The notes: a model not told the origin generated them from the letters alone. A stretch of 46,601 nucleotides of DNA from Spirochaetaceae bacterium (GCA_046540795.1 JBKHEN010000001.1:1-46601), one strand, 5' to 3'; numbered from the stretch's first letter, positions 1-46,601 are shown. Numbers and translations: made by a program.

Positions 1-678
1 ACCGAGGACACCGAGGAGACCGACGAGGACGTGCGTGATCCGGATGTGGAACTCGAGCCGGTGGTCCCGGAAGATGAGCCGGAGGTTACCACCGAAGACT
101 CCGCCGGCCGGGACGACGCTGCCGAGGAATCCCCCGCCGAGCCCTCCGACCCCGCAGACTCCTCGGAGGAGCCCGGATCACAAGAAGAGGGCGAGGACGA
201 TTCGGAGGTCCGCTCCGCCGAAGAGTCCGGAGACGAGGACGAGGAAGGGGTGCGACGACGAACGTCACGGATCTACTTTATTCGGGTAACCGACGACGGC
301 AAGATCCTACCGCAGCAGGTCGAGCGGACGGTGAGTTACCAGAACAGTCCCATGACACAGACCATCAGGACCCTTCTCGAAGGGCCTACCACCGGGGAGC
401 TCAACCAGGACCTTTTGAATCTGATTCCCGAGGATACTCGTCTGATTTCCGCCGCCGTGGACGAAGGGGTCGCCTATCTTAATTTCAACGAGGCCTTCCG
501 ATTCAATCCGATGGGCGTAGAGGGCTTCGTGGCGCAGTTGCAGCAGGTCACCTACACCACTACGGAGTTCTCTACCGTTGATCGCGTGCAGATACTGATC
601 GAGGGCGAACGGCTCGATTACCTCGGCGGGGACGGAATCTACATCGGCGAGCCTATCAGCCGCAATTCCTTCGGCTAA
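1..678 (+). CDS. GerMN domain-containing protein, 5' end probably cut by the window edge
   Basis: Frame 1 is open from nt 1 with no stop before the listed ATG at 31; stop at 676-678. The N-terminal part is acidic and low-complexity. The C-terminal ~140 aa (IYFIRV..MTQTIRTLLEGP..LISAAVDEGVAYLNFNEAF..VDRVQILIEGE) fits the GerMN/GerM-type domain pattern as I remember it. Confidence 0.65.
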   Translation, partial: TEDTEETDEDVRDPDVELEPVVPEDEPEVTTEDSAGRDDAAEESPAEPSDPADSSEEPGSQEEGEDDSEVRSAEESGDEDEEGVRRRTSRIYFIRVTDDGKILPQQVERTVSYQNSPMTQTIRTLLEGPTTGELNQDLLNLIPEDTRLISAAVDEGVAYLNFNEAFRFNPMGVEGFVAQLQQVTYTTTEFSTVDRVQILIEGERLDYLGGDGIYIGEPISRNSFG

Positions 679-709
679 GAACCCTTCGGTAGGCCGACAA
701 ACCCCGGCC

Positions 710-784
710 CGGGACTCCGCGGCGCGGACCTCCGCGGCCCGGGACTCCGCGGCGCGGGAATCCGCGGCGTGGGACTTCGGACCG
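710..784. repeat. Five tandem copies of a 15-bp GC-rich unit (consensus cgggactccgcggcg), each with a CCGCGG core
   Basis: Read directly: 710-724 cgggactccgcggcg, 725-739 cggacctccgcggcc, 740-754 cgggactccgcggcg, 755-769 cgggaatccgcggcg, 770-784 tgggacttcggaccg. The array lies between the convergent stops at 678 (+) and 800 (-). Confidence 0.8.
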
Positions 785-799
785 CCGGAACCCCGGCGC

Positions 800-1567
800 T
801 CACCCGTCGTCGCCGAGGGACGCAAGGAGAGCTTCGGGCAGAGGCCCCGTCCGGTCCGTGCACAGCACCAGGTATTCCCGGTTTCCCCGGCGTCCCCGCA
901 ACGGAGACGGGAGCAACCGGTGCGCATATGCGCCCTCTTCGGCGAGACCCGTCAGGGTCTCGAGGATGATGCGCCGAAGATATTGTGAATCCCGGACCAC
1001 GCCGTCGAATGCGGCCGGCGCATCGCGCCATTCGAACTGGGGCTTCAACAGCGCAATGAACCATCCCTCCGCGGTAAGCTCCAGAAGCCCACCGGCCACG
1101 CCGCGCAGTGAGCGAAACGAGAGATCACAAACCGCCGCGTCCGGCCGTGGATCGAGCGTCGTTACCGACCTAATGTTGGTCGACTCATGGACAAAGACCC
1201 GGGGATTCTGCCGCAGTGAGTAGGCCAGCTGATTGTAGCCCACGTCCACGGCATGCACCGCGGCGGCGCCGTAACGCAGCAGGCAGTCGGTGAATCCGCC
1301 GGTACTCGCGCCGGCGTCGAGGAACACGCGCCCCCTCACCTCGATATCCCACGCGAATACGGCCGCCTCGAGCTTCTCACCGCCACGGGAGACGAAGCGC
1401 GCCGGTATGAGCTCCACGGCGGCGGTGGACGGGATCACACGCTTGGGATCCCGCTCCACCTCTCCGTCGACGGCGACCTCACCGCAGAGGATCCGCGCAA
1501 AGAGTCGGTCCTTATCAACATCGGGAAACCGGGATCGAAGAATGGAGAGCAGCGAACGCTTCGCCAT
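800..1567 (-). CDS. tlyA: TlyA-family rRNA (cytidine-2'-O)-methyltransferase / hemolysin A-like protein
   Basis: 255 aa with an S4-like N-terminus (RLFARILCGEVAVDG), an FtsJ-type SAM motif (FLDAGASTGGFTDCLL) and the motif DLSF. ATG at 1567; 11 nt downstream of ymdB. Confidence 0.85.
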   Translation of the reverse strand: MAKRSLLSILRSRFPDVDKDRLFARILCGEVAVDGEVERDPKRVIPSTAAVELIPARFVSRGGEKLEAAVFAWDIEVRGRVFLDAGASTGGFTDCLLRYGAAAVHAVDVGYNQLAYSLRQNPRVFVHESTNIRSVTTLDPRPDAAVCDLSFRSLRGVAGGLLELTAEGWFIALLKPQFEWRDAPAAFDGVVRDSQYLRRIILETLTGLAEEGAYAHRLLPSPLRGRRGNREYLVLCTDRTGPLPEALLASLGDDG

Positions 1568-1578
1568 CGCACCCTGAG

Positions 1579-2376
1579 TCAGACAAGCGACACTTCGCGC
1601 ACCCGTTCCACCGAGACCGCGAGTCCCGAGTCACGGTCTACTTCGACCAGGACCCCGCAGATCACCGCCGCGGTCTCCGCCGGAGCGTTTCGCAGAGGCA
1701 ATTGCGTCTTCATTCGATCCACGGAGATATCGGGGTCGAAGCCGATCACGCTCTCCCTCGGGGCGCAGGCACCCATATCGCTGATGTAGGCGGTACCGGA
1801 GGGCAGGATGCGCTCGTCGGCGGTTTGTATGTGCGTGTGGGTACCTACCACCACCGCGACGTCACCGTCGAGGTAGTAACCGAGGGCTTCTTTCTCGTGA
1901 GTCGACTCGGCGTGAAAATCCACCAGCACGATGTCCGTGGTATGCTTGAGCTTTCGGAGCACTTCCTTGGCCCGACGAAAGGGGCAGTCGATGGCCGGCA
2001 TCCGCACCCGTCCCTGCAAGTTCAATACGCCAACCCGCAGTCCCTTCTGTTCCACGACGCAGCTTCCGTGCCCGGGGTTCCCTCCGGGATAGTTCGCCGG
2101 ACGGAGGATGCGCTCCTCGGAGTCGAGATAGGGATAGACCTCCTTCCGCTGCCACACGTGATTGCCTGTGGTCAGGACGTGGAAACCTGCGCCGAACAGC
2201 TCGACGGCGATCTCTTCGGTCACGCCGAACCCGTCGGCGGCGTTTTCGACGTTTATCAGCAGAAACTCCGCCGAATACCGCTTCACGAGCTTGGGCATGC
2301 TCGTGAGGACGGCCCGATATCCGGACCGTCCCACGATGTCACCGAGCATGAGCACCCGAAACGGCTTATCGGGCAT
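1579..2376 (-). CDS. ymdB: YmdB-family metallophosphoesterase (2',3'-cyclic-nucleotide 2'-phosphodiesterase family)
   Basis: 265 aa with metallophosphoesterase motifs LGDIVGRSG, GNHVW, DFHAE and GTHTH. It overlaps the rny stop by 11 nt; the rny-ymdB pairing is classical. Confidence 0.85.
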   Translation of the reverse strand: MPDKPFRVLMLGDIVGRSGYRAVLTSMPKLVKRYSAEFLLINVENAADGFGVTEEIAVELFGAGFHVLTTGNHVWQRKEVYPYLDSEERILRPANYPGGNPGHGSCVVEQKGLRVGVLNLQGRVRMPAIDCPFRRAKEVLRKLKHTTDIVLVDFHAESTHEKEALGYYLDGDVAVVVGTHTHIQTADERILPSGTAYISDMGACAPRESVIGFDPDISVDRMKTQLPLRNAPAETAAVICGVLVEVDRDSGLAVSVERVREVSLV

Positions 2377-3895
2377 ACTCTATGATGCGGGTTTCGCGAA
2401 TCATGGTAACCTTGATCCGCCCCGGATAGCGCAACTGACTCTCGATCTCCCGCGCTATCTCTTTGGCAATGCCTTTCGCCTCGACGTCGGAAACCTGCTC
2501 GTGATCCACCATGATGCGCAGCTCCCGCCCGGCCTGGATGGCATAGGCTTTGTCCACGCCGTCGAACTGCTCGGCAATGCGCTCGAGGTTTTCCAGGCGG
2601 CGGATGTAGTTGTCCAAGGTCTCACGCCGGGCACCGGGGCGGGAGGCCGACAGAGCGTCGGCTACCTGCACGATCACCGATTCCACGCAGCTGTGCGGAA
2701 CGTCTCCGTGGTGTGCCGCCACGGCATTGACCACGCGCTCGTCCTCACCGATGCGTTTTATCAACTCTACACCGAGCTCCACATGGCTGGAGTCTCCATC
2801 GGTTTCAATCCCTTTTCCGACGTCGTGAAGCAGACCGCCCCGCTTGGCGATCTCTCGATCCGCGTCGAGCTCCGCCGCCATCATCCCCGCAAAGACCGCC
2901 ACTTCCTTACTGTGCGCGAGAACGTTCTGCCCGTAGCTCGTACGATAGTGCAGGCGTCCAATACCGCGGATTCCTTCCGGTTTCATGTGGTGGATGCCCA
3001 GATCGAAGAGCACCTTCTCGCCCTCTTCGTAAATGGACTGACTGATCTCACCGGTAACCTTTTGGACGACTTCCTCGATCCGTGTGGGGTGGATCCGCCC
3101 GTCGGAAATGAGCCGCTCGAGCGATCGCCGCGCAATTTCCTTGCGCACCGGATCGAAACAGGAGACTACCACCGCCTCCGGTGTGTCGTCGATAATCACG
3201 TCTACACCGGTAAGCGTCTCGAGGGTCCGGATATTACGGCCTTCCCGGCCGATGATCCGACCCTTCATTTCGTCGTTCGGCAGGTTCACCGAGGTTACGG
3301 TAACCTCCGCGTTGGTCTCCGACGCCTTGCGCTGAATCGTGGAAACGAGGATTTCCCGCGCCTCTTTCTCCGCGGTGACCTGCGCTTCCTGCTCTATCTT
3401 GTTCAGCAGCCCCTGGGCTTCATGCCGTGCTTCGTCCTCGAGGGACTGCACGATCATCTTCTTAGCGTCCTCTGCGGTGAGCCCCGAGAGACGCTCCAAC
3501 TCTTCCCGCCAATAGGCCTCTTGTCGGCCGACCTCTTCTTCGTGTTCCGCCAGTTTCCTCTCACGGTCGGTGAAAGCCTGCCGCTGCTTTTCCACGGCAG
3601 AGGTCTTTTCTTCTAGGTTTTCTTCCCTTTGCAGCAGCCGTTTCTCGAACTTCTGGAGTTCGTTTCTACGCTCCCTGAGCTGTTGTTCCTGTTCATTGCG
3701 CTCCTGGAGTAACTCGTCCTTCGTTTCAAGAATCAGTTCCTTCTTCTGAGCTTCCGCTTCTTTTATTGCGTCTTTCTTTAGTCGCTCGGCTTTCTGTTCT
3801 GAGGAAGAAAGCTGAAATCTGGCATATAGCCATCGGATCGTCCAACCTAGAACCAAACCCGCAAGAGGAAGGGCGATGATCAGCACCGGCTGCAT
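2366..3895 (-). CDS. rny: Ribonuclease Y
   Basis: N-terminal TM helix, long coiled-coil (E/K/Q-rich), KH motif GRIIGREGRNIRTLE and HD motif LLHDVGK. I prefer the ATG at 3895, with GGAGG at 3906-3902 six nt upstream, over the GTG at 3901 used by the ORF track. Confidence 0.95.
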   Translation of the reverse strand: MQPVLIIALPLAGLVLGWTIRWLYARFQLSSSEQKAERLKKDAIKEAEAQKKELILETKDELLQERNEQEQQLRERRNELQKFEKRLLQREENLEEKTSAVEKQRQAFTDRERKLAEHEEEVGRQEAYWREELERLSGLTAEDAKKMIVQSLEDEARHEAQGLLNKIEQEAQVTAEKEAREILVSTIQRKASETNAEVTVTSVNLPNDEMKGRIIGREGRNIRTLETLTGVDVIIDDTPEAVVVSCFDPVRKEIARRSLERLISDGRIHPTRIEEVVQKVTGEISQSIYEEGEKVLFDLGIHHMKPEGIRGIGRLHYRTSYGQNVLAHSKEVAVFAGMMAAELDADREIAKRGGLLHDVGKGIETDGDSSHVELGVELIKRIGEDERVVNAVAAHHGDVPHSCVESVIVQVADALSASRPGARRETLDNYIRRLENLERIAEQFDGVDKAYAIQAGRELRIMVDHEQVSDVEAKGIAKEIAREIESQLRYPGRIKVTMIRETRIIEYAR

Positions 3896-3926
3896 ACGCA
3901 CCCTCCTGCGTTCTGTATGATCCTTT

Positions 3927-3955
3927 AACCTAACGCAGTTGCCGGGTCATGTCAA
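3927..3955 (-). promoter_or_regulatory. Candidate sigma-70 promoter for rny-ymdB-tlyA (TTGACA-N17-TAGGTT on the minus strand)
   Basis: Plus-strand tgtcaa at 3950-3955 and aaccta at 3927-3932, with a 17-nt spacer, in the only AT-richer stretch upstream of rny. Confidence 0.3.
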
Positions 3956-4011
3956 CACGATACTGTATAGATAACTAAACATATAGAGCTTGACCGTATG
4001 TGCTGCCGCGT

Positions 4012-4665
4012 TCAGCGGAACTGCATGTCGTCAACGGTGAAACGGAGCTGCCGTCGTGAGTGCGCCCGGAGGTCGTGTTTCTCGTAATAGTCGCCGTCCT
4101 CGTCTTCTCCGCGGATGCTGAGAGTTGCCGCGGGGTCGTCGGCAGGCGGTATGCGTACCTCCGTCGTTGCCCCCGAGGCGATCGCTCCAACCCTCTCGAG
4201 TTCGCTCCACGCCCCTTCACTTCCCCAGCGATACCACAGCCGGAGAAGACGGTACCCCGTGTCGTTAACAAGACGTACCTGTCGCCCGGAGGCTGCCGCG
4301 GGTATTTCCTGATCACCGCCGAAGTGCAGGTCGTCCAGCGCGATGGTGAGGAGACGGCCCTCTGCGGCGCCCGGACCCTGAAGCAGATAACGGTCTCCCT
4401 CCTCGTCTACAGACAGAAGGAAAAGGTCCGCAGGCGAGAGGGTAATGGTTGTCTCACCGCCGGGGAGCAACGGTCCGTCGACGAGCAGGTTTTCCCCGGT
4501 TTCGGCATTCCGTCCCGCCTCCTCATCCAGCGCATACAGCTCCAGCATGGGATATTCGGTTTCGTTGCGTACCTTGACCTCCATGGCCTGACCGTGGCTA
4601 GGCTCGACAATGAGCACGACGAGCACGAGGAGGAACAGGTACAGTGGTACGTGAGCCCTCTTCAT
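4012..4665 (-). CDS. Hypothetical secreted protein with two tandem ~85-aa related modules
   Basis: Signal-peptide-like N-terminus (MKRAHVPLYLFLLVLVVLIVEPSHGQA). Two modules share the pattern V-x-V/L-x-N-E/D-T-x-Y..L-x-L ... DE-E/D-GD-x-Y. I recognise no family. Confidence 0.55.
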   Translation of the reverse strand: MKRAHVPLYLFLLVLVVLIVEPSHGQAMEVKVRNETEYPMLELYALDEEAGRNAETGENLLVDGPLLPGGETTITLSPADLFLLSVDEEGDRYLLQGPGAAEGRLLTIALDDLHFGGDQEIPAAASGRQVRLVNDTGYRLLRLWYRWGSEGAWSELERVGAIASGATTEVRIPPADDPAATLSIRGEDEDGDYYEKHDLRAHSRRQLRFTVDDMQFR

Positions 4666-4713
4666 CGGTGCGTCCCGGTCTCATCATACACCGCCTGACG
4701 ACGGAGTACATCC

Positions 4714-4950
4714 ATGAACGACGTAAAATTCGAAAAGATCCTCGACCTGCACAATGACGCGGAGGCGCGGCTGCTTCATGCACATCTCGAAGAGCGGGGA
4801 ATTCCCCATCTAGTGCGAAGCTATCACGATCCCGCCTACGACGGCATCTTTCAAGTCCAGTTCGGGTGGGGACACATTGAGGCGCCTCCGGAGTACCGCG
4901 ATGCGATCCTCGAGATCCATGCAGACCTGATCGGCCCACCCGAGGCATAA
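4714..4950 (+). CDS. Small DUF2007-like (putative signal-transducing fold) protein
   Basis: 78 aa. The patterns AEARLLHAHLEERGIPHLV and GWGHIEAPPEYRDAILEI resemble the DUF2007 family as I remember it. GGAG lies upstream of the ATG at 4714. Confidence 0.45.
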   Translation: MNDVKFEKILDLHNDAEARLLHAHLEERGIPHLVRSYHDPAYDGIFQVQFGWGHIEAPPEYRDAILEIHADLIGPPEA

Positions 4951-5026
4951 ATCCTTGTCACCTGAGCGATCGTATTGATGTATCCGGCCCCGCCGTGCCG
5001 GGCTTGCTCCCGGACCGATTCGGCGA

Positions 5027-5707
5027 CTAATTGCCGGGCTCGTCGAAAAGGTCGTCCATGAAGTCGACCTCCGACATTTCACGCCGGCTGATGTCGAGCC
5101 TTCGGTCCCGGCGCTCGTCCCGCCGCCGCAGGCGCAGTGTGCGGCGCAACCCCCGTTGCATGAATGTGAGCATGTCACCGAGCAGCACGTCGACGTTCTC
5201 GTCCTCAATGTGATAGATCAACGTGTTGAAGACGGCGATGACCAACGCGGTGGGATCGTCGTAGAGACCCGTTCGGAATACCCCCTTTCTGCTGCCTTCC
5301 CGTATGATGTCCCGCAGCATGCTTTCCACACGCCGTCGCAACGAGGCCGCCCGGCGCTCCCGCGCTTCGAGTCCCGGATAGGCATACTTGGCGTCCCGCA
5401 GCAGCACCCCCCGGAGGATGCGGTTATGCCGGACGCCGAGGGTCACGAAACGGTAGACCGCCTTGAGCTTGTTCATCGGCGAATGCAGCCGTGAGATCAC
5501 GCGCTCGGCCTTGCGGATGCCTTCTCCCTCGACGACATCAAGGACGTGATCGTAGAAGTCCTCTTTGCTCGAGAAGTACTTGTAGAACGTGCCCACGCTC
5601 AAGGAGGCCCGACTGGTTACGTCGCTTATCGAAACGTCCTTGTAGCCGTCACGGGAGAACAGCTGCAAACCCACCGACAGGAGCAGCGCCCGCTTATCGG
5701 ATTCCAT
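5027..5707 (-). CDS. TetR/AcrR-family transcriptional regulator
   Basis: N-terminal HTH (LLSVGLQLFSRDGYKDVSISDVTSRASLSVGTFYKYFSSKEDF). Divergent from the cysteate synthase gene. GGAGGTG lies upstream of the ATG at 5707. Confidence 0.85.
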   Translation of the reverse strand: MESDKRALLLSVGLQLFSRDGYKDVSISDVTSRASLSVGTFYKYFSSKEDFYDHVLDVVEGEGIRKAERVISRLHSPMNKLKAVYRFVTLGVRHNRILRGVLLRDAKYAYPGLEARERRAASLRRRVESMLRDIIREGSRKGVFRTGLYDDPTALVIAVFNTLIYHIEDENVDVLLGDMLTFMQRGLRRTLRLRRRDERRDRRLDISRREMSEVDFMDDLFDEPGN

Positions 5708-5731
5708 AGCACCTCCGGTGCCTCGATCTAG

Positions 5732-5749
5732 ACGAAATGAATATTTCGT
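5732..5749. promoter_or_regulatory. Perfect inverted repeat ACGAAAT-gaat-ATTTCGT, candidate TetR operator
   Basis: Arms at 5732-5738 and 5743-5749 are exact reverse complements. The repeat sits 25-42 nt upstream of the TetR ATG, inside the spacer of a possible minus-strand promoter (GTGAAC-N17-TAGATC). Confidence 0.4.
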
Positions 5750-5844
5750 TCACATATTCACTCCTTCCTTCCGGCGCAACCGGCTCCGGTCGGCCGCTAC
5801 TCGCACCATCCTCGCCGAAACACTATCGAATTTCTATACGTTCG

Positions 5845-5872
5845 TTGACAACCCAATTCCCAAAACTATACT
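5845..5872 (+). promoter_or_regulatory. Near-consensus sigma-70 promoter TTGACA-N16-TATACT upstream of the cysteate synthase gene
   Basis: TTGACA at 5845-5850 and TATACT at 5867-5872, about 64 nt upstream of the ATG at 5936, in an AT-richer intergenic stretch. Confidence 0.45.
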
Positions 5873-5935
5873 GCGGGTGACTTTTGAAGCCGGCTCGCGG
5901 GCGAGCTCCCGCAGAGCCAACCTCGGGGAGGGCCC

Positions 5936-7291
5936 ATGGCACCGTACGCCACACCACAGCAGAGCGGCACAACTGTGGAGACCGGAATCGAACCCACCGC
6001 ATACCGGCTTCAATGCCTCGAGACGGGCGAAATAATTGACGACACAGCCGCCGCAGGTGGACCGATGACCCTCGCCTGCCCCAGGGCCGAAGGACGCGCG
6101 TTTCTTCGCACGGTCTATGCACAGCGGCAAATCTCCGTCGGCGCGGATCATGAAGGTATCTATCGCTTCGGCGATTGGTTGCCTTTACAGCGGCGACTTT
6201 TAGGCTCCTCAGCTCCGGTTACGTACAAGAGCGAAGGGCTTGCAGAGGCCCTCGGTTTGGACGAACTCTACGTCACCTTCAGCGGGTATTGGCCCGAGAA
6301 GGGCGTGCAGATGCACACGGGCACCTTTAAGGAGTGCGAAGCATACAGTGTCTGCGCACGCATGAGCCCCGAAACCGACCGGACTCTGGTAGTGGCTTCA
6401 GCCGGGAACACCGCCCGCGCATTCATGCGGGTGTGCTCGGAGAACGAAATCCCCCTGGTCATTTGCATACCCGAAGAGAACCTCGAAGCTCTGTGGAGCG
6501 TCGGTCCCATTGCTCGGTGCGTAAAGGTCGTTGCCGCCGGGGGCAATGCTGATTACACCGATGCCATCCGCTTGGCGGGGCTTATCTCCGGGTTCGACGG
6601 ATTCATGCCCGAAGGCGGGGCGCGCAACGTTGCACGCCGAGACGGTATGGGCACGACGATGCTGTCGGCCGTAAACACGATAGGCCGGATCCCGGACTAC
6701 TACTTCCAGGCGGTCGGCAGCGGTACCGGAGCCATAGCGGCATGGGAGGCAAACCTCCGACTCCTGCGCGACGGTCGATTCGGCAACCACACGACGCGGT
6801 TGGTCCTCTCGCAGAACAGTCCGTTTCTGTTGTTGCACGACTCCTGGAAACGCGGGCGCAGGGATCTCCTCGACATCGAAGAATCAAAGGCAAAGGAGCA
6901 GATTCACGCCATTCGGGGCAAGGTGCTCTCCAATCGCACGCCGCCATACTCCGTGCGAGGCGGCTTGTTCGACGCACTCACCGAGACCGACGGCATCATG
7001 CTCGCCGTCGACAACGACCAGGCTGATCGGGCGATGCATCTGTTCCATCGCACCGAGGGCATCGACCTGGCGCCGGCGGCGTCCGTGGCGGTTGCCAGCC
7101 TGGTGGAGGCTCGACGGAGCGGTATGCTCGGACGCGAAGACGTGGTCGTGCTCAACGTAACCGGTGGCGGCTACGCTCGGATCTTTGCCGACTACGATCT
7201 GGTACACGCGCGTCCTGACGCGATAATCGATAAACGTCACTTCAGCGAGGCCCGTATTCGCGAGGTACTCAGTCACCTCTTCGAGCGCTAA
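5936..7291 (+). CDS. Threonine-synthase-like PLP enzyme, best fit cysteate synthase
   Basis: 451 aa. The N-terminal pattern YRLQCLETGEII..MTLACP..AFLRTVY..GIYRFGDWLP matches my memory of the cysteate synthase family (TIGR03844-type). PLP-lysine context TGTFKECEA; also SAGNTARAF and VGSGTGAIAA. GGGGAGGG lies upstream of the ATG. Confidence 0.65.
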   Translation: MAPYATPQQSGTTVETGIEPTAYRLQCLETGEIIDDTAAAGGPMTLACPRAEGRAFLRTVYAQRQISVGADHEGIYRFGDWLPLQRRLLGSSAPVTYKSEGLAEALGLDELYVTFSGYWPEKGVQMHTGTFKECEAYSVCARMSPETDRTLVVASAGNTARAFMRVCSENEIPLVICIPEENLEALWSVGPIARCVKVVAAGGNADYTDAIRLAGLISGFDGFMPEGGARNVARRDGMGTTMLSAVNTIGRIPDYYFQAVGSGTGAIAAWEANLRLLRDGRFGNHTTRLVLSQNSPFLLLHDSWKRGRRDLLDIEESKAKEQIHAIRGKVLSNRTPPYSVRGGLFDALTETDGIMLAVDNDQADRAMHLFHRTEGIDLAPAASVAVASLVEARRSGMLGREDVVVLNVTGGGYARIFADYDLVHARPDAIIDKRHFSEARIREVLSHLFER

Positions 7292-7317
7292 GAGAGGAAT
7301 CAAGGAGGGATAGCCAT

Positions 7318-8625
7318 ATGGCTCTACAGGAAAGCTCGACGGTTCAAGCGCACACGCGCACCGATCTCTTCGATAAATGCGACACCGACGCCGGATACTT
7401 CGGAGGCCAACGGGTCGAGGACGATCACTACTATACCCGTCCCATTCTGCCGCCCAAGCCGGGTACGGTAATGGACTTTCAAGGTGAGCCGAAGATCATG
7501 TGGTCGGTCAACAATTACCTCGGTCTGGCCGACCACCCCGACATCAAGAAGGCGGCGACGGCGGCAGTGGAGGAGTTCGGCACAGCGGCACCGATGGGCT
7601 CACGGATGATGACCGGCAATACCGAGTATCACCGGGCACTGGAGGGACGGCTTGCCGAAGTAGCGCAGAAGGAGTCGGCGTTCCTCTTCAATTACGGGTA
7701 TCTCGGGGTGTTGGGTACGATCGCCTCGCTGGTAGGCCCTGACGACGTTGTCGTGGTGGACAAGCTGGCGCATTCCTGTATCGTTGACGGTGCGTTCCTT
7801 GCATCGGGAACTCTCAGGGTGTTCAAGCACAATAACATGGAGAGCCTCGAGACGGTACTCAAGAAGGTCAACCGGGAACGCAAGGGCGGCGTGCTCATCG
7901 TTACCGAAGGCGTGTACGGGATGACCGGGGATGTTGCGAAGCTCCGCGAGATCACCGAGCTCGCACGTCGCTATGACGCGCGACTGTTCATCGACGACGC
8001 ACACGGCTGGGGCGTGATGGGCGAGCAGGGCCGCGGCAGCGCCGATTACCTCGGAGTACAGGACGACGTCGACATCTACTTCGGCACCTTTGCCAAGTCT
8101 TTCGCCGCGATCGGCGGATTCTCCGCCGGAGAAAAACGGGCGATCGACTGGATCAGCTACAATGCCCGAACACAGGTGTTTGCCAAGAGCCTCCCGATGA
8201 TCTACGTACGGACCCTCGACACGACCCTTGACCTGGTTACCGCCGCAGACGACCGACGAGAACGCATGTGGCAAAACTCCGCCGTGCTCAAAGAGGGCAT
8301 CTCCGATCTCGGCTATTTTGTCGGACCGGGCGAGTCGCCAATCTGCGCGGTGTTCGCGCCGTTGCACGACCAGGACGTGTTCACCGTCGGCAAACAGCTG
8401 ATTCGGTATTTCCGTGACCGGGGCGTATTCGTCACCGCCGTCACTTACCCCGTCATTCCAATGGGACTGGTCATGTTCCGCATGATCCCCACGGCGGACC
8501 ACACGCAGGAACAGATCGCCCGGACCATCGAGGTCTTCAAGTCGCTGCGGGACGAGCCCGACTTCGACGTAACCTTCGGGGAAGAGGACGTCCGTACAAT
8601 CCGGAAGGTGTACGGGCAGGCGTGA
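7318..8625 (+). CDS. Alpha-oxoamine synthase family PLP enzyme (BioF/Kbl/serine-palmitoyltransferase-like); candidate cysteate-C-fatty acyltransferase
   Basis: 435 aa with motifs NNYLGL, DDAHGWGVMG and GTFAKSF (PLP lysine). The long SPT-like N-terminus differs from short BioF. AAGGAGGG lies upstream of the ATG; 26 nt after the previous stop. Confidence 0.8.
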   Translation: MALQESSTVQAHTRTDLFDKCDTDAGYFGGQRVEDDHYYTRPILPPKPGTVMDFQGEPKIMWSVNNYLGLADHPDIKKAATAAVEEFGTAAPMGSRMMTGNTEYHRALEGRLAEVAQKESAFLFNYGYLGVLGTIASLVGPDDVVVVDKLAHSCIVDGAFLASGTLRVFKHNNMESLETVLKKVNRERKGGVLIVTEGVYGMTGDVAKLREITELARRYDARLFIDDAHGWGVMGEQGRGSADYLGVQDDVDIYFGTFAKSFAAIGGFSAGEKRAIDWISYNARTQVFAKSLPMIYVRTLDTTLDLVTAADDRRERMWQNSAVLKEGISDLGYFVGPGESPICAVFAPLHDQDVFTVGKQLIRYFRDRGVFVTAVTYPVIPMGLVMFRMIPTADHTQEQIARTIEVFKSLRDEPDFDVTFGEEDVRTIRKVYGQA

Positions 8626-8708
8626 GAAGCGGCCCCGGCCCTCGTGAAGGATTCACGACACCCCTTCTCGACCCCTTCTCGGTGTCTCGACTCCCGAGTA
8701 CGTCCGGC

Positions 8709-8760
8709 GGCGCCGCTTCACAGCGTGCGGCGCCGTTTCACAGCGTGCGGCGCCGCTTGA
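8709..8760. repeat. 2.6 tandem copies of a 20-bp unit (ggcgccgyttcacagcgtgc)
   Basis: Units at 8709-8728 and 8729-8748, plus a partial copy at 8749-8760. The array spans the gap between convergent genes and runs into the last codons of the VOC gene. Confidence 0.75.
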
Positions 8761-9820
8761 GTCCCATCAGCTTCAGTAGCCACCGGGGTACGGTTTTACC
8801 CCGCTCACCCTTTCCCAGGCTCACGTTGATACCGAGGGCGGGCAGCACGGGAACCTTGTGGGTCTCCACGAACTCAACCAGCGTGCCGGCCGCATCCTCC
8901 ACATAAGCAAAACGACCCGCCGCCTTACCCATGTCGAAACTCCGTCCCGAGTCCACGGTGAACTCCACACCCGCCTCGCGGCAGGCCTCTTTCAAGGCGC
9001 CGAGCCCCTGCACCTCGAAACAAACGTGGATGAACCCGAGGTCTCCCCAGTATCGATTCCCGAAAACAGGCACCCCTCGCTCATCGAGGGCCTGCACCAG
9101 CTCGACGGCGGTCTTGCCGAGCAGAGGCGAGAACCCTCCCCGCCGCGGCTGCGTATGCTCGAGCAACACACGACGCACCCGCCAACTTCCTCCGGGGAGC
9201 CCCGTGAGGTCGGCAAAGCTGCCGGTCTCGTCATAGGTCATGCGATCGTACCCGAGGATGTCGCGATACAGCGGCAAGGTTGCCTCGATATCGGGCGTTC
9301 CGATCATAACACCGGCCACGCCGCCGACTCGGCCGGGGCGCCGAGCAAGCCATCTCTCTCCCTCAGGCGCCTCGATTATCTGAAACGCATTCCCCCGGGG
9401 GTCCCGGAGGAGAAAATGCTTCCGTCCCGCAGGATCCGTGACCGGTTGCGAAAGCAGTGCGGTTCCTGCCTCCCTCAACGCTCGGTATGCGGCATCTACG
9501 TCCGGGGCTTTCAATCGGACCAGAAGTATGCCGTAGTCGCCGAGATGCGGGGGCCGGGGCGGAGGTGTCGGCGTGCGACTGGTGTACTGCCAGACCTCGA
9601 AACCTCCTCCCCCGTTCATGTTGATCGCCAGGGCCGCGCGCCGACTCTGCACGGAACCTCCGGTATACCGGGTCATGAACGGCGCCTGCGCGGCATCATC
9701 GAACGCGGGAACGTCGAATCCGAGATGCTCGGCATACCATTTCCACGCGTCCGGCAGATCCGAGACCCCAATCCCCACCTGTTGTATACCTGTGATTCCG
9801 TAGCCTTGCTCCGACGACAT
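8738..9820 (-). CDS. VOC (glyoxalase/bleomycin-resistance/dioxygenase) family protein, multi-domain
   Basis: 360 aa. The pattern GIxxVGIGVSDLxxAxxWYxxxLGF recurs as later VOC-like modules (GVMIGTPDIEATLPLYRDILGY, IHVCFEV). Confidence 0.7.
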   Translation of the reverse strand: MSSEQGYGITGIQQVGIGVSDLPDAWKWYAEHLGFDVPAFDDAAQAPFMTRYTGGSVQSRRAALAINMNGGGGFEVWQYTSRTPTPPPRPPHLGDYGILLVRLKAPDVDAAYRALREAGTALLSQPVTDPAGRKHFLLRDPRGNAFQIIEAPEGERWLARRPGRVGGVAGVMIGTPDIEATLPLYRDILGYDRMTYDETGSFADLTGLPGGSWRVRRVLLEHTQPRRGGFSPLLGKTAVELVQALDERGVPVFGNRYWGDLGFIHVCFEVQGLGALKEACREAGVEFTVDSGRSFDMGKAAGRFAYVEDAAGTLVEFVETHKVPVLPALGINVSLGKGERGKTVPRWLLKLMGLKRRRTL

Positions 9821-9840
9821 GCGGCTATGCTACCAGACGG

Positions 9841-10404
9841 TCATATCGCAAGCAACAACCAATTTGCCCCCAGGACGGTCGCCATGAACACCGCCCCCAC
9901 GGAGGTGGTCACCGCCTCACTGTCGACGCGGGGAGGTTCCTGCGGCTTTCCCGGCGTGTAGAGAGAGTCGAGGATATCGTCGATGCTTGCAATCAGCCGC
10001 CGGGGCTCGAGCTTCCGGCGTTTGGTGTCCATGATACGCTCGAAATAGTAGAAAAGGCGTACCAGCAGGCCGCCGAGCCGTCCCGGCAGCCGCAGGTTCG
10101 GGCGTATCGTAAACAGCGAGATAAACACCAGGCCTATGATGGTGAAACCCTTCATGAGCCCGGTCTCCAACGCCCCCTCGGTTACGGCAAAGGGGCCGAT
10201 CGACAGCAGCAGCCGCCCCGAGGGACTGAGCAGATTGAAGAACGTTACCGAGCCGACCATGATCAGGAAGTACATCCACTTGATCTTCTTCCCTGCCACG
10301 GTGGCGAGAAAGGCAAACGCCAATACCTGGATTACCCGTATTATGAGGGAATCCTGAAACAGGTACGCCGGCAGCACCAGCATTCCGGTCAGAAAGAGGT
10401 GCAT
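9841..10404 (-). CDS. Hypothetical polytopic membrane protein (start uncertain)
   Basis: 4-5 predicted TM helices. I chose the ATG at 10404 (MHLFLTGML...) because the ORF-track start at 10509 would overlap the upstream gene by 80 nt. No clear SD, so the start is uncertain. Resemblance to an ECF T-component is weak, with no Ala-Arg-Gly motifs. Confidence 0.45.
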   Translation of the reverse strand: MHLFLTGMLVLPAYLFQDSLIIRVIQVLAFAFLATVAGKKIKWMYFLIMVGSVTFFNLLSPSGRLLLSIGPFAVTEGALETGLMKGFTIIGLVFISLFTIRPNLRLPGRLGGLLVRLFYYFERIMDTKRRKLEPRRLIASIDDILDSLYTPGKPQEPPRVDSEAVTTSVGAVFMATVLGANWLLLAI

Positions 10405-10429
10405 CGGCGCGGTGTGCCGGGCAAGGAAG

Positions 10430-10978
10430 CTATCCGTCGAGCGCTTCACGAACCCTCCTGATCCAGCGCGATTTCTCGTAGAACCGTTGCGCGAAGAATC
10501 CCACGGCAACGCCGCTCGTTACGCCCAGGGCCACAAAGGGCGGGGCGATGATCCAGGCCGATAGGCCGAAAATGAACCGCACGGACAGATAGATCTGAAC
10601 CACGTTGGACGCGATCGCACCAAAGACGCTGATCCCCACCAGGCTGATGCGCTTGCCGAACAACCGGTACGCGCCAAGCATAACCACCGCGCTGGCAAAG
10701 GAGCCACCGAGAGAGAACAGGAACACGTATGATGCGAGGGTACCGTTTATCAAACCCTGTCCGAGCACTTTCAGCAACACCAGCAGAAGCACATATCCCG
10801 GCGCGAAGAGCTTCAAGCTAATGATTACCGGCAAGTTGGCCAGACCGAGTCTGAAAAACGGAAAGGGCTTCGGAAACAGGTACTCGATGGTGGCGAAGAA
10901 CAGACACGTCGCCCCGAGGAACGCGATGAGGTCGAGCCGCTTCTGGGCCCGGCTGTCTTCTTCGGCAGCCATGTGCAT
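10430..10978 (-). CDS. Gx transporter family protein (heptaprenyl diphosphate synthase component I-like, PF07456-type)
   Basis: The ATG at 10978 overlaps the PP2C stop (TAATG). The sequence LIAFLGATCLFFATIEYLFPKPFPFFRLGLANLPVII..NGTL fits this family as I remember it. The upstream 114 aa of the ORF track are Arg-rich junk overlapping the PP2C gene. Confidence 0.65.
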   Translation of the reverse strand: MHMAAEEDSRAQKRLDLIAFLGATCLFFATIEYLFPKPFPFFRLGLANLPVIISLKLFAPGYVLLLVLLKVLGQGLINGTLASYVFLFSLGGSFASAVVMLGAYRLFGKRISLVGISVFGAIASNVVQIYLSVRFIFGLSAWIIAPPFVALGVTSGVAVGFFAQRFYEKSRWIRRVREALDG

Positions 10979-11736
10979 TATAAAACTCGTGCCAGGACAA
11001 AGGTGACGTTGTCGTTGCCCCCGGCGGCGAGCGCTTCTTCCAGCAGTCCGGCGCCCGCGGCGTCGAGCTCCTCGGTGTCGCGGAGAAGCGACTCCATCCG
11101 AGGCTCCGCAACCATATCGGTCAGGCCGTCGCTGCAGAGTACGAATACGTCTCCTGGGTCGCCTTCGGAGGTGAACGGTCTTACGTCGACGAAGAAGTCG
11201 TTCTGGGAACCGAAACAATTCACGAGGATGTTTCCCGGAATGCTCGCGTTGCCCGTGAACTCCCGCAGGGTGTGATCCCGCGTCACACGCCGGAGAACAC
11301 CGTTTCGCAACACATAACACCGGCTGTCGCCGGCATGGAGGAGAAAGAACTGTTGTTCGTACACGACGACCGCCGTCAGAGTCGTCGACATGCCTTCCCG
11401 GCGCGCATTACCAGTGCCATCCTTAACGAGTTCCCGATGTATCTCCTCGGAAAGCTCCGAGAGCCGGGTTGTCAGTGCCGATGCCGAAAGCCGCCCGTCC
11501 AGCGCCCCCACCCGATCGTTGAAGGTTTCGATCACGCTGCGACTTGCGACCTCTCCGGCGTTTTGCCCGCCGAGCCCGTCCGCTACCGCCAGCACGTAAG
11601 GCCCACTCAGAGAGGAAACCTCGTGGACCCCGTTGTACACGTCGTCGCGCACCCGGTGCGTGCCCACGAGGGCCATGTCCTCGTTGTGGCTGCGGTGGAG
11701 ACCTACGTTACTTGCGGCATAGACTTCCAGTCTCAT
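10978..11736 (-). CDS. PP2C-family Ser/Thr protein phosphatase
   Basis: Starts at the ATG at 11736 (MRLEVYAASNVG). Motifs SHNEDM, AVADGLGG, HAGDSRCY, LCSDGL and GGNDNVT. The ORF-track N-terminal 153 aa have no family signal and run across the divergent gene. Confidence 0.85.
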   Translation of the reverse strand: MRLEVYAASNVGLHRSHNEDMALVGTHRVRDDVYNGVHEVSSLSGPYVLAVADGLGGQNAGEVASRSVIETFNDRVGALDGRLSASALTTRLSELSEEIHRELVKDGTGNARREGMSTTLTAVVVYEQQFFLLHAGDSRCYVLRNGVLRRVTRDHTLREFTGNASIPGNILVNCFGSQNDFFVDVRPFTSEGDPGDVFVLCSDGLTDMVAEPRMESLLRDTEELDAAGAGLLEEALAAGGNDNVTFVLARVL

Positions 11737-11826
11737 GAGCCGAGCCAAGTATATGACGTATAAACGCCCCGGGCAAGCTCGACGCAAGTCTTGTGCGGCG
11801 CCGGGGTCGGCGTGTATTCTCGGGCT

Positions 11827-12093
11827 ATGATAGACGTAGAAAAGAAGAATGAAGACCACTACACCGTCACGGTCCGTGAAGGCGGCTCCGAAACGACTCA
11901 CCAGGTGGAGCTCGACGACGACTACTACCGCAAGATTTCCGACGGTTCCATTTCCAAGGCCGATCTTATCCGTCGTTCGTTTGAGTTTCTCCTGCAACGG
12001 GAACCCAAGGAGAGTATACTCGGGCGCTTTCACCTCTCGGTGATTGCCCGCTATTTCCCCGACTACGAATCCGAAATCCGCTCCAGGCAGTAG
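11827..12093 (+). CDS. Small conserved-looking hypothetical protein
   Basis: 88 aa from the ATG at 11827 (MIDVEKKNEDHYTVTV...FEFLLQREPKESIL..ARYFPDYE). The composition is coding-like. I cannot name a family. Confidence 0.45.
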   Translation: MIDVEKKNEDHYTVTVREGGSETTHQVELDDDYYRKISDGSISKADLIRRSFEFLLQREPKESILGRFHLSVIARYFPDYESEIRSRQ

Positions 12094-12095
12094 CG

Positions 12096-12153
12096 GACCT
12101 CGGCGCCGCCCCGCGCCGCCGCTTCGCTCCGCCCGACCTCGGCGCCGCCCCGC
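12096..12153. repeat. 19-bp direct repeat gacctcggcgccgccccgc, two copies 39 bp apart
   Basis: Identical copies at 12096-12114 and 12135-12153, between the small gene's stop and the 3' end of tRNA-Arg. Confidence 0.75.
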
Positions 12154-12219
12154 CCGGCACGTGTAGATCCGCTCAGTGCCCCGGAGCAGCGACACGCGGG
12201 GTAGGATGGGGCGGGATAC

Positions 12220-12293
12220 TGAACGCGGCGGGATTCGAACCCACGACCTTCGGCTCCGGAGGCCGACGCTCTATCCAACTGAGCTACGCGTCC
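12220..12293 (-). tRNA. tRNA-Arg (anticodon CCG)
   Basis: Hand-folded cloverleaf on the minus strand, 74 nt: GGACGCG-TA-GCTC-AGTTGGATA-GAGC-G-TCGGC-CTCCGGA-GCCGA-AGGTC-GTGGG-TTCGAAT-CCCGC-CGCGTTC-A. CCA is not encoded. Confidence 0.9.
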
Positions 12294-12304
12294 GCAGACG
12301 CTAA

Positions 12305-12332
12305 GCTATACAGCAGCCCCCGTGGGTGTCAA
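12305..12332 (-). promoter_or_regulatory. Candidate promoter for tRNA-Arg (TTGACA-N16-TATAGC on the minus strand)
   Basis: Plus-strand tgtcaa at 12327-12332 and gctata at 12305-12310. The -10 element ends 11 nt before the mature tRNA 5' end. Confidence 0.35.
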
Positions 12333-12393
12333 GACACTGGTCAGTCGCGGCTTCCGGAGGCTACACTGCATCCATACAACGCAGGAGGCGGGC

Positions 12394-12594
12394 ATGGCAA
12401 AGTTCATTCTGGGCATTGTTCTCGGTGTCGCGGCCATCATCTTCGTACTGCAGAACACCGAGATGGCGGCGGTCCAATTCCTTGGCTGGGAAGTGGAGAT
12501 GTCGCGGGCGTTGCTCATTCTTATCGCCCTCGTGGTAGGCGGATTCCTCGGCTGGGTACTGGCAACCTTCGGGAGACACCGTCGACGAAAGTAG
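12394..12594 (+). CDS. LapA/DUF1049-family small membrane protein
   Basis: 66 aa from the ATG at 12394, with AGGAGG upstream. Two TM helices (ILGIVLGVAAIIFVLQN, ALLILIALVVGGFLGWVL) and a basic tail, typical of this family. Confidence 0.6.
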   Translation: MAKFILGIVLGVAAIIFVLQNTEMAAVQFLGWEVEMSRALLILIALVVGGFLGWVLATFGRHRRRK

Positions 12595-12621
12595 CCGGAG
12601 CCGCGGCCTCCGGGGCGCGTG

Positions 12622-12649
12622 TTGACACCGGCGGTGCCGCCGCTACAAT
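12622..12649 (+). promoter_or_regulatory. Near-consensus sigma-70 promoter TTGACA-N16-TACAAT, with the next ATG only 7 nt downstream
   Basis: TTGACA at 12622-12627 and TACAAT at 12644-12649. The ATG of the next gene is at 12657 and there is no SD in between. Confidence 0.45.
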
Positions 12650-12656
12650 ACCGCGG

Positions 12657-12893
12657 ATGAAACTCGGCAAGCGAAACCTCGGCATTCTCACTCGCCTCAT
12701 GCTGCTTACCGCCCTGATCGGTACCTTCGCGTGGGCGTTGGCCGAGCACCTTGCCGGAGCGGTCGGGGCGGATGTGTCCCTTTCCGTTGGTCCGGTGGGC
12801 TTCGACGCCATGGTGCTTTCGGTGTACGTCTACGTGAATCCGGGTACCGTCCTCGGCGCGCTCGCGGCGGTACCGGTGTTCCGCTCGATATGA
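12657..12893 (+). CDS. DUF4321-like small membrane protein
   Basis: 78 aa, hydrophobic, immediately upstream of maf. Size, pattern and position fit what I recall for DUF4321. Confidence 0.55.
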   Translation: MKLGKRNLGILTRLMLLTALIGTFAWALAEHLAGAVGADVSLSVGPVGFDAMVLSVYVYVNPGTVLGALAAVPVFRSI

Positions 12894-12968
12894 CCTTTGG
12901 AGCCGGCTGTGGTCCCCACGGGTCGGCCGGCCCGGAACCAGGTTGGTCGATAAGGCCGGAGAAATGAT

Positions 12969-13574
12969 GTGAGCACGTCCGATCGGTCCGATTCCCTCGT
13001 TCTCGCCTCCTCCTCGCCACGGCGACACGAGATTCTTACCCGTCTCGGCTTGCCGTTTGAGACGGTGCATCCCCTTCCCGATGACGATCCCGCGGACCAT
13101 CGGCCGGCGGAGCAGTTCGCTCGCGAGCTCGCAGAGCGCAAGGCCCGTTCGGTAGCGGATCAACCCGCGTACCGACACCGCCTTGTGCTCGGCGCCGACA
13201 CGGTTGTTGCCGACGATAGGGGGATCCTGCTCAAGCCCGCCGACCGCCGGGACGCCCGGCGGATGCTCATCCGGCTTTCCGGAGCGACCCACCGCGTGGT
13301 AACCGCCCTGGCGCTCGTCGGGGGCTCGGGTCGCGCTCGGGTCGAAGCGACGTCTACCGCCGTAACCTTTGCCGCCCTCTCCGAGCTGGAAATCGAGTGG
13401 TATCTCGACACGGGGGAATGGCAAGGTGTAGCGGGAGCATACCGCATACAGGAACGAGGAGAGGCCCTCGTCGAGCGCGTCGCGGGTCCGTACTCCGCGG
13501 TCGTGGGCTTGCCAATCCGCCTTCTTTGTTCTATGTTGTGGCATACGGGCTACCCATGTTTTTCGCATAGGTAG
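12969..13574 (+). CDS. maf: Maf-family nucleoside triphosphate pyrophosphatase
   Basis: Motifs LVLASSSPRRHEIL, GADTVV and GAYRIQE. GTG start at 12969, the only in-frame start near the conserved N-terminus. Confidence 0.85.
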   Translation: MSTSDRSDSLVLASSSPRRHEILTRLGLPFETVHPLPDDDPADHRPAEQFARELAERKARSVADQPAYRHRLVLGADTVVADDRGILLKPADRRDARRMLIRLSGATHRVVTALALVGGSGRARVEATSTAVTFAALSELEIEWYLDTGEWQGVAGAYRIQERGEALVERVAGPYSAVVGLPIRLLCSMLWHTGYPCFSHR

Positions 13575-13628
13575 TTACACTCCGGCGTCCCGCCGCAAGG
13601 CGTGCACGCGCGAGAAAGAGAGACGGAT

Positions 13629-13659
13629 TGCGCCGTACGCAATCATTGCGTAGGGCGCA
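13629..13659 (+). promoter_or_regulatory. 31-nt near-perfect palindrome in the rpsB leader, directly upstream of the SD
   Basis: tgcgccgtacgcaat-c-attgcgtagggcgca has 15-nt arms with one mismatch. An alternative smaller hairpin is gattgcg-ccgta-cgcaatc. AGGAGGA at 13664-13670; GTG start at 13675. Confidence 0.4.
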
Positions 13660-13674
13660 CACGAGGAGGAAGAA

Positions 13675-14685
13675 GTGGCAGTAGTCACCATGAAGAACCT
13701 GCTTGAGTCGGGTGTACACTTCGGACACCAGACCAAGCGATGGGATCCTCGGATGAAGAAATACATCTTCGCCGAACGCAACGGGATCCACATCATCGAT
13801 CTACAGAAGACCATCGGCGCGATCAAGGAAGCCTACGAGGCGGTCCGCCGGACGGTCATCAACAACCAATCCGTACTGTTTGTCGGTACCAAGAAACAGG
13901 CGCAGCAAGCCATCGAGCGGGAAGCCACCAAATGTGGTATGTTCTATGTAAACAACCGGTGGCTCGGAGGTATGCTCACCAACTTTGCGACCATCCGGTA
14001 TTCGCTGGCACGCCTGAAAAAGATCGACAAGATGGAAGTCGACGGCACCTTCGAGGGACTGACCAAGAAGGAGGTCGCCCGACTGAACAAGGAACGAACC
14101 AGGCTGGAGAAGAATCTCGGCGGCATCAAAGAGATGAAAGAGCTGCCGGGCATCGTGTTCGTCATCGATACGCGCAAGGAAGCCATCGCCGTAGCGGAGG
14201 CACAGCGCGTTGGAATTCCGATCGTTGCCGTCGTCGACACCAACTCGAACCCCGAGGGCATCGACTACCCGATCCCCGGTAACGATGATGCAATTCGCGC
14301 CATCAACCTGTTCACGTCCATAATCTCTCAGGCCGTCATCGAGGCGGACAACGAGATCGGTCTCGAGGTCATCGAGAGCCTTCAGGAGGAAGAGGAGATC
14401 GGCGCCGAAGAGGGGCGCACGGAGGCCGAAGGCGAAGAAGCCGAAGCTGCGGAGCCCGAGGGAACCGGCACCGAGGAAGAAGAAGAGACCGTACCGCTCG
14501 CGGCCGTGGCAGGCTCCGATGAGGAAGAGTCCAAAGAGGACGCTACCTATACCGCCGAAGACTACTCCGATTACCAACCCGAGCAGGACGACGGCACCGA
14601 TGAGGATGCACGCACTCGGGAGGAGTATGTTGCCGAGCAGTCCGGCTACAACGAAGAAGATTTGTACGAACAGGACGAAGAGTAA
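13675..14685 (+). CDS. rpsB: 30S ribosomal protein S2 with a ~90-aa acidic C-terminal extension
   Basis: [32 protein letters not shown] is a classical S2 N-terminus. The tail from about aa 235 is rich in E/D/T/G. Confidence 0.95.
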
Positions 14686-14705
14686 ACTGCGAGGAGTGTT
14701 TCGAG

Positions 14706-15560
14706 GTGGAGATCACAGCAAAGGACGTTAAGAAACTGCGCGACAAGACGGGCGCCGGCATGATGGACTGCAAGAAGGCCCTGACCGAGGCCGGCGGCGA
14801 CTTTGCGGGCGCCGAGCGGATTCTCAAGGAAATGGGCCTTGCCGCCGCCCAGAAGCGCGCCGGCCGTGCAACCGACGAAGGAAGGGTATTCACCCGCGTC
14901 TCCGGCAAGCAGGCGGGTATTCTCGAGCTTTCCTGCGAGACGGACTTCGTCGCACGCAACAAGGACTTCATCGCACTGGGGGGCTCCATGCTGACTCGTA
15001 TGCTCGACGAAGGGCTCGACGAGAAATCCGAGGCCGTTCAGAGCATGTTGCAGGAGGCAATTGGAACCATTAAAGAGAATATGGGCGTCAGTCGATTTGC
15101 CCGCATGACCGCCGACGACGATGAGCTCATTGTCGACTACGTCCACGGGGACGGAGGCGGCATCGGTGTGCTCGCCAAGATCAAAACGGGCAGCCCCGAC
15201 CTGCTCGACGACGAAAAGGTCAAAGCTTTCGCGTTCGACATTGCTCTGCACGTGGCCGCGTTCAATCCGCCGTATCTGTCCGTCGACACCGTTCCGGAAC
15301 AGTACAAAGAGGAACAGCGAGCCATTTACAAGAAGCAGGCGGAATCCATGGGCAAGCCGGAGAAGGTAGTCGACGGCATCGTCCAAGGGAAGATGAAGAA
15401 GCACCTCGCCGAGATCGCGCTCGAGGAGCAGCCGTTCGTCAAGGACGACAAGCGCAGCGTCAAGCAGGTCGCCGAGGATATCGGCAAGGAGATCGGAACA
15501 ACCGTGCAAGTAGCCGACTTCATCTACTTCCGAGTTGGAGATGAATCCGGATCCGAATAG
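14706..15560 (+). CDS. tsf: Translation elongation factor Ts
   Basis: UBA-like N-terminus VKKLRDKTGAGMMDCKKALTEAGGD, followed by EF-Ts core motifs (ELSCETDFVARN). Confidence 0.95.
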   Translation: MEITAKDVKKLRDKTGAGMMDCKKALTEAGGDFAGAERILKEMGLAAAQKRAGRATDEGRVFTRVSGKQAGILELSCETDFVARNKDFIALGGSMLTRMLDEGLDEKSEAVQSMLQEAIGTIKENMGVSRFARMTADDDELIVDYVHGDGGGIGVLAKIKTGSPDLLDDEKVKAFAFDIALHVAAFNPPYLSVDTVPEQYKEEQRAIYKKQAESMGKPEKVVDGIVQGKMKKHLAEIALEEQPFVKDDKRSVKQVAEDIGKEIGTTVQVADFIYFRVGDESGSE

Positions 15561-15576
15561 ACTGGTTACAGTTATC

Positions 15577-15600
15577 GATGCCGTCCGCCGGGGCGGCATC
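15577..15600 (+). terminator. GC-rich hairpin between tsf and frr (possible attenuator or weak terminator)
   Basis: gatgccgtcc-gccg-gggcggcatc forms a 10-bp stem (one G-U pair) with a 4-nt loop. It is followed by ctgtt, so there is no real U-tract. Confidence 0.3.
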
Positions 15601-15619
15601 CTGTTAACAGGAGGACCCC

Positions 15620-16180
15620 ATGGACAGTAGCAAGGTTCAGAAGGACGCAGAAGAGCGCATGAAGAAGTCGGTGCAAGCGCTACATGACGAGTTCAGCACC
15701 CTGCGCACCGGTCGTGCCTCCTCGGGGATGTTTGAGAAGATCAAGGTGGACTACTACGGTAACCCCACCCCGCTTTCGCACATGGCAACCATCTCGGTAC
15801 CCGAGGCACGTCTGGTGGTCATACAGCCGTGGGACAAGTCCACCACTAATGAAATCGAGAAGGCGATCCAGAAGTCCGAGCTCTCGGTGAACCCGTCCAA
15901 CGACGGAAAAGTCATCCGCATCAACATCCCTCCCCTCACCGAGGAACGGCGCCAGGAATACGTAAAGATGGCCAAGAACATGGCTGAACAGGCGCGCGTG
16001 GCGATCCGCAATATCCGTCGCGATGCAAACGATGAACTGAAGAAGGCAAAGAAGGACGGCGACCTCTCGGAAGACGACGAGAAACGTCTCGAGGACACCA
16101 TCCAGAAGCTTACCGACACGTACGTTGGTCAGGTCGATGAAGCTCTTGAGACGAAGGAAAAGGAAATCCTGGAGCACTGA
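15620..16180 (+). CDS. frr: Ribosome recycling factor
   Basis: 186 aa with typical RRF sequence (LRTGRASSGMFEKIKVDYYG, IRNIRRDANDELKK). GGAGGA lies upstream. Confidence 0.95.
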   Translation: MDSSKVQKDAEERMKKSVQALHDEFSTLRTGRASSGMFEKIKVDYYGNPTPLSHMATISVPEARLVVIQPWDKSTTNEIEKAIQKSELSVNPSNDGKVIRINIPPLTEERRQEYVKMAKNMAEQARVAIRNIRRDANDELKKAKKDGDLSEDDEKRLEDTIQKLTDTYVGQVDEALETKEKEILEH

Positions 16181-16902
16181 TGGAGCACGTCCGTCGGATC
16201 CACAGCGAGCATCTTCCCGGGCACGTCGGCATCATCATGGACGGCAACGGCCGCTGGGCCCGGGCCCGTGGCCTCAAACGTACGGAGGGCCATAACGAGG
16301 GCCTGAAGGCCGCCAAACGCGTCGTACGGCGGGCAAGTGAGATCGGCCTGCCCTGTGTCTCCCTCTATACGTTCTCCACGGAGAACTGGAGACGAACTCC
16401 TGAGGAAGTCAAGTTTCTCATGAGTCTCGTGGGGACGAACCTACGCAAGGAGTACCCGTTCTACCAGGAGAACAATATCCGAGTGCTGCATTCCGGAGAT
16501 CTCGCCGGTTTGCCGGAGACCGTGCAAAGGGAGCTGACGGCGGTGGAGGCGGACACGGCGGATTTCACGGGCACCACGGTCAATCTGGCGATCAACTACG
16601 GCGGCCGGGACGAGATTCTCCGTGCCATAGGCCGGTTTTCGACTTCTGAGGACTTCGTCCCGGGAACAAAACCGTCGGTGGAGCTCTTTGCGCGCTATCT
16701 CGATCGCCCGGAGTTTCCCGACGTAGATCTCGTTATTCGCACCGGCGGAGAGCGACGGATAAGCAACTTCCTGCTCTGGGAAATCGCGTATGCGGAGCTA
16801 TGGTTCAGCGACAAGCTCTGGCCCGACTGGGACGGAACGGACCTCGAGGAAGCCGTAGGCGACTTTGCTTCCCGTAAGCGGAGCTTCGGCGGGGTCAGAT
16901 GA
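16180..16902 (+). CDS. uppS: Isoprenyl transferase / undecaprenyl diphosphate synthase
   Basis: Motifs HVGIIMDGNGRWA, FSTENWRR and RTGGERRISNFLLWE. The start overlaps the frr stop (TGATG). Confidence 0.9.
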   Translation: MEHVRRIHSEHLPGHVGIIMDGNGRWARARGLKRTEGHNEGLKAAKRVVRRASEIGLPCVSLYTFSTENWRRTPEEVKFLMSLVGTNLRKEYPFYQENNIRVLHSGDLAGLPETVQRELTAVEADTADFTGTTVNLAINYGGRDEILRAIGRFSTSEDFVPGTKPSVELFARYLDRPEFPDVDLVIRTGGERRISNFLLWEIAYAELWFSDKLWPDWDGTDLEEAVGDFASRKRSFGGVR

Positions 16903-17750
16903 AGAACACCGTAAAACGGGTGTTGCTGTTCTTCCTGGCAACCCCCGCGCTCCTGGCGGCAATTCTGCTGTTTCCCGAGCCGCAGCACCTCCCGTTTAAG
17001 CTCCTTGTGGTCGTTGCATCCGGGCTTGCCGGCATGGAGGTGCTTGCCATATTCCGCGCCTCGCCGGTAGGGAGCTCCGGGGTTCGAGTCGTTGCGTTTG
17101 CAGCGGGGGCGGCTCCCCCGGCCGCGGCCACCGTCGCCGGCTTTCTCGCGGCGGAGTGGATAGTGTTCACGGTGCTCGTGGCGCTCCCGGCGCTCGTGTT
17201 TGCCGTGGGCGCGCTCTCCACACCGGCCGGACATTTCGAGGCGCTTCTTCCTGCTCTTGCGGCATACTTCTTTGCGATGGTCTACCCCGGGCTCTTTGCC
17301 TTGCACGGCGTATTCATTGCGGGCCTACCCCATGCCTCGATCCTTCTCATCGTCTTTCTGACATCCGTGTTCTTAAACGACTCGACGGCCTACGTCACCG
17401 GGATGCTTTTCGGCGGACGCTCTCGGTCCGTGGTAGCGGTCAGCCCCAACAAAAGCCTCGCCGGGTTCGTCGGCGGTTCAATTGCGTCGGTGGTGGTCAT
17501 CGTGGTCGCCGGCGTCGTTCTACCCCAAGCCTTCCCTGGAACGATCCTCCTCAGGATCCTCTTCGGCGCCGTTCTCGGAGCGGCTACCATACTCGGAGAC
17601 CTCGCGGAAAGCGCACTGAAGCGCTCGGCGTCGGTCAAGGATTCCGGCAACCTGATACCCGGGCGGGGCGGCATCCTTGATTCCGCCGATTCACCGCTGT
17701 ACGTTGCCCCCGTGTTCTACTATCTCTATCTCGCTCTCTTTGGTGGATGA
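16899..17750 (+). CDS. cdsA: Phosphatidate cytidylyltransferase
   Basis: Polytopic membrane protein with the C-terminal CdsA signature SALKRSASVKDSGNLIPGRGGILDSADS. ATGA overlap with uppS. Confidence 0.85.
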   Translation: MKNTVKRVLLFFLATPALLAAILLFPEPQHLPFKLLVVVASGLAGMEVLAIFRASPVGSSGVRVVAFAAGAAPPAAATVAGFLAAEWIVFTVLVALPALVFAVGALSTPAGHFEALLPALAAYFFAMVYPGLFALHGVFIAGLPHASILLIVFLTSVFLNDSTAYVTGMLFGGRSRSVVAVSPNKSLAGFVGGSIASVVVIVVAGVVLPQAFPGTILLRILFGAVLGAATILGDLAESALKRSASVKDSGNLIPGRGGILDSADSPLYVAPVFYYLYLALFGG

Positions 17751-17753
17751 CCC

Positions 17754-19106
17754 ATGTTGTTGAATATCGCCATCGGCCTTTTGGGCCTGGGCATCGTCGT
17801 ATTCGTACACGAAGCCGGACATCTCGTGGTAGCAAAGCTGGTCGGCATCGACGTAGAGGCGTTTTCGCTGGGATGGGGGCGCAAGCTCACCGGCTTCGTC
17901 TACAGGGGCACGGAGTACCGCGTGTCCGTATTCCCGATCGGCGGCTACTGCAAAATGCGCGGGGACGAGGCCTTGCAGCGGGCCTACCAGAACGGAGACC
18001 GTACGATACCCAAGGAAAAGGGGTCCTTTTTCGGTGCCCCACCCTTTCACCGGATCCTTGTTGCCTTTGCCGGCCCCGCGGTGAACCTGCTGTTTTCGAT
18101 CGTCGTTCTTGCGACTATGTGGTGGATCGGTTTCACCATCCAGACCTTCGACAACCGCGTGGTGTTGGCCGCCGACTTCGAGACCGCAGAGGAAACCCCG
18201 ATGACCGCCGCCGAAGCGGGCATCGAGACGGGGGATGTTATCCGCGGGATAAACGACACGGAGGTTACTTCGTTTCGCGACATAAGCCGCGAGGTTTCCA
18301 CCGCGGCCGAGCGAGAGCTTCGCTTCGAGGTCGAGCGTAACGGGCGAATACTGGAGATCCCGGTGGTGCCTGAGCTGGATTCCGACACCGGCGCGGGGCA
18401 GATCGGAGTGTATCCGTGGATCGATCCCGTCGTTGAGTCAGTCCGGCCGGAGAGCCCGGCTGCGCAGGCGGGTCTTCGCAACGAGGACCGCATCATCGAA
18501 GCCGACGGCCAGGAAATCCCCCACTCCACTGCCCTCGCCCAGGCGGTCGCTCAAGGAGAGGGCGAAATCGAGCTCCTGGTGGAACGCGACGGCACCCGTC
18601 GGACTCTTACCGTACCCACAGCGAATAATCTTTCGGAGCTGGGAATTACCTTCCGACCGGAGACGGTAGAGACCCCCGATCTCGGTGTTTTCGGCGCGGT
18701 TGCCCGGGGGACATCGGAAACCTGGGAGACTCTGAGCATGACGGTACGCGGAATAGGGATGCTGTTTCGCGGCGTGGACATGACCCAGGCGGTGGCGGGC
18801 CCCATCCGGATCACCTATTTCGTCGGAGAAGTCGCCACCGAGGGGCTCAGCTCCGGCATCGGCGGCGGGCTGCGCGCGTTCTTCAGCTTTCTCAGCCTAT
18901 TGAGTGTCGCGCTTTTCTTTATGAATCTTTTGCCCATACCCGTCCTTGACGGAGGACAGATTGTGCTCTATACCGTTGAAGGGTTGTCGGGTCGTGACCT
19001 GCATCCGCGATTCGTCTACGGATACCAGGTCGTCGGTATGATTATGGTGTTCATGCTGTTGTTTTTCGCGTTGTTCAACGACATACTCTTCTTTAGCGGA
19101 AGATGA
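17754..19106 (+). CDS. rseP: RIP metalloprotease RseP (site-2 protease)
   Basis: HEAGH zinc motif in TM1, an internal PDZ region, and C-terminal NLLPIPVLDGG. Confidence 0.9.
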   Translation: MLLNIAIGLLGLGIVVFVHEAGHLVVAKLVGIDVEAFSLGWGRKLTGFVYRGTEYRVSVFPIGGYCKMRGDEALQRAYQNGDRTIPKEKGSFFGAPPFHRILVAFAGPAVNLLFSIVVLATMWWIGFTIQTFDNRVVLAADFETAEETPMTAAEAGIETGDVIRGINDTEVTSFRDISREVSTAAERELRFEVERNGRILEIPVVPELDSDTGAGQIGVYPWIDPVVESVRPESPAAQAGLRNEDRIIEADGQEIPHSTALAQAVAQGEGEIELLVERDGTRRTLTVPTANNLSELGITFRPETVETPDLGVFGAVARGTSETWETLSMTVRGIGMLFRGVDMTQAVAGPIRITYFVGEVATEGLSSGIGGGLRAFFSFLSLLSVALFFMNLLPIPVLDGGQIVLYTVEGLSGRDLHPRFVYGYQVVGMIMVFMLLFFALFNDILFFSGR

Positions 19107-21190
19107 GCCGGCAACCGATGAAAAAGAGGATCCTTCTAGCTTTGCGCATGCTGTCGTCCGCAATTGTACTTCTGTTTTTCTTCGGCGTCTCCTGCGCCAC
19201 GGCGGAGGTAGCGGTTCAGACTTCACACGTGGGGTCGGTACGCGCCATCGCGTATCACGCCGCCACGGCAAGCGTCGTCACCGGCGGCAGTGACGGCCGC
19301 ATACACGTATGGGATACCGAACAGGAGCGCGTCGTTCGGTCCCTGCAGACGGGCTCGACGGCGATACAGGCGCTTGCCTTGCATCCGAACATGCCCCATG
19401 CGGCGGTCGTCGGAGCGGCGCCGGGAGGAGGCTACCGTCTACAGGTATGGGACGTGGAGGAACGATCCCGCCTGTTCTCCCAGGATCTACGGACCACACC
19501 CGTTGTTCTTTCCTACTCACCGAGCGGCGAATTTCTCATAGTGGGAGAATCCCGGGGCTCGGGGATGACCTATCTCGATTCGGAGACCGGCGTATCACTG
19601 CCGTATCCCGAGGTTCCTCAAGGAATCGTCACCTATGCCACCGTGGGCAGCAGCGAGCAGTCCCTGATGACGTATCTCGGAGCGGACGGTAGTATTCAGT
19701 ACTGGAATCTCGCGGACGCCGAGATCATCGGAGAGGCGCGGACGGAGCCGAATCTGGCGCAGATGCGCGTACTCGACAACAAGCGCTACGCCGCGGCCGT
19801 CGACGGAGACGACCTCGTGGTGGTAGACATTGTCGACGGCAACCTGGCAGACCGTGTCGAGCTCGACGGTATCGAGTATTTGACCGTGTCGCGGCCGGGG
19901 GGACGGATCGTTGTCCTTGAGGACCACGAAGACGGCCGGCGCGTAAGCGTCTGGCAGTTCGAGGGAGGGGCTCTGCGGCGCGAGCGCATCCACGAACACT
20001 CGCAGCTCGAGGAGATGAACGTCGTAACCCTCGTCGAGGAGGAGCTGTACGGAGGATCACAGGACGGAGAGCTCTATCTTTTCCGCGCCACAAACACCGG
20101 GGACGAAGGCCGGCGGTTGGTCCGGAACGTCGTGGAGCCGATACACGACGTCGCCCTTACCGACGATACTCTGTACGTGAATGTCGGCGAGCGTATTGCA
20201 GCCATCCACTCGGATTTCTTCACACCCGACGGGCCACGGCTCGAGGACGTAGAGACGGTAGAAACCGAAGACATCGACAACCCTGCCGACGGCCCGCTTC
20301 GCATGAGCGCCGTCTCCGATACGGAGGTAATCCTCTGGGGGGGAGACGCCGACCGAGAGGACGGGTCCACCCTCTTTCTGCTGCGCGACGGACGTGTCGC
20401 GGCGGAACATACCATGGATTCCTCGGTTCGCGACGTCATACCTTTCGGCGACGACAGCGTTCTGGTCGTAACACGCAGCGACGTGCTGTATCGGCTTTCC
20501 ATACCCGACTTCGAGCAGCGGCTACGGTACTCGGCTTTGGGAATGGAGACAGCGGTGGGGGCGGAGGAGTTCGGCGTGGTGGTCGGTAAGTCCCGCGCCG
20601 GGTTTCTCGAGAGCTCGGTTCTGGCCATCGATCCGGCGAACCTGGAGACGGTTCCCCTGGATACCGAAGCCTTTCTCGTCTTCGATCTGGCATACAACGG
20701 GGAGACCGGAGACCTGTTCGCCTTGGGCATATCGCGAAACGGGAGCACCCGGACCATCGTCACGCAGTTCTCCGGTCTGGCCGATCTCGTGCATCCCACG
20801 ACGATCTATCGGACCGACGGCGAATACCTCGACAGCTCCCTTGCTTTAGATCCGGCGAGCGGCGCTTTGTATACTTCCGCCGGTCCTTCCGGAATCACCC
20901 GTATAGACGGGGAAGAGAATCCCCTTTTCGGAGAGGAAGTTCACGCCACACAACGCCTCCAATCGGCAGGCGGCATCATATGGTCGGTCAATCGAAACGG
21001 CAGCGTCTCCCTCTGGAACCCCGAAACCGGAGAGCGAACCGGTGACCTGTACTTCTTCGACGACGAGGGGTGGGCGCTCCTTACCGCGGAAGGACGCTAC
21101 TTCGCTTCCTCCGAGCAAGCGGAAGCGTTCATGGCTTCGGTCTCGGGCCGCCGGGAAACCCGGGCGTTTCGGCTCCGGCTCTCCGAGTGA
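19103..21190 (+). CDS. WD40/beta-propeller repeat protein with signal or lipoprotein-like N-terminus
   Basis: 695 aa. The N-terminus is KKRILLALRMLSSAIVLLFFFGVSC. WD-like repeats are present (HVGSVRAIAYH..TGGSDGRIHVWD; LQVWDVEE; GSIQYWNL; VSLWNPETG). ATGA overlap with the rseP stop. Confidence 0.7.
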   Translation: MSRQPMKKRILLALRMLSSAIVLLFFFGVSCATAEVAVQTSHVGSVRAIAYHAATASVVTGGSDGRIHVWDTEQERVVRSLQTGSTAIQALALHPNMPHAAVVGAAPGGGYRLQVWDVEERSRLFSQDLRTTPVVLSYSPSGEFLIVGESRGSGMTYLDSETGVSLPYPEVPQGIVTYATVGSSEQSLMTYLGADGSIQYWNLADAEIIGEARTEPNLAQMRVLDNKRYAAAVDGDDLVVVDIVDGNLADRVELDGIEYLTVSRPGGRIVVLEDHEDGRRVSVWQFEGGALRRERIHEHSQLEEMNVVTLVEEELYGGSQDGELYLFRATNTGDEGRRLVRNVVEPIHDVALTDDTLYVNVGERIAAIHSDFFTPDGPRLEDVETVETEDIDNPADGPLRMSAVSDTEVILWGGDADREDGSTLFLLRDGRVAAEHTMDSSVRDVIPFGDDSVLVVTRSDVLYRLSIPDFEQRLRYSALGMETAVGAEEFGVVVGKSRAGFLESSVLAIDPANLETVPLDTEAFLVFDLAYNGETGDLFALGISRNGSTRTIVTQFSGLADLVHPTTIYRTDGEYLDSSLALDPASGALYTSAGPSGITRIDGEENPLFGEEVHATQRLQSAGGIIWSVNRNGSVSLWNPETGERTGDLYFFDDEGWALLTAEGRYFASSEQAEAFMASVSGRRETRAFRLRLSE

Positions 21191-21247
21191 GGCGATATCG
21201 GCGGCATCCCGCCTCCGAAGGACGAAGGAACGCCCGGACCGCAAGCC

Positions 21248-21550
21248 TTAGCTGCCGATATCCGAAGGCGGGTTCTCTCGGACAATCCGAATCGCTTCCC
21301 GAACCGCTCGCTCCACCCGATCGTGATGCGCACTATTGAGCTCCGGGGCATAGATCCGCCCGAGTAGGGTCGCCCGATACATCGGTGGAACGTGATTCAA
21401 GGCGTAAGCCGCCATGTCGAGAACGCATTCCTCCTCCCGACACACCGTTGCGTTCTCCTCCAGCTGCAACTGTCGCTCCAGCTCATCGAGCACCAGATTG
21501 AACGCCTCATTCTCCAGATAGTCGAAGTTATACTCGTCTCTCAACGCCAT
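21248..21550 (-). CDS. ComFB-family (late competence development protein ComFB-like) small protein
   Basis: 100 aa. The pattern VCREEECVLDMAAYALNHVPPMY matches the Cys-x-x-Cys..ALN..PP.Y core I remember for PF10719. Confidence 0.6.
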   Translation of the reverse strand: MALRDEYNFDYLENEAFNLVLDELERQLQLEENATVCREEECVLDMAAYALNHVPPMYRATLLGRIYAPELNSAHHDRVERAVREAIRIVRENPPSDIGS

Positions 21551-21616
21551 CCTGCACCCCTTTCGTTTTCCATGGTGCCGCCGATGCGCAGACAGACACC
21601 TTCACCGCCACCGGCG

Positions 21617-22966
21617 CTATCGTGCCACCGGCTCCTGCCGCAACGACTCGAACTTGGTGTACTTCGGTACAAACGCTATCTTCACCGTTCCCACCGGCCC
21701 GTTTCGCTGCTTTGCCACCACCAACTCCGTCTCCACGACACCTTGTTGATCCTCGGCCCCTACGGCGTCGTTCTGCCGCTCTCGATGCAGGAAGATAACC
21801 ACGTCCGCGTCCTGCTCGATCGACCCGGACTCCCGGATATTCGCCAGCGACGGCCGCTTACCCTCCGAATCCCGTGTAAGCTGCGAAAGCGCGATGATCG
21901 GAACCTTCAGCTCCCGCGCGAGAGCCTTCAGCGAGCGCGAGATCTCCGCCACTTGCTCATGGCGGGGCAGATCGGTATTCTCCGAGGTTATGAGGGTGAT
22001 GTAGTCGACAAAGAGAATACGGATCCCCTCGTGAGAAACCATTCGCCGTGCCTGAGCCCGGAGATCCAGTAGAGGGATGTTCGGCGTGTCATTGATCCAC
22101 AGAGGCGACTCGTAAATGAGACCCGCCGCGTCGGTGAGATTCTTGAAATCGGAAGGCTTCAGCATGCCCGTGCGGATGGTTTGAGAGCCGATACGGGCCT
22201 CTGCGGCAATGAGCCGCTGCATCAATGCCATATTCGACATCTCCGCCGTAAAGAAACCGACCGGAATGTGCCGGTGGATGGCCATGTGCCCGGCCATGGT
22301 CAGTGCAAGAGCCGTCTTTCCGACGGACGGACGGGCCCCGATAATAATGAGCTCCGAGTCCTGGAACCCGCTGAGCATGTTATCGAGATCCGGGAATCCC
22401 GAGGGCACGCCCGTATAGCTGTCCTTGGTCTTGTACAGCCGCTCGATCGCCTCCACCGTCTCCTGAACGATGTCCTTCGCCTTGCGGAAGCTTTCGGTAT
22501 TGCGGCTGTCGGCTATCTCGAAGATGCGTCGTTCGGCCTCTTCGAGAAGCCTGCGACTCTCCTGACCGTCCTCGTACGCGGTGGAAATGATTTCGCTCGA
22601 AACGCGCAGGAGCTTACGGCGGACACTGGTCTCGCGCACGATGCGCGCGTAGTACTCTACGTTGGCACTGGTCGGTACTGCCTCGGTGAGAGAAGAGACG
22701 TACGCCGGCCCACCCACTGCAGCGAGGGTTCCGCGGTTTCTGAGCTCCTGCGTGACGGTGATGTAGTCGATCTCCTCGGCACGCTCCGAGAGCTCGAGGA
22801 CGGCTTCGAAGATCCGTGCGTTTGCACTGCGGTAGAAGTCCTCCGAGCGCAGATACGCCAGCACCCGGCCGAGCGCTTCGGGATCGAGAAGAATGGCGCC
22901 GAGCGTCGCCGCTTCGGCCTCGTTGTTGTGCGGCGGAACTCTGTCCTTCAGTGACTCTCCGCTCAT
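21617..22966 (-). CDS. dnaB: Replicative DNA helicase DnaB
   Basis: N-terminal PPHNNEAEAATLGAILLDPE, Walker A GARPSVGKTA, and ALSQLTRDSE; 449 aa, no intein. Confidence 0.95.
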   Translation of the reverse strand: MSGESLKDRVPPHNNEAEAATLGAILLDPEALGRVLAYLRSEDFYRSANARIFEAVLELSERAEEIDYITVTQELRNRGTLAAVGGPAYVSSLTEAVPTSANVEYYARIVRETSVRRKLLRVSSEIISTAYEDGQESRRLLEEAERRIFEIADSRNTESFRKAKDIVQETVEAIERLYKTKDSYTGVPSGFPDLDNMLSGFQDSELIIIGARPSVGKTALALTMAGHMAIHRHIPVGFFTAEMSNMALMQRLIAAEARIGSQTIRTGMLKPSDFKNLTDAAGLIYESPLWINDTPNIPLLDLRAQARRMVSHEGIRILFVDYITLITSENTDLPRHEQVAEISRSLKALARELKVPIIALSQLTRDSEGKRPSLANIRESGSIEQDADVVIFLHRERQNDAVGAEDQQGVVETELVVAKQRNGPVGTVKIAFVPKYTKFESLRQEPVAR

Positions 22967-22978
22967 CCTGCAGAGAGG

Positions 22979-23590
22979 TTACACCGAATCGGGCTCTTCC
23001 GAAACCGCCTCGTCGCCGGTTTCCGCCGTTTCCGCGGTTTCCGCCGCAGCACCCTGCTGCTCAGCCCCCTCTTCCGAGGACTCGGCGGATTCCGCCTCGG
23101 TCGGGCGGGTACCGGGCTTGGACTCCGGACGAACGGTACTCTTCTCGTCGGGTTCGACGACTACCTTCAGCTGCGCTTCCTCCTCACCGTAGAGGCGAAC
23201 CCCGACGGTGTGCGTCCCGAGAGTCTTGATCGTGCTTCCCTCGACGTCGATCTTCTTCCGCTCCACCTCGATGCCCCGCTTCTCCAGCTCCCCGGCGATC
23301 GTTCCGGTGGTTACCGATCCGAAGAGCTTCCCCCTCTCGCCGGCGGTCATGCGAATGACCAGCGGCTCATTCTCCAGGCGTTCCTTGGCGCTCTGAGCAT
23401 GACGCCGCTTCTCCTCCTTGCGCTTCTCGATGGTAGCTCTTCGGCTCTCCACCAGGGCGAGATTCTGCCTCGAATACGGCAGCACCATTCCGCGGGGAAT
23501 GAGAAAGTTACGTGCGTAGCCCGGAGCCACGTCCCGGATGTCCCCTTCTTCTCCAAGACTCGGGACATCGCTATTCAGAATTACCTTCAT
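22979..23590 (-). CDS. rplI: 50S ribosomal protein L9 with a ~55-aa acidic C-terminal tail
   Basis: Starts at the ATG at 23590 (MKVILNSDVPSLGEEGDIRDVAPGYARNFLIPRG). The ORF-track upstream 82 aa overlap the preceding gene and are Cys/Trp/Arg-rich junk. Confidence 0.9.
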   Translation of the reverse strand: MKVILNSDVPSLGEEGDIRDVAPGYARNFLIPRGMVLPYSRQNLALVESRRATIEKRKEEKRRHAQSAKERLENEPLVIRMTAGERGKLFGSVTTGTIAGELEKRGIEVERKKIDVEGSTIKTLGTHTVGVRLYGEEEAQLKVVVEPDEKSTVRPESKPGTRPTEAESAESSEEGAEQQGAAAETAETAETGDEAVSEEPDSV

Positions 23591-23591
23591 T

Positions 23592-24548
23592 TCAAGAGCT
23601 CCTTTCACCAGATCGAAAGTGTACCCATGTTTCCGCCACGCCGAGACCGGGAAGCCCGAACAACACCAGGAAGTTTGCCCCCGGAACCACCAACAGAACA
23701 GCCAGGATCGCACCGATCCCGATGCGAAAGCCCTGCGGCACCGTGTACTGGTCCAGCAACGACCACAGGATCCCCAACCCCTGCCCTCCGTAGAGAAACA
23801 GCACGATAAACAGCGCGTTCCACGACAGATGCTCAAAAACCCCGAGATTACCCGCCAGTCCCAGTAGCGCTGCCAAGGCGGCCGCCACCAGCACCCAGAT
23901 GAAAACTTCCGGAACGCGATAATCCCGGAGCCGAAACGCCCGGCTGCCGCCGGATCGTGCCCCGATCAACTGACCGAGGTACCAGTTGGCCGCCAGCACC
24001 GCGCTGTACGCGAACAGGTATGTGCTCAAAAGCATGTCGAACACTGCCCGCATGAGCGCGTCCACCGTGGCGAACCGCCCGAAGCTACCGCCTTCCCCCT
24101 CTCCGCCGAAGGCTCGGTGCAGGAGCTCCAGTTGCCCCCGCAGCACATCCATCGCTATGGAGCTCGAGGAGGTCACCATAATCACCGGAACGCTCAGCGC
24201 CCCGGCAATCATCACCGCCTGTATCAGGCGGTATAGCCGCCGCATGCCGACGATTCTCCGCGTCTCCAGGAGATACATCCCCGCGAGAAACGCCGCCGGC
24301 GGCGCTAGTTCCAGAAGCAGGATCGCCAAATCCCACTCCGCCTCGGCTCGTGCCAGTCCGAGCCCCCGTGAGACCACGATGATCCCCGCGGCAAAAACAC
24401 ACCCATAGCCGAGCATCTCGGAGCCGTGCCGCTTGGCCAGCACGGCGAGCGGCACGAGAAACACGAACACCAGCAATGCCGACTGGTAGAGAAACGCGGC
24501 CAGCACCGCAAGGAGTGCCGTCTCCAACCAGACGCTGCGCTCGCTCAT
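23592..24548 (-). CDS. DUF2232 / YybS-like polytopic membrane protein
   Basis: About 318 aa with multiple TM helices, sitting between rpsR and rplI, the position yybS occupies in Firmicutes. The ATG at 24548 overlaps the rpsR stop (TGATG); the TTG at 24551 in the ORF track is less likely. Confidence 0.6.
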   Translation of the reverse strand: MSERSVWLETALLAVLAAFLYQSALLVFVFLVPLAVLAKRHGSEMLGYGCVFAAGIIVVSRGLGLARAEAEWDLAILLLELAPPAAFLAGMYLLETRRIVGMRRLYRLIQAVMIAGALSVPVIMVTSSSSIAMDVLRGQLELLHRAFGGEGEGGSFGRFATVDALMRAVFDMLLSTYLFAYSAVLAANWYLGQLIGARSGGSRAFRLRDYRVPEVFIWVLVAAALAALLGLAGNLGVFEHLSWNALFIVLFLYGGQGLGILWSLLDQYTVPQGFRIGIGAILAVLLVVPGANFLVLFGLPGLGVAETWVHFRSGERSS

Positions 24549-25192
24549 CAACCCATCGGTAGCAGGGCCAAATATCTGGCGCGTTTGACCTCTCGTACAA
24601 GCCGGCGTTGGTTCTTTGCGGAAGTTCCGGTAATCCGACGCGGGAGGATCTTCCCGCTGTCGGTCACAAAGCGTCGGAGCACGTCCGGACGCTTGTAGTC
24701 GATCGTCAGATTCTGGGTCTCTATCTTGTCGACCTTCTTCCGGAAGTAGACTTTGCCGCGCCCGCGATATCCGCCTCGGCCACCGCGCCCACCCGGGCCG
24801 CCGCGGTCGCCCCGATCACCGGGACCACCGCGATCACTCGAGCCGCCGCGTCCACCGAACCCGCCGCGATCACTCGAGTCGCCGCGGTCGCCGGATCCTC
24901 CGCGATCACCGCGGGCGTCACCCGCGCGTCCTCCGCCGAGACCCCCGCCGCGGTCTACGGTTGTACGGCCTTGAGGGCTTCGGGCTTCCGCACTTTGGCC
25001 TTCGGCGCTGCCGCTTTGAGCACTTTGGCCTCCGGCACCCGAGCCTTCGGCGCTGTCGCCTTCAACGTCGGAGCCCGTACCAACGCCCGCGCCTGTAGCC
25101 TCAGGCTGCTCCGCCGAGCGCTCGGTGCTTTCCTGCCTATCTTCGCTCACCGTCTCCCGGTTCTCTTCGTCTTTCGGAGTTTCTTCCGCCAT
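24548..25192 (-). CDS. rpsR: 30S ribosomal protein S18 with a ~140-aa N-terminal acidic plus RGG-repeat extension
   Basis: The C-terminal 70 aa are canonical S18 ([48 protein letters not shown]). The ATG at 25192 is 15 nt after the ssb stop. The only other in-frame ATG/GTG/TTG before the S18 core is a GTG at codon 15. Confidence 0.85.
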
Positions 25193-25207
25193 ATACGTCC
25201 TCCTTGC

Positions 25208-25675
25208 CTAGAACGGCACATCGTCGTCAAAAGAATCGTCTTCGGGCGGTGGAGGTGCCGGGCCGAACCCCGCATCACCGCCGCCCCCGGAAGGCGCGGG
25301 CCGGTCCCGGTCCGCCGCGGACCCGCCTCCCCCGCCCGGCGCGCCGCCGGGACCGCCGAGAAGCTGGAGATTGATGGCGTGCACGAGGACTTTGCTGCGG
25401 GTCTGGCCGTCTTTCTCCCAGCGATCCTGCCGCAGCTCTCCCTGCACGCCGACCTGTTTACCCTTGGTCATGAACCGCTGCACCGCTTCCGCCTGCCGTC
25501 CGAAGAGCTCCACATCAAAAAAATTGGCCTCATCGGTCCACTGGTCCCCTTGCTTGCGGCGACGATTTATGGCCATAGAGAAGGTCAGGATCGGTGTGCC
25601 GCTGTTCGCGTAGCGCAGCTCCGCGTCCCGGACGAGATTTCCGATGAGAACGACGTGATTGATGTTGCCGGCCAT
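25208..25675 (-). CDS. ssb: Single-stranded DNA-binding protein
   Basis: OB-fold N-terminus (NHVVLIGNLVRDAELRY), a Gly/Pro-rich linker, and the acidic tip DDDVPF. Confidence 0.95.
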   Translation of the reverse strand: MAGNINHVVLIGNLVRDAELRYANSGTPILTFSMAINRRRKQGDQWTDEANFFDVELFGRQAEAVQRFMTKGKQVGVQGELRQDRWEKDGQTRSKVLVHAINLQLLGGPGGAPGGGGGSAADRDRPAPSGGGGDAGFGPAPPPPEDDSFDDDVPF

Positions 25676-25676
25676 G

Positions 25677-25958
25677 TCAGTCCTCCCGGCGAACCAGCAG
25701 GAACCGCAGCATGTCGACTTTGAGCTTCAGTTGATCTTCCGTCTGCTGGACTGAAGCAGGATCCATCTCCGTGACGAATAGATAGTAGTGACCCTGATTC
25801 ATTTTCCGGATGGGATAGGCCAACGTGCGACGGCCCATGTCTTCTTCTTTCGTAATGTTGGCGCCCAGGTTCTCAAGCTCGGCCCGGACCGCGTCCCGGC
25901 CGGCACTGAACGCTTCCTCTTCGGGGCGGAATACACACACCGCCTCATACGTACGCAT
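25677..25958 (-). CDS. rpsF: 30S ribosomal protein S6
   Basis: Starts at the ATG at 25958 (MRTYEAVCVFRPEEE...) with AAGGAGGAG upstream; 93 aa, typical S6. Confidence 0.9.
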   Translation of the reverse strand: MRTYEAVCVFRPEEEAFSAGRDAVRAELENLGANITKEEDMGRRTLAYPIRKMNQGHYYLFVTEMDPASVQQTEDQLKLKVDMLRFLLVRRED

Positions 25959-25983
25959 TGGCTCCTCCTTGTGGCCTTGATCG

Positions 25984-26006
25984 ACCACCGATACAATGTC
26001 GGTGGT
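25984..26006 (-). promoter_or_regulatory. Perfect 8-bp-stem hairpin in the predicted rpsF 5' leader
   Basis: accaccga (25984-25991) and tcggtggt (25999-26006) are exact reverse complements around a 7-nt loop. The hairpin lies between a candidate minus-strand promoter (TTGACA 26050-26045, N18, TAGGTT 26026-26021) and the rpsF SD. The loop is also the TACAAT of a candidate plus-strand promoter (TTGTGG 25969-25974, N17, TACAAT 25992-25997). Confidence 0.35.
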
Positions 26007-26088
26007 AAAGAGGTTCACTGAACCTACTACGGGCTCGCGGGTTATGTCAACAGCGAGCCGCGCGGAGGCGAAAACGGGACGAGCGAGC

Positions 26089-26562
26089 ATGAAAACACGG
26101 ATGAGCTACGACGACGATATCTTCTTCCTCCAGAGCATGATAAAGACCCTTCGCTCGGGTCTGGCGCTGGAGATCGACGCGGATCTATTCAAGGAGAAAG
26201 TACTGGAAGACGTATTCTTCATCGACGCCACGCTGATGAAGATACTATCGGCGCTGCGGGAGAATCCGAATCTCATACGCCGTTCGGATTACCTGAAGGC
26301 ATTGGGACGGGCTCAGAATGCCTTCATCGGCTACCTGGAGGACCTCATTGCAGAGGAGCGTCCCCTGGCACAAACCCTCTCGCCTCACGCCGGAAAGCTG
26401 CGAGACTGCCGGGACTCTCACCGCAGGAGCAGCTCCGAAGTACAGGAGATGCTTCATCACCCCGACGCACACAGCCCGGAGGAAGACGTGGTATCCCGGG
26501 AGGAGCTCAGCTACCTGCTGAGCGATACGACCGAAGATGCATCGAAACAGGACGAGGAATGA
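26089..26562 (+). CDS. Hypothetical protein (start uncertain: 26089 or 26104)
   Basis: 157 aa, helical-looking with an acidic C-terminus. The stop is 6 nt before pyk. I recognise no family. Confidence 0.4.
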   Translation: MKTRMSYDDDIFFLQSMIKTLRSGLALEIDADLFKEKVLEDVFFIDATLMKILSALRENPNLIRRSDYLKALGRAQNAFIGYLEDLIAEERPLAQTLSPHAGKLRDCRDSHRRSSSEVQEMLHHPDAHSPEEDVVSREELSYLLSDTTEDASKQDEE

Positions 26563-26568
26563 TCACTC

Positions 26569-28335
26569 ATGAAACGCCTGCGGAAGACAAAGATCATCTG
26601 CACCCTCGGCCCCGCGGTCGACGACGTGCAACGCATGAAGGAGCTTCTCGAGGCGGGAATGAACGTTGCCCGCTTCAACTTCTCCCACGGGAACCATGAG
26701 GAACAGTACCGGCGCCTCGAGATGATACGGCGGGCAAGCCGCGAGACCGACATTCCGGCGGGCCTGCTCCTCGACACCAAGGGCCCGGAGATTCGAACCG
26801 GGGTCATGGCCGACGACGCGAAAGTGCGGCTCGAGCCCGAGGACCGCATCACCCTCACCACCGAGGAGGTCGAGGGACACGCCGGGCGGGTAAGCGTCAG
26901 CTATCATGAGCTTCCCGAGCACGTCGAGGCCGGTCGACACATCTTCGTGGCCGACGGATTGATCGACCTCGAGGTGGAAGCCGTCGAGGGGACGGAGGTG
27001 CGCTGCATCGTGCGAAGCGGTGGAACGCTCGGAAGCAGAAAAAATGTGAACATTCCGGGCGTCCGGGTAACGCTTCCGGCCATCACGGACAAGGACAAGG
27101 AGGACATCGACTTCGCGATCCGCCATGACCTGGATTTCATCGCCGCTTCCTTCGTGCGCAAGGCCGACGACGTCGTGGAGATCCAACGGCTGCTACAGGA
27201 GCGGGGCTCTCGGATCCACGTCATCGCCAAGATCGAGGACCAGGAGGGTCTGGACAACATCAGAGACATCGCCCGGGTGTCCGCCGGCGTCATGATCGCC
27301 CGGGGCGACCTCGGGGTTCAGCTGAGCACCGAACAAATTCCGTTGGCACAGAAGCGCATTATCGAAATCTGTAACGGGCGGAACAAGCCGGTGATAACCG
27401 CCACGCAGATGCTCGACTCCATGATCAACAACTCCTATCCCACCCGGGCGGAGCTCACCGACGTCGCGAACGCGATTTTTGACGGCACCGACGCGGTCAT
27501 GCTCTCCGGCGAGACCGCAGGCGGCGCCTATCCCCGGCGAGCAACGGAGACCATGCACCGCATCGCCATGGCCGTCGAGGAGTCTCCCGAGTACGAACGC
27601 CGCAGGGAGAAGTACTTCACTTTCCACGAGTCTCAGGCCGATGTCGGACACGCCATCGCCCGGGCCGCCTACGTAGTTGCCCGAGACATAGAGGCACGAG
27701 CCATCGTCGCCCCGACGCTTCGCGGGAACACTCCGCGCCTGTTGTCCAAGTTTCGACCGAACGCGGACATCATCGCCGTAACTACCTCCGAGCCGGTGTT
27801 CCGGCAGCTCCTCCTCCCGTGGGGCATCGTCCCCGTTCTCTCCGAGCACGTGACCGATTCCGAGTTGATGATCCAACGCGCTCTACAGCGATCACTGCAG
27901 AGCGGCTACGTCAGCCGCAGCGACAAAGTGGTCACCGCCGCCGGAATCCCGGTCAACTCCCCTTTTCCCATGAACACCATCAAGGTGCATTTTCTCGGCA
28001 ACGTGCTGAACCGCGGCCACAAGGGGGCCGGCGAGAGCTGCTCCGGGCGTATCGTAAAGGCGACCTCCGCATCGGAAGCCGCGCGCGTGCTGCGCGGCTC
28101 CGGGGACGAGATTCTGCTTATTCCCACCCTCGAGCCCGAGCATCGCGACGTTCTAAAATCGGTGCTCGGCGTCATCGTCGAGGGAGAGATGTTTCTCTCC
28201 CCCGAGGAGGCCCTCGAGACCAATCCGGAGCTCGTCGTCATTGCCGAGGTTCCGGAGGCTGTGGCACAGTTCGAAAACAGCCAGATCGTCAGCCTCGACG
28301 GGGCGGAGAAAATCATTTACGAAGGACTGTTGTAG
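26569..28335 (+). CDS. pyk: Pyruvate kinase with a C-terminal PEP-utilizer (mobile) domain
   Basis: Motifs [16 protein letters not shown] and MIARGDLGV. It has about 110 extra C-terminal aa ([29 protein letters not shown]..) like the long Geobacillus-type PKs. Confidence 0.95.
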
Positions 28336-28349
28336 CGGAGCGCCGCGCT

Positions 28350-29915
28350 ATGAGCGATGCACATACCCTCTCGTATCAAGGAAAGGTCGAGGAGCTCTCG
28401 CTCCTGTTCGAGATAAGCCAGCTGCTCGATCAGAGCATGGAGCTCGACCGCGTCATCCATCCGGTGCTGCAGGCACTGGCGGACCGCCTGGGCATGCAGC
28501 ACGCCGCCATAACCCTGCTCGACCGTCATACCGGCGAGCTATCCATCGAGGCGGCTTACGGGTATACCTCCAAAGAGCAGGCTCGTGGCCGATATCGCCT
28601 CGGCGAGGGGGTTACCGGTACCGTCGTACAGACGGGACAAACCCAGATTATTCCGCGTGCGGCTGAGGACTCCCGTTTCTTGAACCGCACCGGCGTGCGC
28701 AAAGAGTCCGAGGACATGTCCTTCATTTGCGTGCCCATCCGCCTGGAGAACGAAACCATCGGCGCGCTGAGCGTCGACTGCGAGCCGGCCTCCGAAGAAC
28801 AGCTTGCGAGCTCGGCGCGGCTGTTATCCATCGTGACCTCCCTCATCTCGCAGGCGGTGAGACTCCGTCAGAACATTCTCGAGGAGAAGCGGCAGCTCGT
28901 CGCCGAAAACGAACGGCTACACAACGAGCTGCGGGCCAAGTTCCGGCCGCAGAATCTCATCGGCAACTCACAGGCAATGCAGACGGTCTACGACATGATC
29001 GCCCAGGTCTCCCGCAGCGAGGCTACCGTGCTGATCCGGGGTGAGAGCGGCACGGGAAAGGAGCTCGTCGCCCACGCAATTCACTACAACAGCCCCCGAG
29101 CGGAAAAACCCTTCATCAAGGTACATTGCGCCGCCCTCCCGGAGACTATCATCGAGAGCGAGCTCTTCGGGCACGAGAAGGGCTCCTTCACCGGCGCCAC
29201 GAGTACCCGCAAGGGACGCTTCGAGCTTGCTCACGGCGGCACGATCTTTCTCGATGAGATCGGAGATCTTGCACCGGCAACTCAGGTCAAATTGCTGCGG
29301 GTGCTTCAGGAGCGAGAGTTTGAGCGCGTCGGCGGCAACGAAACGCTGCGGACCAACGTCCGGATCATCACCGCCACCAATCGTAATCTCGAGGAGCTCA
29401 TGGAGCAGCATCAGTTTCGTGAGGATCTGTACTACCGGCTCAACGTCTTCCCGATACATCTTCCCCCGCTTCGCGACCGTAAGAGCGACATTCTTTTGCT
29501 CGCCGACCATTTCACAGAGAAGTACGGCGAAAAGAACTACAAGGATATCCAGCGGATCTCAACACCGGCCATCGACCTTTTGTCGAGCTATCACTGGCCG
29601 GGCAACGTGCGGGAGCTGGAGAACGTCATCGAGCGTGCGGCGGTATTGAGCACCGACGGCGTCATCCACAGCCACCACCTTCCGCCGACGCTGCAATCGG
29701 CGGAGTCCACGGGCACCGGTGTCCGCGACTCCCTACAGGCGCAGCTGGACAATCTGGAGCGGGAGCTCGTCATCGACGCGCTCAAACAGACCAACGGCAA
29801 TATGGCCAGGGCCGCCGAACTGCTCGACGTAACCGAACGGGTCATGGGACTTCGCGTGAAAAAGCACGGGATCGACCCGCGAAAGTATCGTACATTTTCG
29901 AAGGCTGACCGGTGA
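28350..29915 (+). CDS. Sigma-54-dependent transcriptional activator with N-terminal GAF domain (NifA-like architecture)
   Basis: Starts at the ATG at 28350 (MSDAHTLS...). GAF-like region ([27 protein letters not shown]). AAA+ core with [23 protein letters not shown] and FLDEIG. C-terminal [28 protein letters not shown]. There is no receiver domain. Confidence 0.9.
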
Positions 29916-30131
29916 GATCCTACAAAATAGTAGCTTATCATGCGTCACCCTACGTTCTTGTATAATCGTCCGACGGATGGCGCCGGCAACGCAAGCGGTT
30001 TCAACGGTAGCGGCGGTTTGCGCTAAGGGGTTTCCCGATCAATACATAGCGACCACGGTGCCGGCACAAACCACCCGGACACCGCCCGATCACGGGCTTC
30101 GAAGCACTCGAACCTGCCGGCCCGCACCACT

Positions 30132-30147
30132 TGGCATCAGAATTGCT
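30132..30147 (+). promoter_or_regulatory. Sigma-54 (-24/-12) promoter TGGCAT-N5-TTGCT upstream of amt
   Basis: TGGCAT at 30132-30137, then cagaa, then TTGCT at 30143-30147. GG-to-GC spacing is exactly that of the TGGCAC-N5-TTGCW consensus. It lies 38 nt upstream of the amt ATG, with AGGAGGGG at 30171-30178. Confidence 0.65.
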
Positions 30148-30184
30148 TTCCCTCCTCGTAACATCTTTCGAGGAGGGGTACATC

Positions 30185-31561
30185 ATGAATGTACGGTTGA
30201 TCACCCTAATGGTCGCAGTTGGGCTCGTCGCGGGCGGGGGGACCGCCGCCGCACAGGACGCCTCAGCCGAGGAGATTCTGGCGCTGCATTCTCAGGCGCT
30301 CGACATGATCTGGCTCATCCTTGCCGCCGCGTTGGTCTTCTTCATGCAGGCCGGATTCGCGATGGTGGAAACGGGACTGACCCGGGCCAAGAACGCCGGC
30401 AACATCATTATGAAAAACCTGATGGACTTCTCAGCCGGCGCGGTAGCCTACTGGGCAATCGGCTGGGCCGTCATGTATGGGGCACCGAGCGCCGGCGGCA
30501 TCCTCGGCGCGAACGGGTTCTTCCTGTCGTACACCACGGAGGCCATGAACGCATACGGCGTGGAGGAAATGTCGGCACTACTGCGCGACTGGATGTTTCA
30601 GGTCGTATTTGCGGCTACCGCGGCGACCATCGTCTCCGGCGCGATGGCCGAGCGCACGCGGTTCGCGGGATACCTTATATACAGCGTATTCATCACAGGC
30701 CTCATCTATCCGATCTCGGGCCACTGGGTCTGGGGCGGCGGTTGGCTCGCCGAGCTGGGCTTCCATGACTTCGCCGGGAGCACGGTGGTCCATTCGGTGG
30801 GCGCCTGGGCGGCGCTCGTCGGTGCCGCGATACTCGGTCCAAGGCGCGGCAAGTACGTTCGGGTGAACGGCGGGGTCACCGTGAAGGCCATCCCCGGCCA
30901 CAACATGCCGCTGGCGGCTCTCGGTGTGTTCATTCTGTGGTTCGGATGGTACGGATTCAACGCCGGGAGCACGCTGTCGGGAAGCGATCTCGACATAGCG
31001 CACGTGGCGGTTACCACCACTTTGGCCGCGTCCACGGGGGCAATCGGCGCGATGGCAACCTCGTGGGTGTGGTTCGGCAAGCCGGACCCGTCGGTCTCGC
31101 TGAACGGCGCGCTCGCCGGCCTCGTGGGTATTACCGCGGGCACCTGGGTGGTGAGCCCGCTCGGCGCCGTGGTCATCGGTACGGTGGCCGGTATCCTCGT
31201 GGTGCTGTCCGTGGAGCTTCTCGACAAGGTCCTCCACGTCGACGACCCGGTCGGCGCGGTCTCGGTGCACGGCACCTGCGGCGCCTGGGGGACGATTGCC
31301 GTGGGTCTCTTTGCCGACGGCGTAAACGATCCCGGGATCGTCGGACTATTCTACGGAGGAGGATTAGGACAGCTCGGCATACAGGCCCTCGGCGTGCTCT
31401 CGGTATTCCTCTACATCGTCGCCGCCTCGGCCATACTCTTCGGTATTCTCAAGGCGTCGGGCGTCTTACGCGTTGCCGACACGGACGAGCTGCGGGGACT
31501 CGACATCGGCGAGCACGGGGTAGAGTCCTACGCCGGCTTCCAGATTTTCACGTCCATGTAA
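30185..31561 (+). CDS. amt: Ammonium transporter (Amt family)
   Basis: Starts at the ATG at 30185, followed by a signal-like sequence. Motifs [22 protein letters not shown] and VHGTCGAWG. Confidence 0.95.
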
Positions 31562-31589
31562 CGGACGCGACACGTAAGGAGGTGACAAA

Positions 31590-31931
31590 ATGAAACTAAT
31601 CATTGCCTATATTCAGCCTCACAAGCTCAACGATGTGAAGGAAGAGCTCTACAAGCGGGAAGTCTACAAGATGTCGGTCACCAACTCGATGGGAGCCGGA
31701 CAGCAGAAGGGCTATACGGAGCACTATCGGGGTGTCGATATCGAGGTAAATCTGCTGAAGAAAGTTCGCATTGAAATCGGCGTGAACGACGATTTCGTAG
31801 ACCCTACCATCGAGGCGATCATCGCGGGAGCACGGACCGGCGAAATCGGGGACGGGAAGATTTTCATCGTCCCCCTCGAGCAGACCATCCGTATTCGCAG
31901 CGGGGAGCAGGGCAACGTCGCCATCGGCTGA
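31590..31931 (+). CDS. glnK: P-II family nitrogen regulatory protein (GlnK-type by linkage to amt)
   Basis: 113 aa, with T-loop [14 protein letters not shown] and C-terminal motif [11 protein letters not shown]. Confidence 0.9.
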
Positions 31932-32119
31932 CGACGCGGAGGGGCGGCGCGCCCACGGCTCACGCTCGGGATAGGCCGCCGGCCTTCGCGGCGGCCGGCC
32001 GCGGCCGGCGGCACGGGCCCGGCGGGGGCAACCGTCCTCCAGGGCCCGCCGGCCCGACCGGCCTGCGGCGCTCGAGCCCCGCCACCGCCCTCTTTCTGCA
32101 CCCGCTGTGCTTCGCTACA

Positions 32120-35100
32120 ATGTCTCCCGTGCAGAGCAATTCTTCAAACGCGGGTCGTCCGGCCCCCGAATCCCTTGCCGATCGGCACACGGACATCCCT
32201 CGTGACATCGCGGCACGCGTGGCCACGCACTTCCCGGAACACTATTTTCGAAGCTTCACTGAACAGGAGATCGGCGCTCATCTGCGCGCTCTCGCGTCGC
32301 TCTCCGCCGAAACACCTGTGCGCGTCATCGTCAACGAAGCGCCCCAGGGCGCCGAGATAACCTTCGTCTCCTACGACGCCCCCGGGGAGTTTGCCGTGCT
32401 TGCGGGACTGCTCTCGGCGACCGGCTTCGACATCACAAGCGGCGACGTCTTCACCGAGCGCGCCGTCGCGGCAACGGGAGACGCCGCCGCGTCGACCGGA
32501 CACACCGCCGCATCGACCGGAGACACCGCCGCGCCACGCGGCTCGGAGCACCCAGGTAGGCGACGCCGCGGCGGGGCCCGCTCCTGGTACCGCCGGGCGG
32601 GCTCGTTTCCCACGCCCCGCAGGCGCGAGAGCTCCCGGTTCATTGTCGATCGGTTCCTCGGCCGGCTGCGCATTCCGTTCGACGAATGGCGCGGTGAGGT
32701 TACGAGGAAGGCGGAGGGGTTCCTCTCGCAGCTGCACGAGCAGACCGAGCGGAGCTTCGACGAGGTGAAACGCCGGATCACCGAGGAGGTTGCCTCGGCC
32801 CTGGACAGATTCCCCGTTCACCGCGAGCGTGCCCTGTATCCCGTGGAAATCGACTTCGAGCCGGGAAAGACAACCACCCGCATGCGGGTGAGCGGCGTAG
32901 ACACCCCCTTCTTCCTGTACGCGCTTGCCAGCGCCCTCACCCTGCACGACCTCTCGGTGGAACGTGTGGAAATCAACACCCGCGCACAGCAGGTGGAGGA
33001 TCTGTTCGAGCTGGTCGATGTCTCGGGCCGACCGGTGAACGACGAGCGGCGACTGAACCAGATCCGTTTGTCGGTGGCCTTTACAAAGCAGTTCACCTAT
33101 TTCCTCTCGGTTGCTCCCGACCGCTATCAGGCACTCCAACGCTTCGAGCGGCTCATCCAGGATTTTCTTACCCTCTCGGAGCGGGATCAGCTTCAATCGA
33201 TGCTGTCGAGCCCCAAGGTCCTCCAGGATCTGGCCCGACTCCTCGGGGCGAGCGACTTCCTCTGGGAGGACTTCATTCGGCTGCAACACGAGCAGCTTTT
33301 GCCTTTGCTCACCCGTTCGGACCGTGAGCTTCTCAGTCACGCGCCGGAGCACGTTCACCGGGCTCTCCGGGCGGTGCTCGACGCGTGCGAGACGATCGAG
33401 GAGAAACGGCAGGCTTTGAACGACTTCAAGGACCACGAGGCATACCTCATCGACCTCGACCATATTCTGCAAGAGAACCTCGACTTCTTCTTCCTGAGCA
33501 CCCGTCTGACGGCCCTGGCCGAGGCGGTCATCGAAGCGGCGTATCGCATCTGTTACGAAGCGATGGAATCACGGCACGGTACTCCCCGCACCGTGGCGGG
33601 TCTCCCTGCAAAGGCCGCGGTCCTCGGGCTGGGTAAGCTCGGCGGCGAGGCCCTCGGCTACGCTTCCGACCTGGAGATGATGTTCATCTATAGCGACGCC
33701 GGCGATACGGACGGCAATGAACCGGTACGAAACGCGGAGTTCTTTGCGGGCCTGGCAAGCGAGGTAGCGTCCTTTATCCGGGCCAAACGGGAGGGGATCT
33801 TTCAGGTCGACCTGCGTCTGCGACCTTATGGGGCTGCCGGCGCGCAGGCCTCGAGCCTGGCTCAGTTCTCCCGGTACTACTCGACCGCGGCATCGAGTCT
33901 GGAGAAGCTCGCGCTGGTGCGCATGCGCCCCGTTGCCGGAGACCGCGAGTTCGGCGGCCGTCTCGAGCGCCTGCGCGATGAACTGCTCTACGCCGCCGAC
34001 AGCATCGACGTTGCCGAGCTCAAGCGGCTTCGGAATCACCAGTTGGAGTCCAAGACGCGCCCGGGGCAGCTCAACGCGAAGTTCTCCCCCGGCGGGCTCG
34101 TTGATCTCGAATACAGCGTGCAGATACTGCAGGTAACCCTCGGCAGGACCAATCCACGTCTGCGGACGCCGCGCATCCACGTGGCTCTGAAGGAGCTTGT
34201 GGCAGCCGGGGAGCTTGAAGAAGCGGAAGCGGAGCGGCTGGTCGCGGCCTATCACTTCCTCCGTAAGCTCATAAACGGATTGCGCATGTTGCGAGGGAAC
34301 GCCCGCGACCTGTTCATGCCCGCCCCGGAATCCCTGGAGTTCCAGCATCTGGCGCGGCGGATGGGCTATGGGGGTTCGGGCGAGCTCGGCCCGGCCGGAC
34401 AGCTGCGCATGGAGTTCGAGACACGCACGGCGGAGGTACGCGTATTCGTTGAACGGGAGCTCGGCCGCGATGCCCTGCCCGGCACGCCCTTAGGTACCGT
34501 AGCCGACGTCATCCTGGCCGAGGAAATCGATCACCACCGAACGGCAGCTATTCTCACCGGCGGCGGATTCTCGGATGTGGAGCGCAGCATCGGAAATCTC
34601 CGACGGCTTGCCGGTGGAGAAGCGCCGGAGAACCGAAAACGGCGGTATCTCTTCGCCGAGCTGGCCATCCTCGCGTGGGACGTGTTCCGCCGCGTGCCCG
34701 ATCCCGACATGGCTGTGAATCACTGGGAGCAGCTTGCCGCCGCCATGCCGGACCCGGAGGCCCACTTTCTCGATCTCCAGCAGCAACCACAGCGGCTCGA
34801 GATTCTCCTAACCATTCTCGCCACGAGCCGGTTTCTCTCCCACACCCTGGTTCGCGATCACCAGTTTCTCGGATGGGCAACCGCACCTTCGGTGATCCGC
34901 GGCACTCGGAGCGAAAGCGACATGCGCGCCGACCTCGACGCAATAGACCCCAACGCGGAGACCCACGAGCAGTGGAGCGACGAGCTGCGTCGGTTTCGCC
35001 GGCGTGAGATTCTGCGCATCGGCACCCGGGACATTTGCCTGGGCGTCGAACTTCCGGTGATCACCGAGGAGCTTTCCAATCTGGCCCGTGCAATCGTCGG

Positions 35101-36013
35101 CGCGTCGCTTGCACGGATCCTTCGGGGCCGTCCGGCGGCGGACCCGGAGCGCTTCGCCGTAATGGCGTTCGGAAAACTCGGCGGAAACGAGCTGAACTAC
35201 AGCTCCGATATCGATCTCTTCGCGATCTATGAGCCGAGCACAACCGGGGATAGCGACCTCGAGCGCCGCGCTTACACCGATGCCATGACCACCCTCAATC
35301 GCGAGCTGACCGAGCACACCGCCGAGGGATACCTGTATCGGGTGGACCTCAGGCTGCGTCCGTTCGGATCCTCGGGTATGTTGGTACAGCCGACAGGGAC
35401 CGCCCTCGAGTACTATCGCTCGCGCGCCGCCGACTGGGAGCGGCAAGCGATTATCAAGCTGGGACCGGTTGCCGGAAACCGGGATCTGGCTGAGCGGTTC
35501 ATCGGACAAGCGCATGCGGCGATCCCGCAGGGGCTCGACCGGGAGACGGTTTCGGAAAGTATTCGCCGTCTGCGTGCCCGCAAGACGCACGCCCTCGAGG
35601 GCTCTCCGCGGGTCGTCGACGTGAAGGAGGGACGCGGCGGCATTCGGGACATCGAGTTTCTCGTTCAAGGCCTGCAACTGCGCCACTCGGTACCGGGGGC
35701 CAGATTCGAGGGCAACACGCTTCTTGCGATCGCGTCGCTTGCTGAACGAGGCCTGTTGGATAAGGAGACGGCACAGACGCTGCGGGAAGACTATGTCTTT
35801 CTGCGCAAGACCGAGCATGTGTTACAGATTGCGGCGGACCGGCAGGTCCACGCGTTTCGCCGAGGTTCACAGGACGAGAAGATGCTTGCCTGCAGGATGC
35901 AGCAGGCCCTCGGCGACGGTGGAGATTTCTCCTGCCGCCTGGAGGAGACCCTAAAGCGGGCTCACCGCCTCTACGATACGCTTCTTACCCGTCCCGTTCG
36001 TAGCGATCGATGA
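32120..36013 (+). CDS. glnE: Glutamine synthetase adenylyltransferase/adenylyl-removing enzyme GlnE with ~330-aa N-terminal GlnD-like double-ACT extension
   Basis: Two nucleotidyltransferase motifs (GLGKLGGEALGYASDLEMMFIY and AFGKLGGNELNYSSDIDLFAIY) with the GlnE-specific helical regions. The N-terminal extension carries two ACT-like modules (ITFVSYDAPGEFAVLAGLLSATGFDITSGDVFT and TRMRVSGVDTPFFLYALASALTLHDLSVERVEINTRAQQVEDLFELVD). Confidence 0.85.
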   Translation: MSPVQSNSSNAGRPAPESLADRHTDIPRDIAARVATHFPEHYFRSFTEQEIGAHLRALASLSAETPVRVIVNEAPQGAEITFVSYDAPGEFAVLAGLLSATGFDITSGDVFTERAVAATGDAAASTGHTAASTGDTAAPRGSEHPGRRRRGGARSWYRRAGSFPTPRRRESSRFIVDRFLGRLRIPFDEWRGEVTRKAEGFLSQLHEQTERSFDEVKRRITEEVASALDRFPVHRERALYPVEIDFEPGKTTTRMRVSGVDTPFFLYALASALTLHDLSVERVEINTRAQQVEDLFELVDVSGRPVNDERRLNQIRLSVAFTKQFTYFLSVAPDRYQALQRFERLIQDFLTLSERDQLQSMLSSPKVLQDLARLLGASDFLWEDFIRLQHEQLLPLLTRSDRELLSHAPEHVHRALRAVLDACETIEEKRQALNDFKDHEAYLIDLDHILQENLDFFFLSTRLTALAEAVIEAAYRICYEAMESRHGTPRTVAGLPAKAAVLGLGKLGGEALGYASDLEMMFIYSDAGDTDGNEPVRNAEFFAGLASEVASFIRAKREGIFQVDLRLRPYGAAGAQASSLAQFSRYYSTAASSLEKLALVRMRPVAGDREFGGRLERLRDELLYAADSIDVAELKRLRNHQLESKTRPGQLNAKFSPGGLVDLEYSVQILQVTLGRTNPRLRTPRIHVALKELVAAGELEEAEAERLVAAYHFLRKLINGLRMLRGNARDLFMPAPESLEFQHLARRMGYGGSGELGPAGQLRMEFETRTAEVRVFVERELGRDALPGTPLGTVADVILAEEIDHHRTAAILTGGGFSDVERSIGNLRRLAGGEAPENRKRRYLFAELAILAWDVFRRVPDPDMAVNHWEQLAAAMPDPEAHFLDLQQQPQRLEILLTILATSRFLSHTLVRDHQFLGWATAPSVIRGTRSESDMRADLDAIDPNAETHEQWSDELRRFRRREILRIGTRDICLGVELPVITEELSNLARAIVGASLARILRGRPAADPERFAVMAFGKLGGNELNYSSDIDLFAIYEPSTTGDSDLERRAYTDAMTTLNRELTEHTAEGYLYRVDLRLRPFGSSGMLVQPTGTALEYYRSRAADWERQAIIKLGPVAGNRDLAERFIGQAHAAIPQGLDRETVSESIRRLRARKTHALEGSPRVVDVKEGRGGIRDIEFLVQGLQLRHSVPGARFEGNTLLAIASLAERGLLDKETAQTLREDYVFLRKTEHVLQIAADRQVHAFRRGSQDEKMLACRMQQALGDGGDFSCRLEETLKRAHRLYDTLLTRPVRSDR

Positions 36014-36434
36014 TTTCCGGAAACTCGTAGGTCACCCGACCGTTGTCGTCGAGCTCCATCCGGACGCGCACGTTGTCCACGAGACTCTGGAGCAACTCCT
36101 CGGCGTCCTTTACGTCGAGCCCGAGGTCAATAACCGCATCCGAGACGGTTATCCGGCCCTTGTGCTTGGCGGCAAGCTGATACACCCGAGCCTCCAGGCT
36201 GCGGCCTCCCCGGTTCACACCGTAGATGTCGGTGAGCAGGTCCCCACCCTCAGGCCACCGGCCACCGAGGCCACGCCGGTCCTGCATATCCCAGTGACGG
36301 TACATGCTCGATCCGGCCCGGACCGCAACGGCTGCTACAAACAGCGGGAGGAGAAACAGGAACGGGAATCCAAACCAGAAAAACACCTCAATGCCTCCCA
36401 CCGGCCAATATAATGCAGAGCGGCCGGAAAACAA
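35985..36434 (-). CDS. Hypothetical membrane-anchored protein with a C-terminal winged-helix-like module
   Basis: 149 aa with an N-terminal TM helix (IEVFFWFGFPFLFLLPLFVAAVAV). The TTG start at 36434 has GGAG about 9 nt upstream; a GTG at 36401 is the alternative. The 3' end overlaps the glnE 3' end by 29 nt (convergent). Confidence 0.45.
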   Translation of the reverse strand: MFSGRSALYWPVGGIEVFFWFGFPFLFLLPLFVAAVAVRAGSSMYRHWDMQDRRGLGGRWPEGGDLLTDIYGVNRGGRSLEARVYQLAAKHKGRITVSDAVIDLGLDVKDAEELLQSLVDNVRVRMELDDNGRVTYEFPEIIDRYERDG

Positions 36435-36475
36435 AGGGGCTTTCTCCCCGCCCCCGTACGGCGGGCCGGCACCGC

Positions 36476-37834
36476 CTATCGGTCGGCCAGACGCGCGGCC
36501 GCCTCACGATAGCGGCGATACCGCTCCTCGTACCTCCGGTAGGCCGCCGCATCAGGCTCTATACGCTCGCGGAACTTGACGATACGCTCGCTCGCCTCGA
36601 AGAGGTCTGTGCACTCCCCGAGGCCGACGAGGCCGCAGGATGCATTGCCGATGAGCTCGGCATCCTCCACCTCGGGCACCAGGATCTCACAGCCACTCAT
36701 GTCGGCCTTCATGCGGTTCCATATCGGATTCTTTGCCTGGCCGCCGCAGACGCGCAGACTCTCCACCGCACAGCCTGTCTCCCGCAGCGTCTCCGTGGCC
36801 AGCCGCACGGCAAAACCGAGAGATTCCACGACCGCCCGGCCCAGCTCCGCCGCCCCGTGATGCGCGTTCAAACCGAGAAAGGCGCCGTCGGCGAAGCTCC
36901 ATCCGTACGTCGACCTCGCGGAGGGGAAGAACAAAGGTGTATCGTGGTCGGCCTGCTCGATTTCTTCGAGGACATGGATGTAGCCGAGATCCTTGCGGCC
37001 GGTCACGTTGCGGAACCATTCGAAGGCGCTGCCGGTGGACTCGAGGATGGCCGCCACATTGTAAAGCCCTTCCCGGACGTGGGGGAGCGTTCGCAAACGG
37101 GGGTCGACGACCGGCTCCGGCGAACAGAAGTTGATCCCCTCCGAAGTGCCGGCCCGGTCGCACGTGCGCCCCGGCGCAAGCGTGGCAGTTCCGACGAGGC
37201 TCATGAGGAAGTCCGATCCCCCGGCAACGACCGGCACCCCCACCCGCAAGCCGTAGCGCTCCGCCGCCTGCTGCGTGATCGAACCGATGCGTGTCCCGGT
37301 GTGAACGAACGGCGGGAAGCGTCCCGGGTCCAACCCGTAGGCGGCGATCGCCTCGGCGTCCCAGATGTAGGGAATGAACGCATCGTTCGGTGTGACCGTA
37401 ATCGTCTCCCCGGTGAGCAGAAAGTCGATGTACTCCGGCAAGGAGAGAAACCGGCGCGTGCGGTCGTACACCTCGGGGCGCTCATGCATCAGCCACGCCG
37501 CTTTGGGCAGGAAGAACGAGCGCTGCCCGGGAAGGGGCCGCTCGCAACTGTCGTTCCACAGAAGGACCGGCTCGAGGGCCCGTCCCTCGGCGTCCACCGG
37601 AACGAGCGTAGGGCCGTGGCCGCTTGCCACCACCGCATCCACCGTCTCGAGTTGGCCGACCTCGCGAAGCACGCGGACGATCGCCCCGTGGCGACGGTCT
37701 CCGTCCCAGAGCGAGGCCGATCGGGGATGGTCGAGTACCCGTTCCGTTGCGCTACTGCGCACCCTGCCCTCGGCATCGACGAGAGCGCCCTTGACGGTAG
37801 ACGTCCCGACGTCGATTGCCAGAACGAACGGCAT
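36476..37834 (-). CDS. FGGY-family carbohydrate kinase (substrate unknown)
   Basis: Starts at the ATG at 37834 (MPFVLAIDVGTSTVKGALVD). FGGY N- and C-terminal domain patterns are present (GHGPTLVPVD, GGSDF, CGGQAKNPIWNRMKAD). Confidence 0.8.
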   Translation of the reverse strand: MPFVLAIDVGTSTVKGALVDAEGRVRSSATERVLDHPRSASLWDGDRRHGAIVRVLREVGQLETVDAVVASGHGPTLVPVDAEGRALEPVLLWNDSCERPLPGQRSFFLPKAAWLMHERPEVYDRTRRFLSLPEYIDFLLTGETITVTPNDAFIPYIWDAEAIAAYGLDPGRFPPFVHTGTRIGSITQQAAERYGLRVGVPVVAGGSDFLMSLVGTATLAPGRTCDRAGTSEGINFCSPEPVVDPRLRTLPHVREGLYNVAAILESTGSAFEWFRNVTGRKDLGYIHVLEEIEQADHDTPLFFPSARSTYGWSFADGAFLGLNAHHGAAELGRAVVESLGFAVRLATETLRETGCAVESLRVCGGQAKNPIWNRMKADMSGCEILVPEVEDAELIGNASCGLVGLGECTDLFEASERIVKFRERIEPDAAAYRRYEERYRRYREAAARLADR

Positions 37835-37900
37835 ACTGCGCGACACCCCCTCCTCCGGGATTCGAATTGCGGCAAACCGTAGCACATCCCCATATACCGG

Positions 37901-37930
37901 TCAACATTCACCCCCTTCTACTGCTATGAT
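37901..37930 (+). promoter_or_regulatory. Candidate promoter TCAACA-N18-TATGAT, with the ATG 7 nt after the -10 element
   Basis: TCAACA at 37901-37906 and TATGAT at 37925-37930. The ATG is at 37937 with no SD in between. Confidence 0.3.
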
Positions 37931-37936
37931 CACGGC

Positions 37937-39046
37937 ATGTACACCCGCGTTACCGCCTTGTATCTTTTCGCGCTATGCAGTGCCTTCCTGCTCGCCCCCG
38001 CCGCCCCTGGGGGGGCCGCCGGCGGCCGGTCCGCCGACGATACCGATTTGCGGCTCATCGCCGTTTTTCTGCCCACACCTGCGGATGACTACGCCCTCGC
38101 CGAGCAGGTTGTCGCCGCGGCGGAGGCTGCCGCGGAAGAGCAGGACGAGCTCGAAGTACGAGTGCAGACCCTTCCTGCGGATTCGGAAGACCCCGACGCG
38201 CAAACCATGAGCGCCGCCGCATCGGACGAACGAGTAGAGGCGCTCGTTGTCCTCGGCGCTCCCCTGATTGCGGAGTCTGCGTCGGTCGCCCGCGCCCATC
38301 CGGATCTACCGGTGCTGCTCGTGGACGGCGCCACGGCGGAGCAGGCTGCCGATAGGGCCGGCGACGAACCCGCCGGCGAGGAGACGGCGACCGGGGATCT
38401 GTCCAACATGGTGAGCATACGCGTCAACCGTCGGGAGCAGGCCTTTCTCGCCGGCTACATCGCCGGGCTCAGGCTTCTCACGCTGCAACATGGAGCCGCC
38501 GTCGACCCGCCTGAAAAGGGCGGCTTGCTGCTCGAGGAAACCTTCCCGGAGATCACCACGGTCCTCGAGTCGGGCTACCGCCTCGGTCTCAAGGCGGCGG
38601 CAAGCGAGCACGAGATCGCATCCGCCACAATTCCCCGGGACGCCGACGCGGAGGAAGCCCGCGCAGCCGTGGGAGAGCTAGCCGAAGCCGATATCCCCGT
38701 AGTGCTCTCGGCCGTGTATGCTCGGCGCGCGGCGGTCTTACAGGCTGCCGAGGAGAATGAGCTCGAACTCCTCTGGCTCGACGATCGACGACCGGAGTCC
38801 GCCCGCGATCACACCCTGGCCGCCATTGCCGCGGACGTGGGGCCGAGCACCGCCGCCGCCCTCACAACAATCCTCGAAGAAGGCCCGGAGGCGGCGGAGT
38901 CCGTGGTCCTTGACTTCGCCTCCGGAGCGCTCACGTTGAACACGGATTTCGACCGCTTTGAAGATGTATTCGACGAGGAGGAGCGCCGGCGCATCGAACA
39001 CATGGCCGAGCGACTGCGTACGGGAGACCTGAAGCTACCCATGTGA
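37937..39046 (+). CDS. BMP-family (PnrA/Med-like) periplasmic binding protein homolog, very acidic, signal or lipoprotein-like N-terminus
   Basis: N-terminus MYTRVTALYLFALCSAFLLAP. The motif EQAFLAGYIAG resembles the BMP-family signature. The overall alpha/beta periodicity fits a periplasmic binding protein, but the sequence is divergent. Confidence 0.5.
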   Translation: MYTRVTALYLFALCSAFLLAPAAPGGAAGGRSADDTDLRLIAVFLPTPADDYALAEQVVAAAEAAAEEQDELEVRVQTLPADSEDPDAQTMSAAASDERVEALVVLGAPLIAESASVARAHPDLPVLLVDGATAEQAADRAGDEPAGEETATGDLSNMVSIRVNRREQAFLAGYIAGLRLLTLQHGAAVDPPEKGGLLLEETFPEITTVLESGYRLGLKAAASEHEIASATIPRDADAEEARAAVGELAEADIPVVLSAVYARRAAVLQAAEENELELLWLDDRRPESARDHTLAAIAADVGPSTAAALTTILEEGPEAAESVVLDFASGALTLNTDFDRFEDVFDEEERRRIEHMAERLRTGDLKLPM

Positions 39047-39115
39047 GGTATCCCATGTGAGATATCCCAGGTGACGTATGCAAGAGCTTGTTGAAGCGGC
39101 ACCTGCCACAAGCTG

Positions 39116-40507
39116 CTACATACCGTCGTGCGGGGCAGGGTCCGGCGCGAGCTCCACCGCAGAGCCCACGAGATCCCGAACCGCCTCCGACAGGCGCCTC
39201 TGCCGCGTTTCCAACCGCTCGCGGAGCTCCACGGCGCGGCGACGGGGAGCCTCGAGGTTGAGGTTGCCGGGGCTGCCCACGGCGTTTCGCCGCCCGAGAG
39301 CCTCCTGCGGATCGGGCGCCGTCACCAGCTCGGGATTGCCCCCGATCCGGCGGTAGGCCTCCCGGAAGGGAACGCCCTCGGCCACGAGATCCAGGGCGGC
39401 GTCGGTGGCGTATACCTCGGTGGGGATGGCCCGCCGCATGACCTCGCGGTGCACCTCGAGGCCCGATACGACTGCATCGGTAGCCTCTATACACGCCCGG
39501 GCGGTATCGAGCCCCCGCATGAACGGACCTTTCGTCTCCTGTACGTCCCGGTTATATCCGGCCGGAAGCGCGCGAACGACGTTTCTCACCTGATCGGCGA
39601 CGCCCGAGAGCGCGGCGGTCTTTCCCCGCACGAGCTCGAGGACGTCGGGGTTCTTCTTCTGAGGCATGATGCTCGAGCCGGTGCACAGCGATTCCGGCAG
39701 GCTCACGTAGCCGATCTCCGGAAGGGAGAAAAAGATGAGGTCGGCGGCCGCCCGCCCGAGGGTCAGTCCCACCTGCGACAGCGCGTCGAGGACCACCGAC
39801 TCCATCTTTCCCCGGGAAGAGACGGCATAGAGCACGTTGTTGTGCACCCGGGAGAAGCCGAGAAGCCGGGAGGTGAGCTCCCGGTCCAGAGGAAGCGGCA
39901 CGCCGTAACTTGCCGCCGCACCGAGGGGGCACTGATCGAGAAGGTCATAGGCGGCCTCGAGACGGCCGAGGTCGTCGATGAGCTCCTCCGCCACGGCGCC
40001 GAGCCACAGACCGAAGGTGGAGAGCATGGCCGGCTGCATGTGGGTGCGGCCGTTCATCACCGTGCGATCCTCTTCCGCGGCGCGGCCGAGCAGCGTCTCC
40101 ACCAGGTCCAGGGCCGTCTCGGCGACACGGTCGAGGGCGCGCCGCCCGTAGAGGCGCAGAGCGACGGCGACCTGGTCGTTTCGCGAGCGGCCGGTGTGGA
40201 CCTTCTTGCCCACCTCACCGAGCTCCGCCACCAGACGGTTCTCCACGGCGGTGTGGCCGTCCTCGTCCCCGGCGGACACGGTGAACCCGCCGGCGGCGTG
40301 GTCGGCTATGACCGAGCGAAGGGCCGCCTCGAGGCGGCCCCCCTCGTTCTCGTTTAGGATCTCCGCGGCCCGAAGGCCCCGGACGTGGGCGATGCCGGCC
40401 ACGCAGTCGGCCGGCACGAGACGCCGGTCGAGGATGTAGTCCTCGCCGACGGTAAAGCGGGCTATGCGCTCGTCGAGTGCCGCTCCCTTGTCCCAGAGCC
40501 GTGCCAC
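39116..40507 (-). CDS. argH: Argininosuccinate lyase
   Basis: MARLWDKG..., GRTHMQPAM, and the fumarate-lyase signature GSSIMPQKKNPD. Confidence 0.95.
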   Translation of the reverse strand: MARLWDKGAALDERIARFTVGEDYILDRRLVPADCVAGIAHVRGLRAAEILNENEGGRLEAALRSVIADHAAGGFTVSAGDEDGHTAVENRLVAELGEVGKKVHTGRSRNDQVAVALRLYGRRALDRVAETALDLVETLLGRAAEEDRTVMNGRTHMQPAMLSTFGLWLGAVAEELIDDLGRLEAAYDLLDQCPLGAAASYGVPLPLDRELTSRLLGFSRVHNNVLYAVSSRGKMESVVLDALSQVGLTLGRAAADLIFFSLPEIGYVSLPESLCTGSSIMPQKKNPDVLELVRGKTAALSGVADQVRNVVRALPAGYNRDVQETKGPFMRGLDTARACIEATDAVVSGLEVHREVMRRAIPTEVYATDAALDLVAEGVPFREAYRRIGGNPELVTAPDPQEALGRRNAVGSPGNLNLEAPRRRAVELRERLETRQRRLSEAVRDLVGSAVELAPDPAPHDGM

Positions 40508-40517
40508 GGAACCTCCC

Positions 40518-43109
40518 TTATACCGCCGCCGGCTCGGCGGTGTGCATGGCGAGCTCCTCGCCGTCCCGGGAGACGACGATATGATCGCCTTCCTTCACCT
40601 CGCCGGCGAGAATCTTCTTCGACAGCGGATTCTGAAGCATCGTCTGAATGGTGCGCTTCAGCGGCCGCGCGCCGAAGGCCGGATCGAAGCCCCGGTCCGC
40701 GAGAAGCTGCTTGGCCTCCGCATCGAGCTCGATCGTGATCTTGCGCTCGGCAAGCCGATCGGCCACGTCGCGCATCTCGATATCGACGATCCGCAGGATC
40801 TCATCGCGGCCGAGCCGGTTGAAGGTGATGATCTCATCGAGGCGATTGAGAAACTCCGGCTTGAAGGTGGAGTGGAGAAGCTCATTCAGCCGATCCCGAA
40901 CCTCCGAGACATCGTCCACCTGCAGGATGAGATCGCTTGCGATGTTGCTCGTCATGATGATGATGGTGTTGCGGAAATCCACTACACGGCCCTGTCCGTC
41001 GGTAAGGCGTCCTTCGTCGAGCAGCTGCAACAGCACGTTGAATACGTCGGGATGCGCCTTTTCCACCTCGTCGAAGAGGATCACCGAGTAGGGCCTGCGG
41101 CGCACGACCTCGGTGAGCTGCCCGCCCTGCTCGTAGCCGACGTAGCCGGGCGGCGCCCCGATGAGCCGGGAGACGGAGAACTTCTCCATGTATTCGCTCA
41201 TGTCGATGCGGGTGAGCGCCCGCTCGTCGTCAAAGAGAAAATCCGCGAGCGTCTTGGCAAGCTCCGTCTTTCCCACACCCGTGGGCCCGATGAACATGAA
41301 CGTGCCCGTGGGGCGATTAATGTCCGAAAGCCCGCTCTTGTTGCGGCGGATGGCGTCGGCCACCGCGGTAATCGCGTGGTTCTGCCCGACGACCCGTTCC
41401 TCGAGAATGGACTCCAGGCGCAGGAGTTTCTGCATGTCGGAGGCGAGCATTTTACTTACCGGAATGCCGGTCCACGCGGAGACCACGTTGGCGATGTCCT
41501 CCTCGGAGACTTCCTCCCGCAGGAGCGTCTGCTCCCCTTTGAGCTTGTCGAGCTCCTCACTCGCCGAAGCGAGCTCGCGCTCGGTCTGAGGAATGAGCCC
41601 GTGCTTGATCTCCGCCGCCTTGGCAAGGTTGCCCTCGCGCTCGTAGCGCTTCTCATCGGCGGCGTAGCTCTCCAGCTGCGCCTTCAGGTCCCGGATGCGC
41701 TCGATGATCTGCTTCTCGTTCTGCCACTGTGCGTGCTTGGCGTCGCGATCGGCCTGCAGATCGGCAAGCTCCTTCTCGAGCTTCTGCAACCGGTCCCGCG
41801 AGGCTTCGTCGCTCTCCTTGCCGAGCGCCTGCTTCTCGATGTTGAGCTGCAGGATCCGGCGGTCGAGCTTGTCGAGCTCCGTCGGCTGGCTCTCGATCTC
41901 CATCTTGAGCCGGCTCGCCGCCTCGTCGACGAGGTCGATGGCCTTGTCGGGCAGGAAGCGCGAGGTGATGTAGCGGTCAGAGAGCATCGCCGCGGCGATC
42001 AGCGCCTCATCCTTGATGCGCACGCCGTGGTGCACCTCATAGCGCTCCTTCAGCCCGCGTAAGATTGCGACGGTGCTCTCCACGCTCGGCTCGTCGGTGA
42101 AGACCGTCTGGAAGCGCCGCTCGAGGGCCGCGTCCTTTTCCACGTGATTGCGGTACTCGTCGAGGGTGGTCGCACCGATGGTGCGGAGCTCTCCCCGCGC
42201 GAGGGCGGGTTTGAGCAGATTGGAAGCATCCATCGACCCTTCGGCGCTTCCCGCGCCCACGAGCGTATGCAACTCGTCTATAAACAGGATAATCTCCCCG
42301 TCGGACTGGGAAATCTCGTGAATGACCGCCTTCAGGCGCTCCTCGAACTCTCCCCGGTACTTCGTGCCCGCCACGAGCTGTCCGAGATCGAGCTGCAGGA
42401 TGCGCTTGTTCTTCAGCGAATCCGGTACGTCGCCCGAGACCATACGCTGCGCAAGCCCTTCGACGATGGCCGTCTTGCCGACGCCGGGATCGCCGATCAG
42501 CACCGGGTTGTTCTTGGTGCGCCGGGAGATGACCTGCATGAGCCTGCGGATTTCCTCATCACGCCCGATGACCGGGTCGAGCTTGTCCCGGCGGGCCTCT
42601 CCGGTGACGTCCCGGCAGTATTTGTCGAGCACCTGGTAGCGGCTCTCGGGGTTCTGGTCGGTCACCCGCTGGTTGCCGCGAATGGACTGCAGGGCGCGGA
42701 GCACCTCGTCCTTGGTCAGCCCCTTTTCCTTGAGAAACCGGCCGAGCTCGGTATCCTCGAGGAGCATGGCCAACAGGATGTGCTCGGTAGAGGTGTACTC
42801 GTCCTTGAGCTCCGATGCTTCCTTTTCCGCCCGGGTAAGCACCCGACCGGCCGCCTTGGAGAGATGCATCTGCTGCGCGTCCCCATAGACCTTGGGCCGT
42901 GCGGACAGCATGGTCTTGAGCCCGTTCTCGATTTCGCCGGGCGAAACGCCGAGCCGATTCAAAAGGGGCGGTACCACCCCGTCGTCCTGGCGAACCATTG
43001 CCAGAAGGAGATGCTCCGGTTCCAGAGCGGAATGGTCGTATTCGTGTACCAGGCTCGTGGCGTCCTGAATGACCGCCTGAGCCTTGACGGTGAATTTGTC
43101 GTAGTTCAT
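40518..43109 (-). CDS. clpB: ATP-dependent chaperone ClpB
   Basis: 863 aa with a Clp N-domain, two AAA+ modules (GDPGVGKT and GPTGVGKT) and a long middle coiled-coil. Confidence 0.95.
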
Positions 43110-43428
43110 CTATAACCCTCCGATACGTATGTAACCTGGAGGAATGGGTGTGTGCTCACGAACAAATATATCTTGTCGGGGCCTTTGCGGCAAACCCGTC
43201 CGCCGGCGGCGGGGCAACGGCGCGGACCCGCCGATGGGATCGTGGGCCGGGCAGGGAACGGTCGGCGGCCGCCGGAGCCGGGCCGAGACAGCGATACCGC
43301 GCAGCGCAAGCCGCATACGGGGCTGGGTCTGGGCTCGTGCCGGATCTCGGTCTGGGCTCGAGCTGGGGCGTGCCGCCGTCCTGCGCAGCCTCGGCCCGCC
43401 CCGTTCTGTGTTGTCCCCTAGGGTCCGC

Positions 43429-44235
43429 TCACCGCGGAGGGGTCAGGCCGATTCGGATCTTTACCGGATAGCCTTCCCGTTCGAGCTCCGCAAGGCACTC
43501 GAGCCAGCCGTCGGCAGCTTCCGCGCTCACCGAGCTGTCCATCCGGTCGAGATTCTGCTGGTGGCTACGGCCCATAGTCTCGGCGAGCGCTTTGGCTTCC
43601 GCGAACTTTCCCTGGGCCATGAGCTCCTGCATCTTCTGCGCCATTTCCTCGTGGTCCGTGTCCCGATCGTCGTGGATGACCACCGGGTCGAGCTCCCTCT
43701 GATAGCGTTCGTAGACCACCCGGTCCATGGAAACCACCCTACCCCGCTCGTCGGTTTCACCGGTACGGGGAAAGTACCAGTAGCGAAGTCCTCCGTAGGT
43801 TTCCTCGGCCCGATCATACGCCCGTTTGTCCATGTGGCCGGTCTGCATGAGGTTCTCCAAGTGGCCGAAGACCTTGTTTACCGGGCTCGACCTCATTGCA
43901 CGCATCTCGTCTACGTAAACTCCGTCGTCGGAGGTTTCATAGTGGGTGACCGGAAGGTACCTGAAGAACGCGCTCCGCCCGGTAGTACGGTTCCGATCCG
44001 CAGCCCCCTGCCTGTCGGCGGCGCCGTGCTCGGCGGTGTAGAAGGCTACGACCTTCTCGAACGGGCCTTTGCTCAGAAACTCTCCGGGGTCGGCCGTTCC
44101 GGCGGACACACACCCGGGAAAGACCGGCGCGAGTAGCTCACGGTCTTCGGCGGCGAGCCCGACCGCGGTGAGAAACAGCACCGCCCCCATCAGGACAAGC
44201 CGCGAACAGTTTCCACCTGCGGCGGAAATTCTCAT
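43429..44235 (-). CDS. Hypothetical secreted protein
   Basis: Starts at the ATG at 44235 with GGAGGTG upstream. Signal-like LVLMGAVLFLTAVGLAAE. The ORF-track upstream 206 aa are Arg-rich and overlap the divergent gene. I recognise no family. Confidence 0.5.
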   Translation of the reverse strand: MRISAAGGNCSRLVLMGAVLFLTAVGLAAEDRELLAPVFPGCVSAGTADPGEFLSKGPFEKVVAFYTAEHGAADRQGAADRNRTTGRSAFFRYLPVTHYETSDDGVYVDEMRAMRSSPVNKVFGHLENLMQTGHMDKRAYDRAEETYGGLRYWYFPRTGETDERGRVVSMDRVVYERYQRELDPVVIHDDRDTDHEEMAQKMQELMAQGKFAEAKALAETMGRSHQQNLDRMDSSVSAEAADGWLECLAELEREGYPVKIRIGLTPPR

Positions 44236-44409
44236 CTTCTCACCTCCGCTCGTCCGAGGCGTGCCCCGGGTGCAGCGCACACGGAAGCCAATCGAAGGTC
44301 GTTCTCGGGCGTTTTGTTGAATGCTACGCCGACCCACGTGTGGTGTCAAACGCTTTTTTCCGGTTGATCGCCCGGGCCGGCACGCGTAGTATGAGGCCGG
44401 AGGAAAGAC

Positions 44410-44718
44410 ATGAGCGAAGAACTGCCCAAGGAACTCGATAACAAGGTCATCATTATGAACGGCTTTTCGCAGGAGGAGATCGTCTCCATCATGCGGGCCG
44501 TTCGCCGCCTGTTCGACAATCCGCGGGATCTCATATTTGCCAAGACCACCCCGAAGTCGGTCAACATGGTGCTCAAGGATCTCATCGTCGACATGTCCGA
44601 GGACCACGAATACCTGAAGAACAACCCGCCGGAGCAGGTGCAGCGCCGCCGGCAGGAACAGGATACGCGGCAAGCAGACAATTCCGAGCCGAACGGCACA
44701 AAGGAGGACGACTCGTGA
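44410..44718 (+). CDS. DUF3783-like small protein
   Basis: 102 aa. The pattern VIIMNGFSQEEIVSIMRAVRRLF..DLIFAKTTPKS fits DUF3783 as I recall it. GGAGGAAAG lies upstream. Confidence 0.5.
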   Translation: MSEELPKELDNKVIIMNGFSQEEIVSIMRAVRRLFDNPRDLIFAKTTPKSVNMVLKDLIVDMSEDHEYLKNNPPEQVQRRRQEQDTRQADNSEPNGTKEDDS

Positions 44719-45800
44719 GGCCTCGCCAAGCCCTCTCCGCGATCGCGGAATACGTCCCCGGCATGAAGAAGAAGGACGCCGTGAAGCTCTCCTCAAACGA
44801 GAATCCCTTCGGCCCCTCGCCCATGGCCTTGTCCGCCATCGAGAAGTGGGCACCGTCGGTGAACGTGTACCCCGACTCCGAAGCCGGTGAACTCAAAGCA
44901 GCGCTTGCCGGGCACCTCGGCGTGGCGCCGGAGAGACTGATAGTAGGAAACGGCTCGGACGAGGTTCTTTTCATTGCAGCCGCCACGTTTTTGAATCCCG
45001 CAGAGCGGGCGGTCATTCCCGAGCACACCTTCAGCCAGTACGAGTTTGCCACGCGGCTCTACGACGGCCGGCCGGCCTTTGCTCCCATGCGTGAGGGGCA
45101 AATACAGCTTTCGGCGATGGGCGAGCTCATTGACGGCAACACCCGGCTCGTGTTCGTTTGCAACCCGAACAACCCGACCGGTACGTATCTCTCCGAGGCC
45201 GAGCTCTTCGCCTTCGCCGAAACGGTACCCGAGGACGTGCTCCTCGTCATAGACGAGGCCTACCGCGAGTTCGCCGATGCGGACGATTTCCCCGACTCCC
45301 TGCGCCTTGCGAAAGAGCGGGACAACGTGCTCGTCCTTCGTACCTTCTCAAAGCTCTACGGGCTTGCCTCGCTTCGAATCGGTTATGGGGTTGGCTCAGA
45401 GAGCCTGATACGCACCATGCACACGGCGAAGCCACCGTTCAATACCGGCATTCTCCCGCAGAAGGCAGCGACCGCCGCCCTCTCGGACACGGAGTTCGTC
45501 CGCCGCACCCTCGAGAACAACCGCGAACAGCGCGAGGTTCTGCGGATAGAGCTTGATCAACTCGGCATGCCCCAGTATCCCTCCGAGGCCAACTTCATCT
45601 GCACCGACTGCGGACGAGACGCCGCGGCGTTCGCCGCCGACCTCGGCGAGGAAGGCGTCTCGGTGCGACCGCTCGGATCCTTCGGCATGCCCACATGGCT
45701 GCGCATTACCGTGGGAACCCCGGAGCAGAACCGGCTGCTGGTGGAGGCCCTCGTCAGGGTGCGCGAGAGGGACGCTCGAGAGGGGGTGGCGCGGTCGTGA
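44715..45800 (+). CDS. hisC: Histidinol-phosphate aminotransferase
   Basis: Motifs KLSSNENPFGP and RTFSKLYGLASLRIGY (PLP lysine). The GTG start overlaps the upstream stop (GTGA). Confidence 0.9.
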   Translation: MRPRQALSAIAEYVPGMKKKDAVKLSSNENPFGPSPMALSAIEKWAPSVNVYPDSEAGELKAALAGHLGVAPERLIVGNGSDEVLFIAAATFLNPAERAVIPEHTFSQYEFATRLYDGRPAFAPMREGQIQLSAMGELIDGNTRLVFVCNPNNPTGTYLSEAELFAFAETVPEDVLLVIDEAYREFADADDFPDSLRLAKERDNVLVLRTFSKLYGLASLRIGYGVGSESLIRTMHTAKPPFNTGILPQKAATAALSDTEFVRRTLENNREQREVLRIELDQLGMPQYPSEANFICTDCGRDAAAFAADLGEEGVSVRPLGSFGMPTWLRITVGTPEQNRLLVEALVRVRERDAREGVARS

Positions 45801-46489
45801 GAACCGGGCTCGCCATTAACCTTGCCATCGCGGCGCTACCGGCCGTTCTCTTTGTCGGCTGGTCAACGAACCGAACCCGCATCTCTTACCGGGAGCACTA
45901 CGTTGCTTTCCTCGCCGGCCTTCTCGCCATCATTCCGGCGTTCCCGGCAATGCTCCTGCTCTCCGGCGCGTTCTCCGGCGTGGGCGGCGCGGGCGCGGAG
46001 CTCCTGCAGGCCTTCGTGGTTGCCGGCCTGGTGGAGGAAACGGCCAAGCTGGCTCCGGTATCCTGGGTGCTGCAGCGACACCGCGTGGCCGAGCGGGACA
46101 TAACCGGTTCCGGCGGCGGTAAGCGCCGGCGGCCGCCACGGAAGCGCAGCCCCGCGCCGATTTCCCTGGCCGTGACGGCGGGGCTCGGTTTCGCGTTCCT
46201 TGAAAACGGGTTCTACCTTGCCGGCTCCTCGTCCCTGCTTTTGATGCGCGCCATCCTGGCCGTGCCCTTACACGGGGCCACGGCGGCCTTTCTGGGTATT
46301 GCGCTTGCGGAAGCGCATCAGACCGCGGAGAAGCCCGGGCTGCCTGCCTTGGGGCTTGCGGGGGCGACACTGGTACACGGCTTGTACGACCTTGCCGCAC
46401 GGCACGTCCCGGCGCTTGCCCCGGTGGTGGTGGCCGCCGCCATTGTACCGGCGGTGATGCTGGCAAATAGAGCAAGACCCACCCCTTGA
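45797..46489 (+). CDS. PrsW-family intramembrane metalloprotease
   Basis: Motifs GLVEETAKL, FAFLENGFY, PLHGATAAF and LVHGLYD. I chose the GTG at 45797, which overlaps the hisC stop (GTGA). The ORF-track start at 45695 would overlap hisC by 106 nt. Confidence 0.7.
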   Translation: MRTGLAINLAIAALPAVLFVGWSTNRTRISYREHYVAFLAGLLAIIPAFPAMLLLSGAFSGVGGAGAELLQAFVVAGLVEETAKLAPVSWVLQRHRVAERDITGSGGGKRRRPPRKRSPAPISLAVTAGLGFAFLENGFYLAGSSSLLLMRAILAVPLHGATAAFLGIALAEAHQTAEKPGLPALGLAGATLVHGLYDLAARHVPALAPVVVAAAIVPAVMLANRARPTP

Positions 46490-46514
46490 CGGGTGGACGT
46501 GTTATTCGTACATT
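46486..46514 (+). promoter_or_regulatory. Candidate promoter TTGACG-N17-TACATT for the downstream tRNA
   Basis: TTGACG at 46486-46491 and TACATT at 46509-46514. The -10 element ends 14 nt before the tRNA 5' end. Confidence 0.4.
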
Positions 46515-46528
46515 AAGCGCAAACACGA

Positions 46529-46601
46529 CGCAGGGTAGAGCAGCTGGCAGCTCGTCGGGCTCATAACCCGGAGGTCGCAGGTTCGAATCCTGCCCCTGCT
46601 A
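46529..46601 (+). tRNA. Initiator-type tRNA-Met (anticodon CAT), ends at the window edge at the discriminator base
   Basis: Hand fold: CGCAGGG-TA-GAGC-AGCTGGCA-GCTC-G-TCGGG-CTCATAA-CCCGG-AGGTC-GCAGG-TTCGAAT-CCTGC-CCCTGCT-A. Initiator hallmarks are a 1:72 mismatch (C-U), three consecutive G:C pairs closing the anticodon stem, and A11:U24. It is very similar to E. coli tRNA-fMet. Confidence 0.8.

Follow-up and report, generated by a model that had tools for sequence, protein, structure and literature searches.

Capnine-type sulfonolipids are made from phosphoserine and sulfite, which give cysteate; condensation of cysteate with an acyl group yields 3-ketocapnine, and reduction then yields capnine, as described in review. 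According to a 2023 review, sulfonolipid synthesis appears limited to Bacteroidota. The active site of SulA, a cysteate acyltransferase, differs from that of Spt solely at Lys281, and the K281A variant is inactive (PMC9304779). In characterized Bacteroidota producers, the reductase genes are unlinked (PMC11211663).

We analyzed a 46,601-nucleotide stretch of a Spirochaetaceae genome, referred to here as the window, which likely contains two genes, organized as an operon, that would supply the sulfonated head group in capnine-type sulfonolipids. A sequence-only reading of the same DNA had proposed a candidate sulfonolipid head-group module. The enzyme families and a SulA-specific Lys point in that direction, and its inference of the host phylum holds. 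The features of the locus are as follows.

5027..5707, minus strand: TetR-family regulator, 226 aa (PF00440 TetR_N, 47 bits), divergent from the operon
5738..5760, no strand: candidate TetR operator, palindrome TGAATAT-N9-ATATTCA, from a pattern search and spacer conservation
5845..5872, plus strand: sigma-70-like promoter match, TTGACA-16-TATACT, 11/12 positions, 64 nt 5' of the cysteate synthase ATG
5936..7291, plus strand: cysteate synthase of the archaeal/ThrC-like type, 451 aa (TIGR03844 and PDB 9k3c)
7318..8625, plus strand: SulA/CapB-type cysteate-C-fatty acyltransferase, a PLP-dependent alpha-oxoamine synthase (AOS), 435 aa (PDB 28eh, SulA 7u7h, K290)
8738..9820, minus strand: two-domain VOC (glyoxalase-fold) protein, 360 aa, with two Pfam Glyoxalase domains, convergent with the AOS

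The layout given by the sequence-only reading, a 451-aa ThrC-like frame followed after 26 nt by a 435-aa AOS, was recovered in full, as were the motifs NNYLGL, DDAHGWG, and GTFAKSF in the latter. The 26-nt spacer carries AAGGAGG, a ribosome-binding site belonging to the AOS gene. The housekeeping context described earlier was also apparent, with genes encoding FtsJ, YmdB, RNase Y, S2, EF-Ts, RRF, UppS, CdsA, RseP, DnaB, L9, S18, SSB, pyruvate kinase, GlnE, and ClpB. That the DNA comes from a spirochaete, as suspected from its sequence, is borne out by proteins 99-100% identical to NCBI entries titled 'MAG: ... [Spirochaetaceae bacterium]', together with synteny to other Spirochaetota records. 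GC content was even across the region of the pair, at ~0.61.

In NCBIfam profile searches, the 451-aa protein scored 492.7 bits with the cysteate synthase model TIGR03844 (cutoff 324.9), compared to 22-65 bits with thrC models (cutoffs 167-421; the best 65 against 303). Among PDB structures it scored 464 bits with 9k3c, deposited as a cysteate synthase (52% identity, residues 19-431), and 46 bits at most with ThrC; it is 54-58% identical to the Odoribacter enzymes. A threonine synthase identity was rejected on these scores, which agree with the prior call of cysteate synthase rather than ThrC. An alignment of 13 cysteate synthases from two phyla contained 121 invariant columns, one of them K132 in the TFKE motif, presumably the Schiff-base (PLP-binding) lysine known from the ThrC family. 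The accompanying tree was built by neighbor-joining without an outgroup. The predicted reaction is the conversion of O-phospho-L-serine and sulfite to L-cysteate and phosphate.

The nearest solved relatives of the 435-aa AOS were 28eh (357 bits, 41% identity) and SulA 7u7h (349 bits, 43%), followed by weaker matches to Spt (best 246 bits, 34-36% identity), Kbl (218 bits), and BioF (167 bits). All BioF, Kbl, Spt, and ALAS models in NCBIfam scored below cutoff: bioF gave 305 bits against 426, Kbl models 302 against 460 and 258 against 493, and Spt models 235-297 against cutoffs of 500-670. The protein contains the AOS catalytic set N66, H152, D227, H229, K260 (PLP), and R388, equivalent to Asn53, His140, Asp217, His220, Lys251, and Arg376 of SulA. 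K290, in QVFAKSLPMI, aligns with Lys281 of SulA (QLYAKSLPMP) and with the same residue of 28eh (QMFAKSLPMI); this position is Lys in the window and in all 16 spirochaete orthologues, Ala in Spts, and Asn in Kbl-like paralogues. In a neighbor-joining tree with few outgroups, the AOS grouped with characterized cysteate acyltransferases, apart from Spt, Kbl, and BioF, with bootstrap support of 100/100, and the spirochaete proteins formed their own clade, also at 100/100. We therefore rejected an Spt identity, based on the sub-cutoff models and the Lys in place of Ala, and a BioF or Kbl identity, based on the sub-cutoff models and the placement of the AOS with SulA and 28eh in the tree. Structure matches and phylogeny support the cysteate-acyltransferase (CapB or SulA) role that the sequence-only reading had suggested for this SPT-like AOS. 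Identity of the two window proteins to characterized enzymes is moderate (41-52%). The AOS is predicted to convert cysteate and acyl-ACP to a 3-ketocapnine-type product and CO2.

The two genes were adjacent and on the same strand in 16/16 Spirochaetota loci examined, including loci on contigs of 1.6, 1.9, 2.6, and 3.9 Mb. This linkage to the synthase gene is indirect evidence that the AOS would use cysteate and long-chain acyl-ACP. Among ~63 Bacteroidota synthase loci, none had a SulA-type gene less than 10 kb away. In the window and nine other loci, the pair sits on a single contig between the RNase Y gene and the S2/EF-Ts/RRF/UppS block. All carriers identified were MAGs, with no named strain from culture among them. 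Some synthase-bearing contigs carried odd labels: Neomarinimicrobiota (L030), Lentisphaerae (L032), and Thiohalospira (L056).

Seven spirochaete loci have the pair in a cysD-cysNC-[pair] operon, followed by cysH in five, with CysD scoring 337 bits (cutoff 195) and PAPS/APS reductase 275 bits (cutoff 154). The order cysD-cysNC-cys-AOS-cysH would constitute a contiguous route from sulfate to sulfite, cysteate, and an acylated product. The sequence-only reading had named sulfite supply as a point to check, and the outcome was divided: cysD, cysNC, and cysH flank the pair in relatives, where a sulfite-forming PAPS/APS reductase lends indirect support to the predicted synthase reaction, while the window lineage has no adjacent cysDN or cysH and carries the divergent TetR gene and conserved palindrome in their place.

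The divergent 226-aa TetR noted earlier was confirmed at 5027-5707 by its PF00440 match. No NCBIfam equivalog scored above cutoff for this protein, the top models being AcuR, ScbR, and a Bacillus FadR-like family at 35-41 bits. Orthologues with 52-88% identity occupy the same divergent position in seven loci (L001-L004, L007, L010, and L026), and a TetR 45% identical to that of the window adjoins a SulA-type AOS at L148; half of the spirochaete loci have no TetR. The single palindrome match in the window is insignificant by itself (0.49 expected). The pattern TGAA(T/C)-N13-(A/G)TTCA recurs in the tetR-cys spacers of L001, L003, L004, L007, L010, and L026, with 14 invariant positions, compared to 42% identity in the rest of the spacer. 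The palindrome is thus conserved in seven spacers and additionally at L148, where it lies directly 5' of the AOS gene. An N-terminal helix-turn-helix domain, together with an inverted repeat that is conserved between the divergent genes, fits a TetR-family repressor and suggests that the protein would bind this site. The near-consensus promoter described earlier was found at 5845-5872 (TTGACA, 16 nt, TATACT; 11/12), one of three such matches in the 4.1-kb region, where shuffled sequences predicted 0.8. Its TTGACA (-35) hexamer is kept in 7/8 aligned related spacers, and we consider the site promoter-like by pattern match only.

The AF2 model of the VOC protein had a pLDDT of 94.8, and its Foldseek matches were generic VOC metalloenzymes only. 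In 15/16 spirochaete loci, some with unrelated flanks, its gene is no more than 10 kb from the pair. Orthologues with 51-55% identity occur in Bacteroidota and Rhodothermales, in operons of the order FAAL-ACP-(SulA-type AOS), VOC, and SDR, and an orthologous SDR is adjacent in ~20/80 metagenome loci. Since its orthologues are encoded in the same operons as SulA-type enzymes and the orthologous SDR, the VOC protein may be an unrecognized component of the sulfonolipid pathway, with a candidate accessory role. As expected from the sequence-only reading, no reductase gene adjoins the pair, and no SDR, reductase, or N-acyltransferase was found anywhere in the 46.6-kb window. A candidate reductase-type SDR adjoins the pair at L058; it is 47-50% identical to SDRs of the Bacteroidota SulA-type/VOC/SDR operons. 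Because reductase genes are unlinked in characterized Bacteroidota as well (PMC11211663), the lack of an adjacent reductase is uninformative.

We hypothesize that transcription would start at the sigma-70-like promoter, probably under control of the divergent TetR acting through the palindrome at 5738-5760. Cysteate synthase would then exchange the phosphate of O-phospho-L-serine for sulfite to form L-cysteate, which the SulA/CapB-type enzyme would bind as an external aldimine on K260. Decarboxylative condensation with a fatty acyl thioester (as with SulA, this is probably acyl-ACP) would give a 3-keto-capnine-type 2-amino-3-oxo-alkane-1-sulfonate, and K290 would close the active site in the manner of SulA Lys281. 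Reduction of the ketone to capnine, and possibly N-acylation to a sulfobacin-type membrane lipid, would fall to enzymes with unlinked genes. The neighboring VOC protein probably acts alongside this pathway. Since a spirochaete operon holds clear counterparts of both first enzymes, sulfonolipids are probably not confined to Bacteroidota. A broader proposal, which we offer tentatively and regard as possible but doubtful in its entirety, combines two claims. The first is that Spirochaetota, as the first case outside Bacteroidota, make capnine-type sulfonolipids from a self-contained module, extended in some lineages to a sulfate-to-ketocapnine operon, cysD-cysNC-cys-AOS-cysH. The second is that the 350-360-aa VOC protein and an NF004825-type SDR form an unrecognized biosynthetic component common to Spirochaetota, Rhodothermales, and other Bacteroidota, acting on 3-ketocapnine, perhaps with the VOC as a metal-dependent epimerase/isomerase or carrier.

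Both enzyme assignments could be right and the product nonetheless differ from a bulk membrane sulfonolipid, being another cysteate-derived amino-ketone such as a short- or medium-chain signal or a conditional, TetR-controlled specialized metabolite. Conditional pathways are typically under TetR-family control, and both regulator and palindrome are conserved beside the pair; other alpha-oxoamine synthases make signals, among them the CqsA autoinducer synthases, which are detectable homologues of the window AOS (116 bits). Acyl chain length is unreadable from sequence, and the 46.6-kb window revealed no reductase or N-acyltransferase. The intact-polar-lipid table for the cultured Oceanispirochaeta piezotolerans M1/M2, which may or may not carry the pair, lists no capnine or sulfonate lipids, although it comes from the same laboratory that reported capnines in Bacteroidota (PMC11129491). 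However, the nearest relatives of the AOS are the lipid-forming enzymes SulA and 28eh, with an identical active-site set, and related SulA-type domains are fused to a fatty-acyl-AMP ligase and ACP, which implies that those domains use long-chain substrates. Moreover, half of the spirochaete loci are free of TetR, and there the pair belongs to an operon dedicated to sulfate activation, as would suit substantial flux. We consider a product other than a bulk membrane sulfonolipid unlikely, and the sulfonolipid head-group operon remains our preferred interpretation.

It is far less probable that the synthase feeds a different sulfonate pathway (to sulfopyruvate, coenzyme M, taurine, or sulfoacetaldehyde) beside a serine, glycine, or alanine enzyme of the Spt, Kbl, or BioF type that is adjacent by chance. 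TIGR03844 was first linked to coenzyme M synthesis in methanogens, the setting in which most of the retrieved papers use the term, and the AOS scores ~300 bits with BioF, Kbl, and Spt models; yet these scores fall below cutoff (297-305 bits against 426-640), and the diagnostic residue is Lys, where Spt has Ala and Kbl-like paralogues have Asn. Separate Kbl-like paralogues, 31% identical, are present at L019 and L029; the window yielded neither comDE nor genes for sulfopyruvate decarboxylase or taurine, and the adjacency in 16/16 loci spans varied contexts. Least probable of all seems an origin by mis-binning or recent transfer from Bacteroidota, which would make the pair uninformative about spirochaetes. 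Every carrier is a MAG, and the odd contig labels (L030, L032, L056) indicate that binning noise or transfer does occur, but the RNase Y and S2/EF-Ts/RRF/UppS genes share a contig with the pair and flank it, both in the window and in nine other loci, and some contigs are megabases long (1.6-3.9 Mb). GC is uniform at ~0.61, the spirochaete AOS proteins form a clade of their own (100/100), and the adjacent arrangement is absent from the ~63 Bacteroidota loci.

Set against known systems, the predicted route of the window shares its chemistry with CapA-CapB-CapC of Capnocytophaga and Ornithobacterium and with Cys/CFAT/KCR of Chryseobacterium gleum, and the window AOS is homologous to PDB 28eh, titled 'Cysteate-C-fatty acyltransferase', at 41% identity. 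CapA itself is, according to the 2023 review, no more than a distant relative of archaeal-type synthases such as that of the window. The methanogen cysteate synthase of coenzyme M synthesis belongs to the same HMM family, matched above its curated cutoff, but leads into a sulfopyruvate/ComDE route, whereas in the window the partner is an acyltransferase and coenzyme M genes were not found. Bacterial Spt (3a2b, 2x8u) shares the fold, PLP mechanism, and Asn/His/Asp/His/Lys/Arg set of the AOS, but at 34-36% identity, with scores ~100 bits lower and Ala in place of K290. A close counterpart is Alistipes finegoldii (SulA alfi_1224, 7u7h), which, like the window, has a synthase of the TIGR03844 type rather than CapA. 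Its SulA belongs to the same subfamily as the window AOS, with 43% identity and shared catalytic residues and SulA-specific Lys, and its KCR reductases are unlinked, just as the window has no clustered reductase. Alistipes is a member of Bacteroidota and the window belongs to Spirochaetota, and the VOC partner of the spirochaete pair is previously undescribed. While the synthase has no SulA-type gene in the surrounding 10 kb in the ~63 Bacteroidota loci, spirochaetes keep the two genes in one operon, to which relatives of the window add TetR control or, in some, cysD-cysNC upstream and cysH downstream.

The sequence-only reading placed a candidate sulfonolipid (capnine-type) head-group module in the window, made up of a cysteate synthase and an alpha-oxoamine synthase (AOS). 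The ORF positions and sizes, the 26-nt gap and the AOS motifs (NNYLGL, DDAHGWG and GTFAKSF) were confirmed, as were the divergent TetR gene and the near-consensus promoter. The locus contains the following features:

5027-5707, minus strand: TetR regulator, 226 aa
5738-5760: palindrome TGAATAT-N9-ATATTCA beside the tetR start, candidate TetR operator
5845-5872: sigma-70-like promoter match TTGACA-16-TATACT, 11/12 positions
5936-7291, plus strand: ThrC-like ORF (cysteate synthase), 451 aa
7318-8625, plus strand: AOS, 435 aa, 26 nt past the ThrC-like ORF, with its own AAGGAGG ribosome-binding site
8738-9820, minus strand: two-domain glyoxalase-fold (VOC) protein, 360 aa, convergent with the AOS gene

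GC content around the pair is even at ~0.61, and the rest of the window is filled by the housekeeping context described earlier (FtsJ, YmdB, RNase Y, S2, EF-Ts, RRF, UppS, CdsA, RseP, DnaB, L9, S18, SSB, pyruvate kinase, GlnE and ClpB). The spirochaete lineage was borne out by NCBI names, as proteins 99-100% identical to those of the central three genes are assigned to a Spirochaetaceae MAG. The earlier remark that no reductase gene is adjacent extends to the whole 46.6-kb window, where no reductase/SDR, acyltransferase or sulfur-supply (sulfate-assimilation) genes were found elsewhere. The sole Rfam matches in the window were tRNA genes at 12220-12293 (minus strand), within the minus-strand gene string that ends in the VOC gene, and at 46529-46601 (plus strand). 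Between RNase Y and tetR, a 217-aa protein (4012-4665, minus strand) with a hydrophobic N-terminus resembling a signal peptide had no Pfam or NCBIfam match; its conservation is weak (27-41%) and confined to closer relatives.

Curated models agreed with the earlier reading of the first protein as a cysteate synthase rather than ThrC. TIGR03844 scored 492.7 bits (curated cutoff 324.9), while all thrC models remained at or below 65 bits, against cutoffs of 167-421. The best solved relative was 9k3c, a PDB entry named cysteate synthase (464 bits, 52% identity, nearly full length), compared with at most 46 bits for threonine synthase structures, and K132 of the TFKE motif was invariant across spirochaete and Bacteroidota relatives. 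These scores set the first enzyme apart from threonine synthases and make it a predicted cysteate synthase of archaeal/ThrC-like type. The NCBI annotation is already correct for this gene in these spirochaete MAGs.

For the AOS, NCBIfam BioF, Kbl and Spt models scored ~300 bits, all under their cutoffs, as expected because this subfamily has no model of its own. Its top two solved matches, 28eh (named cysteate-C-fatty acyltransferase; 357 bits) and Alistipes finegoldii SulA (7u7h; 349 bits), were ~100 bits over the best Spt (246), Kbl (218) and BioF (167). The diagnostic Lys281 of SulA corresponds to K290, within QVFAKSLPMI, and the Asn/His/Asp/His/Lys/Arg catalytic set is present. In the active site SulA and Spt differ at this Lys alone, and a K281A mutant lacks activity (PMC9304779). 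All 16 spirochaete orthologues identified below carry both the diagnostic Lys and the catalytic set; at the diagnostic position, Spts have Ala, and Asn is found in nearby Kbl-like paralogues. Neighbour-joining placed the spirochaete proteins in a single clade (bootstrap 100/100) that grouped with 28eh and SulA, apart from Spts and paralogues (100/100). The proposed SulA/CapB-type assignment held over BioF, Kbl and Spt. A threonine synthase paired with BioF, Kbl or Spt was ruled out by the HMM cutoffs, the PDB ranking and the diagnostic residue. Separately, the spirochaete loci L019 (14720-15826, minus strand) and L029 (14454-15551, minus strand) each carry a second, 31%-identical AOS paralogue next to VOC; like Kbl-type enzymes, it has Asn in place of the diagnostic Lys.

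When species-representative genomes were searched with an alignment of cysteate synthases, more than 577 relatives came up; the best 80 of them included 14 labelled Spirochaetota, Oceanispirochaeta among them, the remainder being mostly Bacteroidota. Together with two loci found via the AOS, this gave 16 spirochaete loci. The SulA-type gene lies directly downstream of the synthase on the same strand in all 16, and within 10 kb of it in none of ~63 Bacteroidota loci. Several spirochaete loci sit on contigs of 1.6-3.9 Mb, and 10 loci including the window share the RNase Y and S2/EF-Ts flanks. The megabase contigs and shared flanks rule out mis-binning and indicate that the pair has been inherited vertically in Spirochaetota. 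Carriers among the best 80 of the more than 577 matches were all MAGs, with no cultured carrier. The synthase tree was built without an outgroup, and the direction of any transfer between phyla is not readable from it. Three synthases with other labels are either mis-binned or horizontal transfers: one on a contig binned as Neomarinimicrobiota (L030), with SulA-type AOS and VOC genes adjacent, falls inside the spirochaete grade, and those from a Lentisphaerae bin (L032) and a Thiohalospira bin (L056) nest among Bacteroidota.

Two architectures occupy one chromosomal site in the spirochaetes. The form with the divergent TetR is seen in eight loci, the window among them, while seven (L037, L017, L008, L019, L029, L036 and L069) have cysD and a cysN-cysC fusion directly upstream of the pair, with a PAPS/APS reductase gene (cysH) directly downstream in five of these seven. 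CysD scored 337 bits with NF003587 (cutoff 195) and the PAPS/APS reductase 275 bits with NF002537 (cutoff 154). The cysD-cysNC-cys-AOS(-cysH) operons include:

L037, 7298-12565
L017, 7321-13337

As predicted from these genes, cysD-cysNC-cys-AOS-cysH is a contiguous set that would convert sulfate, by way of PAPS, sulfite and then cysteate, into an acylated product, and this sulfate-activation context is strong contextual evidence for the chemistry assigned to the pair. The check for sulfite supply was thus answered in the relatives, with cysD-cysNC upstream and cysH downstream; the window lineage is without adjacent supply genes.

The tetR-cys spacer had a mean identity of 42%, the conserved exceptions being the -35 hexamer and the palindrome at 5738-5760. 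In the window alone the palindrome is not significant (0.49 expected), but it recurs at the matching position in six other TetR-bearing loci, and the case for an operator comes from this conservation rather than from window statistics. We interpret the palindrome as the TetR operator, to which the regulator would bind, and infer control of the cys promoter ~85 nt away or of tetR only. No riboswitch or known RNA was detected in the cys leader at E <= 1. In L148, a differently arranged metagenome locus, the palindrome is directly upstream of a SulA-type gene and accompanies a 45%-identical TetR. That locus (465-4689) runs from VOC through an opposite-strand PAPS-reductase-like ORF, the palindrome (TGAAT-N13-ATTCA) and the SulA-type AOS to TetR, with no TIGR03844 synthase on the 9.7-kb stretch, and combines these components in a third way. 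In another related locus, L002, tblastn gave a full-length TetR match at 5779-6429 (54% identity) where the record calls just 108-aa and 61-aa genes, reflecting either a disrupted gene or an assembly frameshift.

The VOC gene, which begins just beyond the region first noted, is no more than 10 kb from the pair in 15 of the 16 spirochaete loci, including three (L011, L037 and L069) whose other flanks are unrelated. In one locus, L058, it is on the opposite side of the pair, beside an SDR gene. Bacteroidota and Rhodothermales have orthologues (51-55% identity), and there the gene sits in operons ordered FAAL-ACP-AOS fusion, VOC, SDR, with a 4-nt overlap between the fusion gene and the start of VOC in L168. 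The relevant genes are:

L083, 8001-9059: VOC orthologue
L087, 8001-9062: VOC orthologue
L168, 6557-7615: VOC orthologue
L058, 2259-3317: VOC orthologue (all four 350-360 aa)
L058, 3351-4145, minus strand: SDR, 264 aa, between VOC and cysteate synthase, NF004825 257 bits (cutoff 215)

The fusions (1124-1180 aa; FAAL, fatty-acyl-AMP ligase) were seen in Rhodothermales and other Bacteroidota, with the diagnostic Lys (L083 4429-7956, L168 3186-6560, L088, L090 and L114). Their AOS domains are of the SulA type (FAKSLPM) and share 50-55% identity with the spirochaete enzymes, versus 45-46% with SulA/28eh.

The SDRs of L058, L083 and L087 are 45-50% mutually identical and all pass NF004825, and the L058 SDR is 47-50% identical to those of the Bacteroidota VOC operons. 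Its database matches were just generic FabG and 11-beta-HSD-type proteins and the generic equivalog NF004825. We propose that it may act as the 3-ketocapnine reductase; the window has no equivalent gene. Among 80 VOC-anchored metagenome loci, an orthologous SDR was adjacent to VOC in ~20, a SulA-type AOS was nearby in 5 and a PlsC-type acyltransferase in 7. VOC contexts are not all pathway-related, as ~45 of the 80 were without any of these genes; part of these were lipid-related (patatin-like phospholipase, DAGK_cat lipid kinase) and others unrelated. PlsC-type (PF01553) acyltransferases of 440-456 aa, convergent with or near VOC in Bacteroidota (L085 6023-7393, minus strand; L087 9059-10387, minus strand; L091, L092 and L134), are possible candidates for capnine N-acylation.

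The VOC family is highly conserved: mean column identity is 64%, several His, Glu, Asp and Arg positions are invariant (H265, E240, E316 and E319 among them), and the predicted model is confident, with a pLDDT of 94.8. Foldseek returned only generic two-domain VOC metalloenzymes (TM ~0.55), the best PDB sequence match was 27 bits and the best NCBIfam match, methylmalonyl-CoA epimerase, was 37 bits (cutoff 115). Judged by gene neighbourhood, VOC and SDR are probably linked to the sulfonolipid pathway in a putative role, and VOC may be an unrecognised component of it. Since many carriers are anaerobes, we speculate that its role is non-oxidative rather than that of a dioxygenase.

Collectively, the HMMs, structure ranking, diagnostic Lys and operon context support the original interpretation, and we consider it likely that the pair is a sulfonolipid head-group module. 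Sulfonolipids are bioactive and have been linked to gliding motility, TLR4-mediated immune effects and choanoflagellate rosette induction; in chemotaxonomy they are regarded as a Bacteroidota trait. A vertically inherited operon in free-living spirochaetes, if true, would widen the set of producers, which matters where capnines serve as biomarkers, in sediments and in sulfidic waters, and raises the question of the role of a sulfonated sphingoid lipid in the spirochaete envelope. The cysD-cysNC-cys-AOS-cysH operons offer a compact gene set for heterologous production, and the recurrent VOC/SDR/SulA-type linkage a concrete candidate for unassigned pathway steps.

In the literature searched, no paper linked spirochaetes to sulfonolipids, capnine (genes) or cysteate synthase, and glyoxalase and sulfonolipid appeared together just in an incidental table entry. 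Among the intact polar lipids tabulated for cultured Oceanispirochaeta piezotolerans there are no capnines (PMC11129491), a negative that would bear on the pair only in strains carrying it. A 2023 review describes synthesis as apparently restricted to Bacteroidota (PMC10191378); one study reported loosely defined pathway-gene homologues in 13 phyla of human-associated bacteria, so a wider distribution is not a wholly new idea. The variant features are the coupling of the two genes in an operon, the sulfate-activation operons, the putative control by TetR and the probable VOC and SDR partners. The reductase is likewise unlinked in characterised producers (PMC11211663); in that study, the 3-ketocapnine analogue formed in E. 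coli was observed at ESI(+) m/z 364.25. The sulfonolipid producers Alistipes and Odoribacter use an archaeal-type synthase, the same type as the archaeal/ThrC-like enzyme of the window, whereas Capnocytophaga uses CapA instead, which is only distantly related to that type (PMC10191378).
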